A stretch of DNA of 64,000 bases from Terriglobia bacterium (lineage in GTDB: Bacteria > Acidobacteriota > Terriglobia > 20CM-2-55-15), in contig CAXWPJ010000002.1 in the NCBI GenBank assembly GCA_963664115.2, forward strand, positions 768,001 to 832,000, in the 5' to 3' direction. The notes beneath the pieces were generated by a model that was not told the origin of the DNA, ran no database searches, and saw nothing but the letters and a program-made list of their open reading frames with translations. A program made the position numbers and the translations under genes. Shown in pieces: positions 1 through 64,000 of this stretch (within the stretch, counting starts at the first letter, position 1; each line of letters begins with the position of its first letter).

Positions 1-214
1 GATCCGGCTTTACGAGCAAGTTGCATCGAGTCAATGCATCGGAGACTGCGTTCGACGTTGGATCGTATGGATTGATAGTGATGTCCGATATCGAATGCAC
101 TATAGTGATCGAAAATGCGGGAGTGCGCGCAACCGGCTTTGCCGCGTCGCCGGATGTGGAATGCTCTCACAATGAAGAGCCGGGCCTGCGTTCACGATTT
201 TAGGAGTTGAAACA

Positions 215-1210
215 ATGCAACGAATCACAAGGAATCCATATTTGATTTTTCCTTTGGGCGCTGCTGCTTCAATGGCAGGCCTGGTGATCTTGTCTCTCCT
301 GAGAGACGATCCTCTCAGTGTCAATATTCCTTTTGTCGCCTTTCTAGCTTTGGTGCCGCTAGTGGCTGGGTGGTACTCCTTCAGCACAAGGTCACGCGCC
401 AAACGAGGCTGGTGGATACTGCATTGGCTCGGGACTACGGTTCTCGGCGTTTTGGCAGCTGGCATCGTATTGTTTGGCTCATTGATCTTGATTCCACCTG
501 GACCTTACGAGGCATACAACTACGCTCACTTTAACTTTGCGGCATATGACTCGGTATCAGGACAACGTGTGAGCGTAGGAGGGGAGGCGCTGGATGCGAC
601 TCTCTATACGCTGGAGGAAGACAATGTGAAGCTTTCCGACCTCTGGGCGGAGAGGCCGATCGTTCTGGAATTCGGAAGTCTCACCTGACCGGTTTTCTGT
701 GCAAAGGTTCCCGTGATGGAACCTCTAGTGAGAGCTTACGAAGGCAAGGCTGATTTTTACGTGTTGTATACGCGGGAGGCTCACCCCGGAGAAAACTATC
801 CAGCACACGAGAGTTTTTCCGACAAAATGAACGATGCGCGGGATCTCAAACGGTTTGAACCAGTTGAGCGGACAATTTTGGTTGACGACCTGGAAGGAAC
901 CATGCACACAGACTATGGCGCCAGGCCCAATTCTGTGTATGTGATTGGGAAGGATGGGATCATCCTGTTTCGGGCGGACTGGAACGATCCGGAGGCGGTG
1001 CAAGTCCAATTGGATCGACTCTTGCAGAACGATGGCAACGCTTCCGGTTTAGAACCGGTCGATATAACAGACGATTTTACGGGTATCGATGGTGGTGCTG
1101 TGAACACAGCTATGAGAGTCATGAAGCGTGCGGGATATACTTCGATTGTGGATTTCGCGGTCTCTTCCATGAATTTGTTTCAAGGTCGGATTGCTGCACA
1201 GCGCAATTAA
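215..1210 (+). CDS. Membrane-anchored iodothyronine deiodinase-like (thioredoxin-fold) selenoprotein, Sec at TGA 686-688
   Basis: ORFs 215-688 and 713-1210 are in the same frame. Read-through gives VLEFGSLT-U-PVFCAK...YVLYTREAHPGE, matching the deiodinase motifs FGSCTUPxF and YIxEAH. About 3 N-terminal hydrophobic helices. Confidence 0.85.
705..724 (+). promoter_or_regulatory. Candidate bacterial SECIS hairpin
   Basis: AGGTTCC-cgtgat-GGAACCT, a 7-bp stem starting 17 nt after the in-frame TGA. Confidence 0.6.
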
Positions 1211-1236
1211 CTCGCTTCACGTTGAAATCGAGTTAA
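1207..1236. terminator. Inverted repeat at the convergent junction, possible terminator
   Basis: TTAACTCG(cTTCA...TGAAat)CGAGTTAA overlaps both stop codons. Confidence 0.35.
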
Positions 1237-1364
1237 ACGGTCAGCGTCTTGATGGCAACTTCACGCCCAAGTTTAGTATCCTTCGCACGCCACACCTCTC
1301 CCATTCCTCCCTTACCGAGGAGTGTGCTGATCTCGTAATGACCGAGTTTGGTGCCGGGCTGCAT
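1233..1364 (-). pseudogene. N-terminal relic of a Ser/Thr protein kinase (43 aa)
   Basis: Translates as [43 protein letters not shown], with the Gly-rich loop and VAIK lysine. AGGAG RBS upstream. Confidence 0.85.
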
Positions 1365-1375
1365 TCGCCGTGCTC

Positions 1376-3376
1376 CTATTTAAGGACCGCGCTGACTTCG
1401 GCTTGCACGACGAGGCGGTCTGCGTCGTCCTGGAGAAGGTATCGTCCGCGCACCAATCGGGCGGCGGCTGCGGACACTTTCGCGACGTAGTTCTCGTGGC
1501 TCCCGTAGCGTTCTTCGAGCGACGGTCTCGGATCACCGACTGCGAGTCGCTCTGCCCTGGTCCTGGCGAATGGAATGTAGCCACCGGCATTGGTCCGAAT
1601 ATGGCCCTTGTAGAACCCACTGGCAGTCGTATTCCAGCCCGTGTACGTTCCCAGAGGAACCTGGTGGAGCACGCTGGCCACTCCACTGACCTCGTTCCCA
1701 TCGGCGTCGACCGTTGGCACTACTGTGGGAAGCACTTGGCGAATCGGAGGAGGCTGGATCGTGATGACTCCCGAGAGGTCGTTGTAATCGAACTGCGTTC
1801 CGAAGTCATATTCGTAAAGTGGGTTGAGAATTCCGTCCGGTATCGGCACACCTGGGATCGTTGGAAATCCAAGCGCGGCCTGTGTAGGTAACGTCAGTTC
1901 TCCTCGATCGAGTCGCGGATATTGACTCGGTGGAGGGAGCGTACCCTGCACGACCCAATCCACTAACGCAGTCTGCAACGCACGCAATGTGTCGCTGGAA
2001 GGATTCGGGTTCGGTGCCAGGTCGCAGCAGGCGTTAGGCTCTGGGTTTGGATCGAATCCGCCGGGTCCACCCCCATGCCTCACTCCCGGGAAGTAATACC
2101 GTCGGACATTCGATGGCAAGGGAATATCGCGGTCAGCCCGAGTGCCCACCAAGTTCGGAGACGCACGCAAGTTGTAGAACTCCGCCGAGCCGAACGTTTC
2201 CACGATCTTGGGACAGGTTTCCGTAGCCTCGCACCGATCGAGCAATCCCGCCGAGGCATGGCCTCGCGCTTCGTCGGCATAATTGGCCCACCAGACAACG
2301 CCATCACTCCCGGCTTCGTACATCGCAGCCGCCCCACCGGGAGCTGCGAATCGGATATTCATTGCCAGGAGGCGAGCGGCACGTTCGGGGTTGCTGCCGT
2401 CGAAAACAATTCGCCCAGCCTCGTCCTGATTGAAGCCCAGGTGAATGAAGCTTCGAAGGAAGTTCCCGGACTGCGAGTTGCCCTGGCTTACCGTCCAGTT
2501 GATCCTTCCGCGCAGAACATTCGGAGCCCCCGCATCGTCCTGGGTTCCGTAGCGCAGATAGGAATTCAGATCTCGCGTTGCAGCAAATCCGATTCCGTGG
2601 ACCTTGGGATCCTTGGCAGTGTAGACAAGCTCGTACAGAAAGGCGGGATTGAATCCGCCCTGGATACAGATCTTTCTCGGATCGGGTGTGCCTGGAAAAG
2701 GGCTCCGACTGCAATCGGCAAAGGCCCACTCTGTGCTGTATAGAGGGATGACAGCACCATGTTCTGAGGCTCGGCGGGTCAGGGTGGCTTGACCCGTATC
2801 GAGCGTGACCGGATCGGCGGTCCCCACAACCCGACCGCGAATTATTGGCAAGGTCGTCGTGTTCGGAGGCATGTCGCTGAACCTGGCGAGCACGGGCCCC
2901 GTGATACTGGATCCATCGGAGTTCCTGGCTATCGGAACAAAAAGCGTCTCCCTACCATCGGCGGGCTCGAGGTCTCCCTGCCACCCACTGGCGACAAGGA
3001 CGTGGCCTTGATTTCGAGCATCGGCGAGGAACCCACCACCGGTCAGATTGATCCGGCCGCGGTTCGGGACGAAATAGAGAAGCGCTCCACTGGCTTTCGC
3101 CATGTCGGTAGGTTTGATGATGGTGAACGTCGCCACGTATTCCACCATCCCTCGCCCGTTGCGTGGAGCAAATTCGAGATCGGTAATGATGGCGTTCAGT
3201 GGGTGCCTGGGGTCCACTTCGCCATAGGCGTGGCCTGTGAGTTTTTCGTATCCATCATCGCCTCTGAGCGTCTCCGTGTGTTCTACTACGAGCCGCGTGA
3301 TCTCAGCCGGGGTGGGATTCGCCACCGTGAGGATTGCCACAGCCACGAGCGTGGCCCTGAAGAGTCGAACCTGCAT
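1376..3376 (-). CDS. Secreted alpha/beta hydrolase domain protein (Abhydrolase_10-like)
   Basis: 666 aa, signal peptide, GNSQSG nucleophile motif, C-terminal [11 protein letters not shown]...LLQDDA typical of the family, AAGGAGG RBS. Confidence 0.8.
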
Positions 3377-3379
3377 GCG

Positions 3380-3445
3380 TTACCTCCTTGATTTCCTGAG
3401 CGGGCCCAGGAATTCGTAGTGGCCGAGTTTGGTGCCGGAATCCAT
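3380..3445 (-). pseudogene. Kinase N-terminal relic ([11 protein letters not shown]...)
   Basis: 21-codon ORF whose first 11 codons match the other kinase starts. Its tail contains the hydrolase RBS. Confidence 0.75.
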
Positions 3446-3459
3446 GTTTAAAGTGTGTC

Positions 3460-3617
3460 GCTGAAAGGTCTCTGAAAAACTCGGTAAACGATACTAGAGG
3501 TGGGTGTTAGAGGCAATCAAAAGGTCAGGCCCTGATAAACGACATTGTCAGACATTGAAAAACCTCAGTAATTTGCCCAATTCTCAACGTCCGACAAGAT
3601 GATTTGTCAGGACTTGA
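3460..3617 (-). repeat. Kinase upstream element: two inverted 34-bp dif-like sites (3525-3558, 3584-3617) plus a promoter-like tail; homologous copy at 33154-33300
   Basis: TCA-ACGTCCGACAA-GATGAT-TTGTCAGGACT-TGA plus an inverted copy with 25/34 identity. The reverse complement aligns with 33154-33300. Confidence 0.75.
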
Positions 3618-3661
3618 CGTCGACTTTTCGTTCCAGATTCGGCGACCACACCTTTCGTTAA

Positions 3662-3695
3662 CGCGGCCGCCGTCGGGTGCAGCCACTTGTTAGGC
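3662..3695 (-). mobile_element. Truncated integron attC site (first half only)
   Basis: The minus strand just after the SRPBCC stop reads GCCTAACAAGTGGCTGCACCCGACGGCGGCCGCG (RYYYAAC core and typical attC start). No complementary second half. Confidence 0.6.
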
Positions 3696-3705
3696 GGCCC
3701 GTTCG

Positions 3706-4221
3706 TCAAGCCGCGAAGTGGTATTTGAGACATTGAGTCTCGGACTCGACCATTCCGGCCAGCATGTCAGACGCTGTTCCAGGCGCGAGCCGTACCTCAC
3801 GGGTAGCCGAAAAGGCTGTGTGCGCCCCTCCAATCCGATTCAGCTCGAGGATAGCGTCGTATTCGAGAACGCCAAGAGCCGGTTCCAGAGCGCGATAGCG
3901 AAGGCGATAACGACCTGCCCCTTCTTCCGCGGTTCGTTCGTAGATCTCCTCTTTCAGCGTGGTGCCTGCCACCTCAAACTGAAATGTTGACGGCACGTTG
4001 TCCGGTCCGCCGCTCAACCACTTGAAATCGCTTGTCAGTCCCGGCAAACCAACGGCAACGAGGCGCTCCCAGTCCCACAACAGTGCCCAGACTTCGGCTG
4101 GAGCGTTGTCGAACGTCGCTGTAGCAACGATCCTGTATTGGTCGGGCCCGGTTACAGTGGTCTCAACATTGACGGCGCCGCGTTCCGATACTGGTTCGCC
4201 CGCGTTACGCTCGTTCGCCAT
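3706..4221 (-). CDS. SRPBCC / polyketide cyclase-like protein (gene cassette ORF)
   Basis: 171 aa with the APAEVWALLWDWE motif. Bracketed by GTTAGGC (minus strand 4256-4250) and GCCTAAC. Confidence 0.7.
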   Translation of the reverse strand: MANERNAGEPVSERGAVNVETTVTGPDQYRIVATATFDNAPAEVWALLWDWERLVAVGLPGLTSDFKWLSGGPDNVPSTFQFEVAGTTLKEEIYERTAEEGAGRYRLRYRALEPALGVLEYDAILELNRIGGAHTAFSATREVRLAPGTASDMLAGMVESETQCLKYHFAA

Positions 4222-4460
4222 ACGAAAGCCTCCCCGTTCCCGTTTGTCTGCCTAACATAGTAGTAGGCTGCGGTCAGACACAGTTAACTCCCCCCGTGCC
4301 TTGCGATCTTTTAAACACGACGCCACCTGCAGCTCCAAAGCCTGTGTTGTGATTTTTCTGTGTCTTATGCTGAGGCAATGCCGCGGAAGAACTGGAATTA
4401 GGCTGCAATGCGATCACCTGGACGTATAGTCGGCTTATCGGAAAGTAGCAGTTTCAATTC

Positions 4461-4494
4461 TCAACGTCCGAGAAGATGATTTCTCAGGACTTGA
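4461..4494. repeat. 34-bp dif-like palindromic site
   Basis: TCA-ACGTCCGAGAA-GATGAT-TTCTCAGGACT-TGA, about 10 bp past a kinase C-terminal relic stop. Confidence 0.8.
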
Positions 4495-4503
4495 CCTCGC
4501 AAA

Positions 4504-4566
4504 TCAAGGCACTGGCACGCGTTCCTTCAGTTCTTCAAACCAGTTGAGGACGATGTTGATTGGACG
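4504..4566 (-). pseudogene. C-terminal relic of a kinase-propeller protein
   Basis: Translates as RPINIVLNWFEELKERVPVP*, nearly identical to the end of ORF 8399-9349. Confidence 0.85.
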
Positions 4567-4597
4567 TTCCGAAACTAAAGGGATGGTTTTTGCGAGG

Positions 4598-6112
4598 TCA
4601 GTTCACGGGGCGGGCGGGAACGTTCTGGAGTTCGGAGACACCCCGGTCGAACAGGTTCCGGATTCTGGAACTGGATCGAAACTCTCTAAGGATCGCGCCC
4701 TGCCGACCTCGGTAAGTTTCGTCGATCACATAAGCCAGAACAGTTGCCATCACCGCGCCTTCCTCGGTGTCGGTCGCATCGAAACGTCGCGCGAAACCCC
4801 GCAGAACGCCCTCGAACTCTGAGTCCTCCCACTGCTCGAGGGTCGCGTCGATCCTGACGAACTCCTCAAGGACGCCAACGTACCGGAGACTGGGCGGGTG
4901 ATGCCAGAACGAAACGTCGGGACCAAACTCCTCGACATAAAACGGAAGATAGAGGTTGGCGTTTGCGGGAACCCGGCGGATCAGCGCGGGATTGTACCGC
5001 CGCACCTCATCGACGGAGAGCCCGGTCTCCCGGGTGACTTCTTCAAGACTGATCGCCCTCGGGACACGCATGGCATAGACCGGAACCTGAGCAATCTCCG
5101 TCTTGAGGTTCTCCACGTTGAACGTGTTGCCAAACACCATCTCCGCATACAGGGAGGAGCGGGGACCGTAGGTCCGGAAGATTTCGCGATAACGGCGCAG
5201 CGAAACCCGGCGCAGTTCGACGGCGAAAGCCGCGCCCAGGAAATACTGCTCCCGGACGTCCCGGCCACCCAACCGCGAGCCGTTGATTACCGTGCGTCCG
5301 ACGTTTGCGGCCCCGGCATGATGCTCCGAAAGCGCCGGAATAAATGATCCATATTTGGTCGCCAGGGTCACCAGGTAGGCGGCACAGTACGGTGCCTGCG
5401 TTGTCTGGTTGTACCCTTCGATGACATGGGAGGCATGCCGCTTGAGCCGATTCCAGTTTCGATCGAGCCACTGGCAGAAACCCAAGGCTCTGGCCTCCGA
5501 ACGGACCTTGCCGTTCAGTCCCGATTCGAGGACGGCCTGGGCCAGACCGATCTCGGCGGGGACGGCAAAGCGTTCGTAGATAGCGCTCCACTCGTCGAGA
5601 AAAGCACCGTAGCGCCGGGCGTTTGGGAGCAAGAAGTTCCCCCGGGTAGAGTTGTGGACGACGGGTCCGACACGGGGCTCGAGAAGCGAGGCAACCAGGT
5701 CGCGGCGCCGGTTCTGGCGCGACGGCAGAGACTCGCCTTCAAGGAGGGACTCGAACGCAGGATCTTTCCAAAGGCCCTCACGAGCCCAGTTTCCCCGGGT
5801 GGGAAACGAGACCAGGAGCCTTCCGTCCACCGCGCTACCAAAAGCGACATGCCCGTCCGGGATCGTGAAGACATGCTGCCAGAACGGATAGGACGGCCGG
5901 AACGCCTCTATCGCCGTAAGATCGCTCTCCAGGCGGGCCCGGGAATACTCGTACGCCGGATGGTCAAAGCGGGGCGGGGCGGGTTCGAGACCAACAGCAG
6001 GAGCGGAAGTCTCCGCGGCCACCTCCATCAGAACCACGTCTCTATGGCCAATATGATCGGACGCCGTCAGAATGACGAGCGTGGCGAGGACGAGGATGAT
6101 GGACTGTTTCAT
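4598..6112 (-). CDS. Lytic transglycosylase (SLT/MltD-like) domain protein with a LysM-like segment
   Basis: Signal peptide MKQSIILVL; AVLESGLNGKVRSEARALGFCQW (ES...GxxQ); SLEEVTRETGLSVDEVRRYNPAL is LysM-like. Confidence 0.65.
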   Translation of the reverse strand: MKQSIILVLATLVILTASDHIGHRDVVLMEVAAETSAPAVGLEPAPPRFDHPAYEYSRARLESDLTAIEAFRPSYPFWQHVFTIPDGHVAFGSAVDGRLLVSFPTRGNWAREGLWKDPAFESLLEGESLPSRQNRRRDLVASLLEPRVGPVVHNSTRGNFLLPNARRYGAFLDEWSAIYERFAVPAEIGLAQAVLESGLNGKVRSEARALGFCQWLDRNWNRLKRHASHVIEGYNQTTQAPYCAAYLVTLATKYGSFIPALSEHHAGAANVGRTVINGSRLGGRDVREQYFLGAAFAVELRRVSLRRYREIFRTYGPRSSLYAEMVFGNTFNVENLKTEIAQVPVYAMRVPRAISLEEVTRETGLSVDEVRRYNPALIRRVPANANLYLPFYVEEFGPDVSFWHHPPSLRYVGVLEEFVRIDATLEQWEDSEFEGVLRGFARRFDATDTEEGAVMATVLAYVIDETYRGRQGAILREFRSSSRIRNLFDRGVSELQNVPARPVN

Positions 6113-6599
6113 CGAACGGCGGCACCTTGAACTCCACCATCGCCGTGGATGCGTTCCCAGCTCTTTCCCATTTTCGACCCTCGCTTCGGGGCCTGCCACA
6201 GATACAGTTGAATTAGGACACCGTTCCCGAAGTGCAGTGGGAATCGGCGGTTCCGTGGACCTCGAGAATTCTCCGACAACGGAGTATATCTGGACGCCAA
6301 ATCACACGCAACAACTGAGCGTGGCCCTCAACGTCCCGAATAGTTCATGCGGACCTATCCCCTCAGACATCTGTCAATGCGAAAGTCGAGGGAATTCTTG
6401 TTGAAACCCGGATTGGAACGGCGCCGGAATAGCGAGACAACCGGGCAGTCCGACACCTGAGCCCTAAAATGGTAACGAAAGTGTTCAGTATCCTCTCGGG
6501 CAATTCTGCTTTGCAGATGTGAGTTCTGTTTCACTTGTTACCGGAGTCTTTCAGTCTGGACGTATGGCCTTCTGTACGTTCGAGGGTGAGGTTCCACGC

Positions 6600-6635
6600 G
6601 ATCTGGCAGCGGCCGGGTTGGGCACCAGATTCCAT
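6600..6635 (-). pseudogene. Degenerate kinase N-terminal relic (MESGAQPGRCQI)
   Basis: 28/36 nt identical to the first 12 codons of the kinase start at 8278. Confidence 0.6.
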
Positions 6636-6707
6636 CATTAGTGCCTCTGCCCGCTCGTTCTGAGCTTCAGAACCAGGGCGTTCGGATCCAGTGCTGAACG
6701 GCGTTCG

Positions 6708-7514
6708 CTATGGATCCAGGCCGCCCGCAGGGTTCCGGATGGTCTGGTTGAAATCCTGCTCGTCGATCGGCGCGAAAATGACCTCGTAGATTTCGGCATA
6801 GGGCGAATCCGGCCCCTGCAGCTTGAACGTTCTCGTATCGCTCGTCCAGGGTTGCGCAAAGATACCGGGGTCGTTGAACGTCATGGTGAATTCGATGGTC
6901 TCGCTGTCCACTCGCCGCCAGCGTTCCTCGAGGCGCAAGGCGGGGCTGGCCGGCGTGCCCCACTCGTCAAGCCAGGCTCGGGAGTCCAGGCCGACGGTTT
7001 CGACCACGAACGTGTCGCCTTCCCAACGCCCAATGGAGTGTCCGTACCACCACGGATCCGGATTCTCGGGCAAATCCCGTCCGTCCGTCCAGATGATTCG
7101 CCATGTGTGATTCCACTCGAAGATTTGTACGACTTTGTCCTCGAACTGAAATGTTTCATGCGGTCTGTTGTATTCCAGCAAGCGCGCCAGACCAACGGGA
7201 TTCGCGCCTCCGAGCGGATCGTTCCCAAACGCTGGGGGTGCGCGTCTTGGCCCTTTTCCCGGCTTGTTTTCGTTGAACGCGGCCAGCCCCTGCGGCGTCC
7301 ATGGCGGTTCCTGGTTGCTCCATTCCGTCAGGCGGATCCCCTCGTCCACCAGGGCGCCGCCTCCGCCTGTTCCGAACATCCATACGCCGGTGAGGTCCTG
7401 CTTATCGAATCCTTGCTGCCCCCCCTGGGCCATGGCCCCAAGCGAAAGGAAACCCAGGGCGAACGCCAACAATATGATTAAACTGATTCCACGATTCTGC
7501 ATCTGAAACTCCAC
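6708..7514 (-). CDS. Secreted hypothetical protein (family usually paired with DUF6152)
   Basis: Signal peptide; RIIWTDGR...GHSIGRWEGDTFVVETVG motif. Confidence 0.75.
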   Translation of the reverse strand: MEFQMQNRGISLIILLAFALGFLSLGAMAQGGQQGFDKQDLTGVWMFGTGGGGALVDEGIRLTEWSNQEPPWTPQGLAAFNENKPGKGPRRAPPAFGNDPLGGANPVGLARLLEYNRPHETFQFEDKVVQIFEWNHTWRIIWTDGRDLPENPDPWWYGHSIGRWEGDTFVVETVGLDSRAWLDEWGTPASPALRLEERWRRVDSETIEFTMTFNDPGIFAQPWTSDTRTFKLQGPDSPYAEIYEVIFAPIDEQDFNQTIRNPAGGLDP

Positions 7515-7530
7515 GTTGTTGAGACCAGTC

Positions 7531-7920
7531 TTACTCGATCGGCAAGAGTTCCTCGCCGTTCACAAACACGGACTCCCGCCAGTCGATCTCCCCAATGGGC
7601 GAGCCGGCCCTAGATGGATACATGTAAAGTCTGACCTCGTCGCCCAGTTCAAAAATGTCTTGGGCATACCCCCGCCTGGCGAACATGCCCGGGCTGAGAG
7701 TCTCCGCGCCCCAATTCACCACTTTTCCATCCGCGCCGGTCACATCGAAGAAGAGCCGAGCGTGTGGATTGGCCCAAACCCACTCGGTCACGGTTCCTTC
7801 CAGCTCGATGGGATTGTCGCGGTCATAGGATATCGCCGTGCCGTGGTGCGCGAACACCGGCCCGGAAACCACAAGAAAGCCCACGAGTAAGGCAAGGCAT
7901 GTTCGGTCCGTCACTTTCAT
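7531..7920 (-). CDS. DUF6152 family protein
   Basis: Signal peptide followed by AHHG...EGTVTEWVWANPH. Confidence 0.8.
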   Translation of the reverse strand: MKVTDRTCLALLVGFLVVSGPVFAHHGTAISYDRDNPIELEGTVTEWVWANPHARLFFDVTGADGKVVNWGAETLSPGMFARRGYAQDIFELGDEVRLYMYPSRAGSPIGEIDWRESVFVNGEELLPIE

Positions 7921-8020
7921 GTGAACTCTCCTAAATAAATGCTAGTTGTAAAATAGATACTTGCCTCTTGTTGGTGAGGGACCGATACGACATCCGCGCC
8001 TCGGCCTGTGGCCGCGCGCG

Positions 8021-8048
8021 GGTTGACATAACACCCATACGACGACAT
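8021..8048 (-). other. dif-like site with a XerD-type arm
   Basis: The minus strand reads ATGTCGTCGTA-TGGGTG-TTATGTCAACC. Confidence 0.4.
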
Positions 8049-8095
8049 TGACAGCGCTGCCATAGCCGTCGGCCGCTGCTTATATCGCTTATCCG

Positions 8096-8278
8096 TAGCT
8101 TGGCTTCACGTTCAAACCACGCGAGTCGATCCGCATCCTTGGCAAACTCTTCAGGAAGCGTCTTGATGGCGACTTCGCGTCCGAGTTTCGTATCTCGCGC
8201 ACGCCACACTTCCCCCATGCCTCCTTTTCCAAGGAGCGTTGAGATCTCGTAGTGGCCGAGTTTGGTGCCGGATTCCAT
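8096..8278 (-). pseudogene. Truncated Ser/Thr kinase (first 61 codons; ORF runs on to 7931 in non-homologous sequence)
   Basis: [61 protein letters not shown] followed by an unrelated tail. Confidence 0.85.
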
Positions 8279-8355
8279 AATTACGGTCTGTCAGAACAGT
8301 GTATAGAAAGCTGGGGGCAGTCTATAGAAGGAGTGGGATAGCAGGCAATGAATTC

Positions 8356-8389
8356 TCAAGGTCCGACAAGATGATTTCTCAGGACTTGA
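8356..8389. repeat. 34-bp dif-like palindromic site
   Basis: TCA-AGGTCCGACAA-GATGAT-TTCTCAGGACT-TGA, about 10 bp past the stop at 8399. Confidence 0.8.
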
Positions 8390-8398
8390 ACTCGAACA

Positions 8399-9349
8399 TC
8401 AGGGTACCGGAACCCGTTCCTTCAGTTCTTCAAACCAGTTAAGGACGATATTGATTTGGGGGCGGGAGGGTTCGCCCGGTTCTGTCTGCCCGCTCGCCGG
8501 CACCCAGGCGAGCGACCCCGAGTCGGAAACAGAGTACTGGGACGGTCGCGTCCGAACACCCTCGAAGAGGGTAACCGGCTCACCCACGGCTTCGAGCGTG
8601 GTCAGATCAAACGGAACCGCGAACAGCACATCATCTAAACCGTAAAGAAGGTGACCGGTCGGGAGATACCGCGGGAATAAACCGGGGAACAGGACCTTTC
8701 TCTCTCCGGATTCCAGCGACTGCACGACGACGTCTCCTTCTACTGGCCCCTCGGCCTGGAACAGCACCGATCTTCCGTCGGGCAGAATCCGAGGCCCATA
8801 AGTAAGAGACGCACCGGAGTCCTCGATCAGCACTTCAGGCGGCCCCCCATTTGCCGAAACCTGCATGACGGTTTCGTTCTGGCCCCACACGATGGTCTCG
8901 TCAGCGCCCCAAAATGGGCGGCCTGTCGGATCGCCGGCAGTATCGGTGAGCGTCACGTGAGTGCCCCCGCTGACGGGAATCTTCTTCAATTGACTGTCAG
9001 CTTCAGACCAGTAGCCAATCCACGCGCCATCCGGTGAAAAGAATGGGTCCGATGGATCGACATCGCTTCCCGGAATAGGGCTCGATACGAGGGTATCCAT
9101 TGCCAACAAATAGAATTGTTGATTGGCTACGTACACCATCATGGAGCCGTTCGGAGAAAGAGCCATAAGCGGGCTGCCTACGAGAGTGAATTGTTGGCCT
9201 TCGGGCAGGACATGAGAAAAGCGGCTGACCTCTAAGGCAGATGGGGCCGGGGAAGGCCTCGAGTTGCAGGCGGCTGTGGCGGCGATCACGGCCAGAACGA
9301 TGGCCGCAGCCCACGGCAGCTTCGATTGCGCTTTGGTACCTGAATCCAT
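8399..9349 (-). CDS. Kinase-less derivative of a Ser/Thr kinase-TolB/PD40 propeller protein, possible lipoprotein
   Basis: Starts MDSGTK, jumps to a hydrophobic helix ending AATAAC, has SPDG/SPNG repeats and ends INIVLNWFEELKERVPVP. Confidence 0.7.
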   Translation of the reverse strand: MDSGTKAQSKLPWAAAIVLAVIAATAACNSRPSPAPSALEVSRFSHVLPEGQQFTLVGSPLMALSPNGSMMVYVANQQFYLLAMDTLVSSPIPGSDVDPSDPFFSPDGAWIGYWSEADSQLKKIPVSGGTHVTLTDTAGDPTGRPFWGADETIVWGQNETVMQVSANGGPPEVLIEDSGASLTYGPRILPDGRSVLFQAEGPVEGDVVVQSLESGERKVLFPGLFPRYLPTGHLLYGLDDVLFAVPFDLTTLEAVGEPVTLFEGVRTRPSQYSVSDSGSLAWVPASGQTEPGEPSRPQINIVLNWFEELKERVPVP

Positions 9350-9428
9350 TGATTATATGTACAGAAAAACGAAATTTGAAAATATGGCTAGATATAACTA
9401 CAGCTTGGATTGATAAGCAAGAAAAGTC

Positions 9429-11378
9429 TCAAGGCCTGAGCCCTTTGCTGAACACTTCATATTGCCGGGCAGCCAAAGGCAATACCAATGCCAGGCCGAG
9501 CAGGTCGGTGATCCAACCGGGATGAATTAACACCACGGCTCCGACGAACACGACCGTGCGTTCCCATCCCGCCAGTGCTGTCCTGGCGTGTCCGATGACT
9601 CCGGCTGCGAGCGCCATGACCCCGATCACGCCTGTCGTTGCTGCCAGGAGAATTTCGGTGGCGGTACCGATCATCAAAAACGCGGGATTCAGCACGAACA
9701 TGAACGGCAGGATGTAGCCGGCAAGGGAAAACCTCCATGCCGTAAACCCTGTCCGCATGATGTCGGCGCCCGCGATCGCTGCGCCGGCATATGCTGCCAG
9801 AGCCGTTGGGGGCGTCACCATCGACATCATGCCGAAGTAGAGAATGAACATATGCGCGCCGATCGGGAGAATCCCCAAGCTCACCAGTGCGGGTGCCGCC
9901 AGGGTTGCCAGCAGGAGATAGCAAATGGTTGTCGGGAGCCCGAGTCCGAGAATCACGGAGGAAAACATCACCAATACCAACGCCGCGTAGATATTCCCGG
10001 CGGACAACTCGAGAATGATGGATGCAAAACGGGAGCCCAGAGCCGTCATCACGGTGATCCCAATGATGATTCCAACCGAGGCGCTGGCGCAGCTGAGAGA
10101 CGTTGAATTATAGGCGGCAGTTTCCAGAACGCTGACGATCCGCCTCGGAGTCAGCCGCCCTCCTCTCACGAACATGCTGGTTACGAAGGTGACGACCAGT
10201 GCAAATGACGCCGCTCTCGGGGGACTGTATCCGGAAAGCATGAGCCCGACGAGGCAGCCCACCGGCAGGACGAACAAGAAAAGCTGAGGGCGTCTCAGGA
10301 TGGTGAGCGCCCGCGCTCCCTGGCCTTCGGGCGACAGGCCACCGATGCCATGACGGACGGAGTAGAAGTGAATCGTCGTAAACAGAGCCACATAAAAGAG
10401 CAGGCCAGGTATCAAAGCCGCTGCGGCGATTCCCAGGTAGGGGACTCCCAGCAACTCCGCCATGATGAAGGCCGCGGCGCCCATCACGGGCGGGATGAGC
10501 TGGCCGCCCGTGGACGCAACGGCTTCGACGGCCCCGGCCACGTGCGGCTGGAAACCGATTTTTTTCATCATCGGAATGGTGAGCGATCCCCCGGTGACGA
10601 CGTTCGCGACGGCGCTGCCGTTGATCATTCCAAGCAGACCGCTTGAAACGACCGCAACCTTGGCGGGCCCCCCTCGAAATTGCCCGAATGCGGCCTGACC
10701 CAGATCAATCGCGAAGTCCAGAGCTCCGACCGTCTGAAGCACAGCCCCAAAGAAGACGAAGGGAAACACGTAGGTAAACATCACCGTCAGCGCGATGCCG
10801 AAGATGCCCTCCATGGTCAGAAACGACTGCGTGAGGATGCGGCTCACGCTGTATCCCGCGTGGCCGCCGATGTATGTGGGCAGATACGCACCGTAATATG
10901 CATACAGGACGAACACCGCGGCAAGGGTCGGAAGCGGCCAGCCGATCAATCTCCGGGTCGCCTCCAAAACAAGCGTCGTGCCCACGGCGCCCATCACAAC
11001 GTCCAGAGTTGTCGGCGTGCCCATGCGGTTGATCAGGCCCTCGTAGTCGACCACGATGTACGCACAGGCGATGATGCCCCCGGCGGCGAAGGCAAAGTCC
11101 AGGAGAGCCCGAAACGGACGCTGCGGACTCCCATCGGGTCTGTCGGTGGGCCGCAGAAAGGACAAGGCCAGCGCGAACAGCAGGAATATCGCGCGCTCCT
11201 GAAACGGTGGCAGCGTAAGCGTGTTGATCTCAAAGAGGACGTAGATCGAAAAGCATGCAGCCAGGACTCGAATCGAATAGCGGTGAACAGTTTCGAAGCG
11301 TGAAGGTCGTGGCCGGGCGGCGGTTTGGACTCCCCCAACGCCGTCGTTCGTGATCATGTCAGCGTCCTTGATGGCCAA
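9429..11378 (-). CDS. TRAP transporter fused 4TM/12TM permease
   Basis: GGPAKVAVVSS, GSAVANVV, STGGQLIPPVMGAAAF and MVTPP motifs. Confidence 0.9.
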   Translation of the reverse strand: MAIKDADMITNDGVGGVQTAARPRPSRFETVHRYSIRVLAACFSIYVLFEINTLTLPPFQERAIFLLFALALSFLRPTDRPDGSPQRPFRALLDFAFAAGGIIACAYIVVDYEGLINRMGTPTTLDVVMGAVGTTLVLEATRRLIGWPLPTLAAVFVLYAYYGAYLPTYIGGHAGYSVSRILTQSFLTMEGIFGIALTVMFTYVFPFVFFGAVLQTVGALDFAIDLGQAAFGQFRGGPAKVAVVSSGLLGMINGSAVANVVTGGSLTIPMMKKIGFQPHVAGAVEAVASTGGQLIPPVMGAAAFIMAELLGVPYLGIAAAALIPGLLFYVALFTTIHFYSVRHGIGGLSPEGQGARALTILRRPQLFLFVLPVGCLVGLMLSGYSPPRAASFALVVTFVTSMFVRGGRLTPRRIVSVLETAAYNSTSLSCASASVGIIIGITVMTALGSRFASIILELSAGNIYAALVLVMFSSVILGLGLPTTICYLLLATLAAPALVSLGILPIGAHMFILYFGMMSMVTPPTALAAYAGAAIAGADIMRTGFTAWRFSLAGYILPFMFVLNPAFLMIGTATEILLAATTGVIGVMALAAGVIGHARTALAGWERTVVFVGAVVLIHPGWITDLLGLALVLPLAARQYEVFSKGLRP

Positions 11379-11389
11379 TGGGGATTCGG

Positions 11390-12490
11390 CTAGCGGACCG
11401 GAGACAGGGTGTCTGTGGCATTAGCTGGTTGCGGGTTCCAAATTCCGATCTCTTCGAAATACCGCAGGCTGCCTTCATGATATGGAATCCCGATATCCAT
11501 AGCCGCCCGTTCCGGTGTGATTTCCGCGCCATGGCGGACCAGATCGGCGATCATACCCCTGTTTTCGTAGATGGTCTTGGCGATGAGGTAAACGTAATCG
11601 GGATCGGCGTCGGCCCTGACAAGCAGTTGGCAGGTGCCCGTGTCGACTGCCCAGAAATCCGAATCCATGCCTGCGTATGTCCCACCGGGAATCATGTACT
11701 TCTGAATAGTGGGGATCTGGGCCCGAAGGCTGTCCAGACTTTCCTCGTCGAACTCGAGGAATTTGAGGTTGTGTGTGGCCGTGGCGGCCAGAATGGTCGC
11801 ATGCGGGATACTGCCTCCAACCTGGACCGCATCGACGATCCTGTCGGTCAGCATGGTGACCGCGTTCGATTGGCCTTCGTAGACAGGCCGGATGTCGGCG
11901 TAGCTCACGCCATGGGCCGCCAGGATAGGACGCGTGAAGCTGTCCCAATTGCCCCCTGCCGGTCCAACGGCCACTCGTTTTCCCGCGAAGTCTGAGAACT
12001 GGGTGAGGCCGCTGTCTTCGAGCGCGAAGAAGAGGTTGACGCTCGCATGAAGAGAAATGACGGCCCGGACGGGAAACTGTTTGTCGAAGGGTTCACGTCC
12101 CTCGATAGCCGGAAGCGTGACGGAAGCATTGGCAAGCCCGAAGTGGAGCTCACCTCCATCCAACATTCGCAAATTCTGTCCCGACCCACTCGTCGCTTCG
12201 TTCGTAGCAATCACTCCCGCCAACTGAGTACCGAGGACCTGCGCGATCGCATTACCCATTGGATAGTAGGCACCCCCGACAGTGCTGCTCGCAATCTTGA
12301 TCCTGGATGGCACCGTCGTTCCGTCAATGACCACGGTGCGTTCGGAACCCTCGGGTCGGGCACACGATGTGGAGATCAAAACAGCAAGCGCGGCAATCAG
12401 TGCAATTGCTGGTCGGATCCGGGGATCTCGTCGAGATGCAAATTCAACCGTGTGAGACGGAGGTTCGAATACCCACTGAATCGTTTTCAT
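11390..12490 (-). CDS. TAXI-family TRAP solute-binding lipoprotein (start uncertain)
   Basis: GGAYYPMG, ATSGSGQN and IPYHEGSLRYFEE motifs; lipobox-like STSC. Confidence 0.85.
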   Translation of the reverse strand: MKTIQWVFEPPSHTVEFASRRDPRIRPAIALIAALAVLISTSCARPEGSERTVVIDGTTVPSRIKIASSTVGGAYYPMGNAIAQVLGTQLAGVIATNEATSGSGQNLRMLDGGELHFGLANASVTLPAIEGREPFDKQFPVRAVISLHASVNLFFALEDSGLTQFSDFAGKRVAVGPAGGNWDSFTRPILAAHGVSYADIRPVYEGQSNAVTMLTDRIVDAVQVGGSIPHATILAATATHNLKFLEFDEESLDSLRAQIPTIQKYMIPGGTYAGMDSDFWAVDTGTCQLLVRADADPDYVYLIAKTIYENRGMIADLVRHGAEITPERAAMDIGIPYHEGSLRYFEEIGIWNPQPANATDTLSPVR

Positions 12491-12864
12491 AGAAGTTTGC
12501 TCCCAGATATGCGCGCGTCGTTCCATCGATCGTTTAAAGACACGCCGCGCCTGACGTTTCCCCGAGACAGGGTACCTTTGACCGTTCGCTTTTGTCACGA
12601 TCCGAATTTCGTGTTTTACGGACAGGCCGAGAGGCGTGGAGAGGGCGTATCAGGCGTTGATGTCAATATAGGAGCGCCCCTGTACGGGGCGTGTCTTAAC
12701 GAACAATGGTTCCATCGAACCCGGGCCATGGTTGATCTCGCAGGCGGAGATGCCTGTCGCGGGGCTGACAAACCGTGACGTAGGGGATACAATCGCGCTG
12801 ACCCCATGGGTATCCAGCGTCGGCATGTGCTGCCATAGGCATACCCCCTGGGATGAGCGCTGCA

Positions 12865-13071
12865 ATGAACGAAAAAGTCTCGACTGAACTCGTTCTCACA
12901 CTCGCTGGTTATGCCGGCCTGCCCCTCGCAGAGGATAGAGCCCAAGCCCTTGCCCTCATCCTCGGTCCAGCGCTACAGAATCTGCGAGCGATGCGGCCCG
13001 AGGGTTACGAGCACCTGGCGCCGGGTCTGAACTTCCGTGTTCCTACCGCAGGCGACGACACGCCGGGATGA
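12865..13071 (+). CDS. Small amidase-partner protein (GatC/AtzG-like)
   Basis: 68 aa whose stop overlaps the amidase start (ATGA); LAGYAGLPLAEDR...P..NF pattern. Confidence 0.5.
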   Translation: MNEKVSTELVLTLAGYAGLPLAEDRAQALALILGPALQNLRAMRPEGYEHLAPGLNFRVPTAGDDTPG

Positions 13072-14486
13072 GTGTTATTGATGACGGCGAGATCTTCTAC
13101 CTTTCCCTCAAGCAAGTCTCCGAACGTATCGCAAGTGGCGATCTGTCGCCCGTAGAGGTCCTGAACGCTGTGATCGAGCGCACCTCGGGCCTCGAACCTC
13201 GCTTGAACGCTTACATCACACCCACCTTCGAGAGAGCCATGGACGATGCGCGAATGGCCGAGCGCGAGATTGCGGCTGGCAAATATCGCGGGCCACTGCA
13301 TGGCGTGCCCATCGGGCTCAAAGACAACTACTGGACGGAGGGCATCCCAACGACCGCCGGCTCGAAGCTTCTCGCTGATTTTGTCCCGACCGAGGATGGC
13401 AACGCAGTCGCCAGGCTTCGGGCTGCGGGCGCCGTAATCACAGGCAAACTCAATATGCATGAGCTTGCGATCGGTGGGACGACGACGAACCCCCACTACG
13501 GGGCGACACGCAATCCCTGGGGACTGGACCGCATTCCCGGCGGGTCGAGCGGCGGATCGGCCGCGGCCGTCGCGGCAGGTTTCTGCTTCGCCGCATTGGG
13601 CACCGACACGGTCGCGTCGGTGCGCCACCCGGCATCCCACTGTGGCCTGGTCGGGATGAAAGCAACATTCGGGCGGGTCAGCGTCTTTGGAACGGTGCCC
13701 CTCTCCTGGAGTCTCGATCATGTGGGTCCGATCACCCGTACGGTCGAGGATGCCGCGCTTGTATTGAACCGAATAGCCGGTTACGACCCCAGGGATTCCG
13801 GCTCGGTCGACGTCGAGGTGCCTGATTTCACCCGCCGGCTGGGGGAGGACCTGAACGGCGTTCGGATTGGGCTGCCACGGAAATATTTTTTCGAGCCTCT
13901 CGATCCCGAAGTGCGCGACTCGGTCGAAGCGGCCATCGGGGTGCTGCGGGATCTGGGCGCCAGCATTCGCGACCTTGAGTTTCCAAGCGCCCCGGAAGCC
14001 CACGTCATTTTTCCCTTCCTGAGCCGGCCCGAGGCGGCATCGTTTCAGGAAGATTTTATTCGCGGGCGGGCTGAGGCATACGGGGATGTCCGATGGAACG
14101 TGGAACTGGGAGAGTTGATTCTCGCGACCGACTATATCCGGGCCCAGCGCCTGCGCACCGCCATGCGGCAGGAACTTGAGGGAATCATGCGGGAGGTCGA
14201 TGCCTTGGTGATGCCCACCACTCGAACCGTCGCCCACCCTATCGGTGCTCCGTTTACGACCGTCGACGGAAAATCCCTGGACGCATTCGGGCTGATGGTG
14301 GGTTTGACAGCGCCCTTTTCACTCACGGGTTCGCCGGCGATTTCCGTTCCATGCGGGTTTAATTCGGAAGGCCTCCCGATCGGGCTCCAGATTGTCGGCC
14401 GCGCGTGGGACGAGGCGATGATCCTGCGGATCGGGGCCGCCTACGAAGGCGCGACGCCTTGGAGTGACAGACACCCCACGCTTTGA
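13068..14486 (+). CDS. Amidase signature family protein (GatA-like)
   Basis: GPLHGVPIGLKD, GGSSGGSAAAV and GTDTVASVRHPA motifs. Confidence 0.9.
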   Translation: MSVIDDGEIFYLSLKQVSERIASGDLSPVEVLNAVIERTSGLEPRLNAYITPTFERAMDDARMAEREIAAGKYRGPLHGVPIGLKDNYWTEGIPTTAGSKLLADFVPTEDGNAVARLRAAGAVITGKLNMHELAIGGTTTNPHYGATRNPWGLDRIPGGSSGGSAAAVAAGFCFAALGTDTVASVRHPASHCGLVGMKATFGRVSVFGTVPLSWSLDHVGPITRTVEDAALVLNRIAGYDPRDSGSVDVEVPDFTRRLGEDLNGVRIGLPRKYFFEPLDPEVRDSVEAAIGVLRDLGASIRDLEFPSAPEAHVIFPFLSRPEAASFQEDFIRGRAEAYGDVRWNVELGELILATDYIRAQRLRTAMRQELEGIMREVDALVMPTTRTVAHPIGAPFTTVDGKSLDAFGLMVGLTAPFSLTGSPAISVPCGFNSEGLPIGLQIVGRAWDEAMILRIGAAYEGATPWSDRHPTL

Positions 14487-14601
14487 CCGAGCGATCAGGA
14501 CGTTCTGGCGCTGGGCCCATCAGCGACGACCGCTTGACCATTCATTGAGCCACCGGTCAGTAACACACAGCATCAAACAATCACGCAAAGGAGTTTCTGG
14601 A

Positions 14602-15582
14602 ATGGACGGGAAAATCGTGTTTGAAGAACATATGGCAATCCCCGATACCCTGGACGATTCGCGCACATTCGCCGAAGGATCCGGGAAGTGGGACCAGTTC
14701 GCCCGCCAAATCCTGGATATCGAGGACGAGCGTATCGCCCGAATGGACAGCAACGGCATTGAATTCGCCATTCTCTCGCTCAACGCCCCCGCGATTCAGG
14801 CGATTCTGGACACGGACACGGCGATCGAAGTGGCTACCCGTGCCAACGACCATCTGGCGGAGGCCGTCGCCAAACATCCGAATCGTTTTGCGGGCTTTGC
14901 AGCCCTTCCCATGCAAGATCCGGACGCCGCCTCGGAAGAGCTGATCCGCTCGGTCAAAGATCTGGGTTTCAAGGGTGCTCTCGTCAATGGATTCACACAG
15001 AAAGGTGTTCCCGATTCGGCGATCTACTTCGATATCCCCGAGTACCGGAGTTTCTGGTCCACGGTGTCCGAACTGGACGTGCCGTTCTATCTACACCCAA
15101 GAATGCAGATTCCTTCACGTGCTCAACCCTATGAAGGGCACCCGTGGCTGATGAGTTCGCCCTGGGGCTTTGCGGTGGAAACTTCGATCCACGCACTCCG
15201 AATGTGTGGTTCAGGCATGTTCGACGATTTTCCCAATCTGAAAATAATTGTCGGCCATCTCGGTGAACACATCCCTTACGATCTCTGGCGCATCGACGCC
15301 CGGATGCGCTTTTCCCGGCGCGGCTACGAGGGCAAGCGCTTTCTCGGCGAGTACTTCCGCGACCACTTCTATGTGACGACCAGCGGCAATTTCTGTGATC
15401 CGTCGTTCCAGTGCGCCCTGGAAGTGATGGGCGCAGCTCGCATGTTTTTTTCGGCTGATTATCCATTCGAGAAAATGGAAGATGCTGCCGACTGGTTCGA
15501 CAACGCCCCCCTGTCCGATGCCGAGCGCCTGCAGATTGGCCGTACCAACGCGATCAAGCTGTTTAATCTGGAATTGAAGTGA
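14602..15582 (+). CDS. Amidohydrolase-family aromatic acid decarboxylase (gamma-resorcylate/2,3-dihydroxybenzoate decarboxylase-like)
   Basis: EEH metal motif, YLHPR, GHLGE, TTSGNF and SADYPFE. AAGGAG RBS. Confidence 0.85.
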   Translation: MDGKIVFEEHMAIPDTLDDSRTFAEGSGKWDQFARQILDIEDERIARMDSNGIEFAILSLNAPAIQAILDTDTAIEVATRANDHLAEAVAKHPNRFAGFAALPMQDPDAASEELIRSVKDLGFKGALVNGFTQKGVPDSAIYFDIPEYRSFWSTVSELDVPFYLHPRMQIPSRAQPYEGHPWLMSSPWGFAVETSIHALRMCGSGMFDDFPNLKIIVGHLGEHIPYDLWRIDARMRFSRRGYEGKRFLGEYFRDHFYVTTSGNFCDPSFQCALEVMGAARMFFSADYPFEKMEDAADWFDNAPLSDAERLQIGRTNAIKLFNLELK

Positions 15583-15863
15583 CGCGGAGTGGTCGGGTGT
15601 CAGAAGTTCGATGCTTGAGAGTTTCGTCGGACGCGATCATGGAAATACCATGTAACGTGGCGCATCGCTCGCCGCGGAGGATCGGCTCTAGCGGGATGTT
15701 TCGCTGGACCTGTGAATTCGGCCGTGCGCCGGCGTTCCGATCAATCTGGAAAACGAGTGGAACCGTGTCGTACTGAGGGAGGAAAACTTCTCGACGAGCG
15801 TGTTACGCTCGACCGGACTGCGGCGACGAAACTGGTGTACACGCATCGCTTCTGAGGAGCCCC

Positions 15864-16871
15864 ATGATTATTGATTGTCACGGACACTACACAACGGCGC
15901 CGGATGCGCTGGGAGAATATCGAAAGCAGCAGATTGCCGCGTTTGATTCATCCCAACCTGCGGCAAAAGGCGAGATAAACATTTCCGACGATCAACTCCG
16001 CGAGAGCGTCGAGGGTGCGCAACTGAAGTTTCAGCGCGAACGCGGTACCGACATGACGATATTTTCTCCGCGCGCGTCGTGGATGGCCCATCACCTGGGC
16101 GATGCGATGGTGAGCCAGTACTGGAGTGAACACTGCAATGATTTAATCCATCGCCTCTGTGGGCTGTATCCGAAAAACTTTGTCGGCGTTTGCCAGTTGC
16201 CGCAGTCTCCGGGTGTCGGACCGGCGAACTGCATCGGCGAGCTTGAACGGTGTGTCAACGAACTGGGAATGATCGGGTGCAATTTAAGTCCCGATCCCTC
16301 CGGCGGCCGTTGGACGGCGCCCCCGCTGAGCGATCCATACTGGTATCCGGTCTACGAAAAGATGGTCGAGTTGGATGTGCCCGCGATGGTTCATGTCAGT
16401 GCTTCCTGCAATCCTGCTTTTCATACGACGGGTGCGCACTACCTCAACGCCGACACGACGGCCTTCATGCAGTTTCTGACCTCGGATCTATTCAAGGACT
16501 TTCCGGCTCTGAGATTCGTCATACCCCATGGTGGGGGTGCTGTGCCGTATCATTGGGGTCGGTATCGTGGCATGGCTCAGGACCAGAAGCGTCCGCCGCT
16601 GACGGAGCTTATGGGTGGCAACATCTTCTTCGACACCTGTGTCTACCACATGCCGGGAATCGAGTTGCTTACAAAAGTCGTACCCACCGACAACATCCTC
16701 TTCGGTTCAGAGATGGTCGGCGCCGTTCGGGGTGTCGATCCGGAAACGGGGCACTACTACGACGATACGAAACGGTACATCGACCAAGCTTCGTGGCTGA
16801 GCGATGAAGAGAAGCAAAAAATATTCGAAGGGAACGCACGCAAGGTGTATCCCCGCATCAACCGGAAATAG
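15864..16871 (+). CDS. ligJ: 4-oxalomesaconate hydratase
   Basis: MIIDCHGHYTTAP, FSPRASWMAHH, GAHYLNADT, PHGGGAVPYHWGRYRG and SEMVGAVRG. Confidence 0.85.
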   Translation: MIIDCHGHYTTAPDALGEYRKQQIAAFDSSQPAAKGEINISDDQLRESVEGAQLKFQRERGTDMTIFSPRASWMAHHLGDAMVSQYWSEHCNDLIHRLCGLYPKNFVGVCQLPQSPGVGPANCIGELERCVNELGMIGCNLSPDPSGGRWTAPPLSDPYWYPVYEKMVELDVPAMVHVSASCNPAFHTTGAHYLNADTTAFMQFLTSDLFKDFPALRFVIPHGGGAVPYHWGRYRGMAQDQKRPPLTELMGGNIFFDTCVYHMPGIELLTKVVPTDNILFGSEMVGAVRGVDPETGHYYDDTKRYIDQASWLSDEEKQKIFEGNARKVYPRINRK

Positions 16872-16903
16872 GGGACGGACACTTCATGAAGTGTCCGTCC
16901 CCT
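16870..16903. repeat. Perfect 34-bp REP-like palindrome
   Basis: AGGGGACGGACACTTCA|TGAAGTGTCCGTCCCCT. Related arms at 25345-25436 and a partial copy at 58951-58964. Confidence 0.85.
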
Positions 16904-17859
16904 TCCTGTTCGCGGTTCTGACGATCTCTTTACAGGGTTCGGCGCTAGGCCTCGTTCAGGACGCCCCCCGTGATCCCGGCTTCGGCGCCCTAGCGCGTGA
17001 ACATATCGGTGAGCTGTCTGACCGAATCGGTGCGCGTGTCGCTGGAAGCCCGGGTGAAGTGCGGGCCGCCGGATATATCGAAAATGTTTTCTCCCAAATT
17101 GGCTACCCGACCCGCGTCCAACCCTTCAGCTTTTCCGGTGGGCCCCGGGACCGCCGGTCTACACGGGAATCGGCGAATGTTATTGCTGTGAAGGCAGGAT
17201 CGTCGAACGAGGAAATCATTGTTGGCGCGCACTATGATTCCGAAGTTCGCGGCCGGGGAGCGGGGGACAATGCGTCGGGAGTAGGCGTGATGCTCGAAAT
17301 CGCCGCCGCGATTCGGGACGTCGCGACGCCGTACACGATTCGGTTCATCGCTTTCGGTGCCGAAGAAGAGGGTCTGGCAGGATCGCGCTATACGGTGAGT
17401 GAGATCCCCCCTGAGGACATCGGGCGTGTGGTGGCCATGATCAATCTGGACAGCCTGATTGCAGGAGACTTCGCTTACGTCTACGGGGATCGAGGAGACA
17501 GAGGTGTGGTTCGTGACTGGGTTCTGGCCCGAGCCAGGGAACAGGGTCTTGATCTGCGGACACAACCGGGTGAGAACCCTGAATATCCGAGGGGAACGAC
17601 AGGAGAGTTTTCCGATCACGCTCCTTTCGAGGACGTGGGCATCCAGTATGCGTATTTTGAATCGACCAACTGGTCACTGGGAGAGCGAGACGGATACGTC
17701 CAGGTTGACCCTCAACTCGGAGAAAACGGTTACATCTGGCATACACCGTTCGATACGATGGGCTATATCGAGTCGACGTTTCCTGGAAGGATTGATGCGC
17801 GTCTCCACTTGTTTGCGACGATGCTCTACCAGGTATTGACAGAATTTTCCGCCCCTTAG
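16891..17859 (+). CDS. M28-family aminopeptidase (Iap-like), secreted; start uncertain
   Basis: VGAHYDS, GAGDNASG, GAEEEGLAGS, INLDS and SDHAPF. Confidence 0.8.
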   Translation: MSVPFLFAVLTISLQGSALGLVQDAPRDPGFGALAREHIGELSDRIGARVAGSPGEVRAAGYIENVFSQIGYPTRVQPFSFSGGPRDRRSTRESANVIAVKAGSSNEEIIVGAHYDSEVRGRGAGDNASGVGVMLEIAAAIRDVATPYTIRFIAFGAEEEGLAGSRYTVSEIPPEDIGRVVAMINLDSLIAGDFAYVYGDRGDRGVVRDWVLARAREQGLDLRTQPGENPEYPRGTTGEFSDHAPFEDVGIQYAYFESTNWSLGERDGYVQVDPQLGENGYIWHTPFDTMGYIESTFPGRIDARLHLFATMLYQVLTEFSAP

Positions 17860-17903
17860 TGTCGGTCAGGAATCTATGTTTATGATTGTGAAGGAGATTG
17901 CGC

Positions 17904-18377
17904 ATGGGTGAAGTGAAGTACGTATCCCGAGTCCAACTGGAAAGAAAGAAGGGTCCGCTGCGTCTGGCGACAATTCCCGCCGAGAGCGAACCGGTATGGT
18001 TCGGGGTTCACGGAGCGATCGCAGAGCATTACGGTGTGGACACTGCGAAACTGGAAGAGGTCCATGCGACAACGCTCGACTACGTTGTCGCTGCCGCCGG
18101 TGGCTGAATGATGGGAACCTTCGGGGGCGCGCTGGAAGCGCGCAAAATTGATGCTTCAGGTGGTCGGCTTACTGCGGAAGTGAGCGGAGAAGTGGAAACG
18201 GACGGCGGTGTGCTGATCATCAAACGTATCCACGTCGCCATGCAGTTGCGTGCATCGGAAGACGACAGAGAAGTTGTCGAACGGGTGCATGGTGTATTTG
18301 CCAACAAGTGTCCCGTCTTTCGTAGTATTGGTCCGGCGATAGCGATAACATCGTCCTACGAATTGGTCGGGGATTAA
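17904..18377 (+). CDS. OsmC-like selenoprotein, Sec at TGA 18105-18107
   Basis: Adjacent in-frame ORFs join as DYVVAAAGG-U-MMGT...ANKCPVFRSI; the TGA occupies the first catalytic Cys position of OsmC/Ohr. AAGGAG RBS. Confidence 0.85.
18127..18143 (+). promoter_or_regulatory. Candidate SECIS hairpin
   Basis: GCGCGCT-gga-AGCGCGC begins about 20 nt after the TGA. Confidence 0.6.
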
Positions 18378-18407
18378 TTGGTCGGGGATTAATTGGTCGG
18401 AGGTTAA
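18361..18407. repeat. 15-bp tandem repeat, 3 copies
   Basis: AATTGGTCGGGGATT twice plus AATTGGTCGGAGGTT, overlapping the OsmC stop. Confidence 0.9.
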
Positions 18408-18411
18408 GCTG

Positions 18412-19116
18412 ATGAAGAACGTTTCGCTCCTGGCCGTGACATTGGCCGTAATGGTCGTACTCGGTGTGTGGGTCAACTCAGTGGAAGCTGGAGAACGCCG
18501 CACGGTCACGCTGAGCTATGGCGGGGGAGAGAATCTGTCCCTCACGGTTGTCCTGCCTCTGGGCTATACGCCGGACACCGAGTATCCGCTTGTCTTTGCC
18601 TTGCCGCCCGGACCGGGCACCCCGGAGATGGTCAACGCGTTTCTGGGCAACTACTGGCTCGATGAGGCGGATCGTAGGGGATATATTCTGGTTTCACCTG
18701 CCATATTTGGACCGAACCTTGAAGGCTCGGCCGCTGAGGTTGTCGACACGGTGTTCGACTGGGTCGGAGAGAATCTCAGTTACGATGCCGCGCGCGTCAC
18801 GCTGGCGGGTCAGTCCAACGGAGGACTTGGCGCGTTCCATCTAGCTCGTGCCGACCCGGATCGTTTTGGATCGATAGTGGTCATGCCGGGCGGTTATGGA
18901 TCGGCCGGCGATCTGGCTCAACTCGGTGGAAAGCCGGTCTTGTTGGCCGTTGGGGAGCGCGACACGCAGTGGGTCACGTTGACGAACCGCACGCGCGACC
19001 TTCTTGTGCTGGCCGGCGCCGCTCCGCGGGTCGATGTCATACCGGGTGCAGGCCATGTTTTCCCGTATCCTGTCGATACTCTGTTTGACTGGATCGAGCA
19101 GGCACACCCCGAGTAG
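18412..19116 (+). CDS. Secreted alpha/beta hydrolase (esterase-like)
   Basis: Signal peptide, GQSNGG, GERD and GAGH triad motifs. Confidence 0.75.
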   Translation: MKNVSLLAVTLAVMVVLGVWVNSVEAGERRTVTLSYGGGENLSLTVVLPLGYTPDTEYPLVFALPPGPGTPEMVNAFLGNYWLDEADRRGYILVSPAIFGPNLEGSAAEVVDTVFDWVGENLSYDAARVTLAGQSNGGLGAFHLARADPDRFGSIVVMPGGYGSAGDLAQLGGKPVLLAVGERDTQWVTLTNRTRDLLVLAGAAPRVDVIPGAGHVFPYPVDTLFDWIEQAHPE

Positions 19117-19178
19117 CGGTGAACTGGGGCTGCGGACATTGCTTGGCATGGGCTCACCGAACCAACAGTTGAACGCAC

Positions 19179-19883
19179 ATGAACCTTGATAAAGCGACGG
19201 TCCTGGTCACGGGCGGAACGAGCGGCATCGGACGGGCCATAGCGGAGTCCTTGATAACTGCGGGCGCAAGCGTTGCGGTTACGGGTCGGGATTCCGCCCG
19301 GCTTGAGGAGACGGCCGGGGCATTGAGTGCTCTCCCGATTCAGGCGGACGTTGCGAATGAATCCGACGTGCAGCGGACCTACGAGCAAGTCTTCGATGCC
19401 TTCGGTCACCTGGACATACTGATCAACAACGCCGGTCACGGACTCTTCAAGCCCCTGGTGGACACCGATCGCACCGAGTTCGACCGAATCCTTCAGACGA
19501 ATGTGACGGGAGCGATGTTGATGGGACGCGAGGCAGCCCGGCATTTTGTTTCCCGGGGGGGCGGCAACATCGTCAATATTGCCTCGACGGGTGCGGTGCG
19601 CGGTGGACCCAACGGCACAGCCTACTACGCGAGCAAATTTGCCCTTCGGGGAATGACCGAATGCTGGCGGGCCGAACTCCGGCCCCACAATGTGCGGGTG
19701 TTCCTCATCAATCCCAGTGAGGTCATCACAAGTTTCGCCGCGACGGCCGGTTTCCCTCAGGATGACAATCCAACCAAGCTGCACGCGGAAGACATCGCCC
19801 ACATGGTAAAAGGCGTTCTGGAAATGGACGATCGCGGCTTCACGACCGAGTTGACGATCTTTGCGACGAATCCTAAGGACTAG
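19179..19883 (+). CDS. SDR family oxidoreductase
   Basis: TGGTSGIG, NNAG and YYASK. Confidence 0.9.
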   Translation: MNLDKATVLVTGGTSGIGRAIAESLITAGASVAVTGRDSARLEETAGALSALPIQADVANESDVQRTYEQVFDAFGHLDILINNAGHGLFKPLVDTDRTEFDRILQTNVTGAMLMGREAARHFVSRGGGNIVNIASTGAVRGGPNGTAYYASKFALRGMTECWRAELRPHNVRVFLINPSEVITSFAATAGFPQDDNPTKLHAEDIAHMVKGVLEMDDRGFTTELTIFATNPKD

Positions 19884-19917
19884 GTAGAGGAATGGGTGGG
19901 GTGGTCGCGATTTAAGA

Positions 19918-20055
19918 TTTCGCTCGGTCGTTCAAACGGCCATCCTGGCCGAACGACCGGCGACCCTTGCCATCATCCTGATGGCAAGGGTTATTGGGAT
20001 CGGCCGAACGATTAAGCATTCCCCAATACGACCCGCAGCGTTCCTCGCTGCGGGT
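19918..20055 (-). repeat. Structured intergenic element with GGA-loop hairpins; homolog at 30304-30376
   Basis: Three stems, including the perfect 13-bp ACCCTTGCCATCA-tcc-TGATGGCAAGGGT and 10-bp ACCCGCAGCG-ttcct-CGCTGCGGGT. Confidence 0.75.
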
Positions 20056-20150
20056 GAACAACGAGGCGGTAGCCGAGGCGTTTAGAGTAATAAGATGATT
20101 GGATCGGACCCGAACGAAGTTGCCAAGCAGGAAACTCCCAACCCCCGCCA

Positions 20151-20963
20151 CTAGCCAATCCGTGTAGCCGTTATCAGCGCATATCCCAGTTGACCTGCGT
20201 TGATGGCTTCAAGTGCCGCCTTGGCCATGTGTTTTGCGCTCGTGAAGTCCACGCCGTCCAGGTCGATCTTCTTGAGTCCGACTGCGATTTCCAGGCCCAG
20301 CAACTTCCCGCGAATCTGGTTGACCATTTGCGTGAGTGCATCGTCGTGAGCTGTGACCGAATCCATCCTGAAACCGGCCGCTTGAAGCATCTCCGTGTAG
20401 CCATCGACGGGTCGGGCGTCGGCGATACATGCCACCCACGCCATCAGGGAATCCAGAGCTTCAGGCAACGTGTCGCTGCGAGTGATGTCGCTGAGGCCGA
20501 GGCGGCTTCCTCTCCGCAGGACACGATGGAACTGGGCCCCCGCCTTCGCTTTGTCCGGGAAGGTACAAAAGGCACATTCGCAGATGATCGCGTCGAATGA
20601 TGCGTCTTCAAAAGGTAAAAGCTCGGAATCGCCCTGTTGGAATTGGACACGTCCACTGAGACCGCGTGCGGCGGCTTCCTCGTTTGCCATACGGACGTTG
20701 TCCGCTCCGTAATCCACACCCACGACTTCGCAATCAAAGGTTTCGGCAACATGAAGGGCACTCGTGCCGGTACCGGAGGCCACGTCCAGAACTCTCAGAC
20801 CAGGTTCGAGATTCAGTGCCTGTCCGAGTTCAGTGGTCAAGGCCAGTCCGCCCGGATGAAACGAGTCGCCCAGAAGCAGCCGAACAAAATCCTGTTCGTA
20901 AAGTTGCGCGCAGCAGGATTTGAGGTCTTGTCTGGCTGTGGGAAGATCCATCGATTCCTTCAT
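20151..20963 (-). CDS. Class I SAM-dependent methyltransferase (UbiE/ArsM-like)
   Basis: HPGGLALT, VLDVASGTG, CECAFCTFPDK; N-terminal CC. Confidence 0.85.
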   Translation of the reverse strand: MKESMDLPTARQDLKSCCAQLYEQDFVRLLLGDSFHPGGLALTTELGQALNLEPGLRVLDVASGTGTSALHVAETFDCEVVGVDYGADNVRMANEEAAARGLSGRVQFQQGDSELLPFEDASFDAIICECAFCTFPDKAKAGAQFHRVLRRGSRLGLSDITRSDTLPEALDSLMAWVACIADARPVDGYTEMLQAAGFRMDSVTAHDDALTQMVNQIRGKLLGLEIAVGLKKIDLDGVDFTSAKHMAKAALEAINAGQLGYALITATRIG

Positions 20964-22492
20964 GAGTCACCCTTATTGAACGAGAAAGTAACCGGCTGTG
21001 GTTCGTATGGGGTGCCTTCTTTGCGAGCCTTGCGTCGTGCGGGTTCCATGCCGTCAAGCTGCGAACGGGCCTGTTCACGATAGCCCACTGTGTTGTATGC
21101 GCAGAACGGGATTTGTTTGCCACCGGGCAGGAGGAATTCCTTACAGCATTTCATCAGGTTCTTCTGATTGAACGTCCACGGATCCATGAAATCCTGCAAC
21201 ATGATCATGAGCACGTGTTCGGCTATATCGTCCACCGCGATCGATTCCGGAATGCCGCAGGCCTGACACGAGGCTAAGATCTGTCCGGAGGACTTATCGG
21301 AACCGGGAACTGAGGACGAGGACCACAAGCCTTCCAGAGCTTGTGTCACATCCTGGTTCCAGTCCGGCAGTGCGCGATTGGTGATGTAGTCCAGATAGTC
21401 GTCCACGTTGACGACGCGGGGTATGGGAGTCACGGTGTCCCCGTCGATGAACGCGTACGTCACCGAGTTGCATGTCGGAAAACAGCACGGGACAGGCACG
21501 AAATCGCTGACCACGAATTGCTTCTTCGTCTGTTCCTCGATCAACCGCAGAACGTCGGGTATCGTCATGCGTTCCATGGGATCGTGTGCCATATGACGAC
21601 CGGTGTGAAACGCCGGCTGGAAGTTGATGCCGCGGACGGCGGGGTGTTTGATCGCCAGGTCGATGATCTTTCCAAGCTCGTGATCGTTGACCGCACGCTC
21701 GATCGCAGGAACAAGCGTGACGCTCAGCCCTATTGCCGCAAGCCTGTCCAGCGCGCGGAGCTTCTGCTCGAGAATGTCGGGCTCGCCTCGAATGATTCGG
21801 TATGTTTCGCTGTCGAAACCGTCGAACTGAAAATAAATGGAAGGACGCGCCAGGTTGAGTTGTTCTAGAAACGCATCATCGGTGGCGATCCGTTTGCCGT
21901 TCGTATTGAGCATGACCATCGGAATACCACGGGCCTTGGCCGCGCCGATGAAATCGATAATCTGCGGATGAATCGTCGGCTCCCCGCCGGAAAACTGGAC
22001 GACTTCGGGGTCGCCCTCGGTACGAACAAAGTCGTCCAGCATTCCCTCAACCTCTTCCAGAGTGAGGCTGAAGCCGGGACCGGCTTCGGAGAAGCAGAGC
22101 GGGCAGCTCATATTGCAGGCGCTGTTTACTTCTATGATTCCGAGACATGCATGCTGCTGGTGATCCGGACACAGACCACAATCATGAGGGCATCCGTCCT
22201 GAATGTCCGTTCCGAAAGCCAAGGGAATAGTGCCGGGCTTGTTGTACTTGCTCTGGGCGACATACATCTGGGCGTCGCCGTATACCAATCCCTCAAAGGG
22301 CCCACATTCCGGGCAGCGTTTGCGCATGTAGACCTTGTTGTTGCGCAACAGGATCTGGGCATCGATCACCTTGCGGCATTCCGGACAGATGCTGCGTGTG
22401 AGTTCGTAGAAGATGTAGTCGGCGTCTTTCTTCTTTGGTGTTTCGGAAGGCGAAACCTGTTTTGCCATCGTTCCTCCAGCGGGCTGTATCAC
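20960..22492 (-). CDS. Radical SAM protein (MJ0619-like, multi-cysteine)
   Basis: CNMSCPLC, SGGEPT, N-terminal CPEC and CPHDCGLCPDH, C-terminal KCC...IPFCAYN. Confidence 0.85.
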   Translation of the reverse strand: MIQPAGGTMAKQVSPSETPKKKDADYIFYELTRSICPECRKVIDAQILLRNNKVYMRKRCPECGPFEGLVYGDAQMYVAQSKYNKPGTIPLAFGTDIQDGCPHDCGLCPDHQQHACLGIIEVNSACNMSCPLCFSEAGPGFSLTLEEVEGMLDDFVRTEGDPEVVQFSGGEPTIHPQIIDFIGAAKARGIPMVMLNTNGKRIATDDAFLEQLNLARPSIYFQFDGFDSETYRIIRGEPDILEQKLRALDRLAAIGLSVTLVPAIERAVNDHELGKIIDLAIKHPAVRGINFQPAFHTGRHMAHDPMERMTIPDVLRLIEEQTKKQFVVSDFVPVPCCFPTCNSVTYAFIDGDTVTPIPRVVNVDDYLDYITNRALPDWNQDVTQALEGLWSSSSVPGSDKSSGQILASCQACGIPESIAVDDIAEHVLMIMLQDFMDPWTFNQKNLMKCCKEFLLPGGKQIPFCAYNTVGYREQARSQLDGMEPARRKARKEGTPYEPQPVTFSFNKGDS

Positions 22493-23898
22493 CGCAACAG
22501 TTTTGAAATTCCCCGGATCACTTTTCCCTTAGTGCCGGTGAGTGTCTGTTCGACGGCGACGTCCGCAGCGAGTTGCCCCACGGCAGTTGAATACGTTGGA
22601 TAGGGGTGCATCGTAGCGGCCAAGTCTCTGAGGCGCAGCTTCCTCTCGATCGCAATGACGAACTCCGTGATGACTTCGCCGGCCCGCCCCGCCACGATCG
22701 TTGCACCCAGAATGATGTCGTCGGCCCCTGTAACGACTTTGAGAAAACCTCGAATATCGTTTTCGCAGACGGCGCGATCGACATGGCTCATTCCCCGGCG
22801 GTGCACCCGGACCGCGTTGCCGAATTGATTTCGAGCTTCTCCCTCGCTCAAGCCAATATGCGCTATCTCAGGATCCGTGTATGTGACCCATGGCACGATA
22901 GAGGTGAATCCGGAGCTGTGGCCGGGAAGCAGGGCATTGCGAACTGCCTGGAATCCCTGCCATGCCGCAAAGTGTGTGAACTGAACCCCACCCGTGACGT
23001 CGCCCGCCGCGTATATGTGTTTGACACTGGTGCGCAGTTGGTCGTCGACCTCGATGCCCTTCGGGGTGTGCCGGACGCCGGCTTTGTCCAGGCCGAGTGT
23101 CTCCAGGTTTGGGGCGCGGCCTGTGGCTACCAGTAGCAGTTCCGACCGGTTCTGGCCCGACGGTGTATCTATGATCACGTAGCTACCGTCATGATAAACC
23201 CGGGTTGCCAGGCCTTCCAGAAATCGAATGCCCTCACCTCGGAGAACTTCCAGCATGAGCTCTCGCGCTTCAGGCTCTTCTCTCGGCAAGAGCGCGACGT
23301 CGATTATCGTGACCTGGGAACCCAGCCGCTGGTAGGCCTGGGCCAACTCGACGCCGATCGGTCCGGCGCCGATGATCGCCATGGTTTTGGGAAGGCGGTC
23401 GATGTCGAAGACCTGTTCGTATGTGATGAATGGGGTTTTCTCCAAGCCCGGAATAGGTGGCAGCATCGGACGGGCGCCGGTCGTGATCAGAAACGCTTTC
23501 GCCTTGAGGAGCCGGTCACCGGCCAGCAGAGTTTCCTCATCCACGAACTCGGCCGCGGCTTGAATGACTGCGACACCAGCCTCCTGGAACGTTTCGGGTG
23601 TCTCGTACTGGTAAACCTGACGGATGGCTGCGCTCACGTAGCGCTTCACCTGGCTCATATCGACAGTTGGAGGGGACACGGTTATACCGTAATGTGACGC
23701 CGTGCGCGCCTCGTGCGCGACCTTGGCGGCTTTGAGCAGCGCTTTGCTCGGGACACAGCCCGTCCAGGTGCAGTCGCCTCCGATGCGGTCTTTTTCGACC
23801 AGAGCTGTTCTCGCTCCCAGCTTCGCGGCAAAATTCGCTGCCGTTATTCCGCCCGATCCCGCACCGACGATTACAAGGTCGAATGGTGATTCCATCAA
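22489..23898 (-). CDS. FAD-dependent pyridine nucleotide-disulfide oxidoreductase (MerA/dihydrolipoamide dehydrogenase-like)
   Basis: GAGSGG, GGDCTWTGCVPSK and HPYPT. No C-terminal Cys-Cys. Confidence 0.85.
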   Translation of the reverse strand: MMESPFDLVIVGAGSGGITAANFAAKLGARTALVEKDRIGGDCTWTGCVPSKALLKAAKVAHEARTASHYGITVSPPTVDMSQVKRYVSAAIRQVYQYETPETFQEAGVAVIQAAAEFVDEETLLAGDRLLKAKAFLITTGARPMLPPIPGLEKTPFITYEQVFDIDRLPKTMAIIGAGPIGVELAQAYQRLGSQVTIIDVALLPREEPEARELMLEVLRGEGIRFLEGLATRVYHDGSYVIIDTPSGQNRSELLLVATGRAPNLETLGLDKAGVRHTPKGIEVDDQLRTSVKHIYAAGDVTGGVQFTHFAAWQGFQAVRNALLPGHSSGFTSIVPWVTYTDPEIAHIGLSEGEARNQFGNAVRVHRRGMSHVDRAVCENDIRGFLKVVTGADDIILGATIVAGRAGEVITEFVIAIERKLRLRDLAATMHPYPTYSTAVGQLAADVAVEQTLTGTKGKVIRGISKLLR

Positions 23899-25208
23899 AG
23901 TGAGTCCCTCTCCGGAAGATTACGAATGGTTACCAGCGCCACTACGACCAGCGCCACGGTCCCGTGTATCAATCCGTCCACCCCGAACGCCGCTCCGAGA
24001 ACACTTCCGATCAGAGCGCCCAGCAGCGCTCCGACACCAAGCAGTGCCGAATATATTCCCATCGTTGCCCCGCGACCGGCCGCACCCCCGACGATATCTG
24101 CAAGCAGGGCCAGAGCTCCCGGCGTGAACCCGCTCTCAACCATCACCGCCGCAGCCAGAAACACCAGTAGTCCCAGCCGTGGGGCGTTTCCCAACGCGGG
24201 AGTATGATTCAAGACATATAGCCCTGCACACACGACCAGTGTTGCCGTCAATCCGGCCACGAGAACTGTTTTTCTATCGACGCGGTCGAGAAAGAAACTC
24301 CAGATCGTCACGCCGATCGCAAACACGAGGGCGTATCCAAGAAACACCCAGCCGACCTGTTCCGGGTTGTCCGCGAACAATCCGTTCAAATACTGCGTAC
24401 TTTCCTGTCGCAGCGTGAGAAGGAAAGTGACCATCGGGCCCAACCAGAGACCCACGATCGCATTGATCGCGATCCATGCGGGTGCAAGCATCCTGATCGA
24501 GGGGTCTCCCAGTGCCCGTCTCAGTCCTTCGAACGCTTCGACCGTGCTCCGGGATTCGGCCGTTTCCGCGCCAAACCAGAAGGTGGCTGAACTCGCCAGA
24601 TATATGCCGGCCATCGCGACAAATGCGCCCGTTCCCAAAAGCTGCCAGAGACCCGCACCGATCGGGGCTCCAAGGGCAAGGCCTGCCAGGAGAGTCAGTT
24701 CAAACAGAGCCATCACGCGGCCACGCATGTTAAGCCCGTCTTCGGTCAGGTCTGTCAGGTAGGCTAGGATAGCCGGTGAGCTGGCCGCCCATGCGCTTCC
24801 GTCGACGCTACGGGCAACGAAGAATGCTGGTACTGAGCGGGCCACTCCCAGCAGGCCCATCCCGGCTGCACCAAGCAGGCCGCTTCCAATCATCAGGAAG
24901 CGGGGAGACAGACGGTCTGCAAGAATCCCCATCGGCAGTGCCCCGATCAGTTCCGCACCGTAGGCCACCGCACCGAGGAGGCCCACGATCGCCGCGTTCA
25001 CGTCCTGACCTTGATTTCCGAGGTCGGCAAAGTAGAGTCCAACCAGAACGCCGCCGGCCCCGCCCGCGATTCGGACGAGCGCGTTTCCCGCGAGCACGAC
25101 GGGCCAGCGCCGACTATCGTTTCGCAATGAATGTGTTTCCACGTCGTTAAGAGAGGGTGCCCGAAGATTCACCAACCCTCGTGCGAGAGTTTCACCCGGC
25201 CTGCCCAT
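23895..25208 (-). CDS. MFS transporter (start uncertain)
   Basis: About 12 TM segments, GILADRLSPR motif A, RGRVMA; stop overlaps the next start. Confidence 0.8.
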   Translation of the reverse strand: MGRPGETLARGLVNLRAPSLNDVETHSLRNDSRRWPVVLAGNALVRIAGGAGGVLVGLYFADLGNQGQDVNAAIVGLLGAVAYGAELIGALPMGILADRLSPRFLMIGSGLLGAAGMGLLGVARSVPAFFVARSVDGSAWAASSPAILAYLTDLTEDGLNMRGRVMALFELTLLAGLALGAPIGAGLWQLLGTGAFVAMAGIYLASSATFWFGAETAESRSTVEAFEGLRRALGDPSIRMLAPAWIAINAIVGLWLGPMVTFLLTLRQESTQYLNGLFADNPEQVGWVFLGYALVFAIGVTIWSFFLDRVDRKTVLVAGLTATLVVCAGLYVLNHTPALGNAPRLGLLVFLAAAVMVESGFTPGALALLADIVGGAAGRGATMGIYSALLGVGALLGALIGSVLGAAFGVDGLIHGTVALVVVALVTIRNLPERDSL

Positions 25209-25344
25209 GCTACTGCTTCGTGCGTTCCGGAATCCAAATTTCGGGTTAAGGAAATTCGAAATCGCCGCAGACTGGGGGGACACAAATCCCGAAAATTAAT
25301 GAATATAGCAAGTCAGGTGGATGTTGCCGGTGGGATGTCTTACA

Positions 25345-25436
25345 GAAGGGGACGTGAAGGGAACGGCCACTTCAGCCGAAATATACTCGTCACGCCCCAA
25401 TTTCGCATGAAGTGTCCGTCCCCTTCACGTCCCTTC
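25345..25436. repeat. REP-like inverted repeat pair
   Basis: GAAGGGGACGTGAAGGGAACGGCCACTTCA ... TGAAGTGTCCGTCCCCTTCACGTCCCTTC at the end of the TonB-like gene. Confidence 0.8.
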
Positions 25437-27945
25437 AAAACTGATACCGCATGCCGGCCTGGATTCGCCGTGGCGAACTGGCGCTGGTGGAGAGCCCGAA
25501 GTTTTTCGAGCTTAAGGTGCCACTCGGAGTGCCCAGGTTGGTCATGTTGAAGGCGTTGCTCAGATTGGCGAAGACGCTGACCCGGGATCTGCCAGCCAAT
25601 TCAAGTGCTTTCGACAGATTGAACCCCCAAGTCAGCGAATTTGGACCGGTTTCGCTGTTGCGGACGAGGATGGCCTGTCCCGGCTCGGGATCCAGATCAA
25701 AGGCCCCGAAATCTGTTATGACAACACCGGGTCGGGTGAGGTCGGTAGCGAGAGCGGGCCGGTCTGTGAACTCACCGTCCCTGTTGTTGTCCTTACCCGT
25801 CGTGATCGAGTACATGTCGCCGCTCGTGAAGTTGACCACAGTTGTTAGATAGACATCCCACGGCAACCTCGAGTTGACGCTCGCGTTGAGGCGGTGTGTC
25901 TGTCTCAGGCCCGCACGGCCCCAGTCCCCTCGAAGATCGTAGCTGTTTGCAGGAAGCCGTCTTCCGTCGCCGTCGCTATGGCCCACGTTACCGCTGTAGT
26001 CGACGTTGATGTTGAAGATGCTGAAACGTTGTCGCAATCGGACTTTGAAATTCTTGTGTATGGATAGTCCGCTCGATTCCAGTTGGAGAATGTCACCTTC
26101 TTCGGGAACAGGCCGGATGCCGTCGGGATGTTCGTCGCTGAGCGTTCCGGGCAGGGGGGCGTTGGTGTTGCGCATACGGCGCATCTTGAGGCCTCGGTTG
26201 TAGTCGAAACTCACTGTCAGGAAGAGGTTGGCTGGCAGGCTCTGCTCAACCGAGATCAGCGAACTGAAGTAGTAACCGGAGAGGAAGTCCGGTGCGAGGA
26301 CGCGACGCGAGGGAGGCGGAATAGCTTCAAGATCACCCGCCTGGTAGGGATCCGGCCAGCCCGGATCCGAAATTCGAATCCGGTGTTGACGTGTTCCATC
26401 CTCTTGCAAGACCCTCCGAAACTCCCAGTGGTTGAGCCGCTGATGAAAGAGTCCTGTGCCACCCCGGACGACGGTCGAGTTTCCCACCGCATACGCAAAT
26501 CCCAAACGGGGATCGAAATCGTTGCGGTCGTTGAGATTGTTCTGCGTCGAGTAGAGCAGGCCGAGGTTCAGGGTAAAACGGTTGCTCAGCCGCAAATCAC
26601 TCTGGACGAAAAATTCACTGTCGACTTGGGTTTGTTCGAATCCAGGATCACCCACGTTGACATCGTACTGCTCGGGTTGGCCGCTCCGGAATTTGTCCAG
26701 ATCCGAGAAGGTAAACCGGCCTTCAAAATTACTTTGCTGTATAGAATTTTCATCCCAATAGTCTATCTTGCTCCCCGCTCTCAGCCTCAGACGGGAGCCT
26801 TCGTAATAGAGAAGGTTTTTGAACTGCATGCTCGTGGCGTCGAGTTCATTGCGATTCTGACCGCCACCGCCATTGAAAGCGTCCAGGACGTTGATCGCCT
26901 GTCCCGTCGTGATGGGAATCGTTTCATTGGATTGGTCGTTCCATGAAAAGCTGGTCTCGTGAACTGTGTTGTCAGAGAAGACAGTGATCTGCCGCAAGTC
27001 GAAGCCGACACTTTGTTCGGACGAATTGGAACCGCGTTCAGGCAAGGTGAAACGGCCGATACCGTTGTTTTCTTCCGATTCGGAATCGTACTCTACGCCA
27101 AAATGAAGGGAATTCGCCTCGTTGAGCTGAAGAATGCCTTCCGCTTCGTAATTCTTCGAGACACGGGGTCGTGTAATGCCGAGCGTAAACGGCCCCTCCA
27201 GCGTCTGTGCAACCACACTCCCCACGTTTTCCTGCCTGTTGTTGTCGATGGAGAAGCTGGCGGTGAGGCGGTCTTGAATGACGGGACCACTGATGTTTCC
27301 ACTGATGGCGCGTTCGCGAGACTCAGGTTTGTTATCCGCAGTCGGGTTGCGGGCGTTTAAGGCATCGTCTTCGAATTCCGCGATAAAATTTCCGTGGAAG
27401 GCGCCCGATCCGCCACGTTCGATGACTTCGGTCCGCTGGCCCCCCTGAGGCCCGTTGCTTCCCGACCGTCCGTTCTCGACATTGAACGTATTGTTCGTGA
27501 CGCGGATCTGCTGAATCTGGCTGACCTCGGTGCCGGCTTCTTCCGCACCGTCGATCGTTGCTGCGAGTGTTCCACCTTGAGACTCGAACTCTTCGACCGC
27601 GGCCCTTTGATCGATTGTCAGGTAATCGGAGAGCTTGGCCCGGAAGGCATCATGGATCCACTGGATACTTGCAAGAGCGCGGTCACGCTCCGCTCCCTCC
27701 GGTATTCCATCGCTGAAATCCATGATGTCCCCGAAGAGACTCTCCGAGGCCTGGCGTTGTTCCTCAACGAGCAGGGTCACCTGGCCTTCCTGTGCCGGGG
27801 TAAAAGGAACGCCTGCTTCAGCCAGGACTCGGGAGAGTTGCTCTTTGAGCTGGTCAAGCGGATTCTGGGTGACCAACTGCGCGTGGGCGGGCAGGGTCGC
27901 CAGAACAAGACATAGAACCAGTTGACGTAAATACATTATTCGCAT
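25435..27945 (-). CDS. TonB-dependent receptor-like outer-membrane beta-barrel protein
   Basis: DDALNARNP, FDPRLGFAY, VVRGGTGLF and C-terminal PRRIQAGMRYQF; signal peptide. Confidence 0.75.
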   Translation of the reverse strand: MRIMYLRQLVLCLVLATLPAHAQLVTQNPLDQLKEQLSRVLAEAGVPFTPAQEGQVTLLVEEQRQASESLFGDIMDFSDGIPEGAERDRALASIQWIHDAFRAKLSDYLTIDQRAAVEEFESQGGTLAATIDGAEEAGTEVSQIQQIRVTNNTFNVENGRSGSNGPQGGQRTEVIERGGSGAFHGNFIAEFEDDALNARNPTADNKPESRERAISGNISGPVIQDRLTASFSIDNNRQENVGSVVAQTLEGPFTLGITRPRVSKNYEAEGILQLNEANSLHFGVEYDSESEENNGIGRFTLPERGSNSSEQSVGFDLRQITVFSDNTVHETSFSWNDQSNETIPITTGQAINVLDAFNGGGGQNRNELDATSMQFKNLLYYEGSRLRLRAGSKIDYWDENSIQQSNFEGRFTFSDLDKFRSGQPEQYDVNVGDPGFEQTQVDSEFFVQSDLRLSNRFTLNLGLLYSTQNNLNDRNDFDPRLGFAYAVGNSTVVRGGTGLFHQRLNHWEFRRVLQEDGTRQHRIRISDPGWPDPYQAGDLEAIPPPSRRVLAPDFLSGYYFSSLISVEQSLPANLFLTVSFDYNRGLKMRRMRNTNAPLPGTLSDEHPDGIRPVPEEGDILQLESSGLSIHKNFKVRLRQRFSIFNINVDYSGNVGHSDGDGRRLPANSYDLRGDWGRAGLRQTHRLNASVNSRLPWDVYLTTVVNFTSGDMYSITTGKDNNRDGEFTDRPALATDLTRPGVVITDFGAFDLDPEPGQAILVRNSETGPNSLTWGFNLSKALELAGRSRVSVFANLSNAFNMTNLGTPSGTLSSKNFGLSTSASSPRRIQAGMRYQF

Positions 27946-28174
27946 CGAAGGCGTGCAGAATCAAAGACTTCATCGATTCTAACGAGATGACAGGGTTTTG
28001 TCTAAGCCCGAGTCGGTCCCGCTTGACCCGGAACCGGCAAAACCTCTTGACGCTCCAAGCCCCGAAGATGATCATGGGCACACAGCTTCTTGGCGAAGTT
28101 GTTTACTGATGATTCGGGCAAGGATTCGGATTGCCTCTCGCACCTTATGCTCAGGGTGCGGGTTTGGAGAGCTT

Positions 28175-29188
28175 ATGAAATCGAGAACAGTGCTTGTTGG
28201 GGTATCGTGTCTTGTCGGGGCCGCGCTCGTTCTGGCCCAGGCCCAGGCACAGGAAGTGCGACCGGGCGAAAGGGAATGGCTTGTCCGGGCGATTGCTGGC
28301 GTTGTCGCTTCCGGAGCCGAGTGGACGCTGGCCTGGGACGGCTATGACAATGCGGACGGAATTGTCGGTGCCCCCGACGGCAGCCTTCTGTTTGCTCAGG
28401 AACAGCCCAGCCGAGTGCGCAGGCTCGCGCCCGACGACAGCACCTCGGTTTACATGGAGGGCACCGGTCACGCCGGATCCATCGCCATTGATTCCGAGGG
28501 CCGTCTGCTTGCTGTACAGCGGGGTTGCACGGACCCGGGGCGACCTGCCGAAATTGAATGCAGCGTAGCGCCGAAACTCAGTGTCCTGGCTCCGGATTAC
28601 GAGGTCCGGGTGGACAGGTTTTCAAACGGCGACGCGTTTGGCCGGCTCAACGACCTGGTTGTCGATCGCAGGGGCGGCGCGTACTTCACGGTCGGAGGCG
28701 CCTACTACGCCAGTCCGGACGGCGAAGTGATCACGGTTGCTGCGGCCGGTGATATCCGTTCAAACGGGATTACGCTCAGCCGGGACGAACGAACCTTGTA
28801 CGTGACCAACCGCGAGGTCGTCGTCGCTTTCGATGTGCAGCCGGATGGGTCGGTGCGCAACCGCCGTGATTTCGGCACACTCGATGGAGATGGCGGCGGT
28901 GACGGGATGACCATCGATGCCGAAGGCCGGGTCTACGTAACCGGAAACCTGGGTGTCCATGTGCTGAGCCCGGAGGGAGAGCATCTCGGAATGATTCCGA
29001 CGCCGCGCCGTCCCATAACCGTTGCCTTCGCCGGACCCGAGAAGAAGACCCTTTATATTGTAGGTAGCGGGGCCGTTGACGTCTTCAGAGAACGGAATTT
29101 TGAAACCCCTGAGGGTGTTCGCAATAATTCGAAGACCATATACAAGATTCCCATGCTGGCCGAAGGATTCCAGGGGCGGGCAAAGTAG
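28175..29188 (+). CDS. SMP-30/gluconolactonase family protein, secreted
   Basis: NADG, LNDLVVD, NGITLS and DGMTIDAEGRVYV; GGAG RBS before MKSRT. Confidence 0.85.
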   Translation: MKSRTVLVGVSCLVGAALVLAQAQAQEVRPGEREWLVRAIAGVVASGAEWTLAWDGYDNADGIVGAPDGSLLFAQEQPSRVRRLAPDDSTSVYMEGTGHAGSIAIDSEGRLLAVQRGCTDPGRPAEIECSVAPKLSVLAPDYEVRVDRFSNGDAFGRLNDLVVDRRGGAYFTVGGAYYASPDGEVITVAAAGDIRSNGITLSRDERTLYVTNREVVVAFDVQPDGSVRNRRDFGTLDGDGGGDGMTIDAEGRVYVTGNLGVHVLSPEGEHLGMIPTPRRPITVAFAGPEKKTLYIVGSGAVDVFRERNFETPEGVRNNSKTIYKIPMLAEGFQGRAK

Positions 29189-29297
29189 AGGTCTCATCTG
29201 GGATTCTCGACGATGCCGCTGATGCAGATGACGTCTGCATGTGTTCTTGGCATTCATATCGCTGGTTTTTCCCCGCGCGCGCGGGATTGGAGAAATT

Positions 29298-30242
29298 ATG
29301 AAATCGAAGACTGTATTCACGATTATCGGATGTGTTCTGGGGTCGACCCTGATGTTTAGCTCGGTGACTGCGGCACAGGGGCCGCAGGCGGAGACGCCGG
29401 TCACGACTCGGAGCATCCCGGGGGTCGTCGCTGCCGGTGTGAGGGTCGAACATGTCTGGAAAGGATTGCAGGCAGCGGATGGTCTCATCAGCGAACCGGA
29501 CGGAACGCTCCTGCTGCCCGAGCAGCGAGCGGATAGGATCGGCAGGTTCAACGCGGACGGAACAGTCACGCCCTACCTGGAAGACACGAACGAAGCCGGT
29601 GGACTCGCGTTCGACGCGATGGGCCGCCTCATTTCTGTAGAGAGAAGAATGCCCCAGGTGAGGGTCCTGGTTCCCGAACGCAGAGTCCTGGCGGACAGCT
29701 ACGAAGGTGAGCCGCTCGGGCGGCTGAGCGATATCATCGCAGACCAGAAAGGGGGTGTGTATATCACCGAGGGCCGCAACGCCTCGGTCTACTACCTCAA
29801 CGCAGGCGGCAGACTCAACCGCGTCGCCGACGACATCGACGGCGCAAACGGCATCACGCTGAGTCCGGATGAGAGCACCCTCTACGTGACCAATCGAGAG
29901 GCCGGCATCCTGGCCTACGATGTTGCCCCGGACGGGGGTATCGGAAACCGCCGCCCCTTCGTGCAGCCGGAAGGCGGACAGGACGGCCTGGCAGTCGACG
30001 GCACGGGACGGCTCTATGTCGCCGGCCAGGCTGGCGTTCAGGTCTTCAGCCCCCAGGGACAGTTCCTGGGACTCATTCCCATACCCCGGCCTACGACGAC
30101 TCTGGCCTTTGCCGGACCGGACAAGAAGACGCTCTACGTCATCGGCCGCGGCAACGATCTTCCAGGCGGTGACAGCGGCGATGCAAGGTCGATGTACAGG
30201 ATCTCAATGCTTGCGGAGGGTTTCAAAGGCCGCGCCAAGTAA
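29298..30242 (+). CDS. SMP-30/gluconolactonase family protein, secreted
   Basis: NGITLSPDE and DGLAVDGTGRLYV; starts MKSKT. Confidence 0.85.
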   Translation: MKSKTVFTIIGCVLGSTLMFSSVTAAQGPQAETPVTTRSIPGVVAAGVRVEHVWKGLQAADGLISEPDGTLLLPEQRADRIGRFNADGTVTPYLEDTNEAGGLAFDAMGRLISVERRMPQVRVLVPERRVLADSYEGEPLGRLSDIIADQKGGVYITEGRNASVYYLNAGGRLNRVADDIDGANGITLSPDESTLYVTNREAGILAYDVAPDGGIGNRRPFVQPEGGQDGLAVDGTGRLYVAGQAGVQVFSPQGQFLGLIPIPRPTTTLAFAGPDKKTLYVIGRGNDLPGGDSGDARSMYRISMLAEGFKGRAK

Positions 30243-30303
30243 CGTAAGTCGTGCACGGTTTGAAACCGAGCGTGGGGCTGGAACAGGTCGATATACCGAA
30301 GAG

Positions 30304-30376
30304 GCCTCACAATCAGGATGATCGTGAGGCTCGCCGGTCGTTCCGACAGGATGTCCGATTGAACGACCGAGCGAAA
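30304..30376 (+). repeat. Second copy of the GGA-loop structured element
   Basis: GCCTCACAATCAGGATGATCGTGAGGC-TCGCCGGTCGTTC...CAGGATG...GAACGACCGAGCGAAA aligns to the reverse complement of 19918-19991. Confidence 0.75.
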
Positions 30377-30445
30377 AAAGCCCCCCGGCCCGGAGACTGA
30401 AGTTCAAAGTTATGCACTGCGGGCAGGGTCGAAGCCGCGTCCGTT

Positions 30446-31464
30446 CTATTTCGACCGACCCGGGTAGCCTCGGGCCACCATGGGAATCTTGTAGATCGTT
30501 TTGCCGTTGTTCCGGAAACCCTCCACAAGCTCATAATCTCTGCCATTAGGAGCCAGTGCTCCCCTGCCAACCACGTAGAGTGTCATCTTTTCGGGTCCCG
30601 CGAATGCAGCGTTGACGACGCCGCGCGGCGTGGGAATGGTGCCGAGGTATCCACCTTCGGGGCTGAATACGCGAACGCCGTTATTCCCGGTGACATAGAG
30701 ACGGCCTTCGTTGTCGACCGCCATGGCGTTGCCGTTCCCGTCGGGGAGCGTCGCGAATTCCCGCCCGTTGCCGACCGTTCCGTCGGCCTGGATGTCGAAA
30801 GCGTGGACCAGGGAGCCGCTGCCTATATAGAGGGTTGTTTCATCCGGACTCAGCATGATTCCGCTGGCGCGGATCGTGTCGCTGATTCGGATCGTCCGAC
30901 CGCCGGGCTTGATGTAATAAGCCAGGCCGTCGGTGAAATAAACTGTATCGTTCCTGTCGACGACGGCTTCGCTCGGCCGTGTGAGTGGGGTTCCCTCGTA
31001 GTTATCGGCGATGACCCGGCGTTCGTTTTCGGGATAAACGATGCCGATCTTTGTGGGCACGTTGCAGGGCAGATTGCCCCTGCCGGAATCCGTGCAGGTT
31101 TTCTGCGCGGCCACGAGGCGGCCTTTGTAGTCGATCGTGACGGCACCGGCACCTTCCGTGTTCAGGACGAACGCGGAGTCGTAGTCATTGGTGTCCAGTT
31201 TTCGGATAATGCTGGCCTGTTCCTGTGCGAACAGTACGCTCCCGTCCGCCATCCCGACGAGGCCGTCGGCGTTGTCGAGCCCCTGCCACACCTGTTCCCA
31301 TCTCACCCCCCAGCGATTACTCCAGGGATCTCTGTTATCGTCACCCCATGGGCCAGACTCTCCCGCGTCTGCGTCTGCGGCTGCTGGGCCGGGCTGGCCT
31401 GGGCAAGGGCAACAATCGACCCGCAAATGCACCCCATCATCACGATCAATGTTTTCGATTTCAT
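30446..31464 (-). pseudogene. SMP-30/gluconolactonase paralog with a single-base deletion frameshift in a G6 run (31306-31311)
   Basis: MKSKTLIVMMGC...IPGVIAGG* needs one more G to join VRWEQVWQGLDNADG. Confidence 0.75.
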
Positions 31465-31794
31465 GAACGTCCTCTTGCGTTACTCGGCGACTTAAACCTG
31501 GAAACATCCGTCTTCGTCCGAAACGTCCGTCCCCGGTTAAGCGCACACTCCTTACGGATGCCGCCATGCCTCAAACCGCATGAATCGACCCATCATGATT
31601 GTTCCTCGAGACTGCACCGTCAAGAGATTTTTCCGGATCGAGGGGGCACCCAAGTCCGTTATCGCGGATCTGATCTTCTGCTTGCGCCCAAACCCGGCCC
31701 CTTGTAACTTCGAGCTCTTTCTGCTTCACTTCCCAGGACACCCTAACGATTTTTAAATCAGGACACTACTTTCCTAACATTCACGGAGGGCGAG

Positions 31795-33156
31795 ATGTCA
31801 CGCTTTGCCTGCTTGCTTCTGTTCTGTGTCGTCGCCTGTTCGCCTGGCGGGGAGGCACCCCCAGCGTCGGTTGACGCGATGTGGTTCGAAGGCGCCCGAT
31901 TGATCGTGGGGGATGGAAGCGTGCCGGTCGAGAACTCCGCCTTCCTTGTCGAGGGCGACACCTTTACCTGGGTGGGGCGACAGGGTGAGGCCGAGCCGCC
32001 GGAAGGCGCCGTGCGTGTCAACCTGTCCGGCAAGTTCGTGATCCCCGCGCTGATCGATGCGCACCAACACATCGGACTCACGAACATCAAGGACGGAACC
32101 GACAGCAAAGACAACTACACCCGGGAAAACCTCGTCGAGCACCTCGAACGGACCGCGTACCACGGCGTCGCCGCCACGATGAGCCTCGGTCTCGAGTTCG
32201 ACGAGGAGCTGGCATTCGGGCTGCGGGGGGCTGTGATCCCGAACGCGGCACGCTTCCTCACTTCCGGTCGCGGAATCGCGGCCACGCCCATGGCGGGCCC
32301 ACAGGCCGGCTATCGCCTCGGGATTCCGCGGGGTGCGATCAACGAAGACGAGGGACGGGCGGCGGTAGAAGAGCTAGACGGTCTCGGCGTGGAACTCGTG
32401 AAGATATGGGTGGATGATCGGGGTGGCTCGGTGCCCAAGGTCGAGCCCGGGGTGTATCGGGCGATCATCGACGAAGCGCACTCCCGCCAGATGCGGGTCG
32501 TTTCACACCTGGGAACGACGAGCGCCCTGGCCGATGCAAAGGATCTCCTTCGGGCCGGGATTGACGGCTTCGCTCACACGGTCCGCGACCGCGACGTCGA
32601 CGAGGAATACCTGGCTCTGGTCCGGGAATACCCGGAGGTCTGGACGATTCCGAACCTTCCAGGTAATACCCTGACTATCGCCGACCTGCCCTGGCTGGCC
32701 CAGACGCTGCCTCCTTTCGAAATCGAAAGGATGCGCGAGCAGATTGAGAGTTCGCAGAATGCAGGACCTCCCGATCCAGACCCACTGTTTGCGCTTCAGT
32801 GCCGCAATCTCGCAAAGAATCACGAGGCCGGAATGATTATCGGCATGGGAACCGACTCGGGCACAAGCGTCGCCTGGACCGCACATACTGAAATGAGAGA
32901 CATGGTCAGCTGCGGGCTCAGCCCGATGGAGGCGATCATGGCGGCTACGAGCGTGAACGCCGGGATACTTGGGCTGGAGGATCTCGGGATGGTTGCGGAG
33001 GGCAAAAACGCTTCGTTCGTGGTGCTCGACGCGGATCCCCTGGATGACATCAACAACACTCGCCTTATCGATCAGGTTTATCTGCGGGGAACTGAAGTCG
33101 ACCGCGAAGCGCTCGGGGCCAGGTTCATGGAAGGCGTCGATCCAGAAGGCTTGTGA
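31795..33156 (+). CDS. Amidohydrolase family lipoprotein
   Basis: VVAC lipobox, PALIDAHQH, GTDSG and LDADPL. Confidence 0.85.
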   Translation: MSRFACLLLFCVVACSPGGEAPPASVDAMWFEGARLIVGDGSVPVENSAFLVEGDTFTWVGRQGEAEPPEGAVRVNLSGKFVIPALIDAHQHIGLTNIKDGTDSKDNYTRENLVEHLERTAYHGVAATMSLGLEFDEELAFGLRGAVIPNAARFLTSGRGIAATPMAGPQAGYRLGIPRGAINEDEGRAAVEELDGLGVELVKIWVDDRGGSVPKVEPGVYRAIIDEAHSRQMRVVSHLGTTSALADAKDLLRAGIDGFAHTVRDRDVDEEYLALVREYPEVWTIPNLPGNTLTIADLPWLAQTLPPFEIERMREQIESSQNAGPPDPDPLFALQCRNLAKNHEAGMIIGMGTDSGTSVAWTAHTEMRDMVSCGLSPMEAIMAATSVNAGILGLEDLGMVAEGKNASFVVLDADPLDDINNTRLIDQVYLRGTEVDREALGARFMEGVDPEGL

Positions 33157-33300
33157 GGTGACGACAAATCCCATTCCCGGACGTTGAAAACCCCATTTTT
33201 CAGGCTTTTCTCAATGTTCCACAAGGTCGTTTCTCGGGCCTTGACCTTCTGATTGCTTACAACCTCCACCTTTAGTATTTAGTATTGTTTATCGAGTTTT
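33154..33300 (+). repeat. Second kinase upstream element with paired dif-like sites (33154-33187, 33211-33244)
   Basis: Collinear with the reverse complement of 3460-3617; carries an extra TTAGTAT duplication. Confidence 0.75.
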
Positions 33301-33326
33301 TCCCTAGAAACAGACAGTGCACCTAA

Positions 33327-33353
33327 ATGTCGCTCTCAGCAGGCACAAGACTC
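33327..33353 (+). pseudogene. Kinase N-terminal relic MSLSAGTRL
   Basis: ATG at the position equivalent to the 3445 kinase start; resembles common kinase starts (M..xGTxLGxYE). Confidence 0.55.
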
Positions 33354-33370
33354 ACCGCTAATCCTGCATT

Positions 33371-34903
33371 CTACTTGTCGATTGCCGTCTGGAGTATCTC
33401 GGCGACCTCGTCGGAGGGCCGATTGTCGGCGCTGCCGGCGCGCCCCAAAGCCGCGTCGAGCGGCGACACGCCGAGGTCGTCCACGATGTCCACTTCCGCG
33501 CCGTGATCGATCAGATACTGGACCACGCGGGGCCAGGCCCATTGCACCGCGCCGAATAACGCGCTCTGCCCGCCCCGCTCCGGCAGCGTGGTGGAACGCC
33601 CCATGCGCGCGGTCCTGCCTTTGACGTCGGTGATCCGCGCATTCACGTCGGCGCCGACCGCCAAGAGCATTTCGAGTGTCGCGATCGCCCGATCCTCCAC
33701 ATCATCGGCGCTGGGATTGAAGCGCGGTCCGGGTTCCATGCCCAGCCCCGCGGCGCCTATCAGCGGCGTCACGCCCATCACGTTGGGCAGGTTGACACGC
33801 CCTCCGTAATCCAGCAACAGCCGCACGGCCTCGCTGTCTTGTCCCGCGGCGGCCCTCAGCAGAGGGGTGGCACCGGTGGTTATGATCTCGTCGGCGAAGC
33901 GGCCGGCGTTGCCGCCGCGCCCGGGCCGGTGCATGTTCAACTGAGGATTGGGGTTGACGCCAGTGTCCAGAAACAGTCGTGCGAGCTCGAACGCGGTGGT
34001 CTCCTCCGTCACGATGGGCGGCCCGGTGCGTTCGGCGTAGGCATCCAGACTGTAAGTATTCATATCGATCGCCGTGTGCAGCGGGGTGCGGCTCCACCAA
34101 TCCCAGACATGCGGATTGGCGCCGCGTTCGAACAGGAGCCTTGCCGTGTCGAATGCGAAATTGTCCATGGCCACGATCAGCGGCGTCACGCCGTCGGGGT
34201 TCGGTTGGTTGGGATCCGCACCGGCGTCCAGAAGCGCTTCCACGCAGCCCTTGCATCCCGAGCGCGCCGCATATAGCAACGGTGTCAGGCCGCCGGTGGG
34301 GCGATACTGGTTGCGCGGCTCGGCGGTCATCTGGCTCGGCCAGTCGTTGGCCAGCGCGCGGGTATTGACGTCCGCCCCGTGGTCGATGAGAAATTGCGTC
34401 AGCTCGACTGAGCCCGCGTCCGCCGCCCACATCAGCGCCGTCTGCCCGCGCCATGTCTCTCGTGCATTGACATCGGCACCGTGGCCGACCAGCAGCCCGG
34501 CAACGTCCAAGGAACCCGCGCGCGCGGCCAGCATCAGGGCCGTCTGGCCCTCTTGGTTAGCCACCTCCACGTCGGCGCCCGCATCAAGCAGCATTTCGAC
34601 CAGGCGGTCATCGGCAACCTTCACGGCCTCCGCTAAGGGGCTCGAGCCGTAGTTATTAATGACATCGGGCTGCGCCCCGCGCTCGAGCAGCGCGCGGGTA
34701 AGGTCCCGGTCGATCTTGTAGATTGCCCAGTGCAGCGGCGTGGTACCGTCTCCCTGGGCTGCGTTCACGTCGGCGCCCGCGGCGATCATCTCGAGCGCGG
34801 TGTCGCGATCCCCGGCCTGGATCAGACCGGCGAGGGTGTCAGCGGCGGCGGCAGTGCCGGGGGCTGCGAGCCAAAAAACGACTGCGAGTACTGCGTGCTT
34901 CAT
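33371..34903 (-). CDS. Secreted ankyrin repeat protein
   Basis: Many GxTPLxxAA...GADVNA repeats; signal peptide. Confidence 0.9.
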   Translation of the reverse strand: MKHAVLAVVFWLAAPGTAAAADTLAGLIQAGDRDTALEMIAAGADVNAAQGDGTTPLHWAIYKIDRDLTRALLERGAQPDVINNYGSSPLAEAVKVADDRLVEMLLDAGADVEVANQEGQTALMLAARAGSLDVAGLLVGHGADVNARETWRGQTALMWAADAGSVELTQFLIDHGADVNTRALANDWPSQMTAEPRNQYRPTGGLTPLLYAARSGCKGCVEALLDAGADPNQPNPDGVTPLIVAMDNFAFDTARLLFERGANPHVWDWWSRTPLHTAIDMNTYSLDAYAERTGPPIVTEETTAFELARLFLDTGVNPNPQLNMHRPGRGGNAGRFADEIITTGATPLLRAAAGQDSEAVRLLLDYGGRVNLPNVMGVTPLIGAAGLGMEPGPRFNPSADDVEDRAIATLEMLLAVGADVNARITDVKGRTARMGRSTTLPERGGQSALFGAVQWAWPRVVQYLIDHGAEVDIVDDLGVSPLDAALGRAGSADNRPSDEVAEILQTAIDK

Positions 34904-34914
34904 AACGATACCCA

Positions 34915-35838
34915 TCAGAGCAGATTCGGTGCGAGGGAATTGTGATGCGCCCAATAGCCCTTATGGGCGTCATAAGCGAACCTGAACGGGTCGTCGAAGG
35001 TCCGATACAGACCCTCCATGAGTCCTGCATCGAGCATGTCTTCGGCGCTCATGCCCTTCCTGACGAGCTCTAGCATGCGATCGAAGAGCACGCGCGTCAT
35101 GTCGCACTCGGCCTGTAGCTCGGCGCGGCCCACCACCGGACCGTAGCTCGGCACGATCCGCGTCTCCTCATCGCTGACTTCCAAAAGTTTTTCCTGCGCA
35201 TCGACGCGCCCACCCAGCCAGCCGCCGCCGAACCAGTCGAGCACCGGATCCCTGAGCGGCGAGACGGCATCACCCACGGCCAGCACGTTCGCGTCACGGA
35301 AGAATACATAGATGTCGCCGTCGGTGTGGGCCTCGAGCAGGTGGCCGTACTCGACCCGCTCGTCGCCGGCGAGGGCCTCGCCACCGTCGAAAAAGGTCTC
35401 GGTCGGGTGAGCCTCCGCGGGCAGCGCTTTCTCGTACCGATCCTCGTCCCGCAGGTAATAATCCGTCGCCAGATGCGCCCGGGTCTTCTCGTGAGCGATG
35501 ATCGTCGCCCCCGACTGCCCGAGGGCAAGGTTCCCGCCCACCTGCTCCAGGTGCCAGTGCGTGTTGAACACGGTCTCGACCCGGCCTGCGCCAGCCAGCT
35601 CGCCCAGGCTCCGAAGCACCGCGTCGGTGAATGCGGCCCCACCGCTGTCCACCAGCACCTGACCGGCGCTCGAGGGCCGCACCAGGATATTGCCCCCGGC
35701 GCCGGTGAGCATGACGAAACCGCCGCTCACCGGGACGATGGCGGGGCTCTCTTGGGAGAAACCGTAGCGGGCGAAGGGCGTCAGGGTCAGACCCGCGACG
35801 CCGCCTAACGCACCTTTCAATATTACCCTGCGGTTCAT
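34915..35838 (-). CDS. MBL-fold metallo-hydrolase-like protein with Tat signal
   Basis: MNRR leader, NTHWHLEQVGGN and AHTDGD; metal motif degenerate. Confidence 0.8.
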   Translation of the reverse strand: MNRRVILKGALGGVAGLTLTPFARYGFSQESPAIVPVSGGFVMLTGAGGNILVRPSSAGQVLVDSGGAAFTDAVLRSLGELAGAGRVETVFNTHWHLEQVGGNLALGQSGATIIAHEKTRAHLATDYYLRDEDRYEKALPAEAHPTETFFDGGEALAGDERVEYGHLLEAHTDGDIYVFFRDANVLAVGDAVSPLRDPVLDWFGGGWLGGRVDAQEKLLEVSDEETRIVPSYGPVVGRAELQAECDMTRVLFDRMLELVRKGMSAEDMLDAGLMEGLYRTFDDPFRFAYDAHKGYWAHHNSLAPNLL

Positions 35839-35856
35839 GGTCGGTGAGCCGGGCGA

Positions 35857-37212
35857 TCAGACTCCGGCGATCTCGCCGGTGCTGTCCCCGAAGCTCTCCA
35901 TCTCCAGGCCCGCCTTGTTCAGCAGCGTGAGGTGCAGATTCGAAACCGTCGTGCGTTCGGGCAGCTCGATCTGCTGTCCCCCATTGAGCGCGCCGGCGCC
36001 ACCGCCGACCAGGATGTTCGGCACCGGATGATTGTTGTGCAGGTCGCTGTTGGCCATGTTGGAGCCGTAGAGCAACATGGAGTTGTCCAGCAGCGTGCCT
36101 TCGCCGTCGGGTATCCCGGCGAGCTTCGCGACGAAATCCGCGAAGCGCTCCACGTGATAGCGCTGGACCCTGACCAGCTTGTGCATCCGATCGAGATTGT
36201 TGGCGTGATGTGACAGGGGATGGAAGGAGTCCGGCACGCCGATGTGATTGTAGGTCCGGTTCGTGCCTTCGGCGACCATGATGTAGGAGGCCACGCGCGT
36301 GAGATCGGCCTGATAGGCAATCGCGATCAGATCGAACATCAACCGCACCTGCTCGTCGAACGAATCTAGCTCGCCCAGCGGCGCTTCGGGCACCTCCACG
36401 CCCGAGAGATCACGGGTCTCGGCAAGTTCGACCCTCCGTTCGATCTCTCGCACCGTGTCCAGGTAGCCGTCGAGAATCGCTTTGTCGCCCGGACCCAGGT
36501 CCCGTTGCAGCGCCCGGGTACGCTCGGCGATGAGATCGAGCATGCTCCGTTTCTGCCTGATGATGGCCACGCGCTCTTGGGGTGTAGCGCCTTCACCGAA
36601 CAACTGTGCGATAACCTTGCGCGGGTTGAACTCCATCGGCAGGGGCGAGCTTGCATTCTGGTACGACAGCGTGGAGCTGTAGAGGCAGCCGTACCCGCCG
36701 CCGCACGCGACCGGCTGCATGTTACCCTCCGAGCAGACCTCCATCGACGGTAGCGCAGTCTCCTGGCCGATGTGGCCGGCAATGATCTGGTCGATCGTCG
36801 CCGACATGCTGGGACCGGGCGCTTCGAGATCGGGCTTGATACCACTGAGCCAGGTCGCCGGGTTGTAGTTGTGCACGGAGTCGGCGCTGGCCTTGTTCTC
36901 GAGATTGGAGAACGAAGTCACGACGTGCTTGTAGTCCTCGAGCGGCTCGAGAATCGGGCTGAGCTTAAAATCCGCGCCCGCGCCGCTCGGGGTCCAGTTA
37001 TCCATGTCCGGCCCATGGGGCGTGTTCCACAGGATCGCGCCGTGGGGAATGTAGAAGAAGCCCGCCCGCAGCTTCGGTGCGGCGGCGGTCTGCGCGAGCG
37101 CGGTGGCGGCCGGGATCATCGCATCAAGCAACGGCAGCCCGATGGACACGCCCAAGCCCTTGAGCACCGTCCTGCGAGAAAGATGTTTTTTGGTCAGATA
37201 CATGGCCTTCAC
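35857..37212 (-). CDS. DUF1552 (HXXSHH) protein
   Basis: LSRRTVLKG...LPLLDAM and FHPLSHH. Confidence 0.9.
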   Translation of the reverse strand: MKAMYLTKKHLSRRTVLKGLGVSIGLPLLDAMIPAATALAQTAAAPKLRAGFFYIPHGAILWNTPHGPDMDNWTPSGAGADFKLSPILEPLEDYKHVVTSFSNLENKASADSVHNYNPATWLSGIKPDLEAPGPSMSATIDQIIAGHIGQETALPSMEVCSEGNMQPVACGGGYGCLYSSTLSYQNASSPLPMEFNPRKVIAQLFGEGATPQERVAIIRQKRSMLDLIAERTRALQRDLGPGDKAILDGYLDTVREIERRVELAETRDLSGVEVPEAPLGELDSFDEQVRLMFDLIAIAYQADLTRVASYIMVAEGTNRTYNHIGVPDSFHPLSHHANNLDRMHKLVRVQRYHVERFADFVAKLAGIPDGEGTLLDNSMLLYGSNMANSDLHNNHPVPNILVGGGAGALNGGQQIELPERTTVSNLHLTLLNKAGLEMESFGDSTGEIAGV

Positions 37213-39632
37213 TCCCCCAGCGCCTGCATGCGGAATGCATCGCTCGATACAATTCCCGCCACGATCGACGAGAACCGGTAATCATCCTCGGCCGCCGCCC
37301 TCACGATCGCCCGGATCTGCGGCATGTCATGATACTCGAGCTCCCGACCGAGCGCGTACATCATGAGCTTCTCCGTCAGCGCCTGGACGAACTGGTCGGG
37401 GCGGCCGAGCAGGGCTCGGTGCAGGTCCGCCGGACCTTCGATCGGCCTACCGCCGGGCAGGACCGTGCTCGCGTCGATAGGCGCATCGGCACGCCAATCG
37501 ACGTCCCGCCACTGGCCGGTGACGGTGAAGTTCTCTAGCGCCATCCCGTAGGGGTCGATCACACCGTGGCAAGAGTTACAGCTCGGATTGCTGCGATGCT
37601 CCTCGAGCCGGGCACGAATGGTCTTCGGCTGCTCGCCCTCCGGCGTGGTCAGATCCGTCTCCACGTTCGGCGGCGGCGGCGACGGCGGCGTGCCGACCAG
37701 CTTCTCGAGCACCCAGGCGCCGCGCAACACCGGCGAAGTCCGGTCGCCATATGACGTGCGCAACAGCACGGCGCCCTTGCCGAGGAGCCCTCGGCGGGCC
37801 TCGTCCTCGAGGATTACGCGCCGGAACTGCGCGCCGCGCACCGATGTGATGCCGTAGTGTTCGGCCAGCCTTTCATTGAGGAACGTATGCTCGGCCGCTA
37901 ACAGCTCCTGCACGTTCTCGTCTTCCAGCAGGATGCTGCGCAGGAAGAGGTCGATCTCGGTCGCGAAATCCTCGCGCAGCTCGGGGCTGAATTCGGGGAA
38001 GAGTTGCCGGTCCCACTCGAAGTCGTCGATCTCATCGAGGTTGAGCCAGCGGAGCGCGAAATTAGTCACCAGCGTCTCGGCCCGCCCAGCGGCCAGCATA
38101 CGCCGCACCTGGGTGTCCAGCACGTCGGGACGTCCGAGCTCGCCCGAGTTCGCGAGCTCGAGCAGCTCATCGTCGGGCCCCTGGCTCCACAAGAAGAAAG
38201 ACAGGCGCGAGGCCAGCTCCAGATCGCTCAGCGCATGGAATTTCGCGTCTTGGGTATCGGGCGGTGGGGCGATTCCGCGATAGAGAAAATCCGGGCTCAC
38301 CAGCACCGCGGTCACCATCTGTTCGATTCCGGCGTCGAATCCGCTGGGTCCTTCATGGCCGGCGTCGTAGAAGGCCATCAGCCGGTCGATATCCTCCGTA
38401 GTGACGGGCCGGCGGAAGGCACGCCGAGCGAGATCCGCGGTGATGCGCTCGGCGCAGGCGCGCTCGCGCTCGGGGACCTCGGGCTCACAGATGAATATCT
38501 TCTCCCGGCCCGGTGTGCGGGTGGGGCCCGTCGCCGCGTACGGCCCCACGACCTCGATGCCGCCGATCAGGCGCGGCAGACGCAGGTACCCGACGATAGC
38601 CCACCCGGGATACTGGGAACCGCCGAGAATCGGGTCGTCGGTTGCCACCCGGGAGCGCTCGATGAAAGTCACCACGACTTCGTGGACACCGGCCGTCACC
38701 TGCACGGGGATGTTGGCAAACCGCTCCATGAGCTCCGCTCCCGCCGGTGCACCGCCGCCGAGATCCACGAACGCGCGATCCGCTTCGCCGCCGATCTTTT
38801 CCCGGAAGACCTCAGCGCGATCGATCAGCACAACCACCGTTGTCTCGTTCTCGATCGCCCGTGGGTAGACCCCGACATCGAGGTCCATGATATTGATGCG
38901 GTACTCCCCGTCCGCCGGGAACGTGTACTCGAAGCTCGTGCCGCCCCGCGTGCCGAGCGGCATGCCGTCCACATAGCCTTCCTGGTCGCCGCTAGGTGGG
39001 GGGAAATTGGCGCTGGCGACCTGCGGCACCGGATCGCCTACTGCCATGCGCGAGACCGCTCGCGCGACACTGATGTACTGCTCCAGGAAGGCGGGCGACA
39101 CGGTCAACGCCGAAGCGATGTTGCTGAAGCCTTCGACCTCGATCTCGGCTGGCAGGTACTCCTCGGGATCGATCTCCACAGCCAGGAGATCCTTCACGGC
39201 ATTGGCATACTCGGTTCGGTTCAAGCGCTGGACGGGGACGTGGCCCGCCACGGGCGCCTCGCTGCTCTCGTCGATGGAGCTCTCGAGCCAGCTAACCAGC
39301 GCGTCGATTTCCTGCTGCGTGGGCTGGCGATTGCCGGGCGGCGGCATGAGGCGCCCGCGCAATTTGTGCACGGCGGTCTCGAAGATCTCGGCGTTCTCGG
39401 GCACGGACTCTGCGGTGAGCTGGTCGAACATGATGCCGCCGGCGCGAACGTCGGTGTTGTGGCAAACGACGCAGTAGCTCTCGACGACGGCCCACTGCTG
39501 TTCGGGAAGCGGCGCGCCCTGGTTCGCGCGTTGGGAAAAGACGGTGGTGGCAACCGAAACGGTGGCAACCGAAACGATACCGACGGCACAAGAAATGCCG
39601 ATAAGACGTCTAGCGAGTTTTATACGAGCCAT
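37209..39632 (-). CDS. DUF1592/DUF1588 (PSD/PSCyt) c-type cytochrome domain protein
   Basis: CVVCH, RLNRTEYAN, ELASRLSFFLW, TSPVLRG and CNSCH. Confidence 0.9.
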   Translation of the reverse strand: MARIKLARRLIGISCAVGIVSVATVSVATTVFSQRANQGAPLPEQQWAVVESYCVVCHNTDVRAGGIMFDQLTAESVPENAEIFETAVHKLRGRLMPPPGNRQPTQQEIDALVSWLESSIDESSEAPVAGHVPVQRLNRTEYANAVKDLLAVEIDPEEYLPAEIEVEGFSNIASALTVSPAFLEQYISVARAVSRMAVGDPVPQVASANFPPPSGDQEGYVDGMPLGTRGGTSFEYTFPADGEYRINIMDLDVGVYPRAIENETTVVVLIDRAEVFREKIGGEADRAFVDLGGGAPAGAELMERFANIPVQVTAGVHEVVVTFIERSRVATDDPILGGSQYPGWAIVGYLRLPRLIGGIEVVGPYAATGPTRTPGREKIFICEPEVPERERACAERITADLARRAFRRPVTTEDIDRLMAFYDAGHEGPSGFDAGIEQMVTAVLVSPDFLYRGIAPPPDTQDAKFHALSDLELASRLSFFLWSQGPDDELLELANSGELGRPDVLDTQVRRMLAAGRAETLVTNFALRWLNLDEIDDFEWDRQLFPEFSPELREDFATEIDLFLRSILLEDENVQELLAAEHTFLNERLAEHYGITSVRGAQFRRVILEDEARRGLLGKGAVLLRTSYGDRTSPVLRGAWVLEKLVGTPPSPPPPNVETDLTTPEGEQPKTIRARLEEHRSNPSCNSCHGVIDPYGMALENFTVTGQWRDVDWRADAPIDASTVLPGGRPIEGPADLHRALLGRPDQFVQALTEKLMMYALGRELEYHDMPQIRAIVRAAAEDDYRFSSIVAGIVSSDAFRMQALGE

Positions 39633-39892
39633 CACGGATTTATGGTTGTTTATGTTACAGGAAGAATAGGGGTCGAACCGCGATATTTTTTTGCTCTGTC
39701 GACATCGCTCATGGAGGTAACTTCTGTGCCTCGTCGTTAGGGAGAACACAGCGTTACTGCCCTAACCGAGATACTTCCTGCACGGCTCGGCGCAGCACAC
39801 GATCGGACAGGGGCGTCGATCGCTCGAAAACTACTGTTCGACCCCGCTTTCCTACCGAGGCAAGGATTCCCTAGGGCGCTGCGAGTGGCTAA

Positions 39893-40027
39893 GTTCCGCG
39901 AGGCGAGCCCGGCCCCGTTCTGGAGAACGTGCTGACCAAACCTAACGGCGTTGCCAACTTCAGCGTCTCACAGGATGGCACCCTCGCCTACTTGAGTGTC
40001 GGGGCAGGCGGCCTCCAGCGGACGCTA
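39893..40027 (+). pseudogene. Internal relic of the kinase C-terminal beta-propeller, interrupted by IS1380
   Basis: RGEPGPVLENVLTKPNGVANFSVSQDGTLAYL...QRTL resembles GEPVTLFEGVRTRPSQYSVSDSGSLAWV of 8399-9349; continues CTA GTT TGA after the IS. Confidence 0.65.
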
Positions 40028-40028
40028 G

Positions 40029-41876
40029 CCCCTGAACAAGCGTGATTGACGAGGAAATGATAGTGCAATAAGAGCGGAAGTACCCGAAATGCCCCCTCTC
40101 CGTGCGAAAAAAACCTTGAACAGATTCTTCGGAAAAGGAGGCATTTCAGATGAACGATTATACGCGCAAGAACATGAGGAACCGCAAGCGGCGAATCGAA
40201 CGTCGGCTTGGGGACCGGCATTGGACGGATCAGGTAGAGCCGATGTTTTCGGCGAGCAACATTCAGTACGAGATGGGAGAGCGGACGCGGGGCACATCGG
40301 TTGGTGGTATCGGGACGATGCAACTGGTGGCGCGGCGGACCGGGCTGATCGAAGCCATCGACAAGGGCGTGCATGTGTTGAAGCGGCACCTGCCGTATCA
40401 CGAGTCGGATCACGTGCTGAACATCGCCTACAACGCCTTGAGCGGAGGAACGTGCCTGGAAGACATCGAACTGCGGCGCAACGATGCGGTGTATCTGGAT
40501 GCGCTGGGAGCGCAACGGATTCCGGATCCGACGACGGCGGGAGACTTCTGCCGGAGATTCGAGGCCGACGACGTGGAGTGTCTGATGGAGGCAACCAATC
40601 AAGTCCGGCTCGGAGTCTGGCGACAGCAACCGGCGGCGTTTTTCGAAGAAGCGGTGTTGGACGCGGACGGGACACTGGCCGAAACCACGGGGGAATGCAA
40701 GCAAGGGATGGACGTGGCCTACGACGGGACGTGGGGATATCACCCGCTGATGATCTCGCTGGCCAACACCGCCGAACCGCTGTATCTGGTCAATCGTAGC
40801 GGCAACCGGCCGTCGCATGAAGGAGCCGCGGTCCGGTTCGACCAAGCCATCGCATTGTGCCGGCATGCGGGGTTTCGCCAGATCCTGCTGCGCGGGGACA
40901 CGGACTTCAGCCAGACCCGGCATCTGGACGGATGGGACGACCAGCAGGTGGGTTTCATATTCGGGATTGACGCGATGGCGAACCTGAAGGCCCGGGCCGA
41001 TGAACTGGAGCCGCGCCAGTGGAAGCGCCTGGAACGGCCCGCGAAATACGACGTGGCGACCGAACCGCGCCAACGTCCCGACAACGTGAAGGAAGAGATC
41101 GTTCGGCAGCGCGGTTTCGACAATATCCGCTTGCAGGGTGAGGATGTGGCCGAGTTTCGGTATCGACCCGGAGCCTGCGATCGGGACTACCGTGTCGTCG
41201 TGGTGCGGAAGAATCTGTCGGTGGCCAAAGGAGAGCAGGTGTTGTTTGACGACATCCGGTACTTCTTCTACATTACCAACCGTTCGGATCCGGCCGACCA
41301 GATTGTGATGCGTGCCAATCAACGGTGCAATCAGGAGAATCTCATTGAGCAGTTGAAGAACGGCGTTCAGGCGTTGCGGATGCCGGTCGGAGATCAGACC
41401 AGCAACTGGGCCTACATGGTGATCGCGTCACTGGCCTGGACACTGAAAGCGTGGTTTGCATTGCTGCTTCCCGAAACCGGACGTTGGGGCCAAAAATATC
41501 AGGCTGAGAAGCAAACCGTGCTGCGCATGGAGTTCAAAACCTTCTTGAACGCTTTCATGCTTGTGCCGTGCCAACTCGTGCGCACCGGGCGGCGCATTCT
41601 GTTCCGGATCCTGGCCTGGAACCGGTGGTTGCCGGTCTTGTTCCGCGGGGTGGATGTGTTGCGTCAGCCTCTGCGATGTTGACCCGATCATGACTCTGAG
41701 CCCGGGCGATCGAGGTCCCGGTTTCTGTCAACCGTCCAACACCAGCGAGGCTGAACTGAAACAGATTCAACAGAAACTCGATACCTGGAACAGGCCATCC
41801 GGAACGGGATTCTATGCCTCGAATTCTATCGGCGCGAACTGGGCCTCGGCGGACTGGTTATGCGCTTGTTTTGGGT
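40029..41876 (+). mobile_element. IS1380-family insertion sequence
   Basis: Imperfect TIRs CCCTGAACAAGCG / CGCTTGTTTTGGG, flanked by a CTAG duplication (40025-28, 41877-80). Confidence 0.85.
40150..41682 (+). CDS. IS1380-family DDE transposase
   Basis: LDADGT, GYHPL, LLRGDTDF and RCNQENLIEQLK. Confidence 0.9.
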   Translation: MNDYTRKNMRNRKRRIERRLGDRHWTDQVEPMFSASNIQYEMGERTRGTSVGGIGTMQLVARRTGLIEAIDKGVHVLKRHLPYHESDHVLNIAYNALSGGTCLEDIELRRNDAVYLDALGAQRIPDPTTAGDFCRRFEADDVECLMEATNQVRLGVWRQQPAAFFEEAVLDADGTLAETTGECKQGMDVAYDGTWGYHPLMISLANTAEPLYLVNRSGNRPSHEGAAVRFDQAIALCRHAGFRQILLRGDTDFSQTRHLDGWDDQQVGFIFGIDAMANLKARADELEPRQWKRLERPAKYDVATEPRQRPDNVKEEIVRQRGFDNIRLQGEDVAEFRYRPGACDRDYRVVVVRKNLSVAKGEQVLFDDIRYFFYITNRSDPADQIVMRANQRCNQENLIEQLKNGVQALRMPVGDQTSNWAYMVIASLAWTLKAWFALLLPETGRWGQKYQAEKQTVLRMEFKTFLNAFMLVPCQLVRTGRRILFRILAWNRWLPVLFRGVDVLRQPLRC

Positions 41877-41984
41877 CTAGTTTGAAGTCCACTCGAACCC
41901 CCACCGTGGGGTTCTGCTCGGGTTCCAGGTTCCATTTCTCCCGATCTGTCCGTTTGCCCGGCAGAGGCCGGACCTCCCTCCCCG

Positions 41985-42521
41985 TCAAGGCTTCTGGAAA
42001 TAGGTCCGGATCAGGCCGGGTCGCTCTTCCACACACCAAACGAGAAATCCTTTCTTTTTCATGATGTCTATGCCCGGCGCCGGCAGGTGGTTGGAAATCA
42101 GTTCCAGTATTTCGGACGACTTCAGTTGATGGGACTTTTCGTTGATGCGTACCAGGGGCATGCTGTCTTCGACCCGATCTTTGATTTCGTCGATCGACAC
42201 CATCACCTTTTCAGGATCGAACCACTCGGGTCGCTCCGAAAAATAAGATGGCGCGTCGACTGCATCAGCGGGATCCAGTAGTTCCTGTCCCACAGCCGAC
42301 CGGAGAGTGTTGACGAGTGCGACGAGGGGGACATGAGCGACGGCCGCAGCATGCCTTATCGAGGCTACCTTGGCGACGCTTCGTCGGAGCAGGGGGTTTT
42401 TCAGTTTGGCGAAGGCCGGCGCCACCCCGATCAATACATCTTCCAGTTCGGGATATCGCTCCAGCAATGCGGCGACTGTCGTTGACGCTTCGATAGGGAA
42501 GCTTTCCTCTTGCTCAGGCAT
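41985..42521 (-). CDS. DUF1858-domain protein
   Basis: TVAALLERYPEL...FAKLKNPLLR; C-terminal PAPGID. Confidence 0.65.
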   Translation of the reverse strand: MPEQEESFPIEASTTVAALLERYPELEDVLIGVAPAFAKLKNPLLRRSVAKVASIRHAAAVAHVPLVALVNTLRSAVGQELLDPADAVDAPSYFSERPEWFDPEKVMVSIDEIKDRVEDSMPLVRINEKSHQLKSSEILELISNHLPAPGIDIMKKKGFLVWCVEERPGLIRTYFQKP

Positions 42522-42703
42522 CCAGGATAACTTTAGCCTGTGTATCTAACGATTTACAAGGTTCTCTGACTGTGGAGGGTGGATTCTTTCAGAGCTCGAA
42601 TCCCGGGCACATATTTATTTAATATAGGAATTATAATTATTAAGCTTGTATTCGCTGTGGCCCGGGCATAGCTTCGACTCATTCCCAAAAGGAGGATCTG
42701 GAA

Positions 42704-43954
42704 ATGAGATCACAGCGTGGAATGGCCCTGATCACGGCTCTGATGATGCTTGCTTTCCTCACGGTCGTGGGCGGCGCACTCTTATCCAGCACGACGGTCG
42801 ACCTCATGATCGCCGAGAACTATGAGACCAACGCGAAGCTCTTGTACCTCACTGAAGCCGGACTCAATGTAGGGCGAGAAACGTTGAGGGCTTCGGCGAA
42901 CGACCTGTCCACGGACATGGCGACGGCTGCCGGGGTGGACACGACGTTGGCGGTATCGATGGACCTGGCCACACTCCTGGCGACCGACGACCAGCCGCTC
43001 CTTCCATCCGAGGGCAGCCTCCGAACGACGGGCCAGACCCTTGACGATGGTTCGGGGCAAGCGATCGGCACTTACCACGTTTTCGTGCGCAACGATCCGG
43101 CGGACGGCCAGACTGCGACAAGCGATTCTAACGATGTCGTCACCTTGGTGAGTATAGGAACCATTGGCAACGCGACGCTGACGATAGCAGCCGACGTCAA
43201 GAAGGGAACTTTCCCGCCCATTCCGGCAGCGTTGACTCTCAATGGAGGCATCGGCTTGTTTGATGCGGCGAATTCGAATCTGTTCCGAGTGGATGGATTT
43301 GATTCGGCGGGTAGCGGCAACAACGAGAATGCTATTGGTGTCATCTCTTCCGCGGACGACACTACGGTGACGAACGCCATTCCGCCGGTGAATGTTGCGA
43401 ACTACACCGGTGACGGCGGTGTCACACCTGACGTTGAAGACATCAGCACCGACCTATCTGGAATGCTGGAAACAGTATCCGGTCTGGAGGACCTTGTTTC
43501 CAGCATGTCGGAATCGGCCACAGATACCTACACGCCGGGCTTTGGAAACTCGACTTCGATCGGCAACATCGGAAGTTCGAGTGACGACCGCGTTGTCGTC
43601 GTCAACGGCGACGCCACGTTCGGGCCAGGTACCGGCTACGGTGTTCTGTTGGTACGGGGTGTCCTGACATTTTCCGGCAACTTCAATTGGAATGGTCTGG
43701 TCTTGGTGATCGGCCAGGGAGAAATGCACTGGAACGGTGGTGGGCTGGGTGAGATACAGGGTGGCCTGTTTATTGCGAAGACGCGCGACACGGCAACGGC
43801 GTCCGTACCGCTGGGAGCGCTGCGGACGACGAGGGGAGATATCATTGCCGACTTCAACGGCGGTGGCGGTGCCGGAATCGTTTACAACACGAGCACGATC
43901 GCAAATGCCAACAGCACGTTTCCGTATGACCCGATTGCGGTCTGGGAATACTGA
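42704..43954 (+). CDS. PilX N-terminal domain protein (minor pilin-like)
   Basis: QRG/MALITALMML class III signal, AEAGL; AGGAGG RBS. Confidence 0.75.
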   Translation: MRSQRGMALITALMMLAFLTVVGGALLSSTTVDLMIAENYETNAKLLYLTEAGLNVGRETLRASANDLSTDMATAAGVDTTLAVSMDLATLLATDDQPLLPSEGSLRTTGQTLDDGSGQAIGTYHVFVRNDPADGQTATSDSNDVVTLVSIGTIGNATLTIAADVKKGTFPPIPAALTLNGGIGLFDAANSNLFRVDGFDSAGSGNNENAIGVISSADDTTVTNAIPPVNVANYTGDGGVTPDVEDISTDLSGMLETVSGLEDLVSSMSESATDTYTPGFGNSTSIGNIGSSSDDRVVVVNGDATFGPGTGYGVLLVRGVLTFSGNFNWNGLVLVIGQGEMHWNGGGLGEIQGGLFIAKTRDTATASVPLGALRTTRGDIIADFNGGGGAGIVYNTSTIANANSTFPYDPIAVWEY

Positions 43955-43991
43955 AATGCTGGCCGACGGACGTCTGAATCGGGAGGAACTC

Positions 43992-44222
43992 ATGTCAGTG
44001 ACCGCAACACAGACGGCCAGAGGCGGTATTTTGCGGGGAGCCGGGGACCTGCGGGAAGAGTTAAGTAAAACCAGTAGCCAACTCGCCCTCCTCATGGAGC
44101 AATATCGCGACCCCAGGCGGAGGCTTGAACAGAAGATACGATTAAACATCCGACGCAACGAGTTGGAGTCGTACGCGGCCGGTTTGCGCTACGCCCTGGG
44201 TGGTGCGCCAAGGGAAACCTAG
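43992..44222 (+). CDS. Small helical hypothetical protein
   Basis: GGAGG RBS, 76 aa. Confidence 0.5.
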   Translation: MSVTATQTARGGILRGAGDLREELSKTSSQLALLMEQYRDPRRRLEQKIRLNIRRNELESYAAGLRYALGGAPRET

Positions 44223-44324
44223 CCTGAATCTGGAGTCCCGGGAACCTGTCGTTCCCGGGATAGCTCCTTCCAACACTTCACCTTTCGAAAGAGCTGCCTC
44301 CCCTTTAATCGAGCGGGTTCTCGA

Positions 44325-44353
44325 TTGCCTCCGGCTTTGCTGTTCTATAGACT
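44325..44353 (+). promoter_or_regulatory. Sigma70-like promoter candidate
   Basis: TTGCCT-N17-TAGACT; a similar motif precedes the 8278 kinase start. Confidence 0.35.
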
Positions 44354-44433
44354 CGTTCCGGATTTCAGATTGAATTGGATGCGGCGATTGGGATCGAATG
44401 CCTTAAACGAACTGGATAGAGGAGTGGCCCTAC

Positions 44434-45482
44434 ATGCGAGCGACCCGCGGATACGCGACCCAGGGGCCGGATGCCAAACTCGAGCCTTTCAATTTTGAGA
44501 GACGGGATCCAGGTCCAGACGACGTCCTGATTGAGATCTTGTACTGCGGTATCTGCCATACCGACATCCACCAGACTCGGAACGACTGGCAAACTGCGGC
44601 GTATCCGATGGTACCCGGTCATGAGATCGTCGGCCGCGTCGGGGGTGTCGGTAGTAATGTCCAGAGCTTCAGGGAGGGCGATCTGGCCGGTGTCGGCTGC
44701 TTCGTGGACTCCTGCCGCGAGTGTGAAAGCTGTCGGGATGGGATGGAGCAGAGTACTGCGTGGTCCCTCCCGTGTGGACCTACAATGCGATCGAAAAGGA
44801 CGGTAAGACACGGACTCTCGGAGGGTACTCTTCCGAGATTGTCGTGGATCAGAACTACGTGCTCCGTGTGCCGCCGGGTCTTGATCCGGCCGGAGCCGCT
44901 CCCCTGCTGTGTGCAGGTGTCACGACCTATTCGCCGCTCAAACACTTTGGCGTTGAAAAAGGAGATCGCGTTGGCGTTGTCGGGCTTGGCGGGCTCGGTC
45001 ACATGGCGGTCAAGCTGGCATCGTCCATGGGTGCGGAAGTCACGGTTTTCAGTACGTCGGCGTCGAAAGAAGATGACGCGCGCCGCTTGGGTGCAAGCGA
45101 ATTCCTAGTCACGAAAGACCTGGACCCTACTCCGCTGGCCAACCGCTTTCGTCTTGTCATCGACGCGGTTTCCGCATCTCACGATCTGAATCCCTATATC
45201 GGCATGTTGATCCGCGATGGAACCATGGTGCTTTTGGGCGCGCCCCCAGAGGCTGCCCACGTCAGTGCCGGCCCATTGATTTTTGCTCGCCGCAGGCTTG
45301 CGGGTTCGCTCATAGGCGGGATTCGTGAAACCCAGGAGATGCTCGACTACTGTGGGGACAACGGGATCACATCGGATGTTGAAGTGATTCCCATCACGGA
45401 TGTGAATGAGGCGTACGAACGCACTCTCAAGGGAGATGTCCGCTACCGATTTGTTATCGATCTCAAGACACTGCCGGTCTGA
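44434..45482 (+). pseudogene. Zinc-dependent alcohol dehydrogenase (cinnamyl-ADH/AdhC-like) with a +2 frameshift
   Basis: CGICHTD, GHE, CRECESC; removing AG at 44752-53 restores EQYC..VWTYN and joins GLGGLG...YRFVID. Confidence 0.85.
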
Positions 45483-45540
45483 ACCTGAAGTCAACTGTTT
45501 GGTGTTACAACTCTCATCGGCCGGTTCCCAAAATCCCTGG

Positions 45541-45858
45541 CTAACCCGGCGCCGAAACATCCACAAGGAAAGCCCAGAAGGACGCACCTTCCGGGGTTCC
45601 ATAGTCATCGACTTCGACGGCATTCATGTCTGTTAGATAGAAGTCGTAGACGGTGGATCTTTCGTGCGCTAAGGGTGTCGCGCAATAACAGGTCTCATAC
45701 CACTCGATCGTGTCCGAATTTGTGATCTTTGCCCTCTCCATGGATGCCAGGATTTCCTGACCGTCCGGTCTCTGGTTTTCAATCGTCCCATCAGTGAGTT
45801 TCTGATAGAACTCAGGGGCTTTTTCTGCCCGGTACCTGGCCCTCACTTTATAAATCAT
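45541..45858 (-). CDS. Hypothetical protein
   Basis: GGAG RBS; CYCATPLAHER motif. Confidence 0.6.
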   Translation of the reverse strand: MIYKVRARYRAEKAPEFYQKLTDGTIENQRPDGQEILASMERAKITNSDTIEWYETCYCATPLAHERSTVYDFYLTDMNAVEVDDYGTPEGASFWAFLVDVSAPG

Positions 45859-45932
45859 CGTTATCTCCCGCCCGTTTTCGGCGCATCATAGCACCATCGG
45901 CTGAAGACGTCGTTCCGTTAAAACCGTCGGGT

Positions 45933-46949
45933 TCAAACAACGTCGAGCTTCTTCCAGATTTCTTCCATGGCGCCGGTCACCGCCTCGACTTCTATCTCTT
46001 CCATCGAGTTCCCCTGTATGCATCGATCCAGCCCACCGGAGGGACGGTAGTGATGCGGTGAACCGCCGGCGAATATCCCGATCGTAGGTACGCCCAGCGC
46101 CGGCCCGATGTGCATCGGTCCCGTGTCGTTGCTCACGAGCAGATCCACGGAGTCGATCAGGGCCGCGATCTCCGGAAAACTCAAGCCATTCGCGAGATGC
46201 ACCCGGGCCGGATTCTCCGCTCCGGCTTGAACCTTCCGAGCGAGGGATTCTTCTTCTTCGGCCGCCCCGCCGATCACCAGTACCGAAGCGCCCAAGCGGC
46301 TGACTGCATGAGAAGCCACTTTCGAGAATCGGGCTGCGGGCCATCGACGGGGGGGTCTCGACGCCCCGACGTTGAGCGCAACTCTGGGACCGGGGCCCTT
46401 GAGTTGAGCGGCAAGGCCTTCTGCCCCGTGCCCCACCTGGATGTAGGGTCCGTCCTCACCGGCGGAAGCTGAGACGCCCACAACGCTTTGAGCGACGGCT
46501 CGGAAGGTATCCACCATGTGGAGCGTTTCGTTCTGCACCGCGGGTTCCAGATTGAAACAAAAGGGCAGGTACCCACGCTGGGATCGTTTCAAGCCCGCAC
46601 GATAGCGTGCACCGGAGAGCCAGGTCATGAGGTTCGTTTCCCGCAGGCTGTGAAAATCGACCACCAGGTCAAAACCCTCGTCGCGAACCTTTCGTATCAG
46701 GTTGTAGATCTCACGCATGGCCTTGAGCTTGGGTTTGTTCTTGAGGGCCTTACGGTCAATCGGAACGACCGCGTCGATGGTGGGACACAATGCGGCGATG
46801 GATGCACACTGGCTTCCCGTGATCAGCGTCAGTCGGGCGTTGGGGAAGGCGCGCTTGAGTTCGGCGAGAGCCGGCATCATCAGGATGACATCGCCGATTC
46901 CCGAAAGACGAATTGCCAGAATTTTGGAAACGCCGTGAATGGATGTCAT
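45933..46949 (-). CDS. Glycosyltransferase family 9 (heptosyltransferase-like)
   Basis: RLSGIGDV and SNDTGPMHIG. Confidence 0.85.
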   Translation of the reverse strand: MTSIHGVSKILAIRLSGIGDVILMMPALAELKRAFPNARLTLITGSQCASIAALCPTIDAVVPIDRKALKNKPKLKAMREIYNLIRKVRDEGFDLVVDFHSLRETNLMTWLSGARYRAGLKRSQRGYLPFCFNLEPAVQNETLHMVDTFRAVAQSVVGVSASAGEDGPYIQVGHGAEGLAAQLKGPGPRVALNVGASRPPRRWPAARFSKVASHAVSRLGASVLVIGGAAEEEESLARKVQAGAENPARVHLANGLSFPEIAALIDSVDLLVSNDTGPMHIGPALGVPTIGIFAGGSPHHYRPSGGLDRCIQGNSMEEIEVEAVTGAMEEIWKKLDVV

Positions 46950-47182
46950 TGGCAGTGAGAATCTTTGCTGGAATCAGCGCGGATTGCAACCGTCTCGAAT
47001 CCGGGCCGCCGTGCGGAGTCCGGAGCTGACTTGTGTGTGGGGTGATCGACCAGAGGAAGCGGGAGGCTAGTTCACAAGTTCTGTGTGACGAGACGGAGCA
47101 TTCAACCGGAACTGGAACGCAGGATCTTTTCTTCTGTGGGGATCACCGCGAACGAACAAAAAACATTGTTCCCGGGAGTGGC

Positions 47183-48067
47183 CTACATCAACACCTGTTC
47201 CCAGACGGTCCACTGCTGATTGTAGAGCCCGCTATTGCTGTAAACCAGTGGCAGGTGTTCCAATCTGCGCAGCGTCTGGCTGAGCCTGAAACGAGATCTC
47301 CACTGTTCGGCCCACCAGGATATCGGACGCAGTGTGATGTGTCCGGGATACCAGAATTGGTTCAGGTTAATCAGCAACACCAGCTTTTGAAGGCCCAGCA
47401 GGGTCCATTGTTCCACCATGGCGGAAATGTCCCGTTCGGGGATGTGTTCCAGGACGTCAATCGCGATCAGCGTGTCGAATCCATCGCTCGCATCGAAAGG
47501 AATATCGGTGAGTGATCCGACACGGAGGTAGTCGCGGACTTCCTCGAACGCGATGTCGCGCAGATTGGGAATAATGTCGAAACCGTGGGCGTCCATACCT
47601 TGGTTCCGGCATTGCCGGACCAGTTCACCGTTCGAGCATCCTGCGATGACGCATTTGCCAGGGTTAGCCAGCTCTTTGATAATGGTTGCCTGGATGGTCT
47701 TGATTTCAATTTCCCGAGGAGACCCTTTGGTGTAGTCGTTGTCCTGGTGATAGGACTCGTCGTAGCTCACCATTTGAGTGGGTTCGGGTGACCATCCGAA
47801 GGTCAGGGCGTTGGTAAACGCGCTCAAAATGAAGCCGAAGTACCGATCGTGAGCTCCCGGTTCGGCGAGGCTGCCTGTATAGGGGGTGTGGGTCGTGATG
47901 ATTGCGTTCGAGGTCTTGCCGTTGAAGAGGATGGTACCGGTGTTGTCGTATAGACGATCAGTGAACCCGATTTCTATCGTCGAGCCGTCCCATTCCTGCA
48001 AGTCGAGATCGAAGTTACCGGATCGCCCTTCGTGCTGGAGCTCTAGTGTGATTTGTGCGTCGACCAT
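47183..48067 (-). CDS. Class I SAM methyltransferase with an extra N-terminal domain
   Basis: AGCSNG, DVLEHIP and GHIT..P..WW. Confidence 0.7.
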   Translation of the reverse strand: MVDAQITLELQHEGRSGNFDLDLQEWDGSTIEIGFTDRLYDNTGTILFNGKTSNAIITTHTPYTGSLAEPGAHDRYFGFILSAFTNALTFGWSPEPTQMVSYDESYHQDNDYTKGSPREIEIKTIQATIIKELANPGKCVIAGCSNGELVRQCRNQGMDAHGFDIIPNLRDIAFEEVRDYLRVGSLTDIPFDASDGFDTLIAIDVLEHIPERDISAMVEQWTLLGLQKLVLLINLNQFWYPGHITLRPISWWAEQWRSRFRLSQTLRRLEHLPLVYSNSGLYNQQWTVWEQVLM

Positions 48068-48280
48068 TGGGCTTCTCTCGGTTGTTCGGTGGCAGACAAA
48101 CTCGAAGAAACGAGGAGCATTTGAGCCTCCAAAACTATAATAGCTATAGCCGCTATGAATATTATTTTACTTTCATGGGTTTAGGCAGAGCAGGGTTTGT
48201 CGAGCATAGAGTGATCGGAGTTATTTCTGGCGGAAAACTGACAGAATTTGAGGACAGAGACCGGATTCTGGCACCTTAAG

Positions 48281-49357
48281 TTAATCAATTCTGGCCCGAG
48301 GCGGAATCCTGTCGCCGTCCCCGACCATGAAGAACTGTTGCATTGCGCTCGCGATATCCAGTTTCTCAAAGTGTTTGAAGCCGGCTTCCGATGCCAGGGC
48401 CCGAGCTCCGGTCTCGCCGATGATCGTGCCCAGTCCGGCGCCTCCTGTTGCCAATGACACGGTCAGGCAATGATAGGGGCTGAGGTTTGCACGCATTTTT
48501 CCAACCGGATCGCGGTTTGCCATGGGTTCGTGAGATCCTGTGGGTTCAGACCAGAACAGGATTCCGTTTTCATTGAGTAACTTTCGAATGTTTTGGAGCT
48601 CGCCTGCCGGATCGGGCATGTCGTGGATGCAGTCGATGGCCAAGACGAGGTCGAAGCGGTCCCCTCGAGGCATGTCCTCGAGACGGACGACTCGAAACTC
48701 CACGTTGCTGAGCTTTCTTTCAACCGCAAGGTCCCGCGCCCTTGCGATGCTTTTCCGATGCGGATCGATTCCGACAATCTTTGAAAGGGGGTAGGCGTGG
48801 GCGAGGGCCACGGTGGAGCGTCCCAGGCCGCAGCCGACGTCGAGAACTCGGATTCCGGTCTCCAATCGCTCCTGAAGGTTCCCCGCCGCTCCCAGCCACA
48901 GGGACGTCAGCTGGTGGTCGAACCACGGACGATGCATGCGGTCGATCGCCTCAGGAATTTCTTCTCCGAGTTCTGCGTACGAAATACCGCCGCCATTTCG
49001 AAAGACCTCAATCAGAGCTTCGGTCTGGAGTAGCGATGGCAACGCGAACTGAAACGCGCCTGCCCCAAAGACGGGCGACCCTTCATCAGCCAGGACCGAG
49101 CGTTGCTCTTCCGTCATCGAATACAGGTCATCGGCACTGTCGTGTTCGACGTAGCCAGCACTGACCATGGCCTTGAGCCATTCCCTCACGTAGCGTTCGT
49201 TGAGACCCGCTTGGGTGGCGATTGCCTCACTCGAAGCCGGTCCGTTTGCGGCAACGATCTTGAACAGGCCGAGTCGATCCCCGATGTACCCCAGCCCGGC
49301 TGCAAACGCGCCTCCGACATCGGCAATGACAGCCCCGACGATCGGTTGTTCACTCAT
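48281..49357 (-). CDS. wHTH-SAM methyltransferase (Rv2258c-like)
   Basis: IGDRLGLF, ERYVREWL, LDVGCGLG, DCIHDM and GLGT..G. Confidence 0.85.
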   Translation of the reverse strand: MSEQPIVGAVIADVGGAFAAGLGYIGDRLGLFKIVAANGPASSEAIATQAGLNERYVREWLKAMVSAGYVEHDSADDLYSMTEEQRSVLADEGSPVFGAGAFQFALPSLLQTEALIEVFRNGGGISYAELGEEIPEAIDRMHRPWFDHQLTSLWLGAAGNLQERLETGIRVLDVGCGLGRSTVALAHAYPLSKIVGIDPHRKSIARARDLAVERKLSNVEFRVVRLEDMPRGDRFDLVLAIDCIHDMPDPAGELQNIRKLLNENGILFWSEPTGSHEPMANRDPVGKMRANLSPYHCLTVSLATGGAGLGTIIGETGARALASEAGFKHFEKLDIASAMQQFFMVGDGDRIPPRARID

Positions 49358-49534
49358 ATGTCGCTCCTGTCAAAATGTGGCGTTGCCGTTGTCAATTTTA
49401 ACGGATGTATCGTACTCCTTCTATCCGTGTGAGGCATTCCGTGCCCTCGGTGCCAGTGCGGTCTCGGGGTGCGGAAGTGATTTAATAGCGGTACAATCGT
49501 CGGACCTTATAGCACGCATTCAAGGGAGTATCTG

Positions 49535-50170
49535 ATGTCGGACAAGTGGATGATTCGAGGCAGTGAATACGGAAATTGCAATTGTAATTGGGGATGTCCG
49601 TGCCAGTTCAGTGCTCCAAGCACTCACGGCAACTGCGAAGCTGTGGTCGGTGGACAAATCGATGAAGGCTATTTCAACGATACGAAGTTGGACGGCTTGC
49701 GTTGGGCTCTGGTGGTTTACTGGCCTGGTGAAATCATTGAAGGGAATGGGAAGCAACAGGCGATCATTGATGAACGGGCTGACGAAGCTCAGCGGGAAGC
49801 TATCCGCAAGATCATCCACGGCGAATCCACGGCACCGGGAGCCACGCATTTCTTCGTGTACAACAGCACGATGTCCGAGGTCCTGGAGCCTATCGTTGCC
49901 GCGATCGAACTCTCGATTGACATCGATGCGCGGAGAGCCCAGTTGAAGGTGGAAGGGAAGATTGATTCGATTGGGACACCGATCACCAGTCCCGTTGATG
50001 GTTCGGAGTCCCGTTCCCGGATCCACCTGCCCAACGGTTTCGAATACACCTACGCAGAAATGGGCAACGGGACATCAAAGGTTCGAACCGGCATCGAACT
50101 GGATTTATCCGACAGCTACGCCCAGTTCAACGTGCTCCATATGAATCAGGATGGCGTCATTCGTTCATAG
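49535..50170 (+). CDS. DUF1326 family protein
   Basis: CNCNWGCPC...THGNC. Confidence 0.85.
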   Translation: MSDKWMIRGSEYGNCNCNWGCPCQFSAPSTHGNCEAVVGGQIDEGYFNDTKLDGLRWALVVYWPGEIIEGNGKQQAIIDERADEAQREAIRKIIHGESTAPGATHFFVYNSTMSEVLEPIVAAIELSIDIDARRAQLKVEGKIDSIGTPITSPVDGSESRSRIHLPNGFEYTYAEMGNGTSKVRTGIELDLSDSYAQFNVLHMNQDGVIRS

Positions 50171-50959
50171 ATGACGGAGCCCGACCGCCAAAAGTTGCCG
50201 CGCCGTGACCGGTGGGCCATCCTCACCGGTCTGGCGGGCATCACCATCCTGTCCTGGATCTATCTGTTTATTCTGGCCTCAAACATGGACGGGATGCCGA
50301 TGTCAGCCATGTCCGAAATCATGGCGATACGCCCGTGGACGGGTGTGGATTTCCTGCTCATGTTCCTCATGTGGGCGGTCATGATGGTCGCCATGATGGT
50401 GCCGACGGCCGTCCCCATGACGCTTCTCTACGCGTCCGTCGCCCGGAAAGCGGCCGCCCAGCTGAGCCCTCTGGCCCCGACCTCTGTTTTCGTAGCGGGT
50501 TACATCGGCATGTGGTGCCTGTTCAGTGCCGCCGCGTCCCTCGCCCAGTGGGCCCTGGATCAAACAGCAATGCTTTCACCGATGATGGTATCTCGCAGCC
50601 CGTTCCTGGGTGCAGGCCTTCTTATCGCCGCTGGTGGCTATCAACTCACGCCGATCAAGAACAGTTGCCTTACGCATTGCCGGGCACCCGCTCATTTCTT
50701 TTCCCGGCACTGGCGGAAAGGTTGGACCGGAGCTCTCCTTATGGGTATGGTGCACGGCGCCTATTGTCTGGGTTGTTGCTGGGTTCTGATGGGGCTCTTG
50801 TTTCTGGGCGGCGTCATGAACCTGCTCTGGATCGCCCTCATCAGTGTCTTTGTTCTGTTGGAAAAGGTCCTTCCTTTGGGTGAGGCCGGGGGGCGTGTTG
50901 CCGGTTTCGCGATGATAGTTCTCGGTGTGTTGACGCTTGCAGGGTTCGGGCTGTCTTGA
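50171..50959 (+). CDS. DUF2182 membrane protein (putative metal-binding)
   Basis: MWAVMMVAMM, YQLTPIKNSCLTHCR and CLGCCW. Confidence 0.85.
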   Translation: MTEPDRQKLPRRDRWAILTGLAGITILSWIYLFILASNMDGMPMSAMSEIMAIRPWTGVDFLLMFLMWAVMMVAMMVPTAVPMTLLYASVARKAAAQLSPLAPTSVFVAGYIGMWCLFSAAASLAQWALDQTAMLSPMMVSRSPFLGAGLLIAAGGYQLTPIKNSCLTHCRAPAHFFSRHWRKGWTGALLMGMVHGAYCLGCCWVLMGLLFLGGVMNLLWIALISVFVLLEKVLPLGEAGGRVAGFAMIVLGVLTLAGFGLS

Positions 50960-51249
50960 GAACCCGGACGAGTCGTTTCTCGGCGATTGCTATTCCTATT
51001 TAAAACGAAATCCATACCGGCAATGGTTTGACCAACACGAACCGATCGCAAATCGTTGCGGTGCTGCTTATTACAATGAAACCGCATTTCATCTTGGTTT
51101 GGTTCAATGGGCAACTGACACGACCTTGGCCCGGTTACTGCCCGCGAGCCTGCGGAAGCGATTGGTGGCCGGGGATGTCGGGTTTCTGACCGAATAAATT
51201 TGACCTACTGAGGGTGTCAGCGATGTCGGGACAGGTGGGTTGAATTTTG

Positions 51250-53103
51250 TCAGTCCGCCGGCTGCTCCGATAATCGGACGATGCCTTCGGGTGACGCCTC
51301 GAGCTCCGGAGGGGCCGCCGTCTCGGAAGGCACGAGGAAGAGCCCACGTTGGCGGGTCCATTGACCCAGCGCCCGGCTGCTGGTCCCCCGAACCAGCGGA
51401 GCGGCCAGGAGCAAGCCCGTAAAGATCGGTGTCAGCCACAGGAAGAAGGTCGGGCTGCAGTACAGCGTCAGTCCCGCCCAGCCAAGCCCGAACGCCGTGA
51501 TTCCTCGAGCGCTACGCCAGGCGCCCAGCCACGGGACCACTCGCGCTTCGCGCACTGCAGGTTCCCAACGGATGTCATGGCCACTGAGCACGCTCACGAT
51601 GAAGCGGCTGTGATACATCATCATCACAGGTGCGATCACGACCGCGAACAGCATTTCCAGCAGGGCGCTGAGCAAGAGGCGCCCGGTTCCGCCGAATGGC
51701 CGCCGATCACCGGCAAGCGTGAGAATCACCCCAAGTAGCTTGGGCACGAACAACAGGCCGATGGTCACGCCCAGCAGCGGGACGATCTGGCTCGCCGTCG
51801 GCGAGGGACTCGACCAATCCGGAAACAGTGAACCCCCGCCAAGAAATGCCGCAATGCCGAATGATGGCAGCACAATATGGGCTGTACTGGCGAGCAGCAT
51901 CAGCAGCCACAGCAACGACGCGATGTAGCCCAGCGCCCCGAGCAGAAAATGCAGTCGGCTCAACGGGTGCAGTCCACGGGTCCGCAACAGTCGCAGGTGC
52001 TGTAGGCTCCCCTGGGTCCAGCGGCGGTCGCGCTTGGCGTAGTCCAGAATGTTGGCAGGGACTTCTTCATAACTGCCACCGATGGACGGCAGCAGGTAGA
52101 CAGCCCAGCCGGCACGACGCATCAGGGCCGCCTCGACGAAGTCATGGCTCAGGACAGCGCCACCGAGCGGGGGATTGCCCGGGAGTACCGGCAGGGTGCA
52201 GTGCTCAACAAATGGCCCGACCCGGATAATGGCGTTGTGGCCCCAGTAGTTGGCCGCATCGGTTTGCCAGAAACTCTGGCCGGTCGCGAGCATCGGACCG
52301 TAGATGCAGCCGGCGAACTGCACCAATCGGCCGAACAGCGTGTCCCGGCGGACAGGCATCGGCACCGTCTGGATCAGGCCGATGCCGGGGTTGGCCTCCA
52401 TCGTACGCACCAGTTCGACCAAGGTTGGCCCGGTCATGACGCTGTCGGCATCCAGCACCACCATGAAATCGTAGTCCGCGCCCCAGCGTTCACAGAAGTC
52501 TGCAATGTTGCCGGCCTTACGACCGATGTTGGCGTGTCGGCGGCGGTAGTAAAGGCCGGTCGAACGGCCCAGTTCCTGCCGCAAGGTCGTCCATGCAGTC
52601 TCTTCTGCACGAGCGATCTGCGGATCGGTCGTATCGCTCAGCAAGTGCAGGTCGAACTGTTCACCGTGACCGGTACAAGCCAGCGAGCGCAGCACGACGG
52701 CCAGGCCGCTCATAATCCGTTCGGGGTCTTCGTTGTGGGCCGGCATGACCAGAGCGGTGCGACCGGCGATCCCTCCATCAAGCTTTCGGGCCGTCGCCGG
52801 ACCGAGTGACAGTGGATCGCGTCCGAGCACCATCAGGGCGAAGCCGATTACAGCGTTCCAGAAAGAGATGGAAATCCAACTGAAGGTCACCGCAAACAGC
52901 ACCAGAACGACGATCTCCAGGGCGTTGATGCCGGCGTACCGTACGATGTCAATCATCATGCGGATACCGATCAGGGCCGTGCCGCCTACCAGGCCGAAGA
53001 ACAGCCGGCGGCGCAGCCGCGGCAGCGGCGGACGGATGCTGCCTGCATGCTTCCCCGGGTTCAGACTCGGCATGCTACTGGACACGATCGGGATACCACA
53101 CAT
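51250..53103 (-). CDS. opgH: Glucans biosynthesis glucosyltransferase H
   Basis: RKAGNIADF, VLDADS, NYWGHNAIIR, LSHDFVEAALMRR and RDRRWTQG. Confidence 0.9.
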   Translation of the reverse strand: MCGIPIVSSSMPSLNPGKHAGSIRPPLPRLRRRLFFGLVGGTALIGIRMMIDIVRYAGINALEIVVLVLFAVTFSWISISFWNAVIGFALMVLGRDPLSLGPATARKLDGGIAGRTALVMPAHNEDPERIMSGLAVVLRSLACTGHGEQFDLHLLSDTTDPQIARAEETAWTTLRQELGRSTGLYYRRRHANIGRKAGNIADFCERWGADYDFMVVLDADSVMTGPTLVELVRTMEANPGIGLIQTVPMPVRRDTLFGRLVQFAGCIYGPMLATGQSFWQTDAANYWGHNAIIRVGPFVEHCTLPVLPGNPPLGGAVLSHDFVEAALMRRAGWAVYLLPSIGGSYEEVPANILDYAKRDRRWTQGSLQHLRLLRTRGLHPLSRLHFLLGALGYIASLLWLLMLLASTAHIVLPSFGIAAFLGGGSLFPDWSSPSPTASQIVPLLGVTIGLLFVPKLLGVILTLAGDRRPFGGTGRLLLSALLEMLFAVVIAPVMMMYHSRFIVSVLSGHDIRWEPAVREARVVPWLGAWRSARGITAFGLGWAGLTLYCSPTFFLWLTPIFTGLLLAAPLVRGTSSRALGQWTRQRGLFLVPSETAAPPELEASPEGIVRLSEQPAD

Positions 53104-54697
53104 AGCTCCAGGTTTCCGTCAGACTACGGCCATCCAGCGTCAGGTAGAGCCGCATGTCGGCGGGTCGATTGCCCTCTGGAGCAAGCCGGAAAGCGGCACG
53201 CCATCCCCTCCCGTCCGGCAATGGCTGGACTCTCAGATCGGAAGTCTGACCGGCGGAGGTCTCCAGCTGAGCTTCGACCGGCTGCGTGTTCTCGAAGGAG
53301 GACAAATCACCACCGCTGAAGTCGACGATGATCCGGCGCTGGCTCGGCGGCGATGAGGCGCTCTGACCGGGAAGAGCATCCCGGCCGATGCGCGTGCGTT
53401 CTACCGCAGCGAGCCTCTGGGCTTCGAGTCGGCTGTCGAATGTCATCAGGCGGTAGCGGTAGCGCCGTTCATCGCCGGCCATGAACGGTTGGTCGGGGAC
53501 CCAGTAGGCGGCGATGTTGTCGTTGAACTCGGAATCGGTAGGGATGGTCAGCAGTTCGACGCCGCCGCTGCCCCAATCGCCCTCTCCGAGGGTGACCCAT
53601 TCGCTGGGACGGCGATGGTAGCTGGTCTCGAGGTCGAGGTAGTTGTCGAAATCCCGGTCCCGTTGCACCAGGCCGAAGCCCTTTGGGGTGTCATCGCGCA
53701 ACGACGTTACCTGAAGTCCTGGTCCGTTGCCGAGCGGCCGCCAGATCCACTCGCCGGCAGCGGTGTGCATCAGCAAGCCATCCGAGTCGTGCACCTGGGG
53801 GCGGAAGTCATCAAATGGCGGCGTCCGGTCCGGACCGTAAAGAAACATGCTGCTCAGGGGTGCCACACCGAGCTTGGCGACATCGTGTCGCGCAAACAGG
53901 CGGGCATCGACCTCCAGTGTCGTGGGGGCGCCCGGTTCGAGATCGAAGCGATAAGCACCCGTCACCGACGGGCTGTCGAGCAGGGCGTAGAAGGTGAGTG
54001 TCGTCGCTTCCGGTCCCGGTCGGACCAACCAAAACTCGCGGAATGAGGGGAATTCCTCACCGCTTTCCAGGGCGACATCGACAGCCAGGCCTCGCGAGGA
54101 CAGCCCATAGACATGCCCCTGCCCCAGCAGGCGGAAGTAGGAGGCACCGAGGAATGCCACGACCTCGTCCTTGATGGCGGTGCTGTTAAGCGGGTAGTGT
54201 ATCCGGAATCCAGCGTAAGCTAGTTCGGGGCCGACGATGTCGGCAATCGATGCCGCACGGCCGTCGTAGCGGAACCGGTTCTTGTCGAAGCTAAGCGCCG
54301 CGATCTGCTGTTCGTGCACCAGGTGAATCCGGACCGGCTCCCGGTAGAGAGATCCCGGATGAAACAGCTGTACCTCGAAGGGCGTTTCGTTATGCCACAG
54401 GGCGGCCTCGGGACGGAAGCGGATTGACCGGTACTGCTCATAATCCATGCGCTCGAGCGCTGCCGGCAGAACGGCCTCCGGGGGCACGTATGGGATCTCG
54501 GCCAGGCTACGGGCCCGCTCGGTGACGTGCTCGAACAGCGTTGCTGGCGTCAGGGGCGCGAGCAGGGAGCTAGATGATTCGCTTGCGAACGGATCCTCGG
54601 TTGGGCCCGGGTTGGTGTCTCGGTCGGACTGGGATACTGTTGTGTTCTGCTCGAGGGCGGGGTTGCATGCCGCGGCGAGTACTAAGGACAGCGACAA
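53075..54697 (-). CDS. opgG: Glucan biosynthesis protein G/D (start uncertain)
   Basis: FLGASYFR, YGLSSRGLA, EEFPSFREFW, RPQVHDSDGL, DNIAAYW and TETWSY. Confidence 0.85.
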   Translation of the reverse strand: MSLSLVLAAACNPALEQNTTVSQSDRDTNPGPTEDPFASESSSSLLAPLTPATLFEHVTERARSLAEIPYVPPEAVLPAALERMDYEQYRSIRFRPEAALWHNETPFEVQLFHPGSLYREPVRIHLVHEQQIAALSFDKNRFRYDGRAASIADIVGPELAYAGFRIHYPLNSTAIKDEVVAFLGASYFRLLGQGHVYGLSSRGLAVDVALESGEEFPSFREFWLVRPGPEATTLTFYALLDSPSVTGAYRFDLEPGAPTTLEVDARLFARHDVAKLGVAPLSSMFLYGPDRTPPFDDFRPQVHDSDGLLMHTAAGEWIWRPLGNGPGLQVTSLRDDTPKGFGLVQRDRDFDNYLDLETSYHRRPSEWVTLGEGDWGSGGVELLTIPTDSEFNDNIAAYWVPDQPFMAGDERRYRYRLMTFDSRLEAQRLAAVERTRIGRDALPGQSASSPPSQRRIIVDFSGGDLSSFENTQPVEAQLETSAGQTSDLRVQPLPDGRGWRAAFRLAPEGNRPADMRLYLTLDGRSLTETWSYVWYPDRVQ

Positions 54698-54754
54698 GGG
54701 AGCGATGAGGAACCGGCGCGCGAGGGTATTCGCGAATTCCCGGGAGCGGTAACT

Positions 54755-56428
54755 ATGAAGATGAGTGTTCCAGCAAAGATCCTGGGCTTGCCGTTTGTCC
54801 TGTTGCTCCTCAACGGCTTGTTGCTTGCTCCGCAGTGGCTGCTGACGGGCAGTCTGGGACCGGGCTGGATCGCTATCGAGTCGTTGCTGGTGGTCGGGGT
54901 GTTCCTTTTGCTGCCGCGCCGGCGCCCGCGTGCGGCGCTGGCAGCGGGCACCGGCACCTTCCTGGTGTTGCTGAGCGTCGTGGCATTCGCGGATGCCGTG
55001 GCCCGGCAGAGCCTGGGCCGGGGGTTGAATCTCTACCTTGATGTGCATCTGGTGAGCGCGGTCTACAAGCTGCTGAACGGGGCGCTGGGCCCGGCTGTGG
55101 CGGTTCTACTCATGGTGGGCTTGGCGCTGGGTGCTGCTGTCTCGGTCCTCATCCTAGCCTACCTGTTGCAGTCCGTCGAGATCCATTCGTCGAAATCGGG
55201 CACTCGGATCGCGGGCGTGGCACTGATCGCTCTCTTCGGAGTTGGCCTGGCGGGTGAACAGATGCCCGTGCTCAGTGAACGGATCACCTTACCTGCGGTG
55301 GGGATCGCCACGGATCAGACTCGGGGTTTCTTTCGGATGTTGGAGGAAGCGGAGCGGTTCACCGCCGAACTGGCCGTCGTTCCCGACGGCTACGCCGGAG
55401 TGGGTGGGTTCCTCGGAAAGCTGGTCGGCCATGATGTAGTGCTGGCCTTCATCGAATCCTATGGGGTGTCGGCTCTCTACGATCCTCGCTTTTCGCCCGT
55501 AATCCTGCCCCGGTTGGATGTCCTGGACACTCGTATGGCGGACGCCGGTCTGCACTTGGCCACCGGCACGTTGGTAGCACCGACCCGGGGCGGCGAGTCC
55601 TGGCTGTCGCACGGGTCGTTGTTCAGCGGGTTGTGGCTGGATAATCAGTTGCGCTATGACCTGATGCTGGCCAGCGGCCGGGGGACGCTGATCGACGATT
55701 TCCGCCGTGCCGGCCATCGCACTGTTGCCCTGATGCCGGCGATCACGCTGGCGTGGCCGGAGGGGGAGCGCTTGGGCTACGACCAGATCTTTGCCCTTCG
55801 CAATATCGATTACGCGGGGCCAGCCTTGAACTGGGTCACGATGCCGGATCAGTACACCTGGTCCTTTCTGGAACGTGCGATTCTCACCACTGATGACGCC
55901 GACACCAGACCCGTGTTCGCCGAGCTTGGCTTGATCAGCAGTCACGCACCCTGGACGCCGATCCTGCCCGTACTGGATGACTGGGACAGCATCGGCGATG
56001 GATCGGTCTTCGCGCCCTGGGAAAACGCCGGGGAGCATCCGGATGAGCTGTGGCGGGACATGGATCGCGTCCGCGAGCACTATGCGCTCTCGGTGGACTA
56101 TGCGATCCACACGATGGCCAGTTACGCCGAGCGCTACGTCGACGAGGGAACCTTGCTCATCGTGCTCGGCGATCACCAGGCGGCGCCGTTGATCATCGGT
56201 GATGATGCCAGTCCAGCCGTGCCCGTCCACGTCATCAGCCGTGATCCGGGACTGGTGCAGCCCTTTCTGGACTGGGGGTTCCAGAGCGGGGCGCTTCCTG
56301 ACCCGGACCGGCCGGGGCCGGGCATGGATGCCTTTCGTGATTGGTTCGTACGGGCTTTCAGCAAATCCGCCGCGGGTGGGGAAACGTTAACCGCACCGGT
56401 GCCCGAAGAAGCCGCGGATACGGGCTGA
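54755..56428 (+). CDS. Membrane-anchored alkaline-phosphatase/sulfatase-superfamily protein (LtaS/MdoB-like)
   Basis: About 5 N-terminal TM segments, then FIESYG, GGESWLSH, SSHAPW and GDHQ. Confidence 0.7.
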   Translation: MKMSVPAKILGLPFVLLLLNGLLLAPQWLLTGSLGPGWIAIESLLVVGVFLLLPRRRPRAALAAGTGTFLVLLSVVAFADAVARQSLGRGLNLYLDVHLVSAVYKLLNGALGPAVAVLLMVGLALGAAVSVLILAYLLQSVEIHSSKSGTRIAGVALIALFGVGLAGEQMPVLSERITLPAVGIATDQTRGFFRMLEEAERFTAELAVVPDGYAGVGGFLGKLVGHDVVLAFIESYGVSALYDPRFSPVILPRLDVLDTRMADAGLHLATGTLVAPTRGGESWLSHGSLFSGLWLDNQLRYDLMLASGRGTLIDDFRRAGHRTVALMPAITLAWPEGERLGYDQIFALRNIDYAGPALNWVTMPDQYTWSFLERAILTTDDADTRPVFAELGLISSHAPWTPILPVLDDWDSIGDGSVFAPWENAGEHPDELWRDMDRVREHYALSVDYAIHTMASYAERYVDEGTLLIVLGDHQAAPLIIGDDASPAVPVHVISRDPGLVQPFLDWGFQSGALPDPDRPGPGMDAFRDWFVRAFSKSAAGGETLTAPVPEEAADTG

Positions 56429-56438
56429 TCGATTCGAC

Positions 56439-57194
56439 GTGTCGTGCTCTGAATGGCTCGGGTTACTTCGATCCCTGATCGTCTACTGGCGTCCCGGTCG
56501 TCAGAAGAAGCTGCGCCGGCTCTATCGCCCGTTCGTGGGAGTGGGGGACCTGGTCTTCGATGTGGGTGCACACCTGGGCGATCGTTCGGTCGCATTCGCG
56601 GCCCTGGGTGCCCGAGTGGTGGCGCTGGAGCCCCAGCCCCAGGTCGTGCCCTGGCTCCGGCGACTCGTGGGACGGAACGACAGTATCATCGTGCGGGCTG
56701 AGGCGGTGGGGGGCGCTGCGGGAACCGCCCGCTTGGCCATCAGCAGGCGAACACCCTCCGTATCCACACTGGCCGAGACCTGGCGGCGGAAGCTTCCGGA
56801 GGCCAACCCCGGCTTCGGGCGGGTCCGTTGGGAGGACGCGGTGGAGGTCCCTGTCATTACACTGGATGCCCTCATCGAGATCCACGGCCTCCCGCGCTTC
56901 TGCAAGATTGATGTGGAGGGATACGAGGCCGAGGTCCTCGCCGGACTGAGTTACCCGATACCCGGCGTGTCGGTGGAGTTCGTCTCCGGCGGCCTGGAGG
57001 TGGCGGTGGCCTGTATTCATCGGCTCGGCCAGCTCGGGACTTATGAATTCAACGCCATTGCCGGCGAGGGCAGGGAATTCGTGTTTGACGGTTGGGTGAG
57101 GAGCGAGGGCATCGCAGATTGGCTGGACGAAGGCGCGGGCGGCGCGTTGTCTGGTGACGTCTACGCCCGACTCCGGCTCGCTCATCCGAGCTAG
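56439..57194 (+). CDS. FkbM family methyltransferase
   Basis: DVGAHLG, EPQP and KIDVEGYE. Confidence 0.85.
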   Translation: MSCSEWLGLLRSLIVYWRPGRQKKLRRLYRPFVGVGDLVFDVGAHLGDRSVAFAALGARVVALEPQPQVVPWLRRLVGRNDSIIVRAEAVGGAAGTARLAISRRTPSVSTLAETWRRKLPEANPGFGRVRWEDAVEVPVITLDALIEIHGLPRFCKIDVEGYEAEVLAGLSYPIPGVSVEFVSGGLEVAVACIHRLGQLGTYEFNAIAGEGREFVFDGWVRSEGIADWLDEGAGGALSGDVYARLRLAHPS

Positions 57195-57320
57195 GTGAAC
57201 CTTAGCGGAGTAAGTCGAACATAGACACCGGCCTCAGACCGAGCGGTGGTGGTGCGTCAAGCCGGTTGTTCGCCCCATCCGGCCCCCGTACTGGCCCAAT
57301 GCGAGGGCGCGGTCACCAAT

Positions 57321-58850
57321 CTAAGGCCGTTGACCGAGGCCGCGTGTTTCAACCAGCCTGCAGGCGAGTGAAGAAGAAGTTGCGGTCGAGGGCTGCTTTT
57401 CCGTGCGGTCAGTCGCCATCGAATTGGAGGCCGGCTTTTCCACATCCGCGTAGAGGACGAGGTCGCCGGCGAAAGACTCGTGGTGCACGTTTGTCAATCT
57501 GCCGTTGCCCGGAGTCATCGGCAGCGAGGGTTTGACGGCTGTCAGACTGTCGACGAACTGAGGGACAATCGTGATGATCATCCGGTCAACCAGATGGCAG
57601 GCCACGAAGTCCGTGATGACTCCCGCCCCCCCCTCGACCATCAATGAGCGGATACCCAGCTCATAAAGATGCCGCAGTAACATGTGGAGATCGACCCGGC
57701 CATTGGGGTTGGAAGACAGGCGGACGACGTCGGCTCCGCGCGCCCGCAGCCGTGTTTCTCGAAGAGCGCTCGCCTGTTCCGTTGTCGCGATAATCGGCGG
57801 CACGCATGGAGGGCTCAAGAGTCTGGCCTCGAGAGGTGAGCGCAGGTGTGAGTCGAGAACGACCGGCTGTGGGTTCTTTCCGGCAACGAGGCGAACCGTC
57901 AGGCGCGGGTCGTCCGACAACAGTGTGTTGATTCCGACCAGGATCGCATCGTGCATTGAACGCAGTCGGTGCGTCAGGGCTTGCGATTCGGGGTTGCTGA
58001 GCTGGAGCGGTTTGCCGGCCTCGGCTGCGATCGCCCCATCGAGGCTCTGGGCGTAGCTCAATGTCACCGACGGCACTGCATCCGGGTGAGGAAGCGCCTC
58101 CCCTTGCCGCAGGCTGGCGCGCAGTCGGGACACTACGCCGCCGTTGTCGGGCTCGGGCGCAGTTTCAATGGAAATGGTCCCAGCGGCATGGTTCGTGAGA
58201 ACTTCACCTGCGGGGGTGGCGATGGCGGGCAACGGGCTGAGGAGATGGCCCATTTTGGACGCTTTCGTCTGAAGGTATGCGTAATTTTCCGGTCGCGGTG
58301 GAATGTAGTGTCGCGCCCGTTCAACCACACGGATGCCAAATGCCTCCAGCGCTTTTACCTTCTCGGGGTTGTTGGTCGCAAGTCGAACGGAGTAGACTCC
58401 CTGGTCGTTCATCATCGCGGCAGCGTGCGCGTAGCTCCGCACGTCCGCGGGGAATCCCAGATGCAGGTTCGCTTCCACAGTATCCATCCCCTCGTCCTGC
58501 AAAGCATAGGCACGGATCTTGTTGGTCAGTCCGATGCCCCTCCCCTCCTGCCTCAGGTACAGGAGCAGACCGCGGCCTTCCTCGGATATGTAGTCCAGCG
58601 CGGCCTGCAACTGTTCCCCGCAATCGCAGCGTATCGAGCCGAACACGTCCCCGGTCAGGCATTCGGAATGGATGCGAACCAGTGGCGGCGAGCCGTCCAG
58701 CTCACCCATGCGGACCGCGAGGTGCTCCTTACCTTCCCCGTCCCGGTATACGGTAACGGTAAATTCACCTAAGGCCGTCGGGATACGGGCCGACCCTGAT
58801 CGGTGAATCGTGTCCCCTGTGGTTGTTCCGAGATCTACTTTCATATCCAA
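57321..58850 (-). CDS. ribA: GTP cyclohydrolase II fused to a RibD C-terminal reductase domain
   Basis: [30 protein letters not shown] and TNNPEK, then AQSLDG, DAILVG..T...DDP.LTVR and VEGG. Confidence 0.85.
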
Positions 58851-59149
58851 TGAACAATAGCCAGTTTCAAAAAGTGCAGTTCGCGCCTTCAGCGCACACC
58901 TGCGGAGGCGTGGATGCCACCGAGGCCATGAAGACGTTTACGAAAAACCTGGGGACGGGCACCTAACCCGCGTCCGAGCTAAACACAAACACGTACATCC
59001 GTCAATTGTTCCGATCTTTAAGCCCCGTTTGCGAGTTGTCATCCGCGGGGCGAGCGGCTGTTCTCCGGAAGTATAGTGCAGTACATTGAACATCTCATGC
59101 TAGTGGTCCATATGATTCGCAGCCCTCTGGCCATGCCCGGGCTCGACGG

Positions 59150-59725
59150 GTGAGTTCAGAAAAGCAAACTTCAGCCAGGCTCTTTCTCGTCCGTCATGGC
59201 CAGGATCTGGATAATTCTCGTTCTCTGATCAACGGCAGACGAGATACTCCCCTGACTGACCTGGGGAGAACCCAGGCGCTGGCCGTGGCCGAGCAGCTTC
59301 GATCGGAGGTAATCAATTGCGTTTACACCTCACCACTCCAACGAGCGAGCGAGACGGCTTCAATAATCTCCGAGAACCTAGGTATTGCGGAAATTCATGT
59401 GGAGTCGGACCTCATCGAGAGAGATTATGGAGTGCTCACCGGAAGACCGGTCGCCGACATCCCTCTACACGCCAGCAACATAATCGTGTTGGATGATTTT
59501 CGCTACGTCATCGATTCACCTGGCGTGGAAGACTACGCGCGTCTGTGGACACGGGCGGGAGACGCTCTTCGGAGCATCCAGAATCGCCATGCCGGTCAGA
59601 GGGTTCTCGTCGTGGCCCACAACGAAGTGATCAAGATGCTGCGGGCGAATTTCTATGGGAAGTCCTGGGAAGATGAACTGCGGCTCTCCCCCGTGAATAA
59701 CTGTGAGGTGATCGCTCTGGCTTAG
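59150..59725 (+). CDS. Histidine phosphatase family protein
   Basis: LVRHGQ, SPLQRA.ET and VVAH. Confidence 0.85.
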   Translation: MSSEKQTSARLFLVRHGQDLDNSRSLINGRRDTPLTDLGRTQALAVAEQLRSEVINCVYTSPLQRASETASIISENLGIAEIHVESDLIERDYGVLTGRPVADIPLHASNIIVLDDFRYVIDSPGVEDYARLWTRAGDALRSIQNRHAGQRVLVVAHNEVIKMLRANFYGKSWEDELRLSPVNNCEVIALA

Positions 59726-59772
59726 ACGGGTCCGCCTCTCGACGGAACCGAACAAAGAGTTCGAGTCCGATA

Positions 59773-60525
59773 TTATTTCAGCGATGGACGGCGGGCGACG
59801 CGCGCTAGCCAGGCGATATCGATGGCAAACGAACTGCTCATTAGCGCGAGTCCGGCCAACGCGACGACATCGCTGGTCGGCGGCAGGAGCGGTGGAGCGA
59901 GGCAGACGGTCAACGATAGTGCAGCCACGACGCAGATCATCTGCCGCCCTCGACGTTTCGGCAACGTGCGCTTCATCCACGGCAGCAGATAGCTCGATGC
60001 GACGAACACGTAGCGCATCAGTCCGGCCGCAAGAATCCAGGGTCCGGCTTTGCCGTACTGCCACACCAGTGCGGCCATGCCGAAGATCAGCAACGCGTCG
60101 GTTTCCATGTCGAAACGTGCCCCAAAATCGCTCGTGTCACCTCGACTACGTGCAAGCCAGCCGTCGACACCGTCCATAGTGATAACAAGCGATGCGAGGA
60201 TCACTGCAAACCAGGCTTCCGCGGAGCTTGCCCTTTCACCGATCAGCGCAAGCAACATCGCGGCCATCGCGGCGCGCGCCAGCGTCACACGGTTTGCCAT
60301 TCCGAACCTATCCGAGACCAGGTGCTTCTCGGCAAGCGCCAGGATCAGCGTGGCGCCGAAACCGAAAATCAGGATTGCTTTGAGGGGGAAGAGTCTGCCG
60401 AGATCGAGGAGCCACCCCACGGTCCAGGCAAATCCCGTTGTTGCGATCAAGCAGACCGCGACGCTCCAACGGGCATTTTGTGCCGCTGTGAACTGGCGAT
60501 GAACCCTGTTAGCCAAGATCGACAT
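59773..60525 (-). CDS. CDP-alcohol phosphatidyltransferase family protein
   Basis: ANRVTLAR and DGVDGWLAR...SDFGARFDMETD. Confidence 0.9.
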   Translation of the reverse strand: MSILANRVHRQFTAAQNARWSVAVCLIATTGFAWTVGWLLDLGRLFPLKAILIFGFGATLILALAEKHLVSDRFGMANRVTLARAAMAAMLLALIGERASSAEAWFAVILASLVITMDGVDGWLARSRGDTSDFGARFDMETDALLIFGMAALVWQYGKAGPWILAAGLMRYVFVASSYLLPWMKRTLPKRRGRQMICVVAALSLTVCLAPPLLPPTSDVVALAGLALMSSSFAIDIAWLARVARRPSLK

Positions 60526-60705
60526 GACCGAGGAGAAGTCCTTTTCTGTTCTTGTACAACCCTGCCTTTCGTATAGTGTAGAAGACCTGTAAATGGACCT
60601 TTCTAGCGCGTACCTTTCAATAGTTCTTGAATTCCAGATTTCGAAGAATACTTGCATCTATTGTTTCATGCAGCAAGTATCGGCCGCCACCAAGAGAAAA
60701 ACGTG

Positions 60706-61689
60706 ATGTCCAATGCCAGCGATGATGCGCGCTCGTTCTGGGTCGTCGGACCGGGCTCGGGCGAAATCCGTGCCGAGACTTTGAGGGAACCGACCAGCCA
60801 GGAAGTTCTGGTCCGGACGCTGTACAGCGGCATCAGTCGTGGCACTGAAGCCCTTGTCTTTAACGGTGCGGTACCGGCAAGCGAGTTCGGACGGATGCGG
60901 GCGCCGTTTCAGGCCGGCGATTTTCCTTCGCCGGTCAAGTATGGATATAACAATGTCGGGCACGTGGAACAGGGACCGCCCGGACTGCGGGGCCGTGTCG
61001 TTTTCTGTCTCTTTCCACATCAGACTCGCTACGTTGTGCCGGCCGAAGCCGTGTATCCGGTGCCGGCCGACGTGCCTGCCCAACGCGCGGTGCTCGCGGC
61101 CAACCTCGAAAGTGCGGTCAACAGTTTGTGGGATGCGGTCCCGAAAATTGGTGACCGCGTTGCCATCGTCGGCGCCGGTACGCTCGGGTGTCTCGTTTCG
61201 TGGCTGGTCGCAAAGATTCCGGGCTGTAGTGTCGAACTGATCGACATCGATCCCGACAAAGCAAGCGTCGCCGCCGCTCTGGGTGTCGGTTTTCGATCGC
61301 CCCAGCACGCAACTGCTGAGGCCGATCTGGTCATTCACACCAGCGCGACCGAGGAGGGTCTTTCCACCGCTTTCGGTCTCGCGGGTTTCGAGGCGAAGGT
61401 CATCGAGTTGAGCTGGTATGGAAACTGTCGGCCCGCGGTGGCACTGGGAGAGGCTTTCCACAGTCGACGCCTGAGTTTGCGCGCATCGCAAGTCAGTGCC
61501 ATCGCCCCGGTCCAGCGGGGCCGGTGGACTCCGAGACGCCGCATGGAGTTCGTTCTCCGACTGCTCAGCGATTCCGCGCTGGACGCATTGATCACGGGTG
61601 AAAGCAATTTCGACGAGCTGCCGAAGCTCATGCAAACGCTCGCGATGGCACCCGGGCGAACATTGTGCCATCGGATCGTCTATCAGTGA
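60706..61689 (+). CDS. MDR-superfamily dehydrogenase-like protein (zinc ligands not conserved)
   Basis: SGISRGTE, GY, GAGTLG and ELSWYG. Confidence 0.8.
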   Translation: MSNASDDARSFWVVGPGSGEIRAETLREPTSQEVLVRTLYSGISRGTEALVFNGAVPASEFGRMRAPFQAGDFPSPVKYGYNNVGHVEQGPPGLRGRVVFCLFPHQTRYVVPAEAVYPVPADVPAQRAVLAANLESAVNSLWDAVPKIGDRVAIVGAGTLGCLVSWLVAKIPGCSVELIDIDPDKASVAAALGVGFRSPQHATAEADLVIHTSATEEGLSTAFGLAGFEAKVIELSWYGNCRPAVALGEAFHSRRLSLRASQVSAIAPVQRGRWTPRRRMEFVLRLLSDSALDALITGESNFDELPKLMQTLAMAPGRTLCHRIVYQ

Positions 61690-61952
61690 CCTGTACCACC
61701 CAAATCGGGACCAGCGCCGATGGGTCTTGCCGGCGAGATCGAGGCGCGAGACGGAAGTCGATGTCTTCACATCGACGACGGCTCGCAACAAAGATATCGA
61801 CTGCAACCCCCATCGGCCCAAAGGGTTGTGGCGAAACGGCATTGTCTTCGTTGTCGTCAGCTCCTCGCAATGTAGGAGCATTTACTCGTCGCCGACTCCT
61901 AGAATCCAACGCCGTTTGGCCCGAACGCTGGTCCCGATTTGGGTGGTACAGG
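61690..61952. mobile_element. MITE-like element with 27-bp perfect terminal inverted repeats
   Basis: CCTGTACCACCCAAATCGGGACCAGCG (61690-61716) and its exact reverse complement (61926-61952). Confidence 0.8.
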
Positions 61953-61983
61953 CCACGCGCAGCCCGTCGCATAGAGGATTTTC

Positions 61984-62394
61984 ATGTATAGCATCTGCGT
62001 TCGTGACCACTTCATGATTGCGCACAGTTTCGACGGCGATGTGTTCGGTCCCGCTCAAAGTCTTCACGGCGCGACGTATGTCGTCGACGTTGAATTGCGC
62101 AGACCGAAACTCGACGAAAACGGCGTCGTCGTCGACATCGGTCTGGCAGGCCAGGCGCTCGATTCCGTGCTGTCAAAGCTCAACTACCGTAACCTCGATG
62201 AGGAGCCCGCCTTGACCGGCCGAAACACGACGACAGAGTTTCTCGCACGCATCGTTTTCGATCGCCTGGCGGAACGGATTCGGGGTGGTGAACTCGGCGA
62301 CGGTGCGCGTGGACTGATTTCGATGCGCGTAACCCTGCACGAATCACACATCGCATGGGCGGCATACGAGAACGAACTGACGGACCAGGACTAG
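61984..62394 (+). CDS. 6-pyruvoyl-tetrahydropterin synthase/QueD-like T-fold protein
   Basis: [20 protein letters not shown] and ESH. Confidence 0.85.
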
Positions 62395-63530
62395 TGTCCA
62401 ATCCCAAGAAAGCGTCTGCGACCAATCGTCCCGCCGGCGCCCTGATCCTACTGGTACCCGGTGATCCCGAGACCCAGACCGGAGGCTACATCTACGACCG
62501 GCGCATCGTCTATGGTCTGGGCCGCCTGGGCTGGCACGTCGACATGTATTCTCTGGATGCGAGTTTTCCGCAACCGACGGCTCCGGCGTTGGATCATGCC
62601 CGCGGCGTACTCGCCGGTATTCCGGACGGGCAAATCGTCGTCATCGACAGCCTGGCGCTCGGGGGCTTGTCGGGACTGTTGGAGGCGGAAGCGGAGCGCC
62701 TCTGTCTGGTCGCCTTGATTCATCATCCCGTTGCCCTGGAGACCGGCCTGGACGGGGAAACAGCGCGCGTCTTCCTGGCATCGGAACGCGCTTCGCTCAC
62801 GTTCGTACGGCGAGTGGTCGTGACGAGTCCGTGGACATCGCGCAAGCTCGGCGAGTACGGCGTCGCGGCTGATCGCATCCGTGTGGTGTCGCCGGGTGTG
62901 GATGCCATGCCGGGCGGCCCGGAAAGACAGAAAGCTCGAACGGATATTCCGAACCGCGACGCGGCCGGCGAAACATCGTTGAACCTTCTTTGCGTCGCGA
63001 CTTTGACGCCGCGCAAAGGTCACGATGTGCTGTTCGATGCCCTGGCGCAGCTTGGCGACCGGCCATGGCATCTCTACTGCGCGGGTAGCCTGACCCGTGA
63101 CCCTTCGACCGCCGATGGCTTGCGCCGGCAGATCGACCGGCTAGGACTCGGCCCGAGAATCAGCTTGCTCGGGGAAGTCGATCGAGGGGAGCTTGAACGC
63201 CAGTACGCACGCTGCGACGTGTTCGTGCTCGCCTCTCATCTGGAAGGTTACGGCATGGCGCTGGCTGAGGCCATCGCGCGTGGCATACCGGTCGTCAGCA
63301 CTCTGGCTGGCGCGATCCCCGAGACCGTGCCCGCGAATGCGGGCGTGCTCGTGCCCCCGGGAGATTACCGGGCGCTGGCACAAGCATTGGCAAAGCTCAT
63401 GGACGACCCGGATACGCGCCGGCGGCTGGCTTCGAACGCGCTGGCAGCACGCAAGCTGCTGCCGACCTGGAGCCAGGCCTCGAGGCAGTTTGGGGCCGCG
63501 CTCGAGGATCTCGTGAGCAGCGAGTCGTGA
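62394..63530 (+). CDS. Glycosyltransferase family 4
   Basis: TGGYIYDRR, RKGHD and EGYGMALAEA. Confidence 0.9.
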   Translation: MSNPKKASATNRPAGALILLVPGDPETQTGGYIYDRRIVYGLGRLGWHVDMYSLDASFPQPTAPALDHARGVLAGIPDGQIVVIDSLALGGLSGLLEAEAERLCLVALIHHPVALETGLDGETARVFLASERASLTFVRRVVVTSPWTSRKLGEYGVAADRIRVVSPGVDAMPGGPERQKARTDIPNRDAAGETSLNLLCVATLTPRKGHDVLFDALAQLGDRPWHLYCAGSLTRDPSTADGLRRQIDRLGLGPRISLLGEVDRGELERQYARCDVFVLASHLEGYGMALAEAIARGIPVVSTLAGAIPETVPANAGVLVPPGDYRALAQALAKLMDDPDTRRRLASNALAARKLLPTWSQASRQFGAALEDLVSSES

Positions 63531-64000
63531 ACAGTTTTTCAGACGAATGGCTCTGCCTGCGCGAACCGCTCGATGTTGCATCGCGGTCCGCTGAACTTGC
63601 GGCGATTGTTGCGCAAGCAGTTCGCCCAATCGAATCGCGGGATCTACCAATTCACGTCGTCGATCTCGGCGCCGGCACGGGCGCCAACCTGCGTTACCTG
63701 GCACCGCTGCTCGGCGGCTCCCAGGACTGGCTGTTGGCCGAGGGGGATCCGTTGCTACTCGATGCCCTGGGTGACCGGATGCGGATCTGGGCAGATTCGT
63801 CCGGCGCGCGTGTCTTCGAAAGCGAGGGCGGGCTGATCGTTCGTGCGACCCGGTTCGAGTGCCATATCCGCTGCGTGGCCATCGATCTCGCAACGGAACT
63901 GGATCGCGTGGTATTACCAAAGCGATGTCTGCTTACTGCTTCCGCCCTGCTCGACCTGGTGTCGGAAGACTGGCTGGCGCGATTGGCCCAGCGCTCGATA
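63527..64000 (+). CDS. Class I SAM methyltransferase-like protein (partial, runs off the window)
   Basis: GTG start; FSDEWLCLREPLD...VDLGAGTGANLRYL...TASALLDLVS. Confidence 0.8.
   Translation, partial: MNSFSDEWLCLREPLDVASRSAELAAIVAQAVRPIESRDLPIHVVDLGAGTGANLRYLAPLLGGSQDWLLAEGDPLLLDALGDRMRIWADSSGARVFESEGGLIVRATRFECHIRCVAIDLATELDRVVLPKRCLLTASALLDLVSEDWLARLAQRSI

Follow-up and report, generated by a model that had tools for sequence, protein, structure and literature searches.

Kinase gene remnants and dif-like palindromic sites at the edges of exchangeable gene modules in a Terriglobia bacterium

Integrons carry co-oriented attC sites between unrelated genes, and are themselves attacked by IS110-type elements and group II introns. 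Acinetobacter dif modules, including those of chromosomal dif module islands, are outlined in PMC13141974 and PMC12907356 as modules lying between inverse 11-6-11 (pdif) sites with distinct spacers, which are assembled into arrays, include gene-less modules between facing sites and are exchanged between genomes; insertion sequences (IS) that hunt the sites are outlined in PMC10132070. The neisserial dRS3/NIME arrays, along with minimal mobile elements, are presented in PMC1797815 as dynamic arrays of hundreds of short inverted repeats, targeted by a mobile-element recombinase and proposed to be recombinase sites at which exchange with incoming DNA is initiated, to be completed by RecA. In T4-type phages, promoter-bearing cassettes (PeSLs) repeated between non-essential genes are described as leading to modular shuffling (PMC2839356).

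The locus considered here lies in the first part of the ‘window’, that is, the whole 64,000-nucleotide stretch of Terriglobia bacterium DNA that was analysed. Stubs of a kinase gene and some 176 palindromic (‘dyad’) sites mark the edges of modules that are found in other places and orders in related species. By analogy, the arrays appear to work like Acinetobacter dif modules and neisserial dRS3 arrays, yet they belong to neither class. The 11-bp arms and 6-bp spacer of a dif/pdif site are present, as are arrays, modules flanked by inverse sites of differing spacer, gene-less modules where two sites face each other, module traffic between genomes and IS that seek out the site, but host-like XerC/XerD arms and alternating inverted sites are not; compared with the modules outlined for Acinetobacter (PMC13141974, PMC12907356), arms are only partly host-dif-like, neighbouring sites are mostly direct, the 176 copies are chromosomal, sites go with both ends of a single kinase family, and crossovers do not appear limited to the spacer. 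Short inverted repeats in dynamic arrays, proposed to start exchange and targeted by mobile elements, are common to dRS3 and the present system. The dRS3 repeats, as set out in PMC1797815, have a variable centre and flank short non-coding spacers, whereas here the centre is fixed and the intervals hold whole genes and kinase relics. PeSLs share the repeated cassettes between genes and the modular shuffling, but their stems are described as terminators (PMC2839356), while in the present case the RNA folds weakly, terminator prediction makes no call and coding gene ends form part of the repeat. The likeness to integrons rests in co-oriented sites between unrelated genes, in attack by IS110-type elements and group II introns, and in true attC cassettes inside the arrays; however, the dyad site is of fixed length and lacks attC core motifs and covariation, and no integrase gene (intI) or attI adjoins the arrays, the dyad site nearest to the integron-type integrase (C9:714593) being 195 kb away.

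A preliminary description of the window had proposed that gutted kinase ‘shells’ bracket unrelated cargo genes, with a multicopy kinase family serving as landing pad. Its components proved largely correct (features are on the minus strand unless stated otherwise). Kinase starts are recognisable at 1233..1364, 3399..3445 and 8095..8278, with 127, 47 and 184 nt of homology to the genome's full-length kinases, and the first and last of these stubs match Pfam Pkinase, albeit below cut-off. The start called degenerate at 6635 (6600..6638) is too decayed for blastn, and so falls outside the genome-wide count given below; its copy in G002 is closer to a kinase start. The two C-termini noted as near-identical, at 4504 (a 58-nt relic, 4504..4561) and 8399, are 89% alike over 106 nt. 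Profile searches agree with the cargo families that had been named: a 666-aa Abhydrolase_10 hydrolase (1376..3376), directly preceded by the 47-nt start relic; an SRPBCC (Polyketide_cyc2) gene in an integron-type cassette (3706..4256, core site 4250-4256, by Pfam and sequence); an SLT-domain transglycosylase (4598..6199); and a DUF6152 gene (7531-7920) with its 268-aa partner (6708-7514). After the SRPBCC gene comes a truncated attC-like sequence (3657..3695), whose inverse core we take, by motif, to be 3689-3695; at this position G002 has a full-length counterpart with a SnoaL-like gene instead. A small non-coding element (7994..8095) recurs at kinase-start breaks, sitting at, or a few bases from, the break in 5/56 short kinase starts, with differing break positions. 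Rfam gave no matches to window positions 1-10000.

Other parts of that description needed amendment. Cargo was said to lie on one strand, which is true of the five genes at 1376-7920 but not of the gene pair after the 1364 stub (215-1210, plus strand), and genome-wide the bias is weak, with 145/237 (61%) of long ORFs between co-oriented features lying on the strand of those features vs 55% in the control. That a relic supplies the ribosome-binding site of the hydrolase is plausible, the Gly-loop codons being purine-rich, although the binding site lies a few bases beyond detectable kinase homology. The start at 9349 is real, but it opens an intact 316-aa ORF (8399..9349) that retains the first codons, the membrane/propeller (PD40) part and the C-terminus while lacking the catalytic domain; as this ORF is intact and under purifying selection (dN/dS 0.16-0.27 vs three congeners), we regard it as an internally deleted kinase gene, and not as a shell around cargo.

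In contigs from four studies all 30 bins are represented, and the junction at 1364 is bridged in 3/4 runs, that at 3445 in one, that at 6635 together with the DUF6152 pair in three, and that at 9349 in three; for the 8095 break there was no bridging contig among the matches listed. Since most junctions are bridged in this way, we take the relics to be real, and misassembly is ruled out for the bridged junctions. RNA run X19 yielded short, diverged contigs only.

Across the genome, homology searches recovered 62 starts and 142 C-ends of the kinase family vs ~6 full-length genes. Both ends outlast the middle, with 58 and 66 HSPs in the terminal bins and 13-15 in those between them, in keeping with the proposal of a multicopy family whose ends are kept and whose interior is lost. 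What did not hold is the pairing into shells: starts and ends do not match one to one, a C-end being the next co-oriented feature within 10 kb for 29/56 short starts. No full dyad site lies behind 71/142 C-ends, and 23% of the genome falls within 5 kb of a site or relic. One reading of such a landscape is that an expanded kinase family is decaying in the ordinary way within islands prone to insertion, the dyad being carried along with the kinase 3' flank and the cargo being unrelated island content; arrays are indeed packed with IS, introns and integron cassettes, the strand bias of cargo is weak, and other lineages have truncated tandem kinases without the dyad site. Decay would not, however, keep both ends while dropping the middle, hold 176 sites at 90-98% conservation per core column, or place 32-35% of shared-segment ends at sites or relics (G001 and G002), and we disfavour it as decidedly improbable. 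In the literature searched, there was no report of such kinase relics or of such a dyad site in Acidobacteria.

The landing-pad reading stands as far as multicopy ends and cargo turnover go, but the strongest boundary signal, missed in the preliminary description, comes from a dif-like, non-coding site immediately beyond the kinase ends. It spans 40 bp with a fixed 6-bp spacer (11-6-11), and a PWM finds 176 copies in the genome and none in shuffled DNA; inner bases and spacer are fixed, and the spacer falls into two classes, a (149 sites, 92-99% conservation per spacer column) and b (27 sites). In 71/149 cases a class a site closely follows a kinase stop and shares its orientation, with the centre 26-57 nt away (class b, 0/27), and 19/27 class b sites lie inverted 96-111 nt before a kinase start. 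Four sites fall in the part of the window described above: a class b site on the plus strand (3519..3564, spacer 3539-3544), inverted 97 nt before the 3445 start; a class a site facing it 58 nt away (3578..3623, spacer 3598-3603); a class a site 27 nt after the stop of the 58-nt C-terminal relic (4455..4500, spacer 4475-4480); and a class a site after the 8399 stop, 94 nt before the 8278 start (8350..8395, spacer 8370-8375). Neighbouring class a sites are co-oriented in 99/105 cases, inverted pairs arising only through the 27 class b sites. Replication polarity was rejected as the rule, site strand splitting 92 to 57 when set against local GC skew, with both orientations on one contig side.

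Paired variable columns do not covary (62 observed vs 64.3 +/- 4.9 shuffled, 164 distinct sites) and RNA folding is weak at all four window sites (z -0.2 to -2.0), which together favour a double-stranded protein site; terminator prediction made no call at any of the four, and the one sigma70-like match lies before 9349. Measured against the single canonical host dif (C2:108118-108145), one arm averages 6.8/11 to a host dif arm and the second ~5/11; the canonical inner bases occur in neither arm, and neither arm is of XerD type. A search of 12 same-class genomes with one window copy and a kinase end gave one hit, and the class a pattern has 10 exact matches in metagenome contigs and none in viral contigs.

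The inverted doublets at fixed spacing, with 11/26 class b sites opposed by a class a site 57-58 or 147 nt away, recall REP/REPIN-type hairpins, which would be spread by a RAYT (Y1) transposase and merely prefer kinase flanks. A Y1 gene is found 320 nt from one weak site in G000, and IS110 targeting is known for REPs. Against this stand the lack of covariation, a left flank that is nearly always of kinase origin, and the absence of the dyad site from Y1 loci in relatives (0/20 loci of five relatives, 20 of 27 hits examined); we consider the idea very improbable indeed. Inverted sites also occur at both ends of 20 units, with similarity lost just outside the outer arm, as would fit non-autonomous transposons whose terminal inverted repeats are a class b and a class a site, and whose derivatives, filled with cargo, depend for movement on a transposase acting in trans, in the manner of MICs or Pack-MULEs. 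Yet the target-site duplications of MITEs and MICs are not in excess at the unit ends (4 nt or more in 5/20 units vs 21% shuffled), class a outnumbers class b by 149 to 27, flanks swap inside the site and not at its outer edge, and no full-length unit with a transposase was seen, which makes this explanation improbable.

Whatever moves them, the modules travel. The hydrolase module (1276-3445) recurs at 93% identity in G001, 86% in G004 and 79% in G002, the SLT module in G002 (4477-6650, 94%) and G004 (4506-6499, 95%), and the DUF6152 pair in G001 (72%). In congeners, window modules sit at non-syntenic places with 86-95% identity, core DNA being only 74-84% alike, and the syntenic locus holds other cargo. 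Cargo turnover had been predicted, and neither of the outcomes named in advance as contrary to the landing pad, namely unsupported junctions, or identical cargo in relatives with ordinary kinase decay and without turnover, was found. The cargo is under purifying selection (dN/dS 0.14-0.23 for the Abhydrolase_10 gene, 0.25-0.36 for the SLT-domain gene) and moving between species. Array segments of G002 that are shared with G000 fall in G000 arrays in 84/120 cases (23% expected), with median identity of 93.7% vs 86.6%, and for 53/168 of their ends a site or relic is no more than 70 nt away, where 5.4% is expected; the corresponding figures are 17/29 segments and 12/34 ends for G001, and 25/68 and 5/50 for G003.

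Exchange is also apparent at the sites. Among 230 distinct class a sites, left and right flank columns are unlinked (z -1 to 3) vs values of up to 38 and 14 within one side, and 22 pairs share the left flank only, 36 the right flank only; a further 10 pairs, alike in both flanks, are duplicates with hardly a difference, in part probably from overlapping contigs, and are uninformative on conversion. Flanks swap within the site and spacers are uniform, yet arm variants do not track the flanks, and crossovers appear scattered along the full length of the dyad: at the variable position 3 nt to the left of the spacer, the base goes with the left flank in only 5/15 pairs (background 0.36), and right-arm variants follow the right flank in 8/18 and 12/18 (background 0.52 and 0.46). 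Exchange inside a kinase start, which fits the landing-pad reading, was also observed: one of two pairs among 123 relics is 97% alike over relic and cargo and only 55% upstream, the hydrolase modules of G001 and G004 lose similarity at the start codon, and a contig of run X13 joins 1-1318 to a start like that at 3445, without the hydrolase (short side 28 nt). Shared G002 modules that end exactly at the spacer centre were not counted as recombinase crossovers, because an IS30-like end occupies the spacer at both places, and contig joints between sites (e.g. 4494 to 3578) were rejected as excised circles, their short sides consisting of repeats only.

Crossovers of this breadth, and those within kinase starts, speak for the main rival, a shuffling by portable homology without any site-specific enzyme. 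On this view the junction block (kinase end, dyad, promoter and kinase start) would be a regulatory cassette present in many copies, with the dyad bound by a regulator, and cargo would move through RecA-dependent crossovers at any point of the 40-250 bp that the copies share, as in T4 PeSLs or minimal mobile elements. The almost invariant synonymous positions of the C-ends (99 relics) also speak for it, as does the abundance of kinase ends where matches to the class a pattern, which is spacer-specific, are scarce (52 vs 3 in G042, 30 vs 2 in G041, 46 vs 0 in G004). The rival leaves unexplained the fixed asymmetric 6-bp spacer, the two position-specific classes and the species-specific variant (the spacer differs at the 3 sites seen in G004); nor does a regulatory cassette sit well with 82 different right flanks, few of them kinase promoters, among 123 class a sites, or with a terminator call at 0/4 window sites. 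We hold it to be a possible explanation, though a doubtful one; even so, it would make a clear case of protein-coding family ends serving as portable homology.

We give an even chance to the reading that the window forms one end of an array, carried on the chromosome, of modules open to exchange. In this reading a putative Xer-type site starts the exchanges, and kinase ends arise as a by-product and act secondarily as anchors for homology. Originally, a module probably consisted of one kinase-PD40 gene flanked by a class a site and an inverted class b site; the gene may then have been gutted by deletions and by insertion of IS, integron cassettes or foreign genes, leaving the site-proximal ends in the relic pattern observed. 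Cargo that gained a site or a kinase end could take part in crossovers at class a sites and in homologous crossovers within near-identical kinase ends, and these would stack modules head to tail and move them between loci and species, the flank swap and the mobility being observed and the enzyme presumed. We speculate that exchange starts with incoming or distant DNA, and that junction migration or RecA finishes it. In favour of a Xer-type site are the fixed spacer and inner bases, the position of each class, the co-oriented class a neighbours, the signs of a double-stranded protein site, the unlinked flanks, one arm partly like a host dif arm, the G004 spacer variant, the XerC and XerD counterparts and the C5:52192 gene described below, the parasites aimed at the site, and the shared segments ending at sites or relics. 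Against it, a chromosome with so many sites in direct repeat would be at risk if these recombined efficiently; crossovers do not appear limited to the spacer, neither arm has the inner bases of dif and the second matches host dif arms poorly, half of the C-ends are siteless, and kinase ends are common where class a is rare.

As to the enzyme, Pfam PF00589 has 27 hits in G000, 27 in G002 and 12 in G003, among which none but XerC and XerD is closely matched (79-92%) across all three genomes rich in the site, and we infer that host XerC (C9:863207) and XerD (C2:150458) are the leading candidates. Two class b sites enclose a recombinase gene at C5:52192, and 2/12 loci homologous to it have a canonical dif-like site 85-140 nt upstream; it has no match in G002-G004, occurs in 6/400 genomes of the phylum with a kinase neighbour at 3/12 loci, and is only a minor candidate. 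Six identical G000 recombinases were rejected as the general enzyme, being part of an IS91-type element (recombinases of such elements are noted in 10.1101/542381) with no match in G003.

A broader proposal, which we put forward tentatively, is that, in a lineage of Terriglobia, a kinase gene and the derived Xer-type sites flanking it have become a platform for cassettes across the whole chromosome, with ~200 sites, head-to-tail arrays touching a fifth of the genome, functional genes traded between co-occurring species and given a kinase promoter, and no fewer than four families of parasites that seek out the site. It would rank as a third cassette system, next to integrons and dif modules. 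If Xer-type swapping holds, such a chromosome-wide system would be undescribed. Were the site a recombinase substrate, it would define a gene-acquisition platform on the scale of a superintegron, one that passes for kinase pseudogenes and so goes unnoticed by annotation pipelines; dif-module logic could then run chromosome-wide outside Acinetobacter, and the recombinase-plus-RecA model proposed for neisserial repeats would gain a testable case.

It would also provide new site-specific IS110 elements with a known target. IS110, IS30 and IS91-type elements insert into or beside the dyad site, which is the target of IS110-type ends in 6/7 and 7/7 cases, of IS30-type ends in 6/6 and of IS91-recombinase elements in 8/10 within ~55 nt, vs 9/74 copies of an unrelated IS with a site within 200 nt.

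We find the array phenomenon to be real and genome-wide. Within the 4.89 Mb, 12-contig assembly (G000; window at G000:C2:768001-832000), blastn with five full-length kinase genes as queries returned 62 kinase ‘starts’ and 142 ‘C-ends’, counts that may be slightly raised by several contig-end duplications of 6-16 kb (possible assembly overlaps). Six starts span the whole gene, four of these as intact ORFs (Pkinase + PD40); median relic length is 114 nt for 56 starts and 58 nt for 137 ends, the latter lengths being lower bounds because similarity between paralogues falls off upstream of the terminal motif. At the protein level the kinase middle is still under-represented, with 13-15 HSPs per bin versus 58 and 66 at the ends.

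Within the window, homology to full-length kinases upholds the starts placed at 1364, 3445 and 8278 by the preliminary description, and both of its C-termini (4504 and 8399) stand. The start at 6635 is decayed, yet backed by a copy in the congener G002; that at 9349 is a genuine start, but what it opens is an intact ORF for an internally deleted kinase, kept under purifying selection, and not a shell around cargo. The array extends at least 23 kb leftward beyond the window edge. Coverage of the region by contigs from four studies is even, and these contigs span most of the junctions. At least half of the window's words are present in twelve sequencing runs, with the best holders coming from four studies; a sponge metagenome carries short exact pieces and a seawater metagenome a diverged relative, the nearest named loci being Terriglobia MAGs. 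The C-end itself (4504-4561, 8399-8456) reaches a summed contig depth in the thousands in four metagenomes, and is therefore very common in those communities.

Across genomes, the C-end pattern occurs 104 times in G000, 17-82 times in four congeners and 2-52 times in two sister genera; it is missing from 23 further genomes of the family, which leaves 12 of 35 positive, and at phylum scale 4 of 400 genomes have 1-4 copies. Six loci in other Acidobacteriota and Gemmatimonadota (L008, L014, L015, L017, L025, L028) have full-length kinase-PD40 genes in tandem, the stop of one often overlapping the start of the next, along with short start or end relics; none of the six has a match to the dyad site described below.

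Module mobility between congeners is demonstrated. Copies of window modules, 86-95% identical (one 79%), are present in G001, G002 and G004 at places distant from the syntenic locus; the core genes of that locus are 74-87% alike. The cargo turnover suspected earlier is borne out by synteny: G002 holds ~16 kb of other cargo and two kinase starts versus 47 kb in G000; G001 has 5 kb without relics versus 40 kb; G004 has other cargo; and G003 lacks both the array and the TRAP operon. The module of the hydrolase gene (1376..3376, minus strand) is preceded in G002 by a different integron-type cassette, SnoaL-like. When low-copy segments of at least 500 nt were compared, with kinase-kinase hits dropped and regions picked for holding sites or C-ends, shared segments fell in G000 arrays far above expectation, had higher identity than those outside and frequently stopped at a site or relic. 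G002 and G001 show this strongly, G003 weakly.

A previously unrecognised repeat, a dyad whose two arms enclose a 6-bp asymmetric spacer, accompanies these relics; a matrix seeded by a 45-nt repeat found in the window detects 176 copies in G000 and none in shuffled DNA. Of 149 class a sites, 71 follow a kinase stop and 24 precede a kinase start, and neighbours share orientation in 99 of 105 cases; among 27 class b sites, 19 lie inverted ahead of kinase starts and none behind a stop, and 11 of 26 form a facing pair with a class a site, 57-58 or 147 nt apart. Variable paired columns of the site do not covary, and its RNA folding is weak. The class a pattern numbers 121 in G000, 77 in G002, 46 in G003 and 7 in G001, with 1-3 in four sister-genus genomes and none in the remaining 27 of 35, including G004, where all three sites seen have a different spacer.

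In a set of 230 distinct class a sites, drawn from four genomes (for G001-G003 from selected regions only), left and right flanks are statistically unlinked, and 58 site pairs, few and mutually dependent, share just one flank. Arm variants beside the spacer do not go with their own flank, and the data therefore do not show a clean spacer crossover; a better fit, and the mechanism that we infer, would be several crossovers spread over the dyad, or a junction that migrated following a first exchange of strands. Kinase starts also act as exchange points.

Is a dedicated site-specific system at work? Among PF00589 hits, in assemblies 95-97% complete, XerC and XerD alone are closely common to the three site-rich genomes. 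The one canonical dif candidate in G000 (C2:108118-108145) sits at a GC-skew change; one arm of our site resembles dif at 6.8 of 11 positions, the other little. A tyrosine recombinase gene (L083, G000:C5:51983-53347) is flanked by two inverted class b sites, with divergent kinase starts to either side; its homologues in G024 and G007 are likewise divergent from a kinase start, and a canonical dif-like site upstream of some family members links the dyad site to Xer-type sequences, though the family's presence is patchy. On balance we regard a dedicated system as possible but rather doubtful. Acinetobacter dif modules work similarly (PMC13141974, PMC12907356, PMC10132070), as does the model proposed for neisserial dRS3 arrays (PMC1797815), and the rival explanation, shuffling through portable homology, would work as the PeSLs of T4-type phages do (PMC2839356). 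Of the defining features tested for dif modules, integrons, REP-RAYT and MITEs, each has some that are absent here, and literature drawn mostly from outside subscription papers yielded no description of such a system.

Mobile elements also meet the site. Half-sites broken at or near the spacer (29 left, 58 right; none in shuffled DNA) are in many cases joined to recurrent element ends; the element counts that follow are exact matches of those ends only, since site junctions were the source of the end motifs. Two IS110 families have 6/7 and 7/7 of their ends at the site, and an element carrying HTH_38 and rve, presumably IS30-type, has 6/6. IS91-type elements with an integron-like tyrosine recombinase (G000:C1:92884, C2:196409, C12:570248 and seven more) lie at or just past the site, 8/10 within ~55 nt and three at the spacer edge, and likewise in G002 (L118, L223). 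Four further ends at site junctions are, by motif, what we take to be group II intron-like. For comparison, 9/74 copies of an unrelated 1.9-kb IS lie within 200 nt of any feature; one stands at G000:C9:783528-785403, and the 74 are near-full copies. The IS110 families (L247, C2:753701-755300; L248, C5:47801-49400) have a defined, repeated target and are candidates for bridge-RNA analysis.

At 215-1210 (plus strand), two ORFs of 157 and 165 aa are split by an in-frame TGA (686-688); the second matches T4_deiodinase, and the pair is likely a single deiodinase-type selenoprotein. G004 contains the unit 69-1340 as well, at 89%. A small non-coding element (7994-8095) is present at five kinase-start breaks and, in opposite orientation, adjoins one C-end, with copies in G002 and G004 too.
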